A DNA stretch of 64,000 bases, from contig NC_043004.1 of NCBI RefSeq assembly GCF_006345805.1, positions 52,266,001 to 52,330,000 of the forward strand, in the 5' to 3' direction. The notes beneath the pieces were generated by a model. It did not search any database, was not told the origin of the DNA, and saw only the letters and a list, made by a program, of their open reading frames with translations. The DNA is from Octopus sinensis (lineage: Eukaryota). Shown piece by piece: positions 1 to 64,000 of this stretch. Position numbers and translations under genes: made by a program. The number at the start of each line of letters is the position of its first letter. Position 1 is the stretch's first letter.

Positions 1-783
1 GACTTCTTACCTTACAGCAACGTCAGTGCCTATATTATTAAATTCCCTAAAATTATTATCCGAATATTCATGTTCAGAGGTTTCTCTGAATATGGATAAT
101 GTTTACTCAGTAAGGTAGGGATATTGAAAATTCGTGTTATGTTTAGAAAAGATAACGTTACCCAAATTTTTTTACTTGAGTCGAATAGAAGAAGCCACAT
201 CAAATCCTTATTACAGTATTAGTGTGAACAGATTTAGGACTGGCTTGCTTCTAAGTGCAAAGAGTCATACAATCTATAAAAGGAATTGAATGTGATTAGT
301 AAAATTTTAGATAATTCCACAATAAATGAAAAGGGAATTTCATCGCTTTACGAGATCCTCTTTAATAAAGAAATTAAGAATTCAGTCAAGAGTAAATATA
401 TTCTGATATACCTTAACTGGGGGAGATTTTCTGTAAAGAAAAAAAAACTCTGTTGTTATATTGCTCATTTCTCTGAAGCGCACGTACTAGGCACAATCAA
501 AATTTCATTAACTGATTTATACATTGTGCGATTCCCATGTTGTACACAACTTAGCCAATTCTTAATATAACAACTGTCTGTGTTATAGCTGATATCTACA
601 TTTCCTCGCAAGAAAAAGGGGGAAAATGGGAATTATCTCACGATATCTTGAAGTTCTTACAATTCTTATGACGTTAACAGTGTGTATGTTTATGTATGTA
701 TGTATGTATGTATGTATATATGTATGCATGTATCTATCTATCTATCTACCTACTTACCTATCTATCTATATATCTATCTATCC

Positions 784-852
<69 letters not shown>

Positions 853-901
853 CATACATACACACATACACACACACAGACACACACACACACAAACATA
901 A

Positions 902-1040
902 GTGCAGGAGTGGATGAGTGGTAAGAAGTTTGCTTCCCAGCCACATGGTTCCGGGTTCAGTCCCACTGTGTGGCATCTTGGGCAAGAGTCTTTCACTATA
1001 GCCTCGGGTCGACCAAAGGGTTGTGAGAGGATATGTCGCA
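902..1040 (+). mobile_element. tRNA-derived SINE family A, 3'-truncated copy
   Basis: GCAGGAGTGG..TGGTAAG (A box) and GGTTCAGTCCC (B box), then CTTGGGCAAG.GTCTT; matches the copies at 3282, 4220 and 12820. Confidence 0.8.
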
Positions 1041-1234
1041 TATATATATATATAGAAATTCGGGGTGAGTACTTACTTCAACATCCAAATTTCCTCATTC
1101 TACATTGAGAGAAGAAAGAGATAGACGCTTCAATTCTATGCTGTTGCCGCATTATGTCGTACGCGAATGAGAGGATTTGCATCCCCAACCAAGAATTTTT
1201 GATGTAACACATGTCCTTGTGAAAGCTGTTGTGC

Positions 1235-1312
1235 GCAGCTGAAGAAGGCCACAGACATACATTATGCATTGTTATAAATCTGTCTAATAAAGGCCCGAAA
1301 CATATGTACCGC
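1235..1312 (+). ncRNA. Degenerate type I hammerhead-ribozyme-like motif (PLE pseudo-LTR remnant)
   Basis: gcag-CTGAAGA-a-ggcc[~40 nt]ggcc-c-GAAAC-ATAT-GT-A-ccgc. Stem III is palindromic (ACATATGT); stem I has 3 of 4 pairs. Confidence 0.55.
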
Positions 1313-1347
1313 TGAATCCTTGGCATCATGTTTTTATTTTGATCAAT

Positions 1348-1380
<33 letters not shown>

Positions 1381-1434
1381 ATATATATATATATAATATA
1401 TATATTATATATAAATAATATATATATATATATA

Positions 1435-1620
1435 GTTAATCCAAACATGAAAACACAAAGAGAAAACACAACAACGCGAGGACGTGGAACAAATATAGTA
1501 TTATTGGACGCTCAGGAAAGAGAGAAAGAAGGAGGGCGTAACGTTTCGAGCGGAGCTCTTCGTCGGAAACATAGGAGAAGGAAAGATCCAGAGAAGCGAA
1601 GACAGAGGAAAAAAAATCGC
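1435..1620 (-). mobile_element. ~185-bp non-autonomous PLE-type repeat with minimal hammerhead motif, in (TA)n
   Basis: Same boundaries as the copy at 52206-52388. Minus strand 1570-1536 reads gttt-CCGACGA-a-gagc-tcc-gctc-GAAAC-GT-T. Confidence 0.7.
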
Positions 1621-1654
1621 ATATATATATATGTATATATTTATGTATATATTT

Positions 1655-1850
1655 GCATGTCTGTGTTTGTCCCCGCCACCATCGCTTGACAACCGATGTT
1701 AGTGTATTTTCGTCCCCGTAACTTAGCGGTTCAACAAAAGAGACCGAAACAATAAATACTAGGCTTGCAAAGAATAAGTCCTGGAGTCGATTTATTCGAC
1801 TAAAGGCGGTGCTTTAGCATGTCCACTGTCAAATGACTGAAGCAGGTTCA
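1655..1850 (+). mobile_element. SINE family A, 3' half
   Basis: GTCTGTGTTTGTCCCC..GCTTGACAACCGATG..AAAGGCGGTGCT..AAATGACTGAA matches 3485-3670. Confidence 0.8.
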
Positions 1851-3281
1851 ATAATATACACACACACATGGGTTTATATATATATATGAATATATATGTG
1901 TGTATGTGTATGTATGTGCATGTATGTATATATACATACATGCACATATATGCATAAATACGTATGTATGCACCTATTTATCAGAATACAGTCTGTTCAT
2001 GTACATTTTAGCACAAGACGGAGAGGGGATATTTCAAATTATTGTGGCCAGTATTTGCATTCTTAAAATATTCAGTATTTTTTTGTGAAACTACTCACAT
2101 TCTCTATGGCTGCCTTCCTCACTACAATCTAGAGCTGAAAATATTTCACCGCAGCCTGTTGCACCTAATCGCGCAGATGATAAAATATCGTTAACATTAT
2201 TAGATGTTGGAATTGATTCACCATTTTACTTCGTATTCTACAGCGTGAAAAGTTCTTTACGATTAAGTATACTTCGAAAGTAAAATCATTGGTTTGTCAG
2301 ACAAAGAAACTTTTGCTTCTTGGATTACCATCCTTGCGGTATAATCAAATGCATCAGTGCTCTCACGAGTATTTGAATGTGTCACTTCATTGCTAATAGT
2401 GGCTTTTTATTTTCTCATAAATTTCCATTAATGTGGATGCGAACTTTGCTTTTATCTTTACTGGAATGTCATGACTTTTGTCCCTTTTTGAAATTATCTT
2501 TCTAAACCATATTAAAATCCGTTCAATAAACTGTATTTTACTTCCATCTTTGACGAAAACACCTTTATAGGCCTAATTTATTATTGAGTCTTACTTTTAT
2601 CAGAGGTGGATGCAAAATACCACAGCAAAATGTATATAATACAAAAAGATACTATAATACAGTTCTTAAGTTCCAAGGTATCACTAATGGAATGGAAGTT
2701 TTATAAAATATGGTTCCCAGTGGAATGAACATCAGAAATAAAGAGATACTTTCTGTTCCTTCAGTCTGTCGTACAGACCAGACGCATTCTTATCTGTCTC
2801 CTCTTCTATCTTTTCTCTTGTCGAACACAATATTCATCCAGCGTTCGCTACCTTACCTCGTCTGGCCTAATGGCCCTCTGTGTTTGTTTTCGTTTGGTTT
2901 GTTGTATGTCTCCGCTGTCCTGTTTTTGTTACCAACTTTGACCCTCCGCAAATCCCAAATTTTATTTTGGAAGCAACTGCTTTTCGAAGTCTCATATTGT
3001 TGTTAAATACTCCAATGAGGAGTAGATGGACAGCTGACAACTGATGGAGGGACATTCTTTATGTTATTTGTTTTGTTCTCCATTTGTTTCTCTCATTGTT
3101 TGCATACCCAAATTTGTCTTCGTATTTCATGTTGTTTACGTTTTGTGACGTCCTGTAATCATATAATAATAATCATACACACACACACGCGCGCACACAC
3201 ACACACATACACATATATATACATATATATTCATATATACATACATATATGTACATACCTATGTATATATGTATGTATATA

Positions 3282-3690
3282 GGCGCAGGAGTGGCTGTGT
3301 GGTAAGTAGCTTGTTTACCAACCACATGGTTCCGGGTTCAGTCCCACTGTGTGGCACCTTTAGCAAGTGTCTTCTACTATAGCCTTGGGCCGACCAAAGC
3401 CTTGGTAGACGGAAACTGAAAGAAGCCCGTCGTATATATGTATATATATATGTATGTATATATATGTGCGTGTGTGTGTTTGTGTGTCTGTGTTTGTCCC
3501 CCTAGCATTGCTTGACAACCGATGGTGGTGTGCTTATGTCCCCGTTACTTAGCGGTTCGGTAAAAGAGACCGATAGAATAAGTACTGGGCTTACAAAAGA
3601 ATAAGTCCCGGGGTCGAGTTGCTCGATTAAAGGCGGTGCTCCAGCATGGCCGCAGTCAAATGACTGAAACAAGTAAAAGAGTAAAAAGAG
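3282..3690 (+). mobile_element. tRNA-derived SINE family A, full length
   Basis: A/B boxes, internal (TA)/(TG) tract, TAAAAGAG-type tail; several copies in this window. Confidence 0.9.
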
Positions 3691-3955
3691 TATATATACA
3701 TGCATATATGGGTACAGGACGGCAAAAAAGACGTGAGCAAATAAAAAAGGAGAACATAAAAGAACAAAAACATGGAAAGCGAACTTGTTTTTCGAACAAC
3801 GAAAGAAACAAATAGAGAAACGAGACAGGCAACATAAAGAACATTCCCTTCATCGGTTGTCCCTTGTTATCTATTCTGCCTCCCGAAGCTTGAGGCATAT
3901 ATATGTGATTTTTTAAAATTTATATTATATATATATATAAATATATTATGTAGGT

Positions 3956-3994
<39 letters not shown>

Positions 3995-4003
3995 ATTTAT
4001 ATA

Positions 4004-4081
<78 letters not shown>

Positions 4082-4094
4082 TGATATAATATTA

Positions 4095-4219
<125 letters not shown>

Positions 4220-4607
4220 GGCGCAGGAGTGGCTGTGTGGTAAGTAGCTTGCTTACCAACCACATGGTTCCGGGTTCAGTCCCACTGCGTGGCATCTTGG
4301 GCAAGTGTCTTCTGCTATAGCCCCGGACCGACCAATGCCTTGTGAGTGGATTTGGTGGACAGAAACTGAAAGAAGCCTGTCGTATATATGTATATATATA
4401 TATATGTACGCATGTGTGTATGTGTTTGTGTCTCTGTATTTGTCTCCCTAGCATTGCTTGACAACCGATGCTGGTCTGTTTACGTCCCCGATAGAATAAG
4501 TACTGGGCTTACAAAGAATAAGTCCCAAGGTCGATTTGCTCGACTAAAGGCGGTGCTCCAGCATGGCCGCAGTCAAATGACTGAAACAAGTAAAAGAGTA
4601 AAAGAGT
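4220..4607 (+). mobile_element. tRNA-derived SINE family A, full length with small internal deletion
   Basis: Colinear with 3282-3690 and embedded in (TA)n. Confidence 0.9.
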
Positions 4608-4896
4608 TTATATATATATATGTATATAAAATACACACGTACATATATGCATACCACCCCACATACACACCAAAGGCATGCACACACGAAGAGCTTGCGT
4701 GCACTTTCACTCTATAAATTTCCCTCACAAGTTATCATACCTCGGGCTGCACAGTGTGGAAACGAAAATCTTCACTATAGACCCATTACAGTCATGTCTG
4801 TCTCTAAAACAGTTAATACACCGGCCAAGTGCTCTAACGTTCTTACACATTTGGTCCCAGTGACGAATGAAATAATAATTCGCATACACATTTCTC

Positions 4897-4907
4897 ACTA
4901 CTACTAT

Positions 4908-4952
<45 letters not shown>

Positions 4953-4953
4953 C

Positions 4954-4998
<45 letters not shown>

Positions 4999-5020
4999 AA
5001 TGATGATGACGAGGATGATG
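4897..5020. repeat. Compound trinucleotide microsatellite (TAC)n(TGC)n(GAT)n
   Basis: Read directly; explains the poly-Y/C/V/A ORFs. Confidence 0.95.
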
Positions 5021-5521
5021 CCCTTTTACTAGCATTATTGGTCTCGATACGCTTGATACGAACCAATCTTCGACAATTATCTGATATAGCCGATTTAATT
5101 AAGCCTATTTGAAACCATTTTTTTCATATTTCATTCTCCCATTTAATATTTCTATGCTTTCAAAAAGAAATATATTCGTTTGTTCCACTTTGTAGGTCCT
5201 TTTTTCATTTAATCCTAACCCCTATTCTCTGGTGTTTTGTATTGTTTATTTTTCTTTGTATGCTTTTATTTCCGCATCTTTTATTTTGCATTCGTTCTTT
5301 TATCCCTGTTTTTTCATTTTCGTTACATTCCCAAATTTTCTATTTCGTGGTTTTATCGATTGTATGCGCTTATACGGATACATACGTATGCAAATGAAGC
5401 TACACATATGAGGTTCACTTAATTATGCATATGCACCTACATATACATATACAATATATATATATATAAGCATATGTATGTATATGTATATATGTATATA
5501 TATATATATGTATATATATAT

Positions 5522-5553
<32 letters not shown>

Positions 5554-5557
5554 ATAT

Positions 5558-5599
<42 letters not shown>

Positions 5600-5834
5600 A
5601 GAGTAAGCGCATAAATGTGAAACAGGGTGGAAAAAAGTATTAGGTTGTTCCGAAAATAATGACCGCTCTAGCAGTTGTGGTTTGAAACGCAATTTCATCA
5701 TAGTATTTTGATTATATTTTAGGTGAACTTCGACATACTTAATAATTGAAGTATGCTCTTTGTAATCTTCTAATTATTTCAGATAGAAAGCATTCTTCGA
5801 AGTATAGGCGCCCTTAATTATAAACTTGATAAAT

Positions 5835-8800
5835 AAGGACCTTCGCTTACTTTTCTTACAGGAGTTGAAGCTTCGGCATAATGCCTCCCAAATTGCTGCC
5901 AATATCAACGAAGCAAGGAGAGATGAGTCCACACGTGATCGCACAGTACGAAGGTCTTCCCGCTTCAGCCATATGTAGAAGCTGGCTTTTTCGACCGCCT
6001 CCTATACTCTCCTTATTAGTTTTCGCAGCTCGGAGCTAGAAAAACCAAATCTTCTTTTGAACAGCGTTGTCATTTTCCTTTCAATGAAGCCTCTAGTACC
6101 CACTGCCAGGTGATAATACTCGACATTCCATCCCTGTTCTCTACATTCTTTGATTAGTTTTTCGTACCTCTTCTCCTTTCGTTCCTCTGCATTGCCGAGG
6201 TTCTCTTCCCAAGGTACTGTGAGTTCTAGTAAAATTCCTATTCTCCGTTCTCTGTTCCATAGGACTAGATCTGGTCTTTTTGTCGTTTTTATTAGTGGAA
6301 TATTACTTGTCTTTCCAATCTTCCATCATTCGTCTATCTCGTATATTTTACTTGTAGGCCTGGTTTTATAACATTTTACCTCCTTGTGCAAGTGTGCTTT
6401 CCTGCGCTTTTCTACTTTTGGGTACTCTCCCCTATTGTACCTCTCGATCTTCTTGAGTGCTGCGCTTATGACGCCGAGGACTTCATTATGCCGCCATGTA
6501 TATCTTTCTAGTGCTAGTCTGCAATTTGACAGAACATGTCTAACCGTCGTTTTCTCTCCGCATCTACACTCATCGGTTGTTTTTATGTTCCACCGGACTA
6601 TGTTCGCCGGTGAGGGTAGAACTTCGAAGGTAGACTTGATCAGGAAGGATGTTCTTGCTTTTTCCGAAGCCTAACGTTCCTTCTATGATATTCTGCGGCT
6701 GATCACATATTCCTTCCATCTCCGGCACTGTCCCTGTTGACTACATTGCACCAAATGTACATTTCGCCTTTCTTCTTCCTCCTTTCTCACTTCGTATACC
6801 CCTGCCTCTTTCACCCTAGGCCGATTCTTGCTTCTTGCGGCGCTCCGACTTTATCTGCGTGCCTTAGTTTTCCGATCGCCCTGTTTACTGCCTCTTCCGC
6901 CTTCCACTTCCTCCCTGTTCGTACCTTTGGAGGGTTCTGCCGGATGGTCTGATCTTTTGAATACATTAGCATCATTACTCTCCTTGCCTTTCCTGCCTTA
7001 TATTCTTCGGCGATTGATGTTATTGGTAGTTGCAGCACGGGTTTTCCATATAGTGCAGTTGTATTCAGTGGTTTCGGCAGACTAAACCATTTTCTGATAA
7101 ACACATTGCATCTTTGTTCCATCCTTTCTACTCTACTCGAGGCAATTTCGTACATTTGCAATGGCCACATTATTCTTGGGTACAGCCCAAATTGCAGTAT
7201 CCAACATTTGAATTTTCCCGGCAGCGTTGATCTGTCAATTGCCTTTATCCTTGTTCTAACTCGTGTGTTTCTTTCCCTTGCTTCTTATCATTTAATAAAT
7301 CTCTATACCATCTGCCAAAACTCTTTACTGGTTGTTCTTTTACCGTTGGTATGTCTTCACCTCCTATTCTGAATTTCACTTCTTGCCCTCCTTTCACGAA
7401 AGCCACGCTTCGAGATTTTTTGGCTTTGAACTTCATTTTTGCCCATTCTATCAGTTCGTCCAACCGCTCTAACGTTCCCTCTGCTGCATCTCTACTTTCC
7501 GATAATAGAGTTACGTCGTCCATAAAAGCCCTTATTGGTGTCTTTGTAACAGCTTTCTCACAGTTTGTAGATCTAAGTAACATTTTCATGACTATATTTC
7601 ATGACGAATAAGATGACTAATACCTATTTCAAGCCGTTATCACTCCGTTGTGAACATTCCTGTTGTAAATCTAATCCTCAGGTTGACATAGTAAGACATA
7701 AGCATTCGTTGAACATCTTTTGGAATCCAAAATAAGTCCATCACTGTTTTTATTAGTGCAGAGCAGAACCATAAGCAATATACAGGTTTTTCTTCAGTTG
7801 TTTTGCACCTCTGATGGCTTCCCAGATGGCAAATGCGTGTTCTATACACCCAGAGATTCCGGGGGTTCATGCTTTTTGGATTGATTCATTAACGTACCCT
7901 TTATGCTGTACGAATCTTATGATTCGTCTATCAATAATTCCAAACATGATTTTTCCCGTCAGTATTTAATAATGAAATTGGTCTAAATTGTCCTCGTCCT
8001 TTTGCATCTTTTTCTTTTGGTAGAGAGATACCTTCAGCTATACACCATCGCTCCGCTATATCTTTCTTCTTCCACATTTCTCTCATCAATACAAACAGCT
8101 GCAAACGTAATTTCGGGCAAAATTTATATACCTTGTAGCCCAGTCCATCGTTCCCTGGTGAACCATTTGCTTTTGCTTTTCTTATGAACTCATCCATTTC
8201 TTTCCGTTTGATGTCACTGAAATCAAATGGTACTCTTGGTTCAAGTGGTTTCTTCAGTCCGTGCATTTCTGGGAGTACTTCATTTCTGTCAGAGTCGCTG
8301 TATGTCTCTTTCAGATGTTGTTCGAGCTCTTCTTTCAATCCAATTTTCCGCTTTTACTTTCAGAAAATAAATGTTTCGCATATTCATATGGATTGTTCAC
8401 AAAGCTACGATAGTTCTTTTCTTTCTCCTTTCTTCTGCTCTTCCTTCTTTGTTTTCTTAGCAGATCTCGATGCCTCTTTTTTATCTCTTCATATAGCTGC
8501 TTTAGTAGATTGTATTAGCCAGGTTTTCGAGCTTTTCTTCGTCGTCGCCTTTGAATTTGGTCTTCATTCTTGCTACCTCGTTGTCAAATTTTTTATAACT
8601 CGCTGCGTCATTTGCTTTCGGCCACTTAATCTTTGTCCTTTTCACGACTATCAGTCTTTTTGACTGTTCCAATTCAACTGTGGAATGAACCTCGCTATGG
8701 TTATTTTCCAGGGGGTTCTGGCCACACGTCTTATGGTTTATCAACCGGCGTTGTTGAATTACTTTCTTCTCACACACCTTCCCTTGGTGGATTCTCAGCC

Positions 8801-8940
8801 CGATGTAACTAGCAAACACCTTTCCGCATCAGCTGAACTCCTCATCTACCATTCCTATACCGTTTCCTTTCTCGGTGTCCATATCCGGTCCAAGTCCATT
8901 TTGTTTTTTTCTTCCGCAATGTATCTTCCCATTTCGTAGA
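5835..8940 (-). mobile_element. Near-full-length decayed HERO-clade non-LTR retrotransposon (zinc finger, RT, CCHC, restriction-like endonuclease)
   Basis: Ordered motifs: CGKVFASYIGLRIHQGKVC; IKWPKAND; SPGNDG..QFRPISLLNTDGK; PIRAFMDD; WPLQMYEI..RTGRKWKAEEAV; CRCGEKTTVRHVLSNC..YTWRHNEVL; RPDLVLW..ELTVPWEE..KEKRY. Multiple stops and frameshifts. Confidence 0.9.
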
Positions 8941-9179
8941 AAGAAAAGCAGCTAAAACAGAGGAAATATCTTCACTTACTTAGAAGATCAAAAATAAAAT
9001 CATAGATGCAAAAAGAAACAAACACGCAATACAGCGAGAAAAGTATTAAAACTATTCGTTAACAAATGTGGGTGTATAAACGCCCTCGCGCAAGCTGCAT
9101 GGCGCGTGTACACTCGCTCATACAAGCATCCGCGAAAATATAATCATACGCATATAATCAAAGCGAGTTAAATGGCTAC

Positions 9180-10790
9180 ATGGAGTTTATAAGAATGGAG
9201 AGGTTAAAACCAAACGTGATTCAGCCATACCTTAAAGTAAATTATGTTAACAGTTACTTAAATTCATTCCTACTGCATTGTGCGAAAGCATATTTAGGTG
9301 CGTGTAGGCACCTTGAGAGTCTTCCATTAATTCTATTAATGATTTTCTCATTGGTCCACAGAATAGCCATAGATTCCTTGGAGCAGAGTTGGCATCTCCT
9401 GGAAATGATATTGTATAGCTTCGCGTGTCTTACTATGGACCAAGTTACGTTGTACTTAATTTTATCCTTCTACAGTCGCCATACAAAATCAGCCATAGAT
9501 GTTGAATATCACTTACTGATTCTGTTAAAGCTGGCGACGTGGTTACGATAACGATTCTTAAATAAATCAACCGTCTGCTTAATGTAAACATACGGCCCTC
9601 CCCTTGTGTGCACGATACATTTATATACAAGATTTGTACTCATAAAGAAGTTCATCAATGAGCGTTTCGATTTTTCTCTGCATGAGCATTTAGCATATTA
9701 ATGTGTATATATTGGCAGTTCCGACTCCATTTTCCCACGCTGTTACCGTATTAGCTGTATCATAAGCATTTTATACCGAAATTGGTGCTTTTCATTGCAG
9801 TTTACATCTCCTTTGTTGGTATTTAGATACATAGGCGAGCTGGTAGAAACATCGGGCGAAATGCGTAGCCGTATTTCGTCTGCCGTTGCGTTCTGAGTTC
9901 AAATTCTGCCGAGGTCGACTTTGCCTTTCATCCTTTCGGGGTCGATTAAATAAGTACCAGTTACGCGCTGGGGTCGCTATAATCGACTTAATCCGTTTGT
10001 CTGTCCTTGTTTGTCCCCTCTGTGTTTAGCCCCATGTGGGTAGTAAAGAAACAGGTATTTATTTACATAGGTTCGTAGATACAGTTGGTGGCTTATTGAC
10101 ACTTTGTCGCAATTTACTACTGTTTAAGCTGATCATAAGCTGTTCTAAGTCAGCAGAGTTAATATAGGATACTTTCACGGTGTGCGGATTAAAAAGAGCT
10201 TGACATCGATTATATTTAGGAAACCAGTCCCAAGCGGCAAAAAATTTTCCCGCGATCTTGGTTGAAACATGCGAACCGAAAATCGGCTTGGAATAGAGGG
10301 CATCCTGATTCCTATATTTGTTGTTTGGCTTATTTGGGAACAATTTACAGTGTTACGAGCAGTTAGATTATTATGACACGTATGTCTATGAGTTTTCGTT
10401 GGTAGTTCATTGTCTTGACCAATACTTCCTGGCAGGTATTCTCTATCTGAGTGAGTTCTCAAACTGAGTCGTTCTGATCGTGTACAATGTGTACTACTAT
10501 TGGAGGAGTTACCAGTGTTGTGTATGCCTGCTCTTGTATATCCTGAATTTTTTCACTATATCCAGCCCTAGCTAGAGCAGCATTATAATAAGTTGCATGT
10601 GATTCGAAAATTTCATAATTAGCGGATAATCTAGAAATTCTTGTAGAAATATTCGTAACTAATCCCAGTATTATCGAGGGTGGATGGTTTGATGCCACAT
10701 TTATAAACTTTATATGATCATATGGCTTATGAAAGGATTCAAAAAATCTAGGATCAATACAGAAGGTAGCGTTAAGAAAATTTACTCTAC
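9180..10790 (-). mobile_element. Penelope-like element (Neptune-type): RT C-terminus plus GIY-YIG endonuclease, decayed, interrupted by a SINE
   Basis: FLNATF..SNHPPSII..RISRLS..ALARAGY; LFNPHTVKVSY; CSCREK..NLVYKC; YIKQT..FKNRYRNHVASF..TWSIV..RCQLCSKE. Confidence 0.85.
9832..10056 (+). mobile_element. tRNA-derived SINE family B (Meta/MESC-like core), monomer
   Basis: AGGCGAGCTGG head, GAGTTCAAATTC B box, GCCTTTCATCCTTTCGGGGTCGAT core; TSD-like ggtatttagatacatagg / ggtatttatttacatagg. Confidence 0.88.
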
Positions 10791-12819
10791 GATAATCCCT
10801 TCCCACGTTAGTGTTTAGTCCAAAACTTTTAGATTTTTTAAATCTAAAATTTTTTTCTTATGCCCTTCTTACTGTATTTTGCTACATGTGTGTGTATATA
10901 CATATATACTTACATACATACATACATACATGCATACATACATATATATATGTACATCCATATATACGTGCATATAAACATGTACATACATTTGCATGTG
11001 TGTCTATGTATGTATATGTAGTAACGGCATATAATCATATATGTTGCATAATTTCTTTTGAAAATCCTTACGTATGTGACAATCGCTACATAAAAATTCA
11101 ATTCCTACTTCCTTTCAGATAAATATCTTAAAATCACACTCTCTAATATGTAATCCGTTGTCGGTGTTTAGCTTAGGCGAGCTGAGATCAAATTAGTCCT
11201 AATCTATGGAAAACTACAATTAATATTAATTCCATGCAACCAGTTTGTCTTTTATTCCAGGATAAGAAATACTAGGACAATATCGTCTAATGGAATGTTA
11301 CCATTTATTTTCAATTTTCATTTCTGGCATTGGACTGCAGTCTTGAAGGGTCTAGCACACTGAATGGCCTCTAATACTTGTATGATCTTCGTATTTATTA
11401 CATCGATATTTTTTCCAAAGCGGTTTGTTACACGAACGTAAACAAAGCTACAACGGCTAATAAGCAGTGGTAGGGACCGACACATATAAATATACATATA
11501 CATACGTACATACACATGCATAAATATGTATAAACACTCACTCACATACAAACGCACATACATAATGTGATGAGTAAAAAATATTGCCATATTTTTGCGA
11601 CTTCGTCAACTTAAAACAAAAGAAAAGCAGCTTTGCAGTGAAAGAAGAGGCCATCGCGTTAATATGTCTAAGTCCACCTTTCTACTAGTTATTTGGTGCT
11701 ATGCTGATACCAATTCCTGCCCTTATATATATATATATATTCGTATGTGTTATGATGGGCTTCTTTCATTTTCCTTCTACGTTTGATTTGGGGCTCGGCA
11801 CTATGCAAGAAGACATTTGCCTGAATCTGGATCCATGTGATTGTGAAGTAATCTCTTTTCCACGCAGCCACGCTCGCTTCTAAAATAAAATAAATGTTGT
11901 TTATTATCAGCATGATCGCAGAACAATCATGCTGAATCTCTTTCTGCCTTTGCTGGTCGTAATTTCATTTGGTATAATAATCCTATCTTTGGTCTGTCCC
12001 TTAGATGTATAAATTCATTTTCGCCTTAGGATAATTCTTATAGAAAAAGATTTCATAACATTTTAAAGAAAACTATTTTTTGTCACGTTGAAATCAGCAG
12101 TTTTCTCACTATTAACCTACGCATCATAGATTTGTCATCTGAGGCATAGATACGTCTATACTGCGACGGGAAGTATCATGTAATGTTGATGGTTGTCTCT
12201 ATGAAACGTGATACGCTGTTGGCTAAAATGATGCAACAACGTCTGAGAATCGTATTTACTTATATGGCAAGAAAGTTAACATTGTATAGGTTTGATCAAC
12301 AATTAAGTAGCTTCGGGTATTATAGTATTACAACCTTATCCCGTTTTCTATGTAATATTCCATACTTTTCATCAGATTATTTCTGAGTCAATGTTGTACT
12401 CCACCATACTGTGTAGATTTCTTTTCTCTTTACACAATATGCTCCATGGGGAAGCAAAAGCGTCCCCGTGTTATTTGTAAACCTGTAAGAAGTAGCAGCC
12501 AATCCCCATCAAATTACACTCTTATCATTTGGGAAAAGAAAGCCATATTAGTTAATGTAGACTGAATATATTATCTCGAAAAGAAGGGGTATCATCAAAG
12601 CTCTGAATATCTTTCATCATAGAAAATGCTGTGTCTGTACTTAACTGGGCAAAACAACAAAACAGATGCAATGACTTTCTCTCAAATTGCACCTCTTCGG
12701 TTTCAGAAAGGTAAGGTTAAATGCTGTACTCTTTCATTCATATTATTGTCAGAGCTTGGGAAAAACTGGAGTATCCTTTATTATACAAGTATTGACCTGA
12801 CAATAAATATAAAAATTGA

Positions 12820-13230
12820 CAGGAGTGGCTGTGTTGTAAGTAGCTTGTTTACCAACCACATGGTTCCGGGTTCAGTCCCACTGCGTGGCACCTTGGGCAA
12901 GTGTCTTCTACTATAGCCTCGGGCCGACCAATGCCTTGTGAGTGGATTTGGTAGGCGGAAACTGAAAGAAGCCCGTCGTATATATGTATATATATATGTA
13001 TATTTATGCGTGTATGTGTTTGTGTGTCTGTGTTTGTCCCCCTAGCATTGCTTGACAGCCGATGCTGGTGTGTTTATGTTCCCGTTACTTAGCGGCTCGG
13101 CAAAAGAGACCGATAGAATAAGTGCTGGGCTTACAAAAGAATAAGTCCCGGGGTCGAGTTGCTCGATTAAAGACGGTGCTCCAGCCAGGCCGCAGTCAAA
13201 TGACTGAAACACGTAAAAGAGTAAAGAGTA
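12820..13230 (+). mobile_element. tRNA-derived SINE family A, nearly full length
   Basis: Colinear with 3282-3690. Confidence 0.9.
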
Positions 13231-13469
13231 ACTATAATCAGTAACATTCCTTTTTACATTAGATTGGAAAGTGTACTACTTCAATGAGCTCACAATGCCA
13301 AATAATTCAGATAACTCTTAAATTTTTTTTCAAAGAAGTGCAAAATCTAATGTCCTCAAAATCCATTAACAGTCTCCGCGAATAGCTAAGTCATAAATTC
13401 TACCATATGGAAGAACTGAATCTAAGGAATCAACTTTTGGTACCCGTTTACAACCACTTTCCTCAGTTG

Positions 13470-13885
13470 TTGAGCACTTACAAAGCTTGCTTATTTCAAT
13501 AGAGCAGATTTCTGTATTAGAGCAAATCTTGTAGTTTCACCAGTCTCAATAAGTAAAGTATCAAGTCTGCTGGTGACATGAGCAAGGACACCTACATCTA
13601 CTGTGATTACTTTTGTAGAAACCCTCTATTTTCTTCACATTTACCTAGCCAAATCTTGTTATTTTCTCCTGAAAGTGGTCGCTACATTCATGTCCGCAGT
13701 CGGAGACACGCATATGATGATGCACTCTTTTTTGTCTTCGTCCAGACCGCAAATATGTGGTCGCATTGCTTGAAGTTCGTGATCAATCTGTACAGTCAAA
13801 TCTCATAAGACCTACTCCTAATTTACTGCACCTCTCTTTGCTGTAGTATGTCCCAGTGTATTGCCTTGGCTACACAAACGTGCCT
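13470..13885 (-). mobile_element. Old R4/Dong-clade LINE, endonuclease fragment
   Basis: VAKAIHWDI..VQIDHELQAMRPHI..KKECIII..QDLAR..TKVITVDVGVL..IQKSALL, with stops. Confidence 0.7.
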
Positions 13886-13967
13886 GCGTCTATAATCATC
13901 ATCATCTTAATTCATTATCATCATCATCATCATTATTATTATTACTATTATTATTATTATTATTATT

Positions 13968-14043
13968 GAGTGAGAGAGCAGTGCATGCCATCAAAGTGAC
14001 ACTGGGGTAAAATATACGAAGCCCAATATACCCATCATGACTA
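13968..14043 (-). mobile_element. 3' 76-bp fragment of the (AAT)n-associated non-coding element
   Basis: Reverse complement matches about 62255-62330; flanked by (ATT)n on both sides. Confidence 0.85.
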
Positions 14044-14069
14044 TTATTATTATTATTATTATATTATTA

Positions 14070-14110
<41 letters not shown>

Positions 14111-14113
14111 TTA

Positions 14114-15330
14114 CTGCGGAACATATCGGACGTGTTTTCGAACGCTCCAAGTAAGTCCATTTCAAAATAATTATTTACACCAGGATTGGTGTCCTTTTTC
14201 AATAATATTTTATTCCATTACCAATATGGAATACATAGCGAGGGGCAAACAATACGGCATCTTTTCGGCTGTTTAAGTCAGAAGCCCTCGCTATAAAACA
14301 TACAATGATCCCCTGCAAAACCAGCAAAGTCATTATGTATCCCTCCCACGTGGGGAAACGTACAGCCTATGTCCGCATTCATACAATCCCATCAGGACTT
14401 TTGGGATGCGTAATCGTGGAGGGAACGGATACTGTTCCAATGGAGGCGACGACAATTGCCAGGGAGGACTGATCCGGAGTTGACCTGGGGATACTTCTCC
14501 AAATCAAACCCGCAAACATAAAAACCATCCCGGATCACCTCCATCTCCAGAACGGGATACATATCATGATTGGGGACAAAAGACCTCGCTGTTCCCACCT
14601 AGAACAAAGTGCAAGGGGTCAAATTCCTCCAGTGATGCCTACGCTGGGACGAGAACCTTAAACAACTCCAGTACTGCCAAATCCACCCGCAACCACACCA
14701 AAGACATCAACCACCCTAGGTAGAAACAAGGAAAGCTCTCCCACTCACCGGACACCAAACAGAAATACACACATAACCAAGATTATAAACATACACACAT
14801 ACACAAACAAACTTACACTAACATACCCTTCATCTTCCAGAAGTGAAGATGAAAGAAAACCAAAGGTCCAAAAATCAAAAGAGAAAACATAAAACAAAAA
14901 CGCCACAAATCATAACAACACCCACAATAAAAAAAATCGGACACCATCCACGTAAACATTTTCCCCAAAACACCAGCACCAACACAAGCAGTACCATCAC
15001 TATCACCAGAATCCCCCCAAATACAAACAACCTAAACAAGAACAGACACTCACACAAACATCTAAAAATGCAGACACCACACACAGACACAATAGGAACA
15101 ACAACAGCAAGATCATCACCGCTATAGTCAAGCAAACAATTTAAACAACACCAACACGAAATACTCATCAGAAGAGAGAATGAGGAACTCTAAACGCGTA
15201 GCGCAAAATACAGAATTTGAAAAGGTGACGTACGACATTCGAATCGAACACATTTCGCTGGCTTCCTACACAAAACTTCGATAGAGCTTTCGAAGGAGAG
15301 ACGTGGGAACCCAGAACGTGAGACCCACAT
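14114..15330 (+). mobile_element. Probable Penelope-like 3' end (GIY-YIG C-terminus plus long C/A-rich tail)
   Basis: AEHI..FKII..SEALAIK-like motifs at 14114-14360; weak hammerhead-like remnant cagaaga-gag..ctc-taaac-gc-gta at 15169-15200. The 3' boundary is uncertain. Confidence 0.45.
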
Positions 15331-16090
15331 TGTGGCCATATTTTTTCAATTTCATTCAGGAAATATTTATATTTTTTGAACTCATGTAATTCTTTCGCCG
15401 AGATATTATAATCACAAGCTATGCTCATGTCAATCAATAAGCAGATTTTACTGTTTTGGTCTTTCACGACAATATCTGGTTTATTTGCTTCGATGATCCG
15501 GTCTATATGTACTGTATGACCCAAAGAATCGTTACATTTTCCCCACCAGTAACAGCCTCAGTATGTTGCTTGCAGTTTTGATTTTAAAATGCCGACAAAT
15601 CCAGTTTAAATATCGGCCAACTATATCATGCCTAAAATGTTACACACAGAGATTAGGTGACCCACTATTTCAATGTCATCTTCGCAGTATCGGCACATTG
15701 GGTCTACTATATATGTTTTATTACATTGTTAGTGACGGGTCAATAATCTCTGGTCTTGAGCAGCCAAGATAAAGTCTTCGCTCTGAGCTCCGTAACCACT
15801 GATGAGTGTGCTTTTGGTTTACATCAGCTTGTTTGCTACGGGCCACATATTTGCTATGCCTAAGTTTTTGTTCCCACCTATCAGTCATTCGTCCAAACGC
15901 TATTTTGCTTTGCCATTGATTTCACCTTTTTTAGATCAACAGTTGCCACACTTACATAATCCTGTTCAGTCTGGATATTATGCATGAATTCATTTGTATA
16001 TTCTTTGCTCTCCTTTGTGGCAGAATGAGGCTTCTTAAGTCTCTCGTTCTTTATAACGTGTTTTAGCATCCTGTCATTAGACGTTTCACG
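15330..16090 (-). mobile_element. R4/Dong-clade LINE 3' fragment, decayed
   Basis: ETSNDRMLK..; IEANKPDIVVKDQNSKICLLIDMSIACDYNISAKE..KYK..EIEKIW; same family as 36580-37715. Confidence 0.88.
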
Positions 16091-16147
<57 letters not shown>

Positions 16148-16434
16148 GAGTGAGAGTGTAATGCATGTCAATGGGGTCAATGGGGTAAAATAGATGAAGC
16201 CCAGTATACACCAGGCACATGCATCACAACCATATGTGCGCGACATGGTGATCACATATCAAAATAACCAGCACATGACTTTGCAGGTGGGGCCCAGTTA
16301 GAATTTTCTTCCGGTCGAGTAACCCATCCCGCTCAAAAGGTCACTGAATAGGGTTTTTTAAGGAAGTTGAACGAAACACTCGTGTTTTCAGAGGTGAATT
16401 ATTCAAACCCCAATGAATCCGTCTCAACACATGG
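16148..16434 (-). mobile_element. (AAT)n-associated non-coding element, 3' part
   Basis: Homologous to 42874-43412 and 61851-62330; (AAT)n tail at 16091-16147. Confidence 0.85.
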
Positions 16435-17868
16435 AGCACAACTCCAAGTCCTGGTGGATGGCAGAAAGCCAAGATGCTACACTTTTAAGTCTAACCCTCA
16501 TTTGAAGATCGACCACAAGCAAAATCACCAAATGGAGCTCGAGAAACGGCGGCTCTGCGGCCACCACCACAGGAAGTCCAAAAGCTGTAACAAAAATCAA
16601 TGCCGCAACAGCCATTAAAGCCATATTTTCAAAAGCAGAATCCCACCACCACAATGGCAGCAACAACTGTAGCAGTGGAAACAAGCGCGCCCGAAAATTC
16701 CTAACGGCGAACGATATAGATACACCACATACTTCTGACACGGGCGATTCAGAAGCCTTATCATGTGCCGAGGGGTAACTGAACCCCCCAAGCATGATCT
16801 CTGTTGGGGAAAAGCGAAAAAACAGTTCCTGAGGTGAAAGTGAAAAACAGGACAAGGAAAATTCACGTAATCCATCAGCTACACTAACAACACTAACACA
16901 CCCAAATCCCCAAAACAAAAGCAATGCACACTCATTCAGCCATAACCACAACTACAAAATGCACCAAAACAGAAACAAATACACGGATAAAAACAGCATT
17001 CACAAGAACAACACACACAACTGACTACAGAATTCCAACGCTCCATCAACTTCACATTCGTTCGCAAGAGAAACAGCGAGCTGATGTAGGAAGTAATGGG
17101 AAATGCAAACATTCACACAAAAGGAGTAGGGTTCGACGAATTTCTGTCGAAACTCTCTATGATAGACAGCTGATAAAAATGGACAGAAACAATTATCCAG
17201 AACTTCAAACAATACCCAAATGTGCCCTTAAGGCTAAAGCCGGATAAGAGGCCTTTAGGAAGGCCCTTCATTAGTGATAATGCCTCATATGAAGCAGGTG
17301 AGTCAGCCGACCCTCTCAAAATCCAAGGTAAGTGACCATCTCCCATTTTGTTTCTCCGATAAACATGATTGTTTTCGGAGCAGGGTGTATAAATGCTCGT
17401 GGCCTGGGGTCAGCTTCGAAGCAAGGTCACTAGCTAAACGACCTCACGTCGTTCGATATAGATGTGGCTGCAATTAGTGTGACAAGGATTTCTAATGCGC
17501 AAGTTTTAGCGCCCATATTCGATGACTATGAGATATTCTCATGTCGTGTGTCTAGTTGCTGGGTAGCAGTGCTATTCCTTAGATCTCAAAGCAAAGGCAA
17601 TTTTCTTGGACCTGGGCGGAAGGCTGGTGGTCCTAAATGAGAATGGTATTGAAGATTGCGCCTTTAGACTGGTGATTATCTTTGTCTCGACAGGTGCTGG
17701 AAAGACAGGATTTTTCAGGTGTCTAGAAACTTTCCTAGGAACGTCTCGCAGTTAGTAGTGGTAGGGGACTGGAATAGGATTTTGGAAACCCGGAGGGATT
17801 GTGTGGGGCTACTACACAGAAGTGGGGGCAAAAACCTCGTAAACCTATTTAGAGACTTCCAGTTGCCT
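16435..17868 (+). mobile_element. Tx1/L1-clade LINE fragment: probable ORF1 tail plus APE endonuclease of ORF2, decayed
   Basis: From about 17375: GCINARGL..DIDVAAISVTR..VAVLF..GGRLVVL..FRLVIIF..FFRCLETFL..LVVVGDWN. The ORF1 assignment is positional only. Confidence 0.75.
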
Positions 17869-17907
17869 GATTTGGTAGACGGAAACTGAAAGAAGCCCGT
17901 CGTGTAC

Positions 17908-17963
<56 letters not shown>

Positions 17964-18190
17964 ATATATGTATACGTGTGTGTGTGTATGTTTGTGTGTC
18001 TGTGTTTGTTTCCCATCGTTTGACAACTGATGCTGGTGTGTTTGCGTCCCAGTAATCTAGCGGTTCGACAAATAGTTCAATAAAATGAATATTAGGTTTG
18101 CAGCGAATAAATCCTGGGATTGATTTGTTTGACTAAAGGCGGTGCTCCAGTATGGCCGCAGTTAAACAACTGAAACAAGTAAAAGAAAAG
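17869..18190 (+). mobile_element. SINE family A, 5'-truncated
   Basis: GATTTGGTAGACGGAAACTGAAAGAAGCCCGTCG through CTGAAACAAGTAAAAG. Confidence 0.85.
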
Positions 18191-18227
18191 AGAATATACA
18201 CATAAATACAACCATGCATACATACAT

Positions 18228-18276
<49 letters not shown>

Positions 18277-18369
18277 TACACACACACAAAAACATATATA
18301 TATAGACAAACATATATCTAAGTACGTACATAACATTATATTCATGTATATTCATATTGTGTATGTGTG

Positions 18370-18400
<31 letters not shown>

Positions 18401-18420
18401 GCATGTTAAGATTGTGTGTC

Positions 18421-18472
<52 letters not shown>

Positions 18473-18480
18473 CATATATA

Positions 18481-18623
<143 letters not shown>

Positions 18624-19559
18624 CTGCATCCATGCAGGTATATGTGTGTGTCTATTTAGACGTCTATGCAGCTCATGTTCTCATACATATGTTTCGTTTT
18701 CAATGAGAATCTCAACGACAAAGAGATGTTTGTAGCCAACAATGAAAACCTGTTCTGTAATACAATTAATCAACTCATTGTATTATATCTCATCATTATC
18801 AAAGGCAACTGATGGAGCAGATTTGATTGACTGTCTGAACCCATTCATCTCTTGGAAACGCCCCCACCATTGCCACACGGAATTGATCTACCCTACCTAC
18901 CAACTTACTTACCGACCTACCTACCTATCTACCTATCTACCTACCTACACGCTTCTATTGTTGTATTTTTCTTTGTTGCATCACTAATCATGCTGTATAG
19001 TAGCACTTTGCGAATGTAACGTTCATTCACACTATTAATTATCATCGTGTGATCTAATCCGGCAAGCGTCTGATATACTGAATCAAGCATGAAGACTGGT
19101 TCTCTTTACTTCAGTGTAATTTTCTATACTAGTTATCATGTAGTTGGTAGTATTAATTTGTGTCTATAACAGTCATTCACAGCATTCATTTGCTTCGTGA
19201 GTTAAAATGAAGCAATGTTTTATTCTGAGACGTGTCTGATTTAATGAAAGAAACTATATGTATTATGGTTTGTTAAACGAATCTGTGAAAGGGTTATGCT
19301 TTTTTTTAGCTTTCTGTAGAAGAATTCAATTTATCTAACTCCTACTGTGAAATTGGGTTTACAAACATGGGAAATAACTCGGTAACAATCTGGTGCAATT
19401 GGATTTATGAATGTGGAAAACATCTGAATTAATGTTTAAAATATTGGGTTAAGTGAATAGGAATTATATGAACTACTTATCCATGCTGAGAGAACGGGTG
19501 TACAGATTTGGGATAGGCATAAATTATTTAAAGGTGCTGTGAATATGGGGTGCCACACA

Positions 19560-22500
19560 CAGAGAGCTAAGATAGATAGGAAACATTTAACCATGGCATG
19601 AAAATAGGATAAGAATCGTGGTGGGGAGGAAATATCTGAATTATTTAATGTTGTTGTGATAATGGATTATCAAACCTGGGAAAGATACGTATGACTTAAC
19701 GATGTTGTGAATGGAATTAAGAAATTGGGAAAAATCAGTACACTTTGACCCTACCGTGAAATCGAAACCGGTAACGTTCTGTTCTAATTGCTACAAGTCG
19801 ACAGTAAGGGAGTAAGTTGAAAAGAGGAGTGCGTCAAGAGTGCTGGATTGGAAGGGAAAGGAAACAAGACAAGACAGCAGTAACAGAGACCATAGTAGTA
19901 GTAGTAGTAGTAGCAGTAATAGTTGTTTTGGTGGTGGTGGTGGTAGTGGTGGTGGTAATAGTAGCAGCAACAGTAAATAAAAACTTAGAAATGAGACAGC
20001 GGATCTGTGAGTGACAGGAAAATCTCTGAGAGTAACTTTATTTCAATAATTCGAAAAATCTCTCTTTAGATACACTATGTATGTATAGCTGTAGGATAGA
20101 TTCAGATGCTAGCACAGTATTCAAATTGAAGTCTTACTTGTTTTCTATAGATTGTCATAAATTGAGAGAAGTTGAAGTATATTTTGGCCTTACAGAGAAC
20201 GCCTACTCGAGGGGGTTGCATTTCTAGTTTTGTTAAGGATCCTTTCTGCCAAGGAAACTCTACGGTGACACTGAGATCCCGCTTTTAGATTGAATGTGTG
20301 CTTTCTTCGGAAGACTTTTCATATTTAAAGAGGGTTCAAGGGTGACAATGTTTTATTAACTTGTGAATTGGTTGTAATTTTATTTTTCTGTTTAGGAAAA
20401 GATTTTCGTGAGCAAAATGGAGAATGACTTCAGGGTTTCTTAATGATTTCAGAAACGATAGCTATCATGACATGCATAAGTTGCTTGTGGATGACATATG
20501 AGTGTGGAAGGTTAACCAACAATGAAAGGTTGTGATACAAAGAGAAAAATGGACGATGATGAACACAGTAGAAAACAGGACATTGGTAAATAAGATGGAG
20601 AATGTCGGCTACAAAATCGAAGTTTTAGTTACATCAAGCTTTAGTGAGTGTGGTTCCATTAGCAATCAACGATGCTATGATCTGACTAAACACCACTTTT
20701 TCATAAGAGGCGTCAAGGGTGATAATGTTTCATTAGCTTGGGAAGTGGTTGTAATTTTCTTGTGTTATTGAAGAAAAGATTTTCGTGTGCAAAATGGACG
20801 GTGTCTTCGGTGTTTGTTAAAGGCTTCAGAAATGATAGCTACTAAAGCGGCGAGGTGGCAGAAACGTTAGCACGCCGGGCGAAATGCTTAGCGGTATTTT
20901 TTCTGCCGTTACGTTCTGAGTTCAAATTCCGCCGAGGTCGACTTTGCCTTTCATCCTTTCGGGGTCGATTAAATAAGTACCAGTTACGCACTTCGGTCGA
21001 TATAATCGACTTAATCCGTTTGTCTGTCCTTGTTTGTCCCTTCTGTGTTTAGCCCCTTGTGTGTAGTAAAGAAATAGGTATTTCGTCTACCGCTACGTTC
21101 TAAGTTCAAATTCCGCCGAGGTCAACTTTGCCTTTCATCCTTTCGGGGTCGATTAAATAAGTACCAGCTACGCACTGAGTCAATATAATCGACTTAATCC
21201 CTTTGTCTGTCCTTGTTTGACCTCTCTGTGTTTAGCCCCTTGTGAGTAATAAAGAAATAGAGAAATAGACATTCCGTCTGCCGTAACGTTCTGAGTTCAA
21301 ATTCTGACGAGGTTGACTTTGCCTTTCATCCTTTCGAGGTCGATAAATTAAGTACCACTTACGCACTGGGGTCGATGTAATCGACATAATACCTTTGCCT
21401 GTCCTTGTTTGTTCCCTCTGTGTTTAGCCCCTTGTGGGCAATTAAGAAATAAGGAATGGTAGCTACTATAACATATATAAGGTCGCTTATGGATGACATT
21501 TGAATGTGGAAGGTTAGCCAGGAATGAAAAATGGTGCTATAAGTATAAAAGTAGACGATGATGAAGATAGCGGAAAATATGTCGCTGATAAATAAGATGA
21601 AGAATGTGGGCTACAGAATCGAAGTCTTGGGGTAAACCAAGATAAAGAGTATGGATACATCCTCAATCAACGGTGCTATGATCTGACTAAACGCCACCTA
21701 TTCAAGAAACGAAAGACTAATAAAGCCTATATGCAAGTAGCTTTCTGCTGGCAAAGTTGCGTGTCAGATGGAGTTAAAACTTTTAGATGTGTCGTGGCAA
21801 CGAAATTGATTTAAGGCAAATTCCTCTAGGGTGTGAACTACTTCTGAGCGACTTTGGGGAATAATTTGGTAGCAGATCTAGCTTTACGAAAAGTAATACA
21901 AGAGATGATTAAGAAAGGAAAGAGAGTTTCACAGTGGTGGCTAATTGCTTGTTAATTGCCATCTTCCTTGCGTTTGAGATAATGGAGATGAATATTTGGC
22001 AGTGTCGGTGGAATTATCGCTGCTTGGGAATTGAACATCAGGTAGCATGTTTCCAAAAGTCTCAATATATTTTGAGAGAAAGAAAGAGAGAGAAGGGGAG
22101 AGAAATAGGAGAGAGAGAGAAAACTTTGGGAAAGAGGGAGAGAGAAAGAGTGAAAGAGAGAGAGAGAGAGCGAAGAGAGAAAGGATTGTAGACGGACAGG
22201 CACATAATGACAGATATAGATGCACAGTGACAGAGGTACAGAGAGAAAGTGAAAGAGAAGAAAGTGGACGAGAAAGAGAGAGAGACAAAGAAAGACAGAG
22301 AAAAGAGAGAGAAATAGAGTGAGAAAAGAGAGAGATAGGGATTGAAGAATTTGATTATAGTGGCCAGCGCTGAAACACGTTGTTCGGGTGTAAAGGCGAG
22401 GGCAATATTAGGACCGATGGTCGTGTTAGCTTTTAGTGATAGAAGCTATATTCCCATGCATGTATTGATGGTGTGGAGCTTTATCGAATAAAAGGAGATA

Positions 22501-23620
22501 TTAAAAGAGCAATAGGTTCATCTAGTCTCTACATCAACAAGGAAAATGCAATGCTGCTAACAAAGACTGAGTGCTTCAACACATGTGCTTCTTCCAGAAC
22601 CATCGTGTTTGAGAAGCGTGGGAAAGGATTATGCTAAAACATGGTTGAATGTCCTTTCTTAAAGGAACCAAAATGATTGGCTTCATTTCAAAAGGCATCA
22701 GAGCTAGAGGGTAGTGCGATGCATAGTGGAATCTATCGTAGTTTAAATTACAGTCTCGCAAAATTTAATGATGTAGGTATAAGCAGTTCAGTTTATATGA
22801 CAAAATGATTTCTCCAAGCGGTACGAGATGAGTTGTTTGGTTGTTTATGACAACGGGATGTGGCTAAGAGAGAGAGAGAGAAATGCCTAAGAAGATATAT
22901 CATGCTCATAAAAAGTTTCTTGTATGAAGAAAAGAATAGAGATGAAGCAAATATACTGCTAAAGATAGTTATCTTCGAATTGGCACAAACTCAACGTTTC
23001 AGCTGATTTAAAATGCTCTAACCTGGAAGGTTGTTGTGCAGTATATTGATGTGTGTCAAGAATTCACGATAGGACCAATGCAATTCGGGATCATATGTAT
23101 GCGGAAACGGTTACGGTTTGTAATATTTGTGTTAAAAATTGAGAAAGATATTAACTTTGTTTTCATATTGGCAGCATTATCAGGGGATAAATATAATCAC
23201 GATGACTTCGAAGAGTAAGGTATGGAGATAAATGTCTTGGATGGAGACAGAGATGGGGGTCAGAGAGTTTTTCGTGGTTAAAAGAATCCAGACAGCAGTG
23301 AAGAAAGCAGTATTTACTAGGAATAATGGAAAACGGAAATTTTGCATCAGAATAACTAAAACTACTTTTGCTGCTGATATCCAGATCTTATACGCGAGTA
23401 AGAAGAAAAGATAAGTTTATGTATAAGCAGGCATCGCCTTTCGAAACTGATGCTTGTGAAAACAGCGGAGCCTGGACCATAGATGCAAACTATAGATAAG
23501 GGATCATAGATGCAGGCTGTAGATAAGGTCTCATTGATTAGTGTGCTGGAGAGGAACACAAAATGTTACTTGCACATATGCCGAAGACAGAACGTATTGG
23601 AATCTATGAATGATAGAGAA
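19560..23620 (-). mobile_element. Old CR1/L2-group LINE ORF2 (APE plus RT), heavily decayed, with internal duplication and SINE/AG-rich insertions
   Basis: FWKHA..PK (about 22060-22030); TFRKARSA; TSIL*PTFSILFTN (cf. QGSVLSPTLFLLFIND); TIYRKQVRLQFEYCASI (cf. TLYKAQIRPxLEYCSHIW); APE-like segment at 23300-23600. Confidence 0.7.
20845..21452 (+). mobile_element. SINE family B trimer
   Basis: One head plus three tandem bodies; TSD gaaatgatagctacta (20829-20844) / ggaatggtagctacta (21453-21468). Confidence 0.92.
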
Positions 23621-23826
23621 GAGTAGATAACATTTTCCATGTCTTTAAATATAAATGTTTGGCATGTTGTGAACAATGTTTTGAGATTTACAGATAATCC
23701 CTATGAAGTGTCTAAGTAGAATGCTTGCAACAAAGAAGCAAAGTTTGCTAAAACTTCTCATAGGCTTTGTGGGGGGCATTAGACCGAGCAGTATAATGTG
23801 CTTACTGGTAGAAATTGTATGCATTT

Positions 23827-24228
23827 AAGGTGGTTAGATGGCAGAAACGTTAGCACGCCGGGTGAAATGCCTAGTTGATTTTGTCTGCCGCTACGTTCTG
23901 AGTTCAAATTCCGCCGAGTTCGACTTTGCTTTTCATCATTTCGGGGTCGATAAATTAAGTACCAGTTACGCACTGGGATCGATCTAATCGACTTAATTCC
24001 TTTGTCTGTCTTTGTTTGTCATCTCTGTGTTTAGTCCCTTGTGGGTAGTAAAGAAATAGGTATTTTGTCCAGCCTTACGTTCTGATTCCAAATTCGGTCG
24101 AGGTCGACTTTGCTTTTCATCCTTTCGGGGTCGATAAATTAAGTACCAGTTACGCACTGCGGTCGATCCAATCGACTTAATCCCTTTGTCTGTCCTTGTT
24201 TGTCCCCTCTATGGGCAATAAAGAAATA
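23827..24228 (+). mobile_element. SINE family B dimer
   Basis: TSD agaaattgtatgcatt (23810-23825) / agaaatcatatgcatt (24229-24244). Confidence 0.9.
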
Positions 24229-24411
24229 AGAAATCATATGCATTATATACATTTTGGGGTCTGGATACCGAATGTTCAAATATTCACGATCGAATCTTGT
24301 AGCCATCTTCGATATGAATTTCAAAGACGCTTTTAAGTATGGGATCCCGATTTATAGCTCTAATTTATATAAACAATGTTCATTAACCGAATCGGTAGTA
24401 TAAAGTGCAAA

Positions 24412-24801
24412 GTGGAGGCGCAATGGCCCAGTGGTTAGGGCAGCGGACTCGCGGTCGTAGGATCGCGGTTTCGATTCCCAGACCGGGCGTTGTGAGTGTT
24501 TATTGAGCGAAAACACCTAAAGCTCCACGAGACTCCGGCAGGGGATGGTGGTGATCCCTGCTGTACTCTTTCATCACAGCTTTCTTTCTCACTCTTACTT
24601 CCTGCTTCTGTTGTACCTGTATTTCAAAGGGCCGGCCTTGTCACCCTCTGTGTCACGCTGAATATCCCCGAGAACTACGTTAAGGGTACACGTGTCTGTG
24701 GAGTGCTCAGCCACTTACACGTTAATTTCACGAGCAGACTGTTCCGTTGATTCGGATCAACCGGAACCCTCATCGTCGTAACCGACGGAGTGCTTCCTTC
24801 C
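24412..24801 (+). mobile_element. tRNA-derived SINE family C (possibly octopus OR-type), young
   Basis: TGGCCCAGTGG A box, GGTTTCGATTCCC B box; perfect 15-bp TSD agtataaagtgcaaa (24397-24411 / 24802-24816). Confidence 0.92.
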
Positions 24802-26082
24802 AGTATAAAGTGCAAAATTATTTTAAGCTATTTAATTGCCTACTGTACGTTCCAGGTTCAAATCAAGCAAAGGTTGATTTTTTACATTTCATCCTTTGTG
24901 GAGTAGATGCAAAAAAGTACCAGCTGTTTACTGGATCGATGTAACAGACTGGGCTCAGTCTCCAGATTTGAATCTGTGCGACTATGTTAAGAAAATCAAT
25001 ATATTACAGTCCAACATTATAGTCTGTGGAATAAAAGACAAATGGGTAAAAGAATACGGAAGAGAAAGAGGTGAAGAATATTGATGGAATAAATAATTAA
25101 ATATGTCCTTATAATTATTTATTGATTTTTTCCTTTCAAATTAGTCTCACTTGGATTCTATAATTATGAGGCGTCAACATAATTTATCTTTTATGTATTT
25201 CACATATAATGGATCGCACATTTCTTTTCTTTTTTAAATTCATTTTTATTGATGCACTTTGAACACTTGCAGATTTGACAATTCAAGGACCCTCGTCCAT
25301 AATAAAGTGAATGAAAAGCTATATACTTCCATAGCTGCTATATTTGTATATTTTTCGAAAGAGACATAATATAGAGGAATTGCTTTTGTAATTGACTAAC
25401 TTTTGTTAAAAATAAAGGAAATAAAATAAAGGAAATAAATTGCCTCACATATGTTCTGTTACTAACGAGATCGTATTTACTACGTTTTTCTTTTATATAT
25501 AGGAAATATATGCAGGGAAACTGAAGTAGTTTCAAAAGAGGGAAGTTTTCAGCTGTTTCGTTTCTTCATGAATTGTATACACCCCCATATATATATATAT
25601 ATGAATACACATGTACATCTTGCACATATATATGCACACACACATACACAACACACACACACACGCGCACACACACACACACATACATAAACACACACAC
25701 ACTCACACATACAAATTGCCTCCGTTCCTCAGAACAAAACAAGTGACCCCATTCTAGACTGGCATAGTTCAGATCCTTAAAAGAGACAAGAAAATAGTTC
25801 ATAGGTACAGAAATGACCGGTTTTCTCCACTTAATCACTTGATTACCTCCTAATTCTTAATTTAATCATTTTATTCTACAATCTCTTTAGAGAATATTCT
25901 TCCTTATAATCTAACCATTAGTGTAGAATAGTGATTTATAGTCAAGCCAATACTTTTCTTTTCTTCTGTTTGATTTTTATTTACGCATTTTGAACATTAA
26001 TTGTATCCCTGTACCTACACATTTAGCTTTGTCTTTGAAATGTTGAGTTGGACCACCACACTGAGTGAAATGACGTGGGGGC

Positions 26083-26206
26083 CTGATGAAGAATTTATGT
26101 ACACATTCACTTGAGGAGGTGCATTTTACATCTTAGAGGTGGGATAATGATTGTACAACACATCATCAACGAACTAAATGTGTAAAATATGTCGAAACAA
26201 CTGTAG
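26083..26206 (+). ncRNA. Degenerate hammerhead-like motif with long stem II
   Basis: CTGATGA-a-g..tacacatt[loop]aatgtgta..c-GAAAC-AACT-GT-A; stem I is not preserved. Confidence 0.45.
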
Positions 26207-26953
26207 TAATTTATATAAGGAATGCCGGTCTTTTCTTATTGTATCGTTTTTCTCTCTCTCCACTCCTCTCTCTATCTATGTATCTATCTATATATATGTA
26301 TATGTATGTGTGTAAGTGTACAAGGGCACACACTCGATATTTACTAATATAAAAATACACACTGCTATATATATATAATGTGTGCATGTATACATGCACA
26401 TGTATTTTGTGTGTGAGCGTGTGTGCGTGTGTGTATGTGTGTGTGTGCGTGCAAGGCTAGGATGAAAATACCAAAATTAATTATTAATTTTCAATCAGTA
26501 GATATAAAGTTTTTCTGCGTTGAGCAAAGGGTTATCGATAGTACAAAAAGAAGGGAGACTACGATCCTTGGGTAGAGATAAATATGAGATACCCCGACTA
26601 GAATAAAAGGGGAAAAAAAACAAAAACAACAGAAATCAAATATCCTGCACAAATAGTTAAATGGCCACTTGGTACATGAAGCCATAAAATTACACTCACA
26701 TAGAAGTCACATAGATCAATGCATTATATGCACTCATGGTTATTAGGAGAGACAGGTATACACATGCATTTAAAAATCTGGATATATATTTATATGCACT
26801 GTGACATATACAAGGTCCCATATATATTCACATATATATGTGAATAATTGTAAAACTACTAATGTATATGCATACATGCATACATAAATACATACAGAAA
26901 TACGTATGTATGTATGTGTGTCTATATAAATACGCTTATGCATATATATATAA

Positions 26954-26985
<32 letters not shown>

Positions 26986-28559
26986 ATATATATATTACTA
27001 TGAAGTATTGTGTAGAATATATTGTATAAAATATGTGGGTAAGGCCCAAAAAATGCGAAGTAAATGCAAAATAAATCACAAGAAAACAAATGTGTAGATT
27101 AATGTACACTTGTATTCAATATTTCGGGGTTGTGACCCCATTTTCAAGATATTCACGAATGTTGCCGCGTCAAAGTTTTTTCATAAAATGTAGTCGCATC
27201 TGAAAGCTTTAATTTAGCATTTAATTTGGCAGTAGTTGTTGTCGAGGCCATTTAGTCTAGTGGTTAGACCGCTCAGCCCCTATCGATTCACTTAGCCTGC
27301 TGCTGGTAAACTATTGCCGTCTTATAAGGGTAAATACACAATTATTCTCTGCTGTTCTTACAGTTTTACTGTGTTCAAAATTTACTTTCTCCTATATATC
27401 TACACATAGTATATACATATATTATACCTAATGCAAGATATATATTCCTGTCTATAGTCTATACACACAATTTCGCACATATACCACAGAAAATCCGTAT
27501 GAATAAATACAGAATTTGTATTAGAATTAATGGCAATTATAGCACTTTTGAACTTTACCATAAGGCCATGAATTTTAATTGATCCTGTAAGGTTACTGCA
27601 ATAATAATAATAATAATAATGAACCTTTCTTCCTGACTCACAAGGCATGATGCTTTGAGATAAGGTTAAGTTGATTACATTGACTGCAGTGCTCAAAACT
27701 TTTATCGACACCAAAAGGATGAAAGGTAAAGTCGACCTCGGTGAATTTGAACTCGGAATGTAAAAACACACGAGATGCCGCTAAATATTTTCCCCGGCCT
27801 GCTATCGTCAACAGTGTCTACAAAATAATGACATTTTGTGTAACACTTGAAACCGTCATGGAATTTGAACTCAGGACTAAAAGACGGAGGTGATTCCACA
27901 AACATTTCGTCGGGCATGATTGTACCAGCTTGCCGCCGAAATAATAATCCTTTCTGATATAGGTACAAGGCCTTAAATTATAGGGACGAGATTACGATTA
28001 CATCAGAATTCCGTGCTCAACTGGTAATTATTTTATCCACCCCGAAAGGATAAACCATTAACACCCCATTGTTTTAATTTATCACGGGGAAATTGACTGT
28101 TTTCCACTTGACTATTTCTTGTTTATTTTTTAAGGTTTTGTAGCTGTGTATGTTTTCTTTTTGTTGTGTTTGTCTGTTTTTCTTGTGCTTATGTGATTCC
28201 GTTTTTTTTTTGCTCGCTTGCCTATTTTCGTCTTGCGTATTTTCTTGCTTATTACGTATTTTCTTGTTGCTGTAGGTTTTCAGTGAGAGGTTTTGTTGTT
28301 GTAACGATGATAATTTCCACCGAAGTCAGAACAAGATTTGTTCTAACACAACTATTGAAAAAAATTGCTTTCATTACGCAAAGATTTGTATTCAATGCAT
28401 TTTTTTAAAAAATGTCATTATTCCCCGTCATTATCTATTTGGAATTTTTTATTGAATAAACGGTAATACGAAAATACAATTTTTGGTCTTCTTTGGTTTG
28501 TAAATTGAATGCATTTATATCACTCACAAAAAGGGAAGGACGTTTAACTATATTAAATA

Positions 28560-29170
28560 TAATACCATCTTGTTTCTATATCCGTACGTATGTTGATGAA
28601 AAATTTGGGAATTCCAGTTGAAATTGTTTATTTGTTTGGTAACTTTTAACCATGTTAGAGGAGACAATTTAGTGTTAGGGTTATTAGAAACGGAAAGTTT
28701 AAGCAGTGTTTATATAAGTTGACAACAATATCGTTGCTGAAAGTTAGTTTTTTAGAAGATTTGGGCAATGTGGGAGGAATTTTATAAACTGAGAGAGGGA
28801 ATGGTACCAACACCCATGTCTTGAACGCTTTTTACCTATTTTTGAATACATCAGTTTAAAGGTTACAATTTTTCTTCGATAGAATATTCAATACTTGCCA
28901 GGGACTCACTGAAATACTAATAAAATTCTTTAAAAATGTGATTATTATCAGATATATCAGGTAAATCAAACAATAAAATTTTACTAAATTGTTAATAATA
29001 GATCTTTGTTGACTAAATAATTTATGTACATATTTTAAGGACGTTGGGTTTATGGTCACGATAAAAATAACTATTGTTTCTAAGATAGTCATCAAAGAAA
29101 TTTGCAATAAAAGTGTTGTTTTCGATAGTGATAAAGATGCTAATTTCTTTAAAGTAGTGTAGTTCCCCCC
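28560..29170 (-). mobile_element. Old Penelope-like RT fragment
   Basis: ..HKPN..; VNLY; NNFNWNSQIFHQ..RNKM (cf. NNYFTFNxxIYxQxxGTAMGTKM); very decayed. Confidence 0.45.
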
Positions 29171-29364
29171 ACGAAGATTTCTGTGAGTGTGTATGTGCTT
29201 GTGTGAGAAAAATAACGTCGTACTACAAAGCGCATGTGATTACACGATTTAGGTGAATAAGTGTGTTCAGTAATTCGGATGAAGAGAAGGAACACTTCTA
29301 AGCGCAATCAGCTATAAAAACATTGGTACAAAAGAGAGTATGACGACTAGAAAGCAACTGCACT

Positions 29365-29963
29365 AAGGCGGCGAGCTGGCAGACACGTTAGCAGGCCGGG
29401 CGAAATGCTTAGCAGAGATTCGTCTGCCGCTACGTTCTGAGTTCAAGTTCCGTCGAGACCGACTTTGCTTTTCATCCTTTCGGGGACGATTAAATAAGTA
29501 CCAGTTACGCAATGGGGTCGATATAATCGACTTAATCCGTTTGTCTGTCCTTGTTCGTCCCCTCTGTGTTTAGCCCCATGTGGGCAATAAAGAAATAGGT
29601 ATTTCGTCAGCCGCTACGTTCTGATTCCAAATTCCGCCGAGGTCGACTTTGCATTTCATCCTTTCGGGGTCGATTAAAAAAGTACTAGTTACGCACTGGG
29701 GTCAATATAATCGACTTAATCCGTTTGTCTGTCCTTGTTCGTCCCCTCTGTTTAGCCCCTTGTGGGTAGTAAATAAATAGGTACTTCGTCTGTCTTTACG
29801 TTCTGAGTTCAAATTCCGCAGAGGTCGACTTTGCCTTTCATCCTTTCGGGGTCGATTAAATAAGTACCAGTTACGCACTGGGGTAGGTCTAATCGACTTC
29901 ATCCCTTTGTCTGTCCTTGTTTGTCCCATCTATGTTTAGCCCCTTGTGGGGAATAAAGAAATA
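29365..29963 (+). mobile_element. SINE family B trimer
   Basis: Units 29365-29598, 29599-29780, 29781-29963; TSD agaaagcaactgcact / agaaaggaactgcact. Confidence 0.92.
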
Positions 29964-30236
29964 AGAAAGGAACTGCACTTCAAGTATTTGACACAAATTT
30001 ATCCTCCCCAAGAACTAGGGGTACTTCAATCCCAGTGAGTCACATACTAGCATCCTAACAAATGCTGCTGCCCCGGATCAGTTTAGACATGGAAACAATA
30101 TTAGCTAAGTGTTTGTTCTACACTCCTCAAAACACGGACATTCCTGTACCGGGGCCCCACTATCTGATGCAATTTAAAGTCATACTCATGTTCATATATA
30201 TGCACTTGCGTATTTGTGGATGAGTGTATATATAAC

Positions 30237-30290
30237 AATCACTATTGATGATGCCTATGAAATAGGTGAAACTAGTATAGTCTGGTGATT
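30237..30290 (+). ncRNA. Type I hammerhead-ribozyme-like motif (C3U variant)
   Basis: acta-TTGATGA-t-gcctat-gaa-ataggt-GAAAC-TA-GT-A-tagt. All three stems pair; distal aatc/gatt extends stem I. Confidence 0.65.
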
Positions 30291-30480
30291 CTAGAGACGG
30301 TCACTTCTTCTGTCAGTGTATATATATTGCGCTCTTCTTACAGCATGAAGAGATTTTTTATCTCTTATTTTTAGCGGTGTAGGTGATTCGGCACCCCACT
30401 CACATTTAGTGACGATGAAAGTTTTCTTTTATAGTATTATATCGCACCTAGCTGGTTATATTTATTTATATTAATCACAC

Positions 30481-30622
30481 CTGTCCAACGAACAGGAACG
30501 TGAAACTGTGAGTCACAGTTTTTTGTGATATCTTTGCAGCTTTAATTAAAACGCATATAACTCTACCCTCGGTGTTCGAGTACTGTCTCTTCCCTGTTTT
30601 TTTGCATTTATGTGCTTACCCA
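30481..30622 (+). mobile_element. PLE pseudo-LTR-like remnant with degenerate hammerhead
   Basis: ctgt-CCAACGA-acaggaacgt-GAAAC-tgtga-GTC-acag; the downstream tail resembles the reverse complement of 5597-5640. Confidence 0.5.
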
Positions 30623-30624
30623 TA

Positions 30625-30674
<50 letters not shown>

Positions 30675-30677
<3 letters not shown>

Positions 30678-31049
30678 GGATCAAAATAGTTCGATTCCGA
30701 TTCCGTGCTAAGTTTCTAACCCACTAACGGGACTTTTCATCAGGCCAGTGGAATTTCGAATAAATATGGCGGTACAGGAAATTCAAGATTGTACAGACAG
30801 TTGCGCTGCAATTTGTCAAGGAATGTCATGTGATGTCACAGTATTAGTATTATCACTACTAATTTTGCGATATCACTGGGCCTTCCTTGACAAATTGATA
30901 CCCATATCCCTGTAGCCAGCTTGGACTTCCTGCACCCCCATATTTATTCGAATTTCCACTGACCTGAGAAAAAGCCTCGTCAGAAGCTCGGAAACTTTGA
31001 GTAGCACAGAATCCGAATATCCGAATCAAATTGTTTTAATCCGTACCTG
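30675..31049. mobile_element. Fully palindromic MITE, probably Tc1/mariner-pogo type
   Basis: Arm pairs: tacggatcaaaatagtt/aattgttttaatccgta; cagtggaatttcgaataaatatgg/ccatatttattcgaatttccactg; caatttgtcaaggaa/ttccttgacaaattg. Right end is CCTG|TA. Confidence 0.8.
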
Positions 31050-31180
31050 TAACTCTTAATCAATATATTGAGTGCCTTGTCTTCTGGTTCTCCTCATTCT
31101 CTCTCTTTCTCTCTCTCTCACACACACACACATATATACATGAGATATATATAAGACCATGGGTAACTCTCTCTCTCTCT

Positions 31181-31239
<59 letters not shown>

Positions 31240-31509
31240 TTGAGGAACTCTATAAAATTTTGTTGTAATATACATACACACACACACACACATACAGGTA
31301 TATACATATGTGTATGGGTGTGTGTGTATTACAACAAAATTTTATATAGAGTCACCCAAGGTTTCGCACCCAAAGCTAAAGCATTGTGGACAGCTCGTCA
31401 GACTCTACCTGAATACAAAATTTTAAAATGTCTACGTGGCAGACGTGAGTAAACGCTCAGAAGTTGAGGAATACGCAAAAAAACCCCCAAAAATGGTACG
31501 GTCTATTTT

Positions 31510-31660
31510 CCTCATTAACAGAGCATATGATAGCGCAGACATCTGTGATCTTGTCGGACTGTACATCCTGGACACCTTAGGGAAGAGGTTTCCTTCAGTT
31601 CTCTTCGTCCTCTACAGAGATGACGCCATAGACATCTATATGTATCATGGACCCTCTAGT
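31510..31660 (+). mobile_element. Penelope-like RT catalytic fragment
   Basis: AYDSADICDLVGLYILDTL..LYRDDAI (cf. MGSYDGAEICELVGLYIL..GLYRDDGL). Confidence 0.8.
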
Positions 31661-31952
31661 CGTTGGACGACGTATGAGAGTAGGTTTCTTGGTGAACAAA
31701 CTGGACAGACAATTTGCTTAGAGTGATCAAATGTTTCTGCTGTACATTAGACCACTCACTCCATCAAATTGGCATTGCTTGTACAGGTGCACCATGTCTC
31801 ACACATCAGATCTCGAAGAGAACCCAGAGGAACCTAATGTGAAATATTTTGCTTAAGAAAACAACATGCAATCCTGTTCCGGATATCGAAACAGTAATCT
31901 CGCAATTGTGTCTGCATCATAATAATTTACGCTCTCTCTCTCTCTCTCTCTC

Positions 31953-31984
<32 letters not shown>

Positions 31985-31991
<7 letters not shown>

Positions 31992-32272
31992 ATCACGTGA
32001 CCGACCAGACAATCAGATGTTGTTACACATCGCTGGTCACAATGCGTTCGCATTGTTTTCTAGCCTTCGAATGGCGCCACCCGCTGGCTAAGCGAGCAGG
32101 CCAACAGAAGAAAGAGTGGGAGAAAGTTGTGGTGAAAGAGTACAGCAGGGATCACCACCCCCTGCCGGAGCCTCGTGGAGCTTTTAGGTGTTTTCGCTCA
32201 ATAAACAATCACTACACCCGGTCTGGGAATCGAAACCGCGATCCTGCGACCGCGAGTCCGCTGCCCTAACCA
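31985..32272 (-). mobile_element. SINE family C with an alternative 3' tail
   Basis: Head and core match 24430-24590; the distinct tail ends GGTCACGTGATCACGTGA into (TA)n. Confidence 0.88.
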
Positions 32273-34029
32273 TGTAATATATATGGGTATATATGCAAGT
32301 ATATACATGTATGTGTATATGCGTATGTTTGTTAGTGTAATTAGTCACATTTTATTAATTTGTTGTACACATATAAATATAGTTACGTGGAGTTTGATTA
32401 TATAATTCAATTTATTCACACAAATAACATTATATATCTTAATTTGTTTGATATTTAGTGAAGGAAGAATATGGCGTCAAAATGACGCTTATAAATGAAA
32501 GTAAAATGATTAACAGAGCGTGCCTCAGATTATTAAGAGAAATATGAGCACCGGCACCACGACGACAACGACAACCACCACTACTATAAACATGCTAGAT
32601 TGATAGCCATAATTAGGTGAATGTATCAAAACTAATAACGCCAAAATTAATAAACGATTAATTTTAATTATGTTATGAAATGTGACGATTTTGCAAACAT
32701 ATAAGTGACATGAGATTTATATACACGTAAGCAAATCAAGTCAATGGATCTCCGTCGATTTTGAGGGCGAGTGTTCAAATGGTTTCATCAGCCGGAATTT
32801 ATAGTCAACGAATTACGGTCTAAGAATTGGTCAATTCCCTAGTCACTAGTTCACTCAGTGCCATACGTAAGTATTTTTAGCGTCAGCTTGTATGATGTCT
32901 GCGATTTGTCTCTCGATCAGATCAACTAGTGATGGGAAAATAATATCATAATGGCTGTCACTTGCCTTAATTGGGTAAACGGCATTCTTGTGGGTTTTTT
33001 TCTTTTTTTCTCTTTTGAAATGTAAAAATTTAAATTTTGAATCTCAAAATTCACCAACAAAGTGAACATTTTACATCAAACTACACCAACGTAAGCTGAG
33101 CGAGCTGGCTTATTTTGGAAAGAATCCAACAAAAAATCGAACACCAAAAATATTAAACAACAAATTTGAAAGAAAACTTACGAGCCACGAACAAGCGTCG
33201 TTTTTCCAAACAAAGAATAACAGCAATAACAACAGTAGCAACAACAACAACAACTCCAACAAGAACAGCAACAGCAGCAATAATGCCCTGATGCAAGGTT
33301 CTTAACCATAGAAACCATTTTGCACAGAGAGAAAAGGAGTGAGAGAGAGAGGAGAGAGAGAAATGGAATAGCACATAGACACACAGACACAAGCATATAC
33401 ATGTATACTACACACACTAACATGCACACACGCACACGTACACGCGTGCGCACGCACCCACACATTGTTTTTTGTATAAATACGTACACATCACAAATTT
33501 GTACACTACGTATAAGCTTTACGTTCGAAAAGCTTATACTTTTCTTATACCTTAAGTTTTCCTACTGCTGCAACTGTCTTCAACCTCACCAAGTATTGAC
33601 AAGTGAGGACCCTCTGCAGTTTATCTACATATTTTTACGTATCGTATTATTTCTTAACGTAAACATATACTCGGAAATGTAATTCGGATATCTTTATGAA
33701 ATGCACTCCGAATTTGATTTGGCTTCGTTAATTTATTTCCACATATTAGTAGATTCTAAGTAAGAAAAAGTACATACAAGATTATATCCTAATGCTCATA
33801 AAACTGTATATAAAGATATGAACTCTTCATGGAAATAATTCTACAGAATCTTCTGGAAATTTTATCGACTCTAACAAAATAAACTGGAAAATATTGGAAG
33901 AATATATGAAGATTAATATAAAGAAGATCTATTTTCTTCGGCAATAATAACAGTAAAGGTAACAAAAGCAAACAAACAACAATAATGTTAATGGCGATGA
34001 TTATGACGATGATTTCTCATAATTTAAAA

Positions 34030-34058
34030 ATAATAATAATGATAACAATAATAATAAT

Positions 34059-34096
<38 letters not shown>

Positions 34097-34106
34097 TAAT
34101 TAATGA

Positions 34107-34161
<55 letters not shown>

Positions 34162-34171
34162 AATAATAATG

Positions 34172-34203
<32 letters not shown>

Positions 34204-34220
34204 TATGAATAATAATGATA

Positions 34221-34251
<31 letters not shown>

Positions 34252-34262
34252 TATTATTATTA

Positions 34263-34319
<57 letters not shown>

Positions 34320-34320
34320 C
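34030..34320. repeat. Alternating (AAT)n/(ATT)n microsatellite blocks
   Basis: Read directly; self-complementary arrangement. Confidence 0.9.
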
Positions 34321-34439
34321 TAATATAGGCACAAGGGGAGGTGGATAATCGATTGCGTTAACGTCAGTGATTAATGTTACTAATGTTATCTCCCTTGGAA
34401 GGATGAAAGGCCAAGTTGACCAGGAATAGTAATAAAGAT

Positions 34440-34660
34440 AGAAGCGGAGAATTAAAGGCGATATTAAAACTTTGGGTAAAAGTCTGAGTCGTATAGAAGA
34501 ATGGTCCAAAATGCAATGGTAAAATGCTAAAAAATGTGCAAGGGCATATCTTGACGCAAAACACTGAATAGAAAAGAAAAGGTTCAAAACTGTTATCGAA
34601 TCCCTAAAACAACTTGTGTGGGCAAAAAGATTAAAGGTGCAACGCTACACTGATGGCATA
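34440..34660 (+). mobile_element. R4/Dong-like ORF N-terminal fragment
   Basis: KRRIKGDIKTLGKSLSRIEEW..KRFKTVIESLKQLVWAKRLKVQRYTD. Confidence 0.55.
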
Positions 34661-34914
34661 GAGAAAAAGGGGAAGTCAGAAACAAAAGAGGAAAATAATC
34701 GATTAGGGAGTCACATTGGATTGCAAATCCCACTGTATCATATATTACTTGTTCTCGGTGACCCGTTCTAGTTCATTCTCGTACCATTTCCGCGCTCTGA
34801 TCCGTGCTACCGGACGTAGAACGGAACAGAGCGCGTTCTAGAACGGGCAGAAAGAAATTAAGTAGTGGTGGAGCCAGAAGCTTCTACATGGACAGTATAT
34901 ACTTTGGAGTCGAA

Positions 34915-36532
34915 ATACTGATGTAGATCATGCAACAACGCATCAGTAACTGAGAAGTACATGACTGAAAGCAGCAACTGAAGTTTTCATATTAGCGGCA
35001 GAAAATCAGTTTGCACACAAAAATGCCAGTCTAACGTTCTTCAAAACGGTTCTGATCCTAAATGCAGATTCTGTGACACAATTGACGAAACAGTAGACCA
35101 TCTCGTCGCGGGATATCCTATGCTGACACCAAACGAATATAAAACTCTCCACGAGTTATTATCATTATTGCTAATATTATTATTATTGTCATTATTACTC
35201 TGGTATTTTCCAGTCAATAAGATCATTACTAGTTGAGTACTGGGGTCGATGTAATCGACTTGACCCCTTCCCCGAAATTTGAAACTAATATTTCTCTCTA
35301 GGAGGGTGAGCTGGTAGAATCTTTAGCAGGCTCAGCAAGATGCTTAGCGGCATTTGTCCGCCTTTACATTCTGAGTTCAAATTCCGCCGAGGTCGACGAT
35401 GCCTTTTATCCTTTCCAGGACAATAGATTAAGACCAGTTGAGAAGTGGGGTGGCCAAGTAATCAACTTAGCCACTTCCTCGAAATTTCTCACCTTGTGCC
35501 AAGATTTGAAAGCAATGTTTCTTTCAGCTCTTTATCTTCTAATTTCAAATTTAGAAGTGCTTTGTACTTTATCATAACAGGGTTGATAAGTTAAACAAAT
35601 TGGGAAATGTTAAGTTTGATATAAGTGACCGTTCTCACGATCCTCGCAAATTTCTAGCGTTGTTTTTCTCAGGATATGATCAGACATAAAGCAAACACAC
35701 CAGCAGAAATATCTTGATCCCCGTGAGCGATACTACGACCCCGACAACTTGGTGGTAGTCTCGTGTAGTCTGAGAAAGCATGTTCTGCAATTTCTTGCTG
35801 AACGACCCGCACAAGTAATTTATTTATACTGATCAAATGGCTGTGGTGTACATTAACTAACCCTTTCCATTAAATCTACTTGGTCGATTGTGCTGGTATA
35901 CAGTGTACCAAGCGCCAGTTGTTGAAATGTTCACCGAGCAACGTAAGATGAAGTGCTTCGCTCAAGGGCAAAACGCCACATCCAGTCCAGAAAGTGAACT
36001 ACGATATCGTGATTGTGAATGCAGCACCATAAATTTTGCGTCATGCACTCTCAAACTTCTGCAACATAAACAAAGGCGATCCAGGCTAATCGACCAGACA
36101 TCATTATTAAAAGAAAAGGAAGAAAATATTTGTAAACCAGTAGATGTAAGTGTTCTCACTGATAAAAATATATCTGTCAGGGAATTTGACATACAAATTG
36201 AAATTGAAATACAAAAGATGTGGCATCTTAAAACGAGAATTGTTCATGTTATTGTAGGTTCCCTAGATATGATAAGAAAGGGATGTCAGAAACATCTAAA
36301 TAAGATCCCCAGAAGACCATGTCTCAGACAAATTCAAATGATTGTACTGACAAGTACTGCCCACATCCTCAGAGAAGTCCTATCCATTTTAATGTCTACG
36401 TTATATTACATGAAAATATTTCGCTACTTCACCTTGTCATGCTATAACATCTCTTATGCTTCACTCGCCCCAAAACACTGGTTATGTTTCGGCAAGTGAC
36501 TGTAGGAAACATGCAGATTAAAAGTAAAAGAG
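34915..36532 (+). mobile_element. Old R4/Dong LINE 3' region, split by an ~865-bp insertion
   Basis: Left part: LKAATEVFILAAENQ..DPKCRFCDTIDETVDHLV..LLWYFPVN (to about 35219). Right part: IQANRPDIIIK..EIQKMWHLKT..VIVGSL..TAHILREVLS, then 3' UTR and (TAA)n. Confidence 0.85.
35217..36082 (+). repeat. Left arm of near-perfect long inverted repeat
   Basis: Reverse complement of 39673-40537; I saw only one 1-nt indel and one C/T substitution. Confidence 0.97.
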
Positions 36533-36535
36533 TAA

Positions 36536-36579
<44 letters not shown>

Positions 36580-36580
<1 letters not shown>

Positions 36581-37715
36581 TTTTTTTTCTTCTTTCAAAT
36601 TTTCTTCCATTTCTTGCCGAGTGTCTTCCCGACTCCTAGGGCAAAGAAACTCATAGTGTTTATTGGTAGGCCATTAAACCAAACTCAGTAGTTCGTTCAT
36701 TTTTTTTTTTAAAGTTAAATTAAAATGCATGAGCAGCAACAGTTCTCACATCGACAATGCTCTTCTCAATACGTGTGATGTACCAGTTAAGACAATCTTT
36801 TGCACTTCTTGCAGGGATGGTAAGCCAGGGATCATTCTCATATAATTTTCGGTTCCCTTCTTGATCATTCCTAGTGCTCCTACGATCACTGGTATTGTAA
36901 CCGCCTTGAGATGCCACATTTTCTCAATTTCAATGAGTAGGTCTTTATATTTTCTGAGCTTGTCAAACTCTTTCGCTGAGATATTATGATCACAGGGGAT
37001 GCTCATGTCGATCAATAAGCAAACTTTATTGTTTTGGTCTTTCACAAAAATATCTGGTTTATTGGCCTTGATAGTTCGGTCTGTATGTACTGGAAAGTCC
37101 CACAGAATGGTTACATTTTCTCCTTCAGTTACAGCCTCAGGGTGGTGGTTATACCACTTGTCGGCAGTTTTGATATTGTAATGCCGACTTATTAGCCAGT
37201 GGAGATATTGGCCAACTCTGTCATGTCTTAATTTATACTCCACTGGTGCTAAGACTTTACATCCAGAGATTAGGTGGTCCACTGTTTCAATCATGTCGTT
37301 GCAGAATCGGCATTTTGGGTCTGCTCCATTTTTCATCACATTGGCCTGGTAGTTCCGGGTTGATAGGCTTTGGTCTTGAGCAGCGAGGATGAAACCTTCG
37401 CTCTCTGCTTTTAGCCCTGAGCTCCGCAGCCACTGATGGGTTTGCTTCTGGTCAACATCAGCTTGTTTGCTGCGGGTCACATATTTGCCGTGCAGAGGTT
37501 TCTCCTCCCACCTATCAGCCAATTGCTCGTGCGCTTTTTTCATTGCCCTCATTTTCACCTTCTTTGCAACAATAGTTGCCGTACTTCCCTCGGGTTGTTC
37601 AGTTTGGGTATCCTGCACGAGATCAATAGCAAATTTTTTGCTTTCCTTGATGATAGAATGAAGCTTCTTTCGTCTCTCGTGATTTTCCACGAGCTTTAGC
37701 ATCCAGTCATTCGAT
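36580..37715 (-). mobile_element. Young 5'-truncated R4/Dong-clade LINE with uninterrupted C-terminal frame (CCHC plus RLE) and 3' UTR
   Basis: Open frame 36746-37714: LHGKY..LKAESEGFILAAQDQ..CRFCNDMIETVDHLISGC..RHDRV..ILWDFPVHTDRTIKANKPDI..IDMSIP..KYKDL..VIVGALG. A-rich/(TAA)n tail. No RT domain and no true start codon. Confidence 0.95.
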
Positions 37716-39055
37716 ATTATAGGCACAAGGCTTGAAAATTCAGAGACAGGCGCCTGTCGATTGCAAGGACCCAGTAGTCAACTGCTACTTATTTTATCAA
37801 ATCCGAAAACATAAAAGGCAACTCGACTACGGTGACATTTGAAATCAGAACGTGAAGTCAGAAAGGAAAATGTCCACGCTACCAAAAACAAAAACAAAAA
37901 GAGACAAAAAAAAAGGAAAGAAATACTAATTGTTTTTTGCGAGGTAACGATTCTACCAATCGCCGACTCTATATTAGTAGTAATAATAATAATAAAAATG
38001 ATAATAATAATGATAATGATGATGATAATAATAATAATAAGAAGAAGAAGAAGAAGAATGAGATGGTAATGAAGAAATGGAACGAGGTAGGAGAAAAGCA
38101 ATTAGAACAAAAACATAAGCTGGGAAATCTTGCAAAAGCATTTGTCTAAAAAAATGTCTAAGAATATGAAGAAGCAGGAAATTTGTGAGAAGCACAGAGA
38201 ATTGTTGATGTAGATTAAAACGATAATTATATGAAATAACAATAAAACTATATGATTATATCTAGAAAATGCTAATATTCACGTACAAGATACGAAACAA
38301 GCGATAATTTGTGTATTAATTGTCTGCTAACTTCACAGCTTAATTGAAAAAGACCTCTAGATAAGTTTTGTTATGATTGTTTTATAGGTTTTTCTATTGC
38401 TTACTGGAAATATTTTGCTTTCTTCAGATTGTTTTGGTTTGAATCGTGCTTAGAATAACTGCTGTCTGTTGACCAGTCACACACATTTCTCAGTCTTTAC
38501 TACTACGTCTCTCTCTCTCTCCCTTTGTCTATCTCACACACTCTCTCATCCCTGTCGCATACTTCCCATCATAGGCAGGCGCGCACGCACACGAATATAT
38601 TCATGAATATATATAAATGAAAACCTATATTAAACTAATCAATTGCAACATTCCACTACAGTTTTAATATTAATTGAGATATTTTCGGAGCTTCAGCAAT
38701 AACCACAGCAAAGTCAACAACCATAACAACAGCAGCAGCAATAACAAATGTTACAAGAGCAATAATAATCCTTTTTACTAGAAGCACATGGCATAAACTT
38801 TGGCAAGAGGGTTCAAGGCAGTTACATCGTATCCAGAATAGCGGGGGAAACGAGCTAACATTCAATGCTATAGTCAGGTCGTACATCGATAGACACGATT
38901 GGTTTCCTGACGTATTACTTACGTAGCAAGAACTCTTCAATAAAAAGTCAAAATTCTCTAATGCACGGTATTTGAACTAGAATATACAGGAGAGTTTAAT
39001 CACCATCCAAGTATCGAGGACATATTTAACTGCTGGCATTTTATCTTATCTTGTT

Positions 39056-39326
39056 GAGGCACATGGCCTAGTAGTTAGAGAAGCGGACTCACGGTTGAGG
39101 GATCGCGGGTTCGGATCTCAGACCGGGTGATGTGTGTGTTTATGAGCGAAGCATCTAAGCTCCACGCCGCTCCGGCAAAAGGTAATGGCGAACTTCTGCT
39201 GACTCTTTCGCCACAACTTTCTCTCATTCTTTCCTCCTGCATCTTGCAGGTCACCTGCGTCTCGGAGGAACCTATACGCCAAGGAAACCGGCCCTTTTGA
39301 GCCAGGCGTGGCTCGAGAAGGAACAA
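39056..39326 (+). mobile_element. SINE family C with a third 3' tail
   Basis: TGGCCTAGTAG A box, GGGTTCGGATCTC B box, shared core; tail ends GCTCGAGAAGGAACAA; TSD-like tatcttatct on both sides. Confidence 0.85.
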
Positions 39327-39672
39327 TTATATCTTATCTCGAAACGGAAATTAGCCACTCTGTACCCAAAGGATTTTTAGAAGCTGTTTCTAGTCTCTGG
39401 CTTCAAGGAACTCCAGAAGAGGTTGGATAGACTTTTGCCGTTGATATCCAGATTCATCATCACTCCGCCCTAGCATTAATTCATTACATAACGCGAGAGA
39501 GCATATCCTTGTAGTAGCATTGTCCAGGTGGTGGAGTGTTATAAACTATCATGAACATTTTTGATGCAAAAATGGAAAAGCAATACACTTCATTCTAGAC
39601 GTAAGTCATTATTGATGATCGTTTGGAAACCTGAGCTACAGAGAGGCCTATGGCAAGAAGAATATTCTCACC

Positions 39673-40537
39673 GGATCGCCTTTGTTTATGTTGCAGAAGT
39701 TTGAGAGTGCATGACGCAAAATTTATGGTGCTGCATTCACAATCACGATATCGTAGTTCACTTTCTGGACTGGATGTGGCGTTTTGCCCTTGAGCGAAGC
39801 ACTTCATCTTACGTTGCTCGGTGAACATTTCAACAACTGGCGCTTGGTACACTGTATACCAACACAATCGACCAAGTAGATTTAATGGAAAGGGTTAGTT
39901 AATGTACACCACAGCCATTTGATCAGTATAAATAAATTACTTGTGCGGGTCGTTCAGCAAGAAATTGCAGAACATGCTTTCTCAGACTACACGAGACTAC
40001 CACCAAGTTGTCGGGGTCGTAGTATCGCTCACGGGGATCAAGATATTTCTGCTGGTGTGTTTGCTTTATGTCTGATCATATCCTGAGAAAAACAACGCTA
40101 GAAATTTGCGAGGATCGTGAGAACGGTCACTTATATCAAACTTAACATTTCCCAATTTGTTTAACTTATCACCCTGTTATGATAAAGTACAAAGCACTTC
40201 TAAATTTGAAATTAGAAGATAAAGAGCTGAAAGAAACATTGCTTTCAAATCTTGGCACAAGGTGAGAAATTTCGAGGAAGTGGCTAAGTTGATTACTTGG
40301 CCACCCCACTTCTCAACTGGTCTTAATCTATTGTCCTGGAAAGGATAAAAGGCATCGTCGACCTCGGCGGAATTTGAACTCAGAATGTAAAGGCGGACAA
40401 ATGCCGCTAAGCATCTTGCTGAGCCTGCTAAAGATTCTACCAGCTCACCCTCCTAGAGAGAAATATTAGTTTCAAATTTCGGGGAAGGGGTCAAGTCGAT
40501 TACATCGACCCCAGTACTCAACTAGTAATGATCTTAT
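39673..40537 (-). repeat. Right arm (probable donor) of long inverted repeat
   Basis: Reverse complement of 35217-36082; the outer end continues without a break into a SINE B copy (40538-40660). Confidence 0.97.
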
Positions 40538-40749
40538 CGATTTCGAAAGATTGAATGACAAAGTAAACCTCGGCGGAATACGAACTTAGAACGTAAAGAC
40601 GGACGAAATGTCGCTAAGCATCTTGTGCTGCGCGCTAACGATTCTGCTAGCTCTCCGTCCTAGATCCGAAAGAAATAATGGTTACAAACTTTGTCGCAAG
40701 GGAAAATTGTGGGGAGGGGATGAGTCGATTTCATCGACCCCAGTGTTTA

Positions 40750-41046
40750 AGATGAAGGGCAAAGTCGACCTGCGCAGAATTTGAACTCAGAACGTAGCGG
40801 CAGACGAAATACTTATTTCTTTACTACCCACAAGGGCCTAAACACAGAGAGTACAAACAAGGACAGGCAAACGGATTAAGTCGATTGTATCGACCCCAGT
40901 GCGTAACTGGTACTTAATTTATAGACCGTGAAAAGATGAAAGGCAAAGTCGACCTCGGCGGAATTTGAAATCAGAACGTTGCGGCAGACGAAATACTGCT
41001 AAGCATTTCGCCCGGCGTGTTAACGTTTCTGCCACCTCGCCGCCTT
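40750..41046 (-). mobile_element. SINE family B, one unit plus a partial second unit
   Basis: Reverse complement of the family B head and body. Confidence 0.88.
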
Positions 41047-41146
41047 AGAGCCAAAAGAAGCAAAGCAAGATGTTTTGTGCGATAATCAACGGTGTCTGGC
41101 AAATAATGACGTTTTGTGTGACGACGCTTACATCGAAATACTCAAG

Positions 41147-41187
<41 letters not shown>

Positions 41188-42054
41188 ACACACGTACACA
41201 GAGTCACTCTACAAACGCACGCCCCCACTTCACCTCCACCCACAGTAGCAAACAAGTTCGATTCATCAAAGAATAATGTAACATAATTCCGCTGGAGATC
41301 ACGCATAGCTTCCCCCACGCCCCTTTTCCTTTCCCTCTCAGCTACATATATCACTCTCTCTCTCTCTTTTGTCTTTCATATTCCATCTTTTTTCTTCCAC
41401 CCACCGCATTTCCTTGTCACCCTCCTCCTCTCGTAACCAATAATCCATCTTCAGCGCTATATATCAAGGTATATCAATGCACTTTAAAACAAAACAGATA
41501 TTGCAGTATTGCGACACACTTTCAATGGTTCATTTCTACAACTTCCTCACATCTCTCTCCCATTCTCTTAATCTCTTTCTCTCCCTCTCTTTATAACTCT
41601 CTCTCTCGCTCTCTCTCTCACCCGAATTTCTTTGTGTTGGATGACGTAGTACCGACGCTTGTCGTCGTGGCTGTAGTCTTCTCTTCATTTCCTAATTCAT
41701 CGTCTGACTGTCTTCTGTCTGTTTGACGTTCTTTACTTGCCGCCATTCCTTCACTCATCATTCAAGTTTCCTTTATTCTGACATATTTCTTTTACCTATT
41801 TCTTTCAGTCATTGTCTCATTTATTACTCTATTTTTCGCTGTTTCTTTTCCCAGCTTTCATCTATTTCTATGCCGCTCTACACGTAGACTTGCCATCCAT
41901 ATAATACGTGTCGCCCATTCATTATTCCCCTTTCCCAATTTCCTTCATTAAACCCCTTTCCCCGCCATCTTTTACTTTATATGTTTGGAAGAAACTCACA
42001 AAATAACCACAAATTGTCAATATATTGTGTTTTATTCTAGTTGCTGATTTTGGG

Positions 42055-42131
42055 GTGATGATGATGATAATGATGACGATGAAGATGATGATGATGATGA
42101 TGATGATGATAATGATGACGATGACGTTGAC

Positions 42132-42182
<51 letters not shown>

Positions 42183-42387
42183 GATGATGTGGCTTCTGTT
42201 GCTGACTGCTGTTCACACCGCCACCACCATCACCACTATCACCATAATCATCACCACCCTAACCACCACCACCACCACCACCACCACCACCACTACCGAC
42301 ATCATCACCACCCCAACATCATCACCACTTCCACTACCACAACCACCATCATCACAAAAATAACAACAACTACTACTACTACTACTA

Positions 42388-42419
<32 letters not shown>

Positions 42420-42420
42420 A
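42055..42420. repeat. Compound (GAT)n/(CAC)n/(TAC)n microsatellites
   Basis: Read directly. Confidence 0.9.
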
Positions 42421-42873
42421 TATTGTTATTGTTACTAGCGAAGCGAGCTGGCAGAATCATTTGCGCATCGGACACATTACTTCGTCTCATTTTATCCGGC
42501 TTCACGTCCGGGTTGAAAATTCCTTTCATCCTTCAGGAGTCGATAAAATAAATACCAGTTGATATCTACTTAAACCGCCCCACAAAATTTTAGGCTTCGT
42601 GTCTGGAGGAGTTTTTTTATTAGAATTGGCAGGATCGGTAAGAAACTAGACAAAACGCACAGCGGATTTTTCCGCCTTTACAGTCAGGGTTCGAAGTACA
42701 CTGAGGTCGGCTTTGCATTTCATCTCATTGAGGTAGACAAAGAAACTACCAGTCGTGAACTGAGGTCAATGTAATCAACCTACTCGTTCCTTCAAAATTG
42801 CAGGCATTGTGCCGTTATTTAGAATGATGATGATGATGTTAATCATCATCGTCATTATTATAATTTTTACTTA

Positions 42874-43412
42874 GAGAAGAGTGCATACCATCAAAGTGAC
42901 ACAGGGATACATATATACGAAGCGCAATATACCCATCATGGCTACCCGTTTGTACACCAGGTACATGTACACAACCATACGTGCGCAATACGGTGATCTC
43001 ATACCAAGACTAACAGCGTATGACATCACAGGTGGGGCCCAGATTGACATTTTTTCGGGTCGAACAACCCATCCCAATCAACAAATCCCTTAATAAGATT
43101 TGTTTCAAGATGATGAATGAAACATCCATGATTCCAGAGGTAAATTATCCAAACCCCAAAGAATTCCTCTCAATATATGGCTATGATGCGCCCCCTCTAC
43201 TGCTCGTGATCAGAGATGCACATATCATCAATCACTAAGGGTCATGCTGAACTGGTTAAGGCCAAACAACTGACATGCAAATCTGTGGTATTGAGCAGAA
43301 TATTTGCTGTAGCCCATCCTTTATAACAAAACAAAGCAATGTACAGAATAACGCTTCCAATCAGTTAAGATGAGTAGCCGTGAGAACTACTGCTTGGTAC
43401 GGCATCAGGGCC
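42874..43412 (-). mobile_element. (AAT)n-associated non-coding element, longest copy (~540 bp)
   Basis: Colinear with 61851-62330 and extends about 75 bp further 5'; preceded by (AAT)n. Confidence 0.85.
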
Positions 43413-43474
<62 letters not shown>

Positions 43475-44019
43475 ATTATTATTACCAAACTATTTCGCTT
43501 GCCGCTACGTTCTGATGTTAAATACCGTCGGGGTCAACTTTTCCGTTCATCTTTTCGGGGTCGATTAAATTAAATACCAGTTACGCACTGGAGTCGATGT
43601 AATCAACTTAAATAATATGCCTCAAATTTGAGGCCATGTGTCTCCAGTCGAAGGGATTATTATTATCACCAATATTATTAGGCGGCATACTGGCAGAGCC
43701 ACTAACGATTTGACCATAATGCTTCGCTGCATTTTTTGCTCTTTACGTCTCGAGTTAGGATTCAGTCGGAATAAATTCGATCAAAATTTAAGACCACCAT
43801 TATTATGAATATAATAATAGTTATTTTTCATGTAACAGCATCAGATATAATGGTAGTGTTATATTTATGAGTGTATACATATTAAGTCCATAAAAATATA
43901 TAAGCACATATATATTTCATTCAATTTATGCATACTTAATATATACATACAGCCCTTCTCCCACATACACATGTATATTTGCATGTATGTATACATACAA
44001 ATACATATATATACATACA

Positions 44020-44106
<87 letters not shown>

Positions 44107-44231
44107 TTAAGTGTAGACATATGTATGTATAAATTTCTACACATACTGTCACGTTATTGCAATGTAATTTTGAAGCAGATTACTATTAACCGAAACACAC
44201 ACACAAACACACATATTTACACACACACACA

Positions 44232-44267
<36 letters not shown>

Positions 44268-44567
44268 CATATATATATATATATATGTGTCTTTAACTGT
44301 GTGTGCGTCTGAGTGTGCATGTTTGTGTGCTTGTTTATATGTATATATGCATATACATGCCACTATGTGTGCGTGTAAGTAAGCATTGAGAGTTTTAATC
44401 GATTAATGTTTTATCCAGCTTACTCACTTATCTGTGTGTACATCTATGAATTTACGTATATATATATATATATATATATATAAAGATATAAAGATGTGCT
44501 CAAATGAACTTGAGGTAGATATATATATGTATATATATATATATTATATATATACACACACACACAC

Positions 44568-44698
<131 letters not shown>

Positions 44699-45177
44699 AT
44701 ATATATTCATATATATTTATTTACACATTTTCCTCTAGATAACCATTAAAGAAAACTAAATGTAAGATGGCGATTCTGCGCTTCATTGACGTTTTATTAA
44801 CTGTTTTTGATAAATATTTTACGAGCGACATTACAAGAATAAAGCTGTTGATTATATCGCTTACGGTAAAAAGATTCTTTTAGATAGAACTCTTGAAATC
44901 AATCCGTCTGGGATAGATGTAGCAAGTTAAGATTTTTGTATTAATGTTTAAATGTGCAGAATATAGAATACTAGATGCACAGATCTCGCTAGATATAGTT
45001 GCTATCCTTTTTATTGTTTTCTCTGTTCAGGGAGTATCATGTTCACATTCGTACACACACAATCATACAGACTCACGCCTGTTACTGAATTATGTATATA
45101 TACATACAGTCATCTCTGTATTTTTTTACAGATATATGCACATTTACATATAATGCAAATGTGCATATACATCTACT

Positions 45178-45585
45178 ACTCGTTTATACGTTTCAGTCAT
45201 TTGATTGCGGTCATGCTGGAACAGCACCTTTAGTCAACTCCAGGATATATTTTTTGTACTAATTCTTTGTAAGCCTAGTACTTAATCTATCTGTCTCTTT
45301 TGCCGAACCGCTAAGTTTCGGTGACATAAACACAACAACCCCGGTTTTCAAGCGATGCTGGCGCTTGGAGGGACAAACGTAGACACAAAGACACACACAC
45401 ATAAATATGTATACATGTATACACGATGGGCTTCTTTCAGTTTCCGTCTACCAAATCCACTTACAAGGCTTTGGTCGGCTCGAGACTATAGTAGAAGACA
45501 CATGAGCAAGGTGTCATGCAGTAGGACTGAACCCGGAACCATGTGGTTGGGAAGCAAGTTTCTAACCACAGTGCCACACCTGCGC
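45178..45585 (-). mobile_element. SINE family A, diverged full-length copy
   Basis: Reverse complement colinear with 3282-3690. Confidence 0.88.
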
Positions 45586-45592
45586 TTATACA

Positions 45593-45627
<35 letters not shown>

Positions 45628-46407
45628 TCATAGGTATCGGTATATATTTCACGTACATATACATACATTTATATCTATGTAATGACTGTGTGTGTTGCGT
45701 GTCTGCGTGTGTATACAAGTCGACTAACGACGTTCATTCAGTGTTTCTTAAATGAATCATCGGTTTAATCAATACGCAAGAAATTGCTACTGGAATATGA
45801 TCGTATTTTTAACAATTAAAGAAAGCTAAATGTAGATGTAAAATATAACGACATGAGGATATTTCGTATACGGCAGTGTACTAAATAGGAATATTCGAAA
45901 TAGATACATAAGCAATTTTTTAAACCCTTCAGTAATGAATTAGGAATACGTAATCATAGAGGAGAGAATTTAGGAAAATGCTTCTAAGAAATCCATGAAA
46001 TAGGCACTTACTGTGTGCTAGCTACCACTGGAGTTACACTTCTCGTGAATTTCATATCTCTTTTAGTTCTCTTCTTCTCAGTCCGCTGTTATTGGTAGCT
46101 TGTTGGGCGTCTACGAATTTTATGTAGGCTGCGGAGTGAAGAGGGGAGAGGAGTACTTGCCGCGGCACTCGTGGTCTATAGGATGGCTTGGAAACTGTAG
46201 GGTTCCTTGCTTGCCTCTAGATGGCGTCTTACCCCTATTGGAATACATGTTTCTTAAAAAGTTTTGTTGATATCTTTTCATTTGTTTCCCCACTTTTTAT
46301 GTAAATCCACACTGTCAATTGTCTTTAGAATGTCTTTAATATTATTCCCGGCTCTTGTGTGGAATAAAGAAATAATTTCTACTCTTATTATTATTATTAT
46401 TATCATA

Positions 46408-46479
<72 letters not shown>

Positions 46480-46650
46480 ATTATTATTATTGTTGTTATT
46501 ATTAATTATTATATTATTATTATTTTATTATTATTATTATTATTATTATTTTATTATTATTATTATTATTATTATTTTATTATTATATTATTATTATTAT
46601 CATTATCATCATCATCTTCATCACATTCATCATCATCATCATCATCATCA

Positions 46651-46685
<35 letters not shown>

Positions 46686-46998
46686 GTCTATTCCTTTATC
46701 GTATCAATCATTGAATTGCAGTGCTGTGAGAAGATCCTGTCATTTCAGGTGGCGCCATCAAGTTATGGCTCTGAAATTGTATCAGGGCTTTATTCCTATC
46801 GCGGCCATCAAACTCTCTGAACGACAACAAACGGAACGGCTGATAGAAGAGAATGAACTTCGATAACATTCATAATAATTACAATCATAACTTTATCTTC
46901 TTCAGTCATGATGATAATGATGATGATGATGGTGATGATGTTCATGATATTTTCTTTTATTTCCTAGAGGGGCCCTTCAGATGAAGGAAATGATGATG

Positions 46999-47070
<72 letters not shown>

Positions 47071-48659
47071 GTAATAATAATATTAATAATAATAACAACA
47101 ACAACAGCAGCAGCAACAGCAACAATAATAATAAAAATAAATACAACAGCAATAGCAACAACAACAACAAGAATTTGTACTTGAGGGATGTTGAGCAATA
47201 TTATAGTCGCCTCAAAAGCAACAGTGGCAAATAAATTGAGGAAATATACGAAGAAGAAGAAATATTGACTCTAAATGATAAAACAAAAATGAAATGTAAA
47301 ACAGAAAGGCTTGTACAACAAACTTCTAAATAAAACAAGCTTTTCCAATTTGAAATTTAAAATTGACAAGCAAAAGCGGTGCTCGTGGCATTTGTAGTTA
47401 ATTTAAATCTCTGACTCTTTGTTAATTTACAGTGGATTCTTTACTAATTAAAACGTAAGATCTTAGTCAAAACGACGTCTAATGTTTAAAAGTGGATAGA
47501 AGAGTTATTGGATTGATTTTAGCAACGAATAGAAGCCATTTATAAGAGGAAGAACGGATGAAATGGGATATTTTATATTTTATGACTTACGCTGAAAGAT
47601 TTGTTGCGCGAATGAAATGAAATCCTGGAATCTTTGTATTTGATCTGCTTTGCAAACAAACTGTGCCTAATTGCTTTACTTTTCAGTGCCTGTTATCCAG
47701 CGGAATATAAATTTGACCCCTGTATATAACTGGTATTTAAGCTGTGAACCATGCAATAATTATATGTCAACGTGACAGTGAGAGAAAGACAGCGACGGAT
47801 AGATGGAAAAAACAAAGAGGCTTGCATGCCTATGTGTATTCAAGCTTGTTTGGGTATTTGACTTATTTTACAATTTATTAATGTCGATGTTGTATCTCAG
47901 ATTTTTTACAATCTACTATATCTTGATTGAAAAAAACTACATATCGTTCTGGGAATTCTTCGGCATTTTTTGTCAAACAGTTATAAGCTTAATCCTTTTC
48001 TGAAAAATTTTACCCGCACTCATGTTACAACTTGCATACAATCTTCAAAACACCGATGCACATTCTCACATACTTGCTATAACTTTACCTCAACAGATAA
48101 TCTGTTTTTAGTTTAGGCTTGGTGATTCTAAAGTAGCACAAAACGGATTATTTCCTTATATTCATGTTTTATTCTTTACTTACTTCCTTCTTCCGTCTTA
48201 TACCTTGAACATCTCGTCATTGCTGCATTCATGGATGACATTGTAACCAGGTTTCGCCACTTCTTTCGATCTTCTTCTGTCTTCTGTGAGTCGGCGGATC
48301 TGAGGCATGTACCGTCTTTGATGGTAACCCAGGCGACGAACAATCTAGTATGGCTTCTCATTTAGTCATCATTATGAATGTATCATGGCCAAGTTAGCTT
48401 GGCTGCACCCATTCCTCTACCAGCTGTTAGCCATAGCCGTATGGCTCTATCTGAGACGCGTTTTGGACCCGAACACTAGGCTGTTCTGAGCCATATAGAA
48501 TCCAACAAATTGGGTTATGTCTAGAGTCAGTAGATGGCAATTCCTCCCAGCATTACATTGTGTCATTACTTTACTTGTATTTCAACCCAACGATAGATAT
48601 TCCTTCTACATTAGGAAGCTTACGCATCGACAAAATCGATAAAATATTTTCATAATGAT

Positions 48660-49100
48660 AACAGTTTTTAAAGAGAGTAATCATAGGGGTTGAAAAACGA
48701 ACCAGCTGTAACAGTGTGAACAACAAACGCTCATTGGGTAAGAGCAACAGATCACTACAAACTCTCTTTATCTGAAGGTTATAGTTTCCACACGGTAGGA
48801 CTAGACGGGTGCTGTGTTTTCAGGATCTAATTCCTTGGGACAGGACCGTCAATCACGATATGTACTACAACCAGCTGGACAAAGTAAACGCAACATTCCA
48901 CCAGAAGTTAATCGTACGAGCATTATTTTTCATCTCAACAATACTAGATTTCACACTTACATGCAAACGTGGCAAAAGGTACTGGGATTGACTATAAATA
49001 TTACCGCACGTTCTGTATTGAACCCCACCTTCACCATTTAGAATTTGACCTGTTTCAGTTACTTCAAATTTCATTGAATGAATAGGCCATCGACTCAAAA
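48660..49100 (+). mobile_element. Mariner (DD34D) transposase catalytic-domain relic
   Basis: FLKRVIIGVEK (cf. FLKRIVTGDEK); TVNHDMYYNQLDKV; IIFHLNNTRFH (cf. FHHDNARPH); QKVLGL..ILPH..LFQLLQISL. Confidence 0.85.
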
Positions 49101-49533
49101 GTGGATATAAAATTTCGGCTGGAAGTTTATTCTCTACTAATACGAGTAACTGCAGTGTATTTGCCTTTTAGAAGTTGAAATATGTGACAATCATATTTCA
49201 ACTAACCTAAATTCTGCTCCTATCTAAAAACTGCTTTGCGCCAATGCTTCGTTATTAACCTTGATCGGCAGATCTACTAGCGCAAATCAGTCAACGTGAT
49301 GACTGGATTACATATAAAGCTACATCATTATTTAGTTCGTTCAGAGTTGCTTCTCTTATGTATATCGCATTGACAAGAGTAAGGAAAAAATCGAAACATC
49401 GATGCCTGAGATTCCTAATAGTGGGCGACGCTGAATAAACCGATGTTTTCACACATTTTTACCATAAGAGAGAGTTTGTGCTTCACGGTAACAAACAAAC
49501 TTTCTCATTTCAGATTTATAGATATTGCTATAC

Positions 49534-49604
<71 letters not shown>

Positions 49605-51390
49605 GTGTGTGTGTGTGTGGTGTGTGTGTGTGTGTGTGTGTGTGTATAATCCAATGCACATTGTATTAACTGTATTTAAAAAAACCAGCTACTATTTTCT
49701 TGCCATTCATACACGGTTACAACGTTATCAATCGTAGCCTAGTTCGAGACTAATAGGCGACAAATCTATGAAAATCGGTAGTGTGTTTGTTTTTGGCCAA
49801 TCCAATATTTCCATGCATTACCAAATGTGTCATTCCGTAATATTAAACTGCGTAATGAGATAGAAGGATATCATGTCTTCTATTTCTAGCTGCTTCATTA
49901 ACCACATAGAGGATCCCTATTCATCTCGTTGTAAATCAGATAGTTACAGTGAAGAGGCCAGCAGTTATAGGATTCGTATCCGGAAATTAAGAGCAAGAAT
50001 GCTGTAACCGAGTAATGCGTTGGTGACTAATGATACTATTGTTACTTTTGTTTATTTTCTATGCATTTCTAAATTTCATCTGGATTGAATAGTGTGGTTA
50101 ATACTCTTCCTTAGGATATTGTTCTAACAGTGTTCATGCAGTGCTTGCTTTGTGTTTTCTGTATTCTGATTAAGGTGTTATAGATACTGAATGCTTGCAT
50201 AGACAAAATCCCCTGAAAAGGAATACTGCAAGTTTCTAAACACTAGGAGCGAAACAGTTTAAAATAGATCCACTGAAGACATTCTTGCGGCCAAGTGAAA
50301 TACATCCCAGTTCAGGGAAATAAGATCACTTGAATATCATGAGTCCGGTCACCACTAAATATGGCATTTCAATAACATCAGAAAGACAGCTTGGAGTCAG
50401 GACTTAGTGGGCCTAGATCCCCTTAGTTGTCAGTAACGAGTCGAAACACAAGCTTGAGAAACCAGCTACTCAGGAGGATTTCTCCTGATGTTTGCCCGTC
50501 CTGGAGCGTGTTCTCACTGTATAGACACAGAACCATTCATGTATAAATCCACACATAAATGTGCACATGCATTACTAATAAGATGACTATTTCTCCGAAA
50601 AAACTGGAAGGAGCATATCTTTTGATAACTGCTTCCAAAATAGTACCTCGCATACACTTATTTTAAATTTACAATTATGCCAGTAATTATTTATACAGTT
50701 CATTATGTTAGGAAATATCCAAGCTAAAATTGGCACAAAAGTCTACGATTTTTAATGAAGAATGAAACCTGCTAAGATGCAATTTATAGTTTTAATGTGT
50801 AAGTGGAACAGAAAAAATATGCAGGGTAAATATTCGTAAAGTTTGACAGGTATTAATTACAGTTTGTGCTATTAGAATTCCAGTGATCGAACTTTTGTGT
50901 CTTTGTTACATGACATCAACCTTAGTCTACGAAGACTACAAATAAATATAGGTAACGTATACATACACGCAAGTGCACACATAAATATACTTATACATAG
51001 ATACACACATATACAGTCATATGAATACACATATAAAAGCGCCCATGCATATACGAGTAATTCTGTGTTTATGCGAATTTATTAATCAATCTGTCCATCC
51101 CCCCCCCCCAAAAAAATGCAAAAGTATTCGTTAATATATGTTTGGACGTATATATAGACAAGCACACGTACACAAACTGACGTGCACCTAAACGAGTGAA
51201 TATATACATACGTAATACATACATATATAAAAATAAAGATATTTTCTATATAGGTATTATTTGATATTAATATATGTACATATATGTATATATGTATATA
51301 TATGTTGTGTCTGTGTGCGCATATATATATATATATGATATATATATATATATAATATATATACACACATATACATACTTACATACATAC

Positions 51391-51441
<51 letters not shown>

Positions 51442-51507
51442 ATATACATATACATACATGCATACATATATACATACATACATATATATATATATATGGT
51501 GAATTAT

Positions 51508-51571
<64 letters not shown>

Positions 51572-52109
51572 AGTAGATAGATAGAAAATCATGTGCATCT
51601 CTACATATTTTGTAAACGAATGTACGTGTACATAAGTATAGAAATCCATCTATCTAATAATATATATGTACATGCCAAGACAGTCGATGGGCAAAATTTG
51701 ATATAACGTACGAAACACGACAGCCATTTTAAATGAAATTTCCATGTCATTTCACTGACATTTTGGACAATGGTCAGTTTTCTAAACATAGCAACTTCTA
51801 TCAGTATAAGACACAAGCACAATATACTAAGATGGCCGTGTTCCAACAAAAAATTCTGAGTCGTGTGACGTAAAGGTTTTGTGGAGCCTGGCTGTGATAA
51901 GAGCTTTGTGATTCATGGTATTAAAAATGTTCTTTTATATAAATGTTTCCATCGCTGTGTATATCTATCTATCTATCTATCTATCTATGTAACTATCTAT
52001 CTATGTCTATATCTATGAATCTATATATCTACCTATCTATCTCTCTATGTATGTATGTATGTATGTATCTATCTATCTATCATATACATATACATACATG
52101 CATACATAT

Positions 52110-52200
<91 letters not shown>

Positions 52201-52205
52201 ATATA

Positions 52206-52388
52206 GTTAATCCAAACATGAAAGCACAAAAAAACACAGCAACGCGAGGACGTGGAACAAATATAGTATTATTGGACGCTCAGGAAAGAAGGAAAGAAAG
52301 AGGGGTTAACGTTTTCTGTGGAGCTCTTCTTCGGAAACATAGGAGAAGGAAATATCCAGAGAAGGGAAGAAGAGGAAACAAAATCGCC
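52206..52388 (-). mobile_element. Second copy of the ~185-bp hammerhead-bearing repeat in (TA)n
   Basis: Same termini as 1435-1620; motif gttt-CCGAAGA-agagc..aaaacgttaacc with stem II damaged. Confidence 0.75.
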
Positions 52389-52806
52389 ATATATATATAT
52401 ATATATATATATATAGGCACACACATCTATATATGTACTTACACATGCATGTATATACATGTTCATACATAAACGAGCGAGTACTGAAAAGTTCCTGGCT
52501 TTGTCTAAAGGTGTTTCACTTTTACCATTTATGAAATCAGCGAACGATTTCAATGGAAATCTTATAAACTCACAAGGCAGCTGAGTTTAACCATAGGGGT
52601 GGGGTGGGGTGGGGTCGAGCCACTGATGAGCATACAAATGCGAAATCATCCATAATCCTTTTATATCTGCTGCTGTAGAGAGATTGTCTCCCTTGTCAGT
52701 TCTGTGACGTATATATTCCTGCCTTTAGGTTGTAAAATTGTGAATTAGCCACCAATATTATAGATATGTATACATAAATACATACATGCATACATATATA
52801 TATATA

Positions 52807-53095
52807 CAGTGTGTGGTGGGTAAATTGTCGCTATTTTACATTTTTTATTTCGCGCACGCCCATTGTTTGTTTTGAATTTTGTCGACCACATCTATGGCAA
52901 AAAGCATCACTATGAGGAAATTCACTTTGCCAGAACTTTGGAAACGACATGCTGTCTTGCTTGGCATTCGTGCCGTATGTTCCAATACAAACAGATGGAG
53001 AAGACACAGAAAAACCATTGGTTTGCAGTGTCGCGAAAACATGTACCGGAAGTAATAAGAATCAAACATCAAGTCAATATCATGGACACGCAGCC
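52807..53095 (+). mobile_element. Internally deleted Tc1/mariner (maT/DD37D-like) 5' end
   Basis: TA|CAGTGTGTGGTGGGTAAATTGTCGC terminus; MRKFTLPELWKRHAVLLGIRA; HVPEVIRIKHQVNIM (cf. VPRVMKTKxPxxVM). Confidence 0.6.
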
Positions 53096-53099
53096 GAAA

Positions 53100-53340
53100 T
53101 GGCGTGGCACCGAGGAACTCTGTAGTAATTTTACTCCACAGAGTGCTTACCTTGGAGATTAGAGACTTCCTCGAGTTGCTACTTGTCCGCATTGAAAAGT
53201 CACAGTTTGGGTACTATGGATATGTGATTAGAATATGGTAGGAACGAATTTCAAGAAAGATCCTTCAAGACAAGCCAACCAGCAGGAGACATGATGGTAG
53301 ACCAGAAACGAGGTTCTTGCATAATATCCGCAGTCTCAGG
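53100..53340 (+). mobile_element. RTE-clade LINE C-terminal fragment
   Basis: LLHRVLTLEIRDFL..RIEKSQFGYYGYVIRI..RISRKILQDKPTSRRHDGRPETRFLHNI. Confidence 0.75.
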
Positions 53341-55481
53341 TACCTGAGAACTCTCCCTCCACTATTCCTTCCCAAGCAGAATGTCTAGAGAAGATATCGT
53401 AGTGGTTTTATTTCCGTTTTTTTTTCAATGAAACATTAAACATATGTAATAGTGCTATGTTGTATTTAGTTTATGGTGTTACGGTACAACTTTTGAAAAT
53501 ATCTTTGTTGATATTTCTTTAATGCTTTAAATTGAGGACATCGACCATATCTTTTTTTTCTCAGATCTCTGAATAATTTTAACAATTCTTCTTCTTTTAC
53601 AAAGTTTACATTTAGCCAATGTTACCAGGTTCTTGTTTTATTTTAACGATATTATCCTGCAGGATGAATATGACCAATATGGGACATAGGAAGCTGTCAA
53701 TTTATTATAAAGCATTAATGCAGTGAGCTGGCATAATCTTTAACATACCAGGAAAAATTCTTAGCTGTATTTCGTCTGTATTTTTGTTCCGATTTCAAAT
53801 GCCCTTGGGGTCGCCTTTGCCTTTGATCAATTTAGAGTCAATAAATAAACACCAGTTGATCGCTGGCGTCGACGTAATTGATTTACCCGCTTCTCCGAAA
53901 CTGCTTTCTTCGAAAATTTATTGCGTGTAAGCACCCCTTCTATTGCAATGTCTATCATAGAGAAAATTTACATGTTTACAGTCATGTGGTGATCCTGAAA
54001 GTGGAACTCAGTTCATAACCTTTACCTGCCTAAGGAAACTGTGGCTATGATACAACCCCCCCCCCCAAGATTCCAACATTGAAATATTTGTGTTAGTAGA
54101 GGTTCACTAGGATGCAGCTATTCAATGTTGCCAGAGAATGTCGGTTTATTAACGATTTACTCTAGAGGAGAGAGAGGACGAATTTGTCTGCCGACCTCTC
54201 ACTCTGTCACTCTGTTATAAAGGATGAGATTTTAACTAATGCTCCTCCTTGGTATTGTTTGTCTTCGTAAAAGTTTGCAACGTTCTCCAGAGTTGTCATA
54301 TCCTGGTGTTTTACCAAGAATCTTATTTGTTTTAATCTGAGCCCACGATTTTTATTTGACATATGAAACCGACTCTACTGTAAACCATTTTCTCTTAAAT
54401 ACTCATTTCTGTAATAGAGGTTTGTTGCAAGGGTGCAGTTATCCAGATGTTGCCTTAAACTGCAGAATTGTTTCAAACGATGTGATGCTGAAATGTTAAG
54501 ATGTGAAAATATTACAATATTACCATGTTGATATCTTGCCAATGTAATGGTTGTGGCGATGATGATAATTCTTGTTATATTCATAGCTTAGCTGTCTTAT
54601 TGCGTTTCTGCTCTGGAGTGCCAATAGAGGCAAAGAGAACTAGAGACGGAGAGGAGAGCAAGAAGTAGAATAGAGAAAGAGAGGGGGGAAATGATGATAG
54701 TGAGGAAAAGCATAGAGAAAGAGAGATAGAGTGAAGGATAAAGAGAGGAAGGTGTGCTATGAAGAAAGAAAGAGAAAGAGAAAAGTGGAGAGAAAAAGCA
54801 GATGAATCACTGAAGGAAGAAATTATTTTTAAGACTATGAAGAGGGAGGAATAGAAAGGTAGAAAGAGGGAGAGAAACAAACTGAATGAGAAAGGGAAAA
54901 AAGAATGAAAGAGAGAGTGAACAAAAGTAGAGTGTAGAAGAGACAGCGTGTGAAAGAGAGGGCATGAGACAGAGAACACTTGAAATAGAGGGCGTGCGCT
55001 AGAAATAGTGAGTGAGAATGCGCGAGAGAAAGGGAGAGAGAGGAAGGAGGGCCAAATAAATTAGAGGGGGATAGAGTGAGAAAATAAGAGAGACACGGAG
55101 GAATGAAGATATAGGAGATTCAAGTTAAGAAAGAGAGAGAGAGAGAGAGAATGGGGTAGGAAGGAATAAGGGAGAGATAATATGGTTAACATGGCATTAA
55201 ACATCAGTGACCTGTTGAGTGATCTGAAGAGAGACCAAGAGTCCTTCAAAAATTTCGATTATCTCCATCAGCAACATATTCCTCCATTCCTATCCCTTCC
55301 TCGTAGTCGACCTCCTCCTCCACATCCCTTACCGTTTGATAATCGTCCATAATCATCTTCAACACCACTATCATCGTCGTCGTCGTCATCAACATAATCA
55401 TCATCATCAACATCATACTTATTATCGTCTTCATAGTCGCTGCCGTCGTCATGACGGTGATAATAATAATAATAATAATAA

Positions 55482-55528
<47 letters not shown>

Positions 55529-55548
55529 TTATAATTATTATTATTATA

Positions 55549-55587
<39 letters not shown>

Positions 55588-55774
55588 CATTGTTATTATT
55601 ATTATAATCTTGTTATTACTGATATGTTCTTTTTTAAACCAGAGCTATCTCATTGAATTATCGATTCTATTCTTTTGATAAAAATAAGCTAAAAAATGTG
55701 AGTAGGACTAACGTTAAAAAAAACAAAAACATAAACATACAAAACAAAGCAAATAATAAATAAACAACGATAAC

Positions 55775-55829
<55 letters not shown>

Positions 55830-55900
55830 AATATGTTCATACACACACATATATATATCTATCTATCCATCAATCCATCCATCTATCCATCCGTCTATCC

Positions 55901-55976
<76 letters not shown>

Positions 55977-56219
55977 ATATATATATAGATGTATATATAT
56001 ATATATATTATATATATATATATATATATATTGTTTTCAGTTTTATTATAATTCATCTTCATTAAGATGGCAACCAGAATTACAGTTTTCCTCGTCATGG
56101 TCTGACAGTGCCACAGGGAAAATCGTGTAAAACAACATCCGATAATTTTTGGTTATTCAAAGAAAGAAAATATAATTGTATTTCTTTATATTTTTTGGAT
56201 AATATTTTATATTCTCTTA

Positions 56220-56254
<35 letters not shown>

Positions 56255-56269
56255 ATTTCTAGATCGTGA

Positions 56270-57150
56270 AACGATAGAAAACTGTTGAATAGAAACACTG
56301 AAGCATTGCAGAGAGAGATAAAATAGCTTCGGGAGCTTTGGTGGAGAGCGTAGATGAAGTCTTTTGGTGAGACCGTAGATGAAGTGAGGCATTTACTGAG
56401 CCCATTGATGTAGTTTTTGATGAGGTCATAGCTTAGGCTTTTGTTCAGGTTTTGGGTAGGAGATGCTTTCAGTTTTTACTTTCTATTTTTCCGTGAGTTC
56501 GGCGAAGTAGCATCTGAATTCCTTGGTCAGGTGATAGCTTAGCAATTTCGGTTTGAAATTTGGAAATGAGGAATATTTTTTGTTGAAGTTAGAGCTTAGT
56601 TCTACAGTAATTTTCCATTAGAGTTTTAGGGTTGAGAGACAAAGGATGTTTTTCGACGAGGAAATTAACGGAGGTTTTAATGAAATTACAACTGAATCCT
56701 TCAGTGAACAGCAAAATTCTTTTGATGGAATGGGGCGAAGAAACCACAGAATATTTTGTGGAAGATATAATTGTGTTTTTCCCACGAAGTGACAGCGGAG
56801 CTTTTGACGATGAGGTAACAACGGAATTTCTGGTGAAGTTACACTTTATATTTGTCTCTAATCTGTACGTAAAGTATTGGAAGTGAGGAAACAAGCATTT
56901 ATTGATGTTCAACCAGGTCCTTATGATTTTGTCTGCCTATAATAAGTTACAATCTTACGATTCGTCTATCGACAAGCTGATATTGTATCTGTCCTCCCAA
57001 TGTAGCAGCTAATGTTATTGTCACTGACCAAATAAATGGCTTAAGAACACTTTCTGATCGCTGGATATCTTTCGCAAAATCTACTTAGATCCAAGGATTC
57101 CGTACAAATTTGCACTTTTTCTTTCATTCTCACGGCAATCGCAGAGGTTC
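56270..57150 (-). mobile_element. Old Penelope-like RT N-terminal fragment
   Basis: LSLRGKNTIIS (cf. LxSLxxNxDIII) and PHFIYGLTK (cf. PRFYGLPK); otherwise very decayed. Confidence 0.4.
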
Positions 57151-57859
57151 CATAAATAAATAATAAGCACTGATTTACTTCCTATGAATAAATCGTTTCT
57201 TTACAATATACACAATTCAGCAACCATTTATTACCATCAGTGACAATATGAGAAAGTGTATGAATGATGCTAACGTGTATTGTACTTCTATGTATTATTT
57301 GGATACCGATAATAAATGAGAACGATATAAAGGCTATTCCATAGTAATAGCAGAATTACTCTCTTACACTTTACCAATTACCTTGCCAAACGTTAGATTC
57401 TTTTACCTTTTCTATATTTTTGACGGGTTTTTCTATCATATAACTTACATAATATTGGTTGCCCATAAATTACCTGTAAAAGGAACTTACTTTAGGTTCG
57501 GAATTAATGTTGTTCTGTTGTTGTTGGTAGTTGTGGTATTAGTGCTTCTGTTACTTCGTACAATCCGAGATATATGCAGCATAGGATTGATGTCAATAAC
57601 AGACAATCCTGCTACGGTGGGTATAAAAAAATGGTCCTCCCATTTTTCGTTCCTCTGTACCGGACTCGGGTCTCCATTACTCAAAATATAACAATGCTTT
57701 TTATAACTGGCATAAGACTCGAAATTTGAAGGGTGGGGTGAGGTGGGATGTCGATTACATCGACCAGAATGTTCAACTGGTATTTTCATTATAGATGCAA
57801 TGCAAAGTCGACCTCGGCAGAATTTGAACTCAGAAAGTAAAGACGGTCGCTAAGCGTAA

Positions 57860-58087
57860 CTTTGAGCGGGATGGGCTACACGACCTGGCGAAAATTCTTA
57901 CTGCTCCTCACCTGCAAGGTCAAGTCCAGTTTATCTTGATATGCAATCACCAAGTCGCACACATCTGGTTGTGATGCATATACCTGGTGCATGCTTATCA
58001 GATGGGTAGTCATGAAGGGTATATTGTGCTTCATATATTTGTACCCCAGTTTCAATTTGAATCCATGCGGCTGCTCTCTTACTCACT
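57860..58087 (+). mobile_element. (AAT)n-associated non-coding element, 3' part, diverged
   Basis: Matches 62107-62330; followed by a (GAT)/(AAT)n tail. Confidence 0.8.
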
Positions 58088-58214
58088 AATGACGATGATG
58101 CTGATGATGCTGATGATAATAATAATAATAATAATAATAAATAATAATAATAATAATAATAACAGTAATAATAATAATAATGACAATGATAATAATAATA
58201 ATAATAATATAATA

Positions 58215-58530
58215 GAGAAGAGCATTGTCGATGTGAGAACTGTTGCTGCTCATGTATTTTAATCACGTATTGAGAAGAGCATTGTCGATGTGAGAACTGT
58301 TGCTGCTCATGTATTTTAATCACGTATTGAGAAGAGCATTGTCGATGTGAGAACTGTTGCTGCTCATGTATTTTAATTTAAAAAAAAAAAAAAAATGAAC
58401 GAACTATTGAGTTTGGTTTAATGGCCTACCAATGTATACTACCAATGTATACTATGAGTTTCTTTGCCCTAGGAGTCGGGAAGACACTCGGCAAGAAATG
58501 GAAGCAAATTTGAAAGAAGAAAGAAAAAGT
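58215..58530 (+). mobile_element. Extreme 3' end of the young Dong family, with a 57-bp triplication
   Basis: Nearly identical to the reverse complement of 36585-36775; flanked by (AAT)n on both sides. Confidence 0.92.
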
Positions 58531-58656
58531 AATAATAATAATAATAATAACAGTAATAATATTAATAATGACAATGATAATAATAATAATAATAAGAAGA
58601 AGAAGAAGAAGAAGAAGACTAAGGAGAAGAAGAAGACTAAGAAGAAGAAGAAGATT

Positions 58657-61415
58657 GATTTCTTTATGAACCACAAATGTTTACATTGAGAAAAACATTA
58701 TGGACACCACATGACAAAACAAAGAATGTGTGTGTGTTTTGAGGCTTTGCGTGTAAATAAAAGTAACAAAATTTAAAAAAAGACAATAATGTGTGATCCT
58801 CAGTAGGGAGGCGTTCGGCGGCTACTCATAGAAAAAAACCCATAAAAAACATGGGTGACTTGACTTTTGGGGCAAGTGCTTTTGTCTTTCCTTTTTTTCC
58901 AACTACAGACATATGCTGAGGGTCGGCCAGTTCATTCGCACCATTCTCGTCCCTTTCATCCATCTTTCAGCAAACTGACTTCATCTGCCTTTCAAATGAA
59001 ACTTGAAGAAGTTCTTCAGGGATTAGCCAAAGAGAAAAGTGCTCATCCAACATACAGCCTCTTTCGCCATGGTCACAAGGCATATAAAAACAGCCTTTCC
59101 TTCCCAGTCAAAGGACAGCGCGGGGTGCTATTTACGATGGATTAAGTTGACAGCCGGATCCGTCACACATGCGACAGTAGGTGTTCGACATAAACTCACA
59201 GGTCAGCAATGCTCAGGCACTGGACGAGTGCATGCAGGACCGTCTCGTCATCCCACGCGCATCTCGAACACGCTCGACTGACGGCACTTCCGTTCAAGTA
59301 AAGTTGATCTCGAACAGGCAAAGCTTTTCGGTATCACTGTCTGGTCAAAAATTCTTAGAAATTATCCATCGGTCTCGGCCCGAAAGCTCTCCAGGAAAGA
59401 CATCTCTCCAGGAACGCCGTCGCACTTTTCCTCCACTAATCCTGTATGAAAAATTAAAGTGGACCTTCCACTTATCGCATTGAGTAAGGGCTGTAAGCGC
59501 TTGAAGACATGACACTTTCCAAATTCTTCTCTTTGGTCTCTGTTTTATCCAGGCCTGCAGCTCGGTTAAAGAAACTAGCTGCGAGAATACATGCTTGGAT
59601 ACAGCGACCACACCTGTTCACCGTCTGTGCATGATCAACCACATCATACCCAGGCCGCCATGCAGGAGGTGCTGACAGCAGATAGAACACCTGACCATCG
59701 GCACACGTCCCTTCTACTAGAAGCAGAAGAGTATACGCTCCAGCGTAATCAGGCGGTGGCCAGGACAAGATGCGACGGTCAGGCGATAGTAGATGACGGA
59801 CGCGATATATGCGTTAGTCACCTCTGCCCGACCTTTCAGAGATAGCGTCTTCTAAGCCCATTTCTGGGTGAGAATAGTGACCCCGCTCGTTACCTCGTCC
59901 CAAATCTTGTCCACCTGGAGATACAGACCGAACCAGACCCCGATCAATTTAACCGGTCCATCCGTCCAGCGCCCAACAAAGCAGTTGGATGGCAAGGACT
60001 TACTTCTCCGGGGGCCGAACCAGAAGCATAATGATTTTTCCTGGTTAATTGTCTCTCCTCAAACCCTCTCGTAGTCTCTGAAAGCGGTGTCGATCATTTC
60101 TATGTGTTTACAATCCGACGTCACTACAGTGGCGTCGTCGGCGGAAACTGACACGTATCTCCCATGCAGGATGTCTCTCAACGCCTCCTTTTGTGTAGTA
60201 GTGGCTCGAGAAGCAGTACGTGGAAGAGAGGCGAGAGGCGACAAACTTGTCAGACCTAGCGCATGAAGTTGAACGGCTCTGAGAGGTGAGGGTTCACTCT
60301 CTTCACTGAACAGATGTTACTGTGCATTACAGCGATCAAGGCCCTGAAGAGTGACCCGAAACAAGCTGCCTTGAGGATCGTCGCCAAGTATAGATAGTCG
60401 ACCCTATCGAAAGCTTTAGGCTGATCTAAATTGATCAGGGCCCAACCCGTACCGGGTTCTTTAGGCACTTTCTCAAATATATATTGCATGAGGTGGAGGT
60501 TGTCGTGGATAGATCTTTTATGGATGGTACATGTCTGTGCCTCTCCTAGTAGATCGATGAAAAGTGCCAATCTGGAAGCTAACACTTCAGCCAAACTTTT
60601 TTACTCTGTATTCTTCAGATTTATGGGCTTAAAGTTGTCACTACGATCCCATTTTTCGGGTATTTTGTAAGCAACGCCACCGCTCCTTGACTCCCAAAAC
60701 TGGGAATTCTCCTATTCTTTTGCCAGTTGCAGCAAACATTTACTAGCAGGTCGTCGAACAAATTTGGCATGTAAGCGTAAATCTCGTAGGACAACTATCC
60801 TAACCAAGCGAATTACCCTTCATGCAGATAGCTATTGCTTCCTGTATTTCAAACGCTGTTATCAGGTTTTCTCGGCGCTCCGCCTTCTTCGTAGTGAGCC
60901 GAGCAGACCGTCGAGGTAGGATATGAAATCCATCTCGAGATCCGGATGACCGCTGCTCCAGAGGCGCCGCTGAAAGGCCGCACATATCTGTCTCGGATAA
61001 TTTATTTGCCCTTCGTCGTCCGGATAGAATCGGATCGTGGATTTATTGCCACGCCGTGCGTCTGCTATTCGGGCCCATTGATCGGCTTTCGTCCCTTCGT
61101 GTCTAAGTGCTCGTGCCTTAGCTCTGATAACGCAACCCTCATGTTTCGCGTTGAAGAATTGGTCGAGTGCTAATTTCGCTGCGGACACGTCGATCACAAT
61201 ACCTGTTCTAAAAGCATCGTCTAACTTCTTGCCTACCGCTGATTCTACTCTGTTTCTTCCTACTGCTAGTCCTTTGCTAAGCCTTATCGATTCTATTCTA
61301 ATCGCCCTTATTGTTGATTATTGCCCGTCAACTCCCTGTTAACTAGTTCCCTAATCTGGTCTCTGAAACATTTACGCCTCGGCTACGACGTTCTCAGCTT
61401 CCAGAAACCGGCTCC
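58657..61415 (-). mobile_element. 5'-truncated Tx1/L1-clade LINE ORF2 (RT plus C-terminus) and 3' UTR, decayed
   Basis: GCVIRAKA; EVLASRL..QTC..RSIHDNLHL..ALINLDQPKAFDRVD; VSADDATVV; QFAERW..TLSICL*; 3' end CATAAAGAAAT. Confidence 0.88.
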
Positions 61416-61419
61416 CAGT

Positions 61420-61705
61420 AACGGTATACATTAGAAGGGAAGAATACATGGTATACGACAATAGAAAAAGAAGGACAACATGTGATAGTGATGGGGTTTC
61501 CCTGATACAAGTGGATTTCTAGGGATAATCAAGGAACCCCTCCATTCAAGATCACCCTAAATACCAAGGACGAGAGCTCTGTCCAACTTCTTTCTTCCGA
61601 CTCACAGGCCTAGACTGAGAGTGGTACCACCCACTATTATTATTTTCAAAACTTTTACCCACCTTTTCATGAATTCACTCGAGGACAACACCTCCCTCAC
61701 TTTAT
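61420..61705 (-). mobile_element. Second Tx1-family 3' end
   Basis: REVLSSSEFMKRWVKV..TTLSLGL* parallels the C-terminus at about 58910-58980. Confidence 0.6.
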
Positions 61706-61750
61706 GATAATAACAAGAAGAAGAAGAAGAAGAAGAACAACAACAACAAC

Positions 61751-61800
<50 letters not shown>

Positions 61801-61801
<1 letters not shown>

Positions 61802-62330
61802 CTCCATGTCGCACACATATAGTTGTGATGCATGTGCCTAGTGTACCAAATGTCTTGGTATAAAAGATGGGCTACAGCAAATATTCTGCTCAATACCACA
61901 GACTTGTTTGTCAGTTGTTTGACCTTAACCAGTTGAGCATGTCCCTTAGTGGCTGGCTGACGATATGTGCATCTCTGATCACGCGCAGAAGTAGTGGGAG
62001 AGCATCATAGCCATGTGTTGAGAGGGATTCTTTGGGGCTTGAATAATTCACCTCTGAAAACATGGGTGTTTGGTTCAACATCATTAAATGACCCTTATTC
62101 AGGGACCTTTTGAGCGGGATGACTTACTCGACCAGAAGAAAATTCTAACTGGGCTCCACATGCAAGGTCATGCGCTGTTTATCTTGATGTGAGATCACCA
62201 TGTCACGCACATATGGTTGTGATGCATGTGCCTAGTGTACCCTTATCAGACGGGTAGTCATGATGGGTATACTGGGCTAGGTATATTTTACCCCAGTGTC
62301 ACTTTGATGGCAAGCACTGCTCTCTCACTC
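61801..62330 (+). mobile_element. (AAT)n-associated non-coding element with a 5'-junction duplication
   Basis: Body 61851-62330, flanked by (AAT)n on both sides; 61804-61847 duplicates 62198-62241. Confidence 0.9.
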
Positions 62331-62370
62331 AATAATAATAATATTAATAATAATAATAATAATAAGGATG

Positions 62371-62437
<67 letters not shown>

Positions 62438-62811
62438 CAATAATAATAATAACAATAATAATAATAATATTAATAATAATAATCATAATGATAATAATAA
62501 TAATAATAAAAATAATAATAAATCTAACGTTACCGCTATTAACATCACCAACACAACTACAATCCCCCCCCTATCGGCACAGCTACTTGTGTCATCTACA
62601 CCACCACCACTACCACCACCACCACCACCACCACCACCACCACCACCACAACAACAACAACAACAACAACAACAACAGCAACAACATCAACTACCACAAA
62701 TGGTGCATAGATGCCACAGATGTCGCACCTACTACTACTACTGCTGCTGCTTCTACCACCACTAACACCACGAAAACCACTACCAGCACCATAACCACCA
62801 CCACCACCACA

Positions 62812-62845
<34 letters not shown>

Positions 62846-62850
62846 ATACT
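62331..62850. repeat. Compound (AAT)n/(CAC)n/(CAA)n/(TAC)n microsatellites
   Basis: Read directly; source of the poly-N/P/Q/H/T ORFs. Confidence 0.9.
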
Positions 62851-63269
62851 ACTAGTGCTATTGCTATTGCTGTTTGCTGCTTTTCTCCCTGTTATTTTCG
62901 TATAGTCTTGCCTTACACCGCCTCATATTGTATAATATCCTATAGCTGTATGTGTGACTCTTACATAATATAATTTCGTTTTCTCCATACATTAAACCGT
63001 ACTATAAAGTACTTTTTCATAAACACTATTTGATATCTGATATTCTTTAAACAAAATGTAATATAATTCCGTACTGAAATGTAAATGCCAACTGTACTTA
63101 AAGTTTCTGAATCATCAGAACTACCGGGTTAGCTACATACGTATATACATACATACATACATACATACATACATACATACATACATGCATACAAAAATAC
63201 ATACACACACACACATATATATATATACTTACATAATCCATACATACACACATATTCATGCATAAACAC

Positions 63270-63317
<48 letters not shown>

Positions 63318-63368
63318 CACATACATACATACATATATATATATAAGTATATATATATATATGTGTGT

Positions 63369-63424
<56 letters not shown>

Positions 63425-64000
63425 GATATGTAATATATGATATATATATGTAATATGATATATATATATGTATATATATATATGTAAATTACTTAAAATC
63501 TTTCCCAACATGCTTTGCTCTCGAATTTGAAAGTGAAAGTTAAAAGACTAGCATCTGTGATTATATGCATACTTATAGAAGACATGTGTGGTGGTGGTGG
63601 TGGGGGATGGCTTTTGCAGTGGTAGTGAGGGTGGTAAAAATACTGGAAGCTGTTGCTATCCTGATAATGGCGCAGTTGGCGGTGATGATAGCGATGGTGG
63701 AGAGCTCCGAGCAAAAGATGAATATGAATTTGTTGTTGTTGGCAGTTGCGGTGTTGCTGTTGGTGATGCTGATGAAGTTGGTGATGTTTATTTTGCTATT
63801 AATGCGGTGGTGACGCTGTTGATGTCTATAGATGTGCTGAAAGCAATGGCGGAGGCTCTCGTATAGCAATGATGGTACTATAAAGATGGCGGTGTAATGA
63901 GCATATAGATGTCGACCATACTGTTAATGGGCTGGTCAAGATGGCGATGGTGACCATGTAGGCGCTAAATGCAATTGTAGTAGAGACTTATTACAAGTAT

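What the first reader, a model, noticed from the sequence alone, without database searches (positions are those of the whole stretch)
35217..40537. Recent ~865-bp inverted templated insertion that splits an old Dong element at microhomologies
Seen: 35217-36082 is the reverse complement of 39673-40537, with only two differences noticed, across a 3.6-kb spacer. The arms are a patchwork of old SINE fragments, not a TIR family. The left arm lies inside a Dong coding motif: ..LLWYFPVN(a) | arm | (cgatcc)AGGCTAATCGACCA = IQANRP, against the intact ILWDFPVHTDRTIKANKP at about 37110-37055, so only about 10 nt are missing. The right arm's outer end runs on unbroken into a SINE. The junctions share short homologies (tcaata vs tcgata; cgatcc). 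Inference: the right arm is the donor, copied in inverted orientation by microhomology-mediated template switching (FoSTeS/MMBIR or polymerase-theta-type repair). It may be polymorphic.
Basis: partly seen in the sequence, partly recalled or inferred. Interest (0 to 1): 0.8.

Follow-up and report, generated by a model that had tools for sequence, protein, structure and literature searches.

The report
Old backward DNA copy, arms homogenised
An 866-base piece of repeat-derived DNA sits copied backwards 3.6 kb from its source, inside a dead retrotransposon; it is likely a scar of a DNA copying or repair slip, a common mutation type, and it is likely older than it looks because the two copies probably keep overwriting each other.

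Summary
35217-36082 is the reverse complement of 39673-40537 with 2 differences, and the genome search shows only these two full-length copies. The right arm is the donor: a SINE runs through its outer end in 38 of 38 other best loci. The left copy splits an old LINE, with 9-11 nt lost and a 6-nt inner microhomology; the outer 'microhomology' is mostly donor sequence. Short-read contigs of run X18 cross both left junctions, so it is no assembly artefact. This is the known 'inverted duplication' class (<1 kb, within 5 kb; PMC4617611), likely made by a template switch. 'Recent' is doubtful. Runs X3 and X4 (another organism label, 2.2-2.7% diverged in the flank) carry the same outer junction, yet differ from both reference arms at 8 or more sites. 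Without exchange, 10-23 arm differences are expected, not 2 (P<=0.002). Arm-to-arm gene conversion is the likely reason. No empty allele was seen. The scan noted similar inverted patches before on other DNA. Ordinary event, mildly interesting history.

The parts
35217..36082 (-). Left arm: inserted inverted copy (866 nt) of 39673-40537
   Evidence: both junctions crossed by X18 contigs, outer junction by X3 and X4 contigs
39673..40537 (+). Right arm: donor (865 nt), patchwork of old SINE pieces and a second repeat family
   Evidence: SINE continuous through 40537 in 13 window hits and 38 of 38 other best genomic loci; family pieces
34880..35154 (+). Old RLE-type (Dong-like) LINE, upstream piece with CCHC finger, degraded
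   Evidence: translation; in relatives it aligns up to about 152 nt before the junction
35155..35197 (+). Older lesion: about 115 nt of LINE replaced by about 43 nt of TTA-rich simple sequence
   Evidence: same letters in X18, X3 and X4 contigs
35198..35217 (+). LINE stub before the insertion point (switch point 1); exact overlap with donor 1 nt, at most 3
36077..36082 (+). CGATCC microhomology shared by the donor inner end and the LINE (return point)
   Evidence: 14 of 29 relatives end in CGATCC, 18 in GATCC
36083..36520 (+). LINE 3' part resuming after 9-11 lost nt, followed by TAA repeats
   Evidence: 78-82% identical to 39 other genomic loci; translation
36083..39672 (.). 3590-nt spacer: LINE 3' end, a second younger LINE fragment on the minus strand (36749-37720), SINE pieces, microsatellites
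40538..40660 (+). SINE continuing beyond the donor's outer end (switch point 2)

Best explanation
This is a real 866-nt inverted local duplication inserted into an old LINE, likely made by one switch-and-return of DNA synthesis and likely kept near-identical to its donor since then by gene conversion. Shown: the arms, the donor side, the split LINE, both left junctions in short-read contigs, and the outer junction in two diverged runs. Inferred: synthesis stalled or broke at 35217, re-primed 5.3 kb away at 40537 on the opposite strand with little homology, and copied 865 nt backwards. It then annealed by CGATCC 9-11 nt downstream of where it left (order 1-4-3-2, MMBIR/FoSTeS or synthesis-dependent end joining). 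Inferred: the event predates the roughly 1.5-2.5% divergence between the reference and runs X3/X4, and later arm-to-arm conversion spread lineage-specific letters to both arms. It has no evident function.
For: Anatomy. There is no target-site duplication at exact ends, no poly-A tail and no terminal repeat. X18 crosses both left junctions (35156-35246, 0 differences; 36053-36190, 1 difference), and its arm contig ends exactly at 36082 at 1.67x flank depth. X3 (35059-35254) and X4 (35078-35255) cross the outer junction with 0 differences, while their flank differs at 11/491 and 14/521; arm depth is 1.6-2.1x flank. X3 and X4 differ from the reference arms at 12/726 and 8/669 sites, none of them a left-right difference; 10-23 arm differences expected, 2 seen, P<=0.002. 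At 35971 the repeat family reads C in 23 of 27 covering copies, as X3/X4 do, but both reference arms read A. X18 and X2 paths differ from the reference arm at only 2 and 3 sites. Class match: PMC4617611 passage; bioRxiv 10.1101/2024.04.18.590093 passage.
Against: In X3 and X4 no listed contig crosses the inner left junction. Their arm contigs run on past 36082 into other sequence (letters not shown) and do not branch at 35246, so a second arm there rests on depth, which the tool says is no copy number. The depth model cannot tell shared from arm-specific alleles in X4. X3 has 0 differences over 324 nt around the outer junction (P 0.009 at the local rate), which hints at a young shared haplotype. 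Only one site (35971) polarises clearly as reference-derived; 35864 is weak (13 C, 8 T), and 35442, 35758 and 35823 are derived in X3/X4. The outer junction has almost no exact homology. The donor's inner end is not spanned by any known repeat.
Confidence: 0.6

Rival explanations
1. Same template-switch origin but truly young; organism B got the left arm through gene flow or a shared haplotype, so arm identity in the reference is real youth.
For: 0 differences over 35059-35382 in X3 and over 35078-35255 in X4 (P 0.009 for X3); X4 keeps one reference-like path at 35759-35853.
Against: Needs recombination within about 330 nt of the junction in both runs. X4's main path has the B letters in 5 of 5 separate clusters shared with X3 (1/32 if the arms differed), so conversion is still likely needed in B.
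Confidence: 0.15
2. Staggered-break inversion: the spacer was inverted with the arm duplicated at both ends by end joining, and later recombination between the arms flipped the spacer back.
For: Gives exactly the same four junctions (inference); mechanism described in PMC3355041 (passages); exchange between arms is implied anyway.
Against: Needs two events. The reference spacer is in the ancestral orientation (LINE continuous). An 866-nt stagger in a 4.5-kb event is less usual than the inverted-duplication class.
Confidence: 0.12
3. Organism B holds a plain inversion with a single arm that shares the outer junction; the duplication is a later second step in the reference lineage.
For: In X3 and X4 both arm ends are unbranched: the outer end joins the LINE stub, and the inner end runs 357 and 341 nt into other sequence.
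Against: Arm depth is 1.6-2.1x the flanks, like X18 (1.67x), which has both junctions. The missing links adjoin high-copy repeats, which graph cleaning tends to drop (recalled). A second event would have to land within 11 nt of the first, and the arms would still need homogenising.
Confidence: 0.07
4. The duplication is real and old, but the arm identity is an artefact of consensus polishing.
For: All 4 laid runs match the left arm at both arm differences, so those two may be consensus errors or private changes; X18 depth 1.67x also fits a few differences.
Against: X18 and X2 paths differ from each other at 1 site and from the reference at 2-3 sites; diverged arms would give mosaics differing at about 5 (inference).
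Confidence: 0.04
5. TIR/foldback transposon, retro-copied insertion, or assembly artefact.
For: Long near-perfect inverted arms.
Against: Two full-length copies only; no TSD, poly-A tail or internal terminal repeat; SINE seamless through the right outer end; junctions in short-read contigs.
Confidence: 0.02

Closest known systems
Inverted duplication (inv-dup) structural variants of the 1000 Genomes Project (PMC4617611; bioRxiv 10.1101/2024.04.18.590093; passages read)
   Same: Copy under 1 kb inserted inverted within 5 kb of its source, short microhomology, no retrotransposition marks.
   Different: Those are human polymorphisms (median 284 bp); this one appears shared across diverged haplotypes of an invertebrate and homogenised.
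Four-point template switch, type 1-4-3-2 (PMC5453318; passages read)
   Same: Same order of switch points, giving an inverted repeat with a short 1-to-4 loss.
   Different: That model covers short events inside one fork; here 865 nt are copied from 5.3 kb away.
Palindrome arms kept alike by gene conversion, such as Y-chromosome P8 with a 3.4-kb spacer (PMC6790999; passages read)
   Same: Inverted arms, similar spacer, identity higher than age would allow.
   Different: Arms here are about 45 times shorter, gene-free, and in repeat-derived DNA; conversion is inferred, not shown by phased alleles.
Staggered-break inversions with inverted duplications in Drosophila (PMC3355041; passages read)
   Same: Inverted copies of once single-copy DNA flanking a segment.
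   Different: There the segment is inverted; here it is in ancestral orientation in the reference.

Membership tests
Inverted duplication (inv-dup) SV class | Copy under 1 kb, inverted, within 5 kb of the source | tested here: met
   866 nt, 3590-nt gap
Inverted duplication (inv-dup) SV class | Intervening DNA not inverted; insertion site otherwise continuous, with or without a small deletion | tested here: met
   LINE resumes on the same strand, 9-11 nt lost
Inverted duplication (inv-dup) SV class | Junction microhomology of 1-15 bp | tested here: met
   6 nt inner (inferred from 14 of 29 relatives), 1-3 nt outer
Inverted duplication (inv-dup) SV class | An allele without the copy is observed | tested here: inconclusive
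   None in 4 runs or the assembly; contigs cannot show absence; X2 lists no junction contig
TIR / foldback transposon | Termini recur genome-wide as pairs | tested here: not met
   2 full-length matches among 40 scored candidates
TIR / foldback transposon | Target-site duplication | tested here: not met
   None at exact ends; at most 2 nt with 4-nt slack
Retro-copied (TPRT) insertion | TSD and poly-A or simple-repeat tail | tested here: not met
   the 5-nt repeat found with slack is family sequence of the LINE
Gene-converting palindrome | Arms more alike within a lineage than orthologous arms between lineages | tested here: inconclusive
   Met in the reference (2 vs 10-23 expected; site 35971); the two arms of organism B were not seen apart
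Staggered-break inversion | Segment between the duplicates is inverted | tested here: not met
   Reference only; orientation in other individuals is not testable with short contigs
Dong/R4 LINE (host element) | Single-ORF RT followed by CCHC finger and restriction-like endonuclease | tested here: met
   Neighbouring fragment: zf-RVT below Pfam cutoff; 62 longer RT-bearing relatives at 35-67%; motifs read by eye
Dong/R4 LINE (host element) | Placement in the R4/Dong clade by RT phylogeny | not tested
Polymerase-theta templated insertion | Short patch from the immediate flanks, POLQ-dependent | not testable with these tools
   Length and distance exceed the usual range (recalled)

The most novel reading that the evidence does not exclude
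A gene-free, sub-kilobase inverted duplication has persisted across two diverged lineages as a miniature palindrome whose arms evolve in concert, and whose 3.6-kb spacer may flip repeatedly. If general, arm identity would systematically underdate such events in these genomes.
Probability: 0.45. Interest if true: 0.42.

Novelty: new member of a known kind. Interest (0 to 1): 0.27.

Why it matters
Inverted duplications of this size and spacing are the commonest inversion-like variant in humans, so the event itself is ordinary and has no visible function. The useful point is the dating warning: 99.8% arm identity suggested a fresh mutation, but the junction is shared with haplotypes about 1.5-2.5% apart. 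With phased long reads the locus would give a direct measure of conversion between short inverted arms in an invertebrate. My one search for octopus plus 'inverted duplication' listed 2 unrelated papers, which is thin evidence of absence from print.

Tried and rejected
Empty allele: a joint skipping 35219 to 36078 appears in all 4 runs, but with only 21-22 letters on its short side; 2 LINE copies elsewhere in the genome carry that reading, so I rejected it as evidence. A true empty-allele contig would likely end within the LINE and sit among 1403 unshown loose ends. The left flank occurs once in the assembly, so there is no haplotig. X2 lists no junction contig and its arm contig runs 375 nt past 36082, but its depth varies from 80 to 227 over a stretch that is one contig in X18, so I drew no conclusion. 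Depth modelling in X4 did not separate shared from arm-specific alleles. Repeat continuity at the donor's inner end: no family spans 39673 among 40 scored matches. Gene context: 101 of 393 filtered reading frames from 464 kb were scanned with Pfam; the hits were retroelement or transposase domains, plus one weak zinc finger about 125 kb upstream. Short exons would be missed, so an intronic position and a double-stranded RNA role are untested. Rfam found 0 matches in 34000-41500. The reading frame 35861-36499 that crosses the inner junction has no Pfam match and is judged a chance fusion. No earlier notes exist on this genome. Papers were seen as search listings or keyword passages only; no supplements were opened, and the extended figures of PMC4617611 were seen only as legends.
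Full report
Observation. A self-comparison of the window gives one outstanding inverted pair, 35214-36082 against 40540-39673, at 866/869. The core has 2 differences, an extra T at 35583 and C/T at 35893. The genome (2.72 Gb) returns only these two full-length matches among 40 scored candidates; the rest match SINE or second-family pieces at 64-85%. In 464 kb around the locus it is the only inverted pair at 99% or more among the 60 best of 158 hits, apart from one tandem-array cluster.

Which arm is the donor. A SINE runs through 40537 in 13 window hits and in 38 of 38 other best genomic loci; no hit spans 35217, 36082 or 39673. On the left, an RLE-type LINE is cut. 25 of its 29 closest relatives put 17 nt between the last stub letter and 36083, and 14 of 29 end that stretch in CGATCC, the same six letters that end the arm. 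So 11 nt are lost, or 9 if this copy read AATA. The chance of six or more shared letters at a random join is 0.003. There is no TSD, tail or terminal repeat.

Is it real. I laid 4 of 24 listed runs on 34400-36520. X18 has contigs across both left junctions, and an arm contig that stops exactly at 36082 at 1.67 times flank depth. X18 may or may not be independent of the assembly, but either way the junctions exist in short-read data. All 4 runs match the left arm at both arm differences, so those two are private to the assembled right arm or are errors.

Age. X3 and X4 (organism label B, two studies) differ from the reference at 11/491 and 14/521 flank sites, yet both cross the outer junction with 0 differences. 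Inside the arm they differ at 12/726 and 8/669 sites, where the two reference arms agree. If the copy predates this divergence and the arms evolved apart, 10-23 differences are expected; 2 are seen (P from 0.002 to 2e-8). With 28 family copies as outgroup, 35971 is derived on the reference side (23 C, 4 A) and sits in both arms. Sites 35758, 35823 and 35442 (21 SINE copies) are derived in B, 35864 is weak, and the others are uninformative or uncovered. For scale only, the closest octopus species pair in PMC10700109 split about 2.5 million years ago (passage); I did not establish what organisms A, B and E are.

Against this reading. In X3 and X4 no listed contig crosses the inner left junction, and both arm ends look unbranched. 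A second arm there rests on depth (1.6-2.1 times flank) and on the recalled habit of assemblers to drop links next to high-copy repeats. The depth model is not decisive. X3 is identical to the reference over 324 nt around the outer junction (P 0.009). These points leave room for a young shared haplotype or a single-arm inversion in B. Most of those alternatives still need some homogenising of the arms (inference).

Mechanism. The anatomy is a 1-4-3-2 switch in the terms of PMC5453318 (passages): leave at 35217, copy 40537 back to 39673 on the other strand, return by CGATCC 9-11 nt further on. Replication template switching and synthesis-dependent break repair cannot be told apart here. A staggered-break inversion (PMC3355041, passages) followed by a back-flip gives the same junctions but needs two steps. 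Conversion between inverted arms is documented for large palindromes (PMC6790999, passages), and recurrent flipping between inverted repeats for human inversions (PMC3961182, passages).

Known class. PMC4617611 reports that 54% of sequenced human inversions are inverted duplications, nearly all under 1 kb and within 5 kb of the other copy (passage). A later long-read study finds most with 1-15 bp microhomology (passage). This locus meets those features; an empty allele was not observed. Two earlier notes of this scan describe similar inverted patches in other genomes; I did not check them.

Verdict. A real, ordinary inverted duplication with no sign of function, likely older than its arm identity implies. 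Overall confidence is 0.6 in template-switch origin plus later conversion, and about 0.85 in the inverted-duplication class itself (judgement). Interest 0.27.

Noticed in passing
window 35155-35197: About 115 nt of the LINE replaced by a TTA-rich patch just 20 nt before the insertion point; an older lesion, shared by X18, X3 and X4. Two lesions so close may mark a fragile spot.
   Followed up: partly
window 36749-37720 (-): 324-codon open 3' part of a second RLE-type LINE (CCHC finger and endonuclease motifs), 67% identical to its best RT-bearing relative.
   Followed up: partly
window 35059-35382: No differences between the reference and X3 over 324 nt across the outer junction, against about 1.5% nearby; unexplained.
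   Followed up: partly
window 35854 and 35908: X2 and X18 share two derived letters absent from both reference arms and from X3/X4: variation segregating within the arm.
   Followed up: partly
L063 (about G000:C8:52191500-52194600): Tandem-array cluster with inverted blocks at 95-99.5% identity 159-1051 nt apart; another local foldback-like structure.
   Followed up: no
L078-L079 (about G000:C8:52410500-52416900): About 6.4-kb tandem array ending at an assembly gap.
   Followed up: no
L004 and L005 (G000:C16:22175966 and 22177283): Two SINE matches with equal scores 1317 nt apart, suggesting a recent tandem duplication.
   Followed up: no
L062:288-686 (+): Frame ending in a C2H2-like zinc finger with weak SUZ12/KIN17 Pfam scores below cutoff; possible host exon about 125 kb upstream of the finding.
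   Followed up: no
L068:5004-7406 (-); L073:2988-7788 (-); L079:3-1589 (-): Long open LINE frames with reverse transcriptase (801, 560, 529 aa), likely young elements.
   Followed up: no
window 20841-21456 and 29362-29968: Multimeric SINE arrays, 87% alike, with internal repeats of about 180 nt.
   Followed up: no
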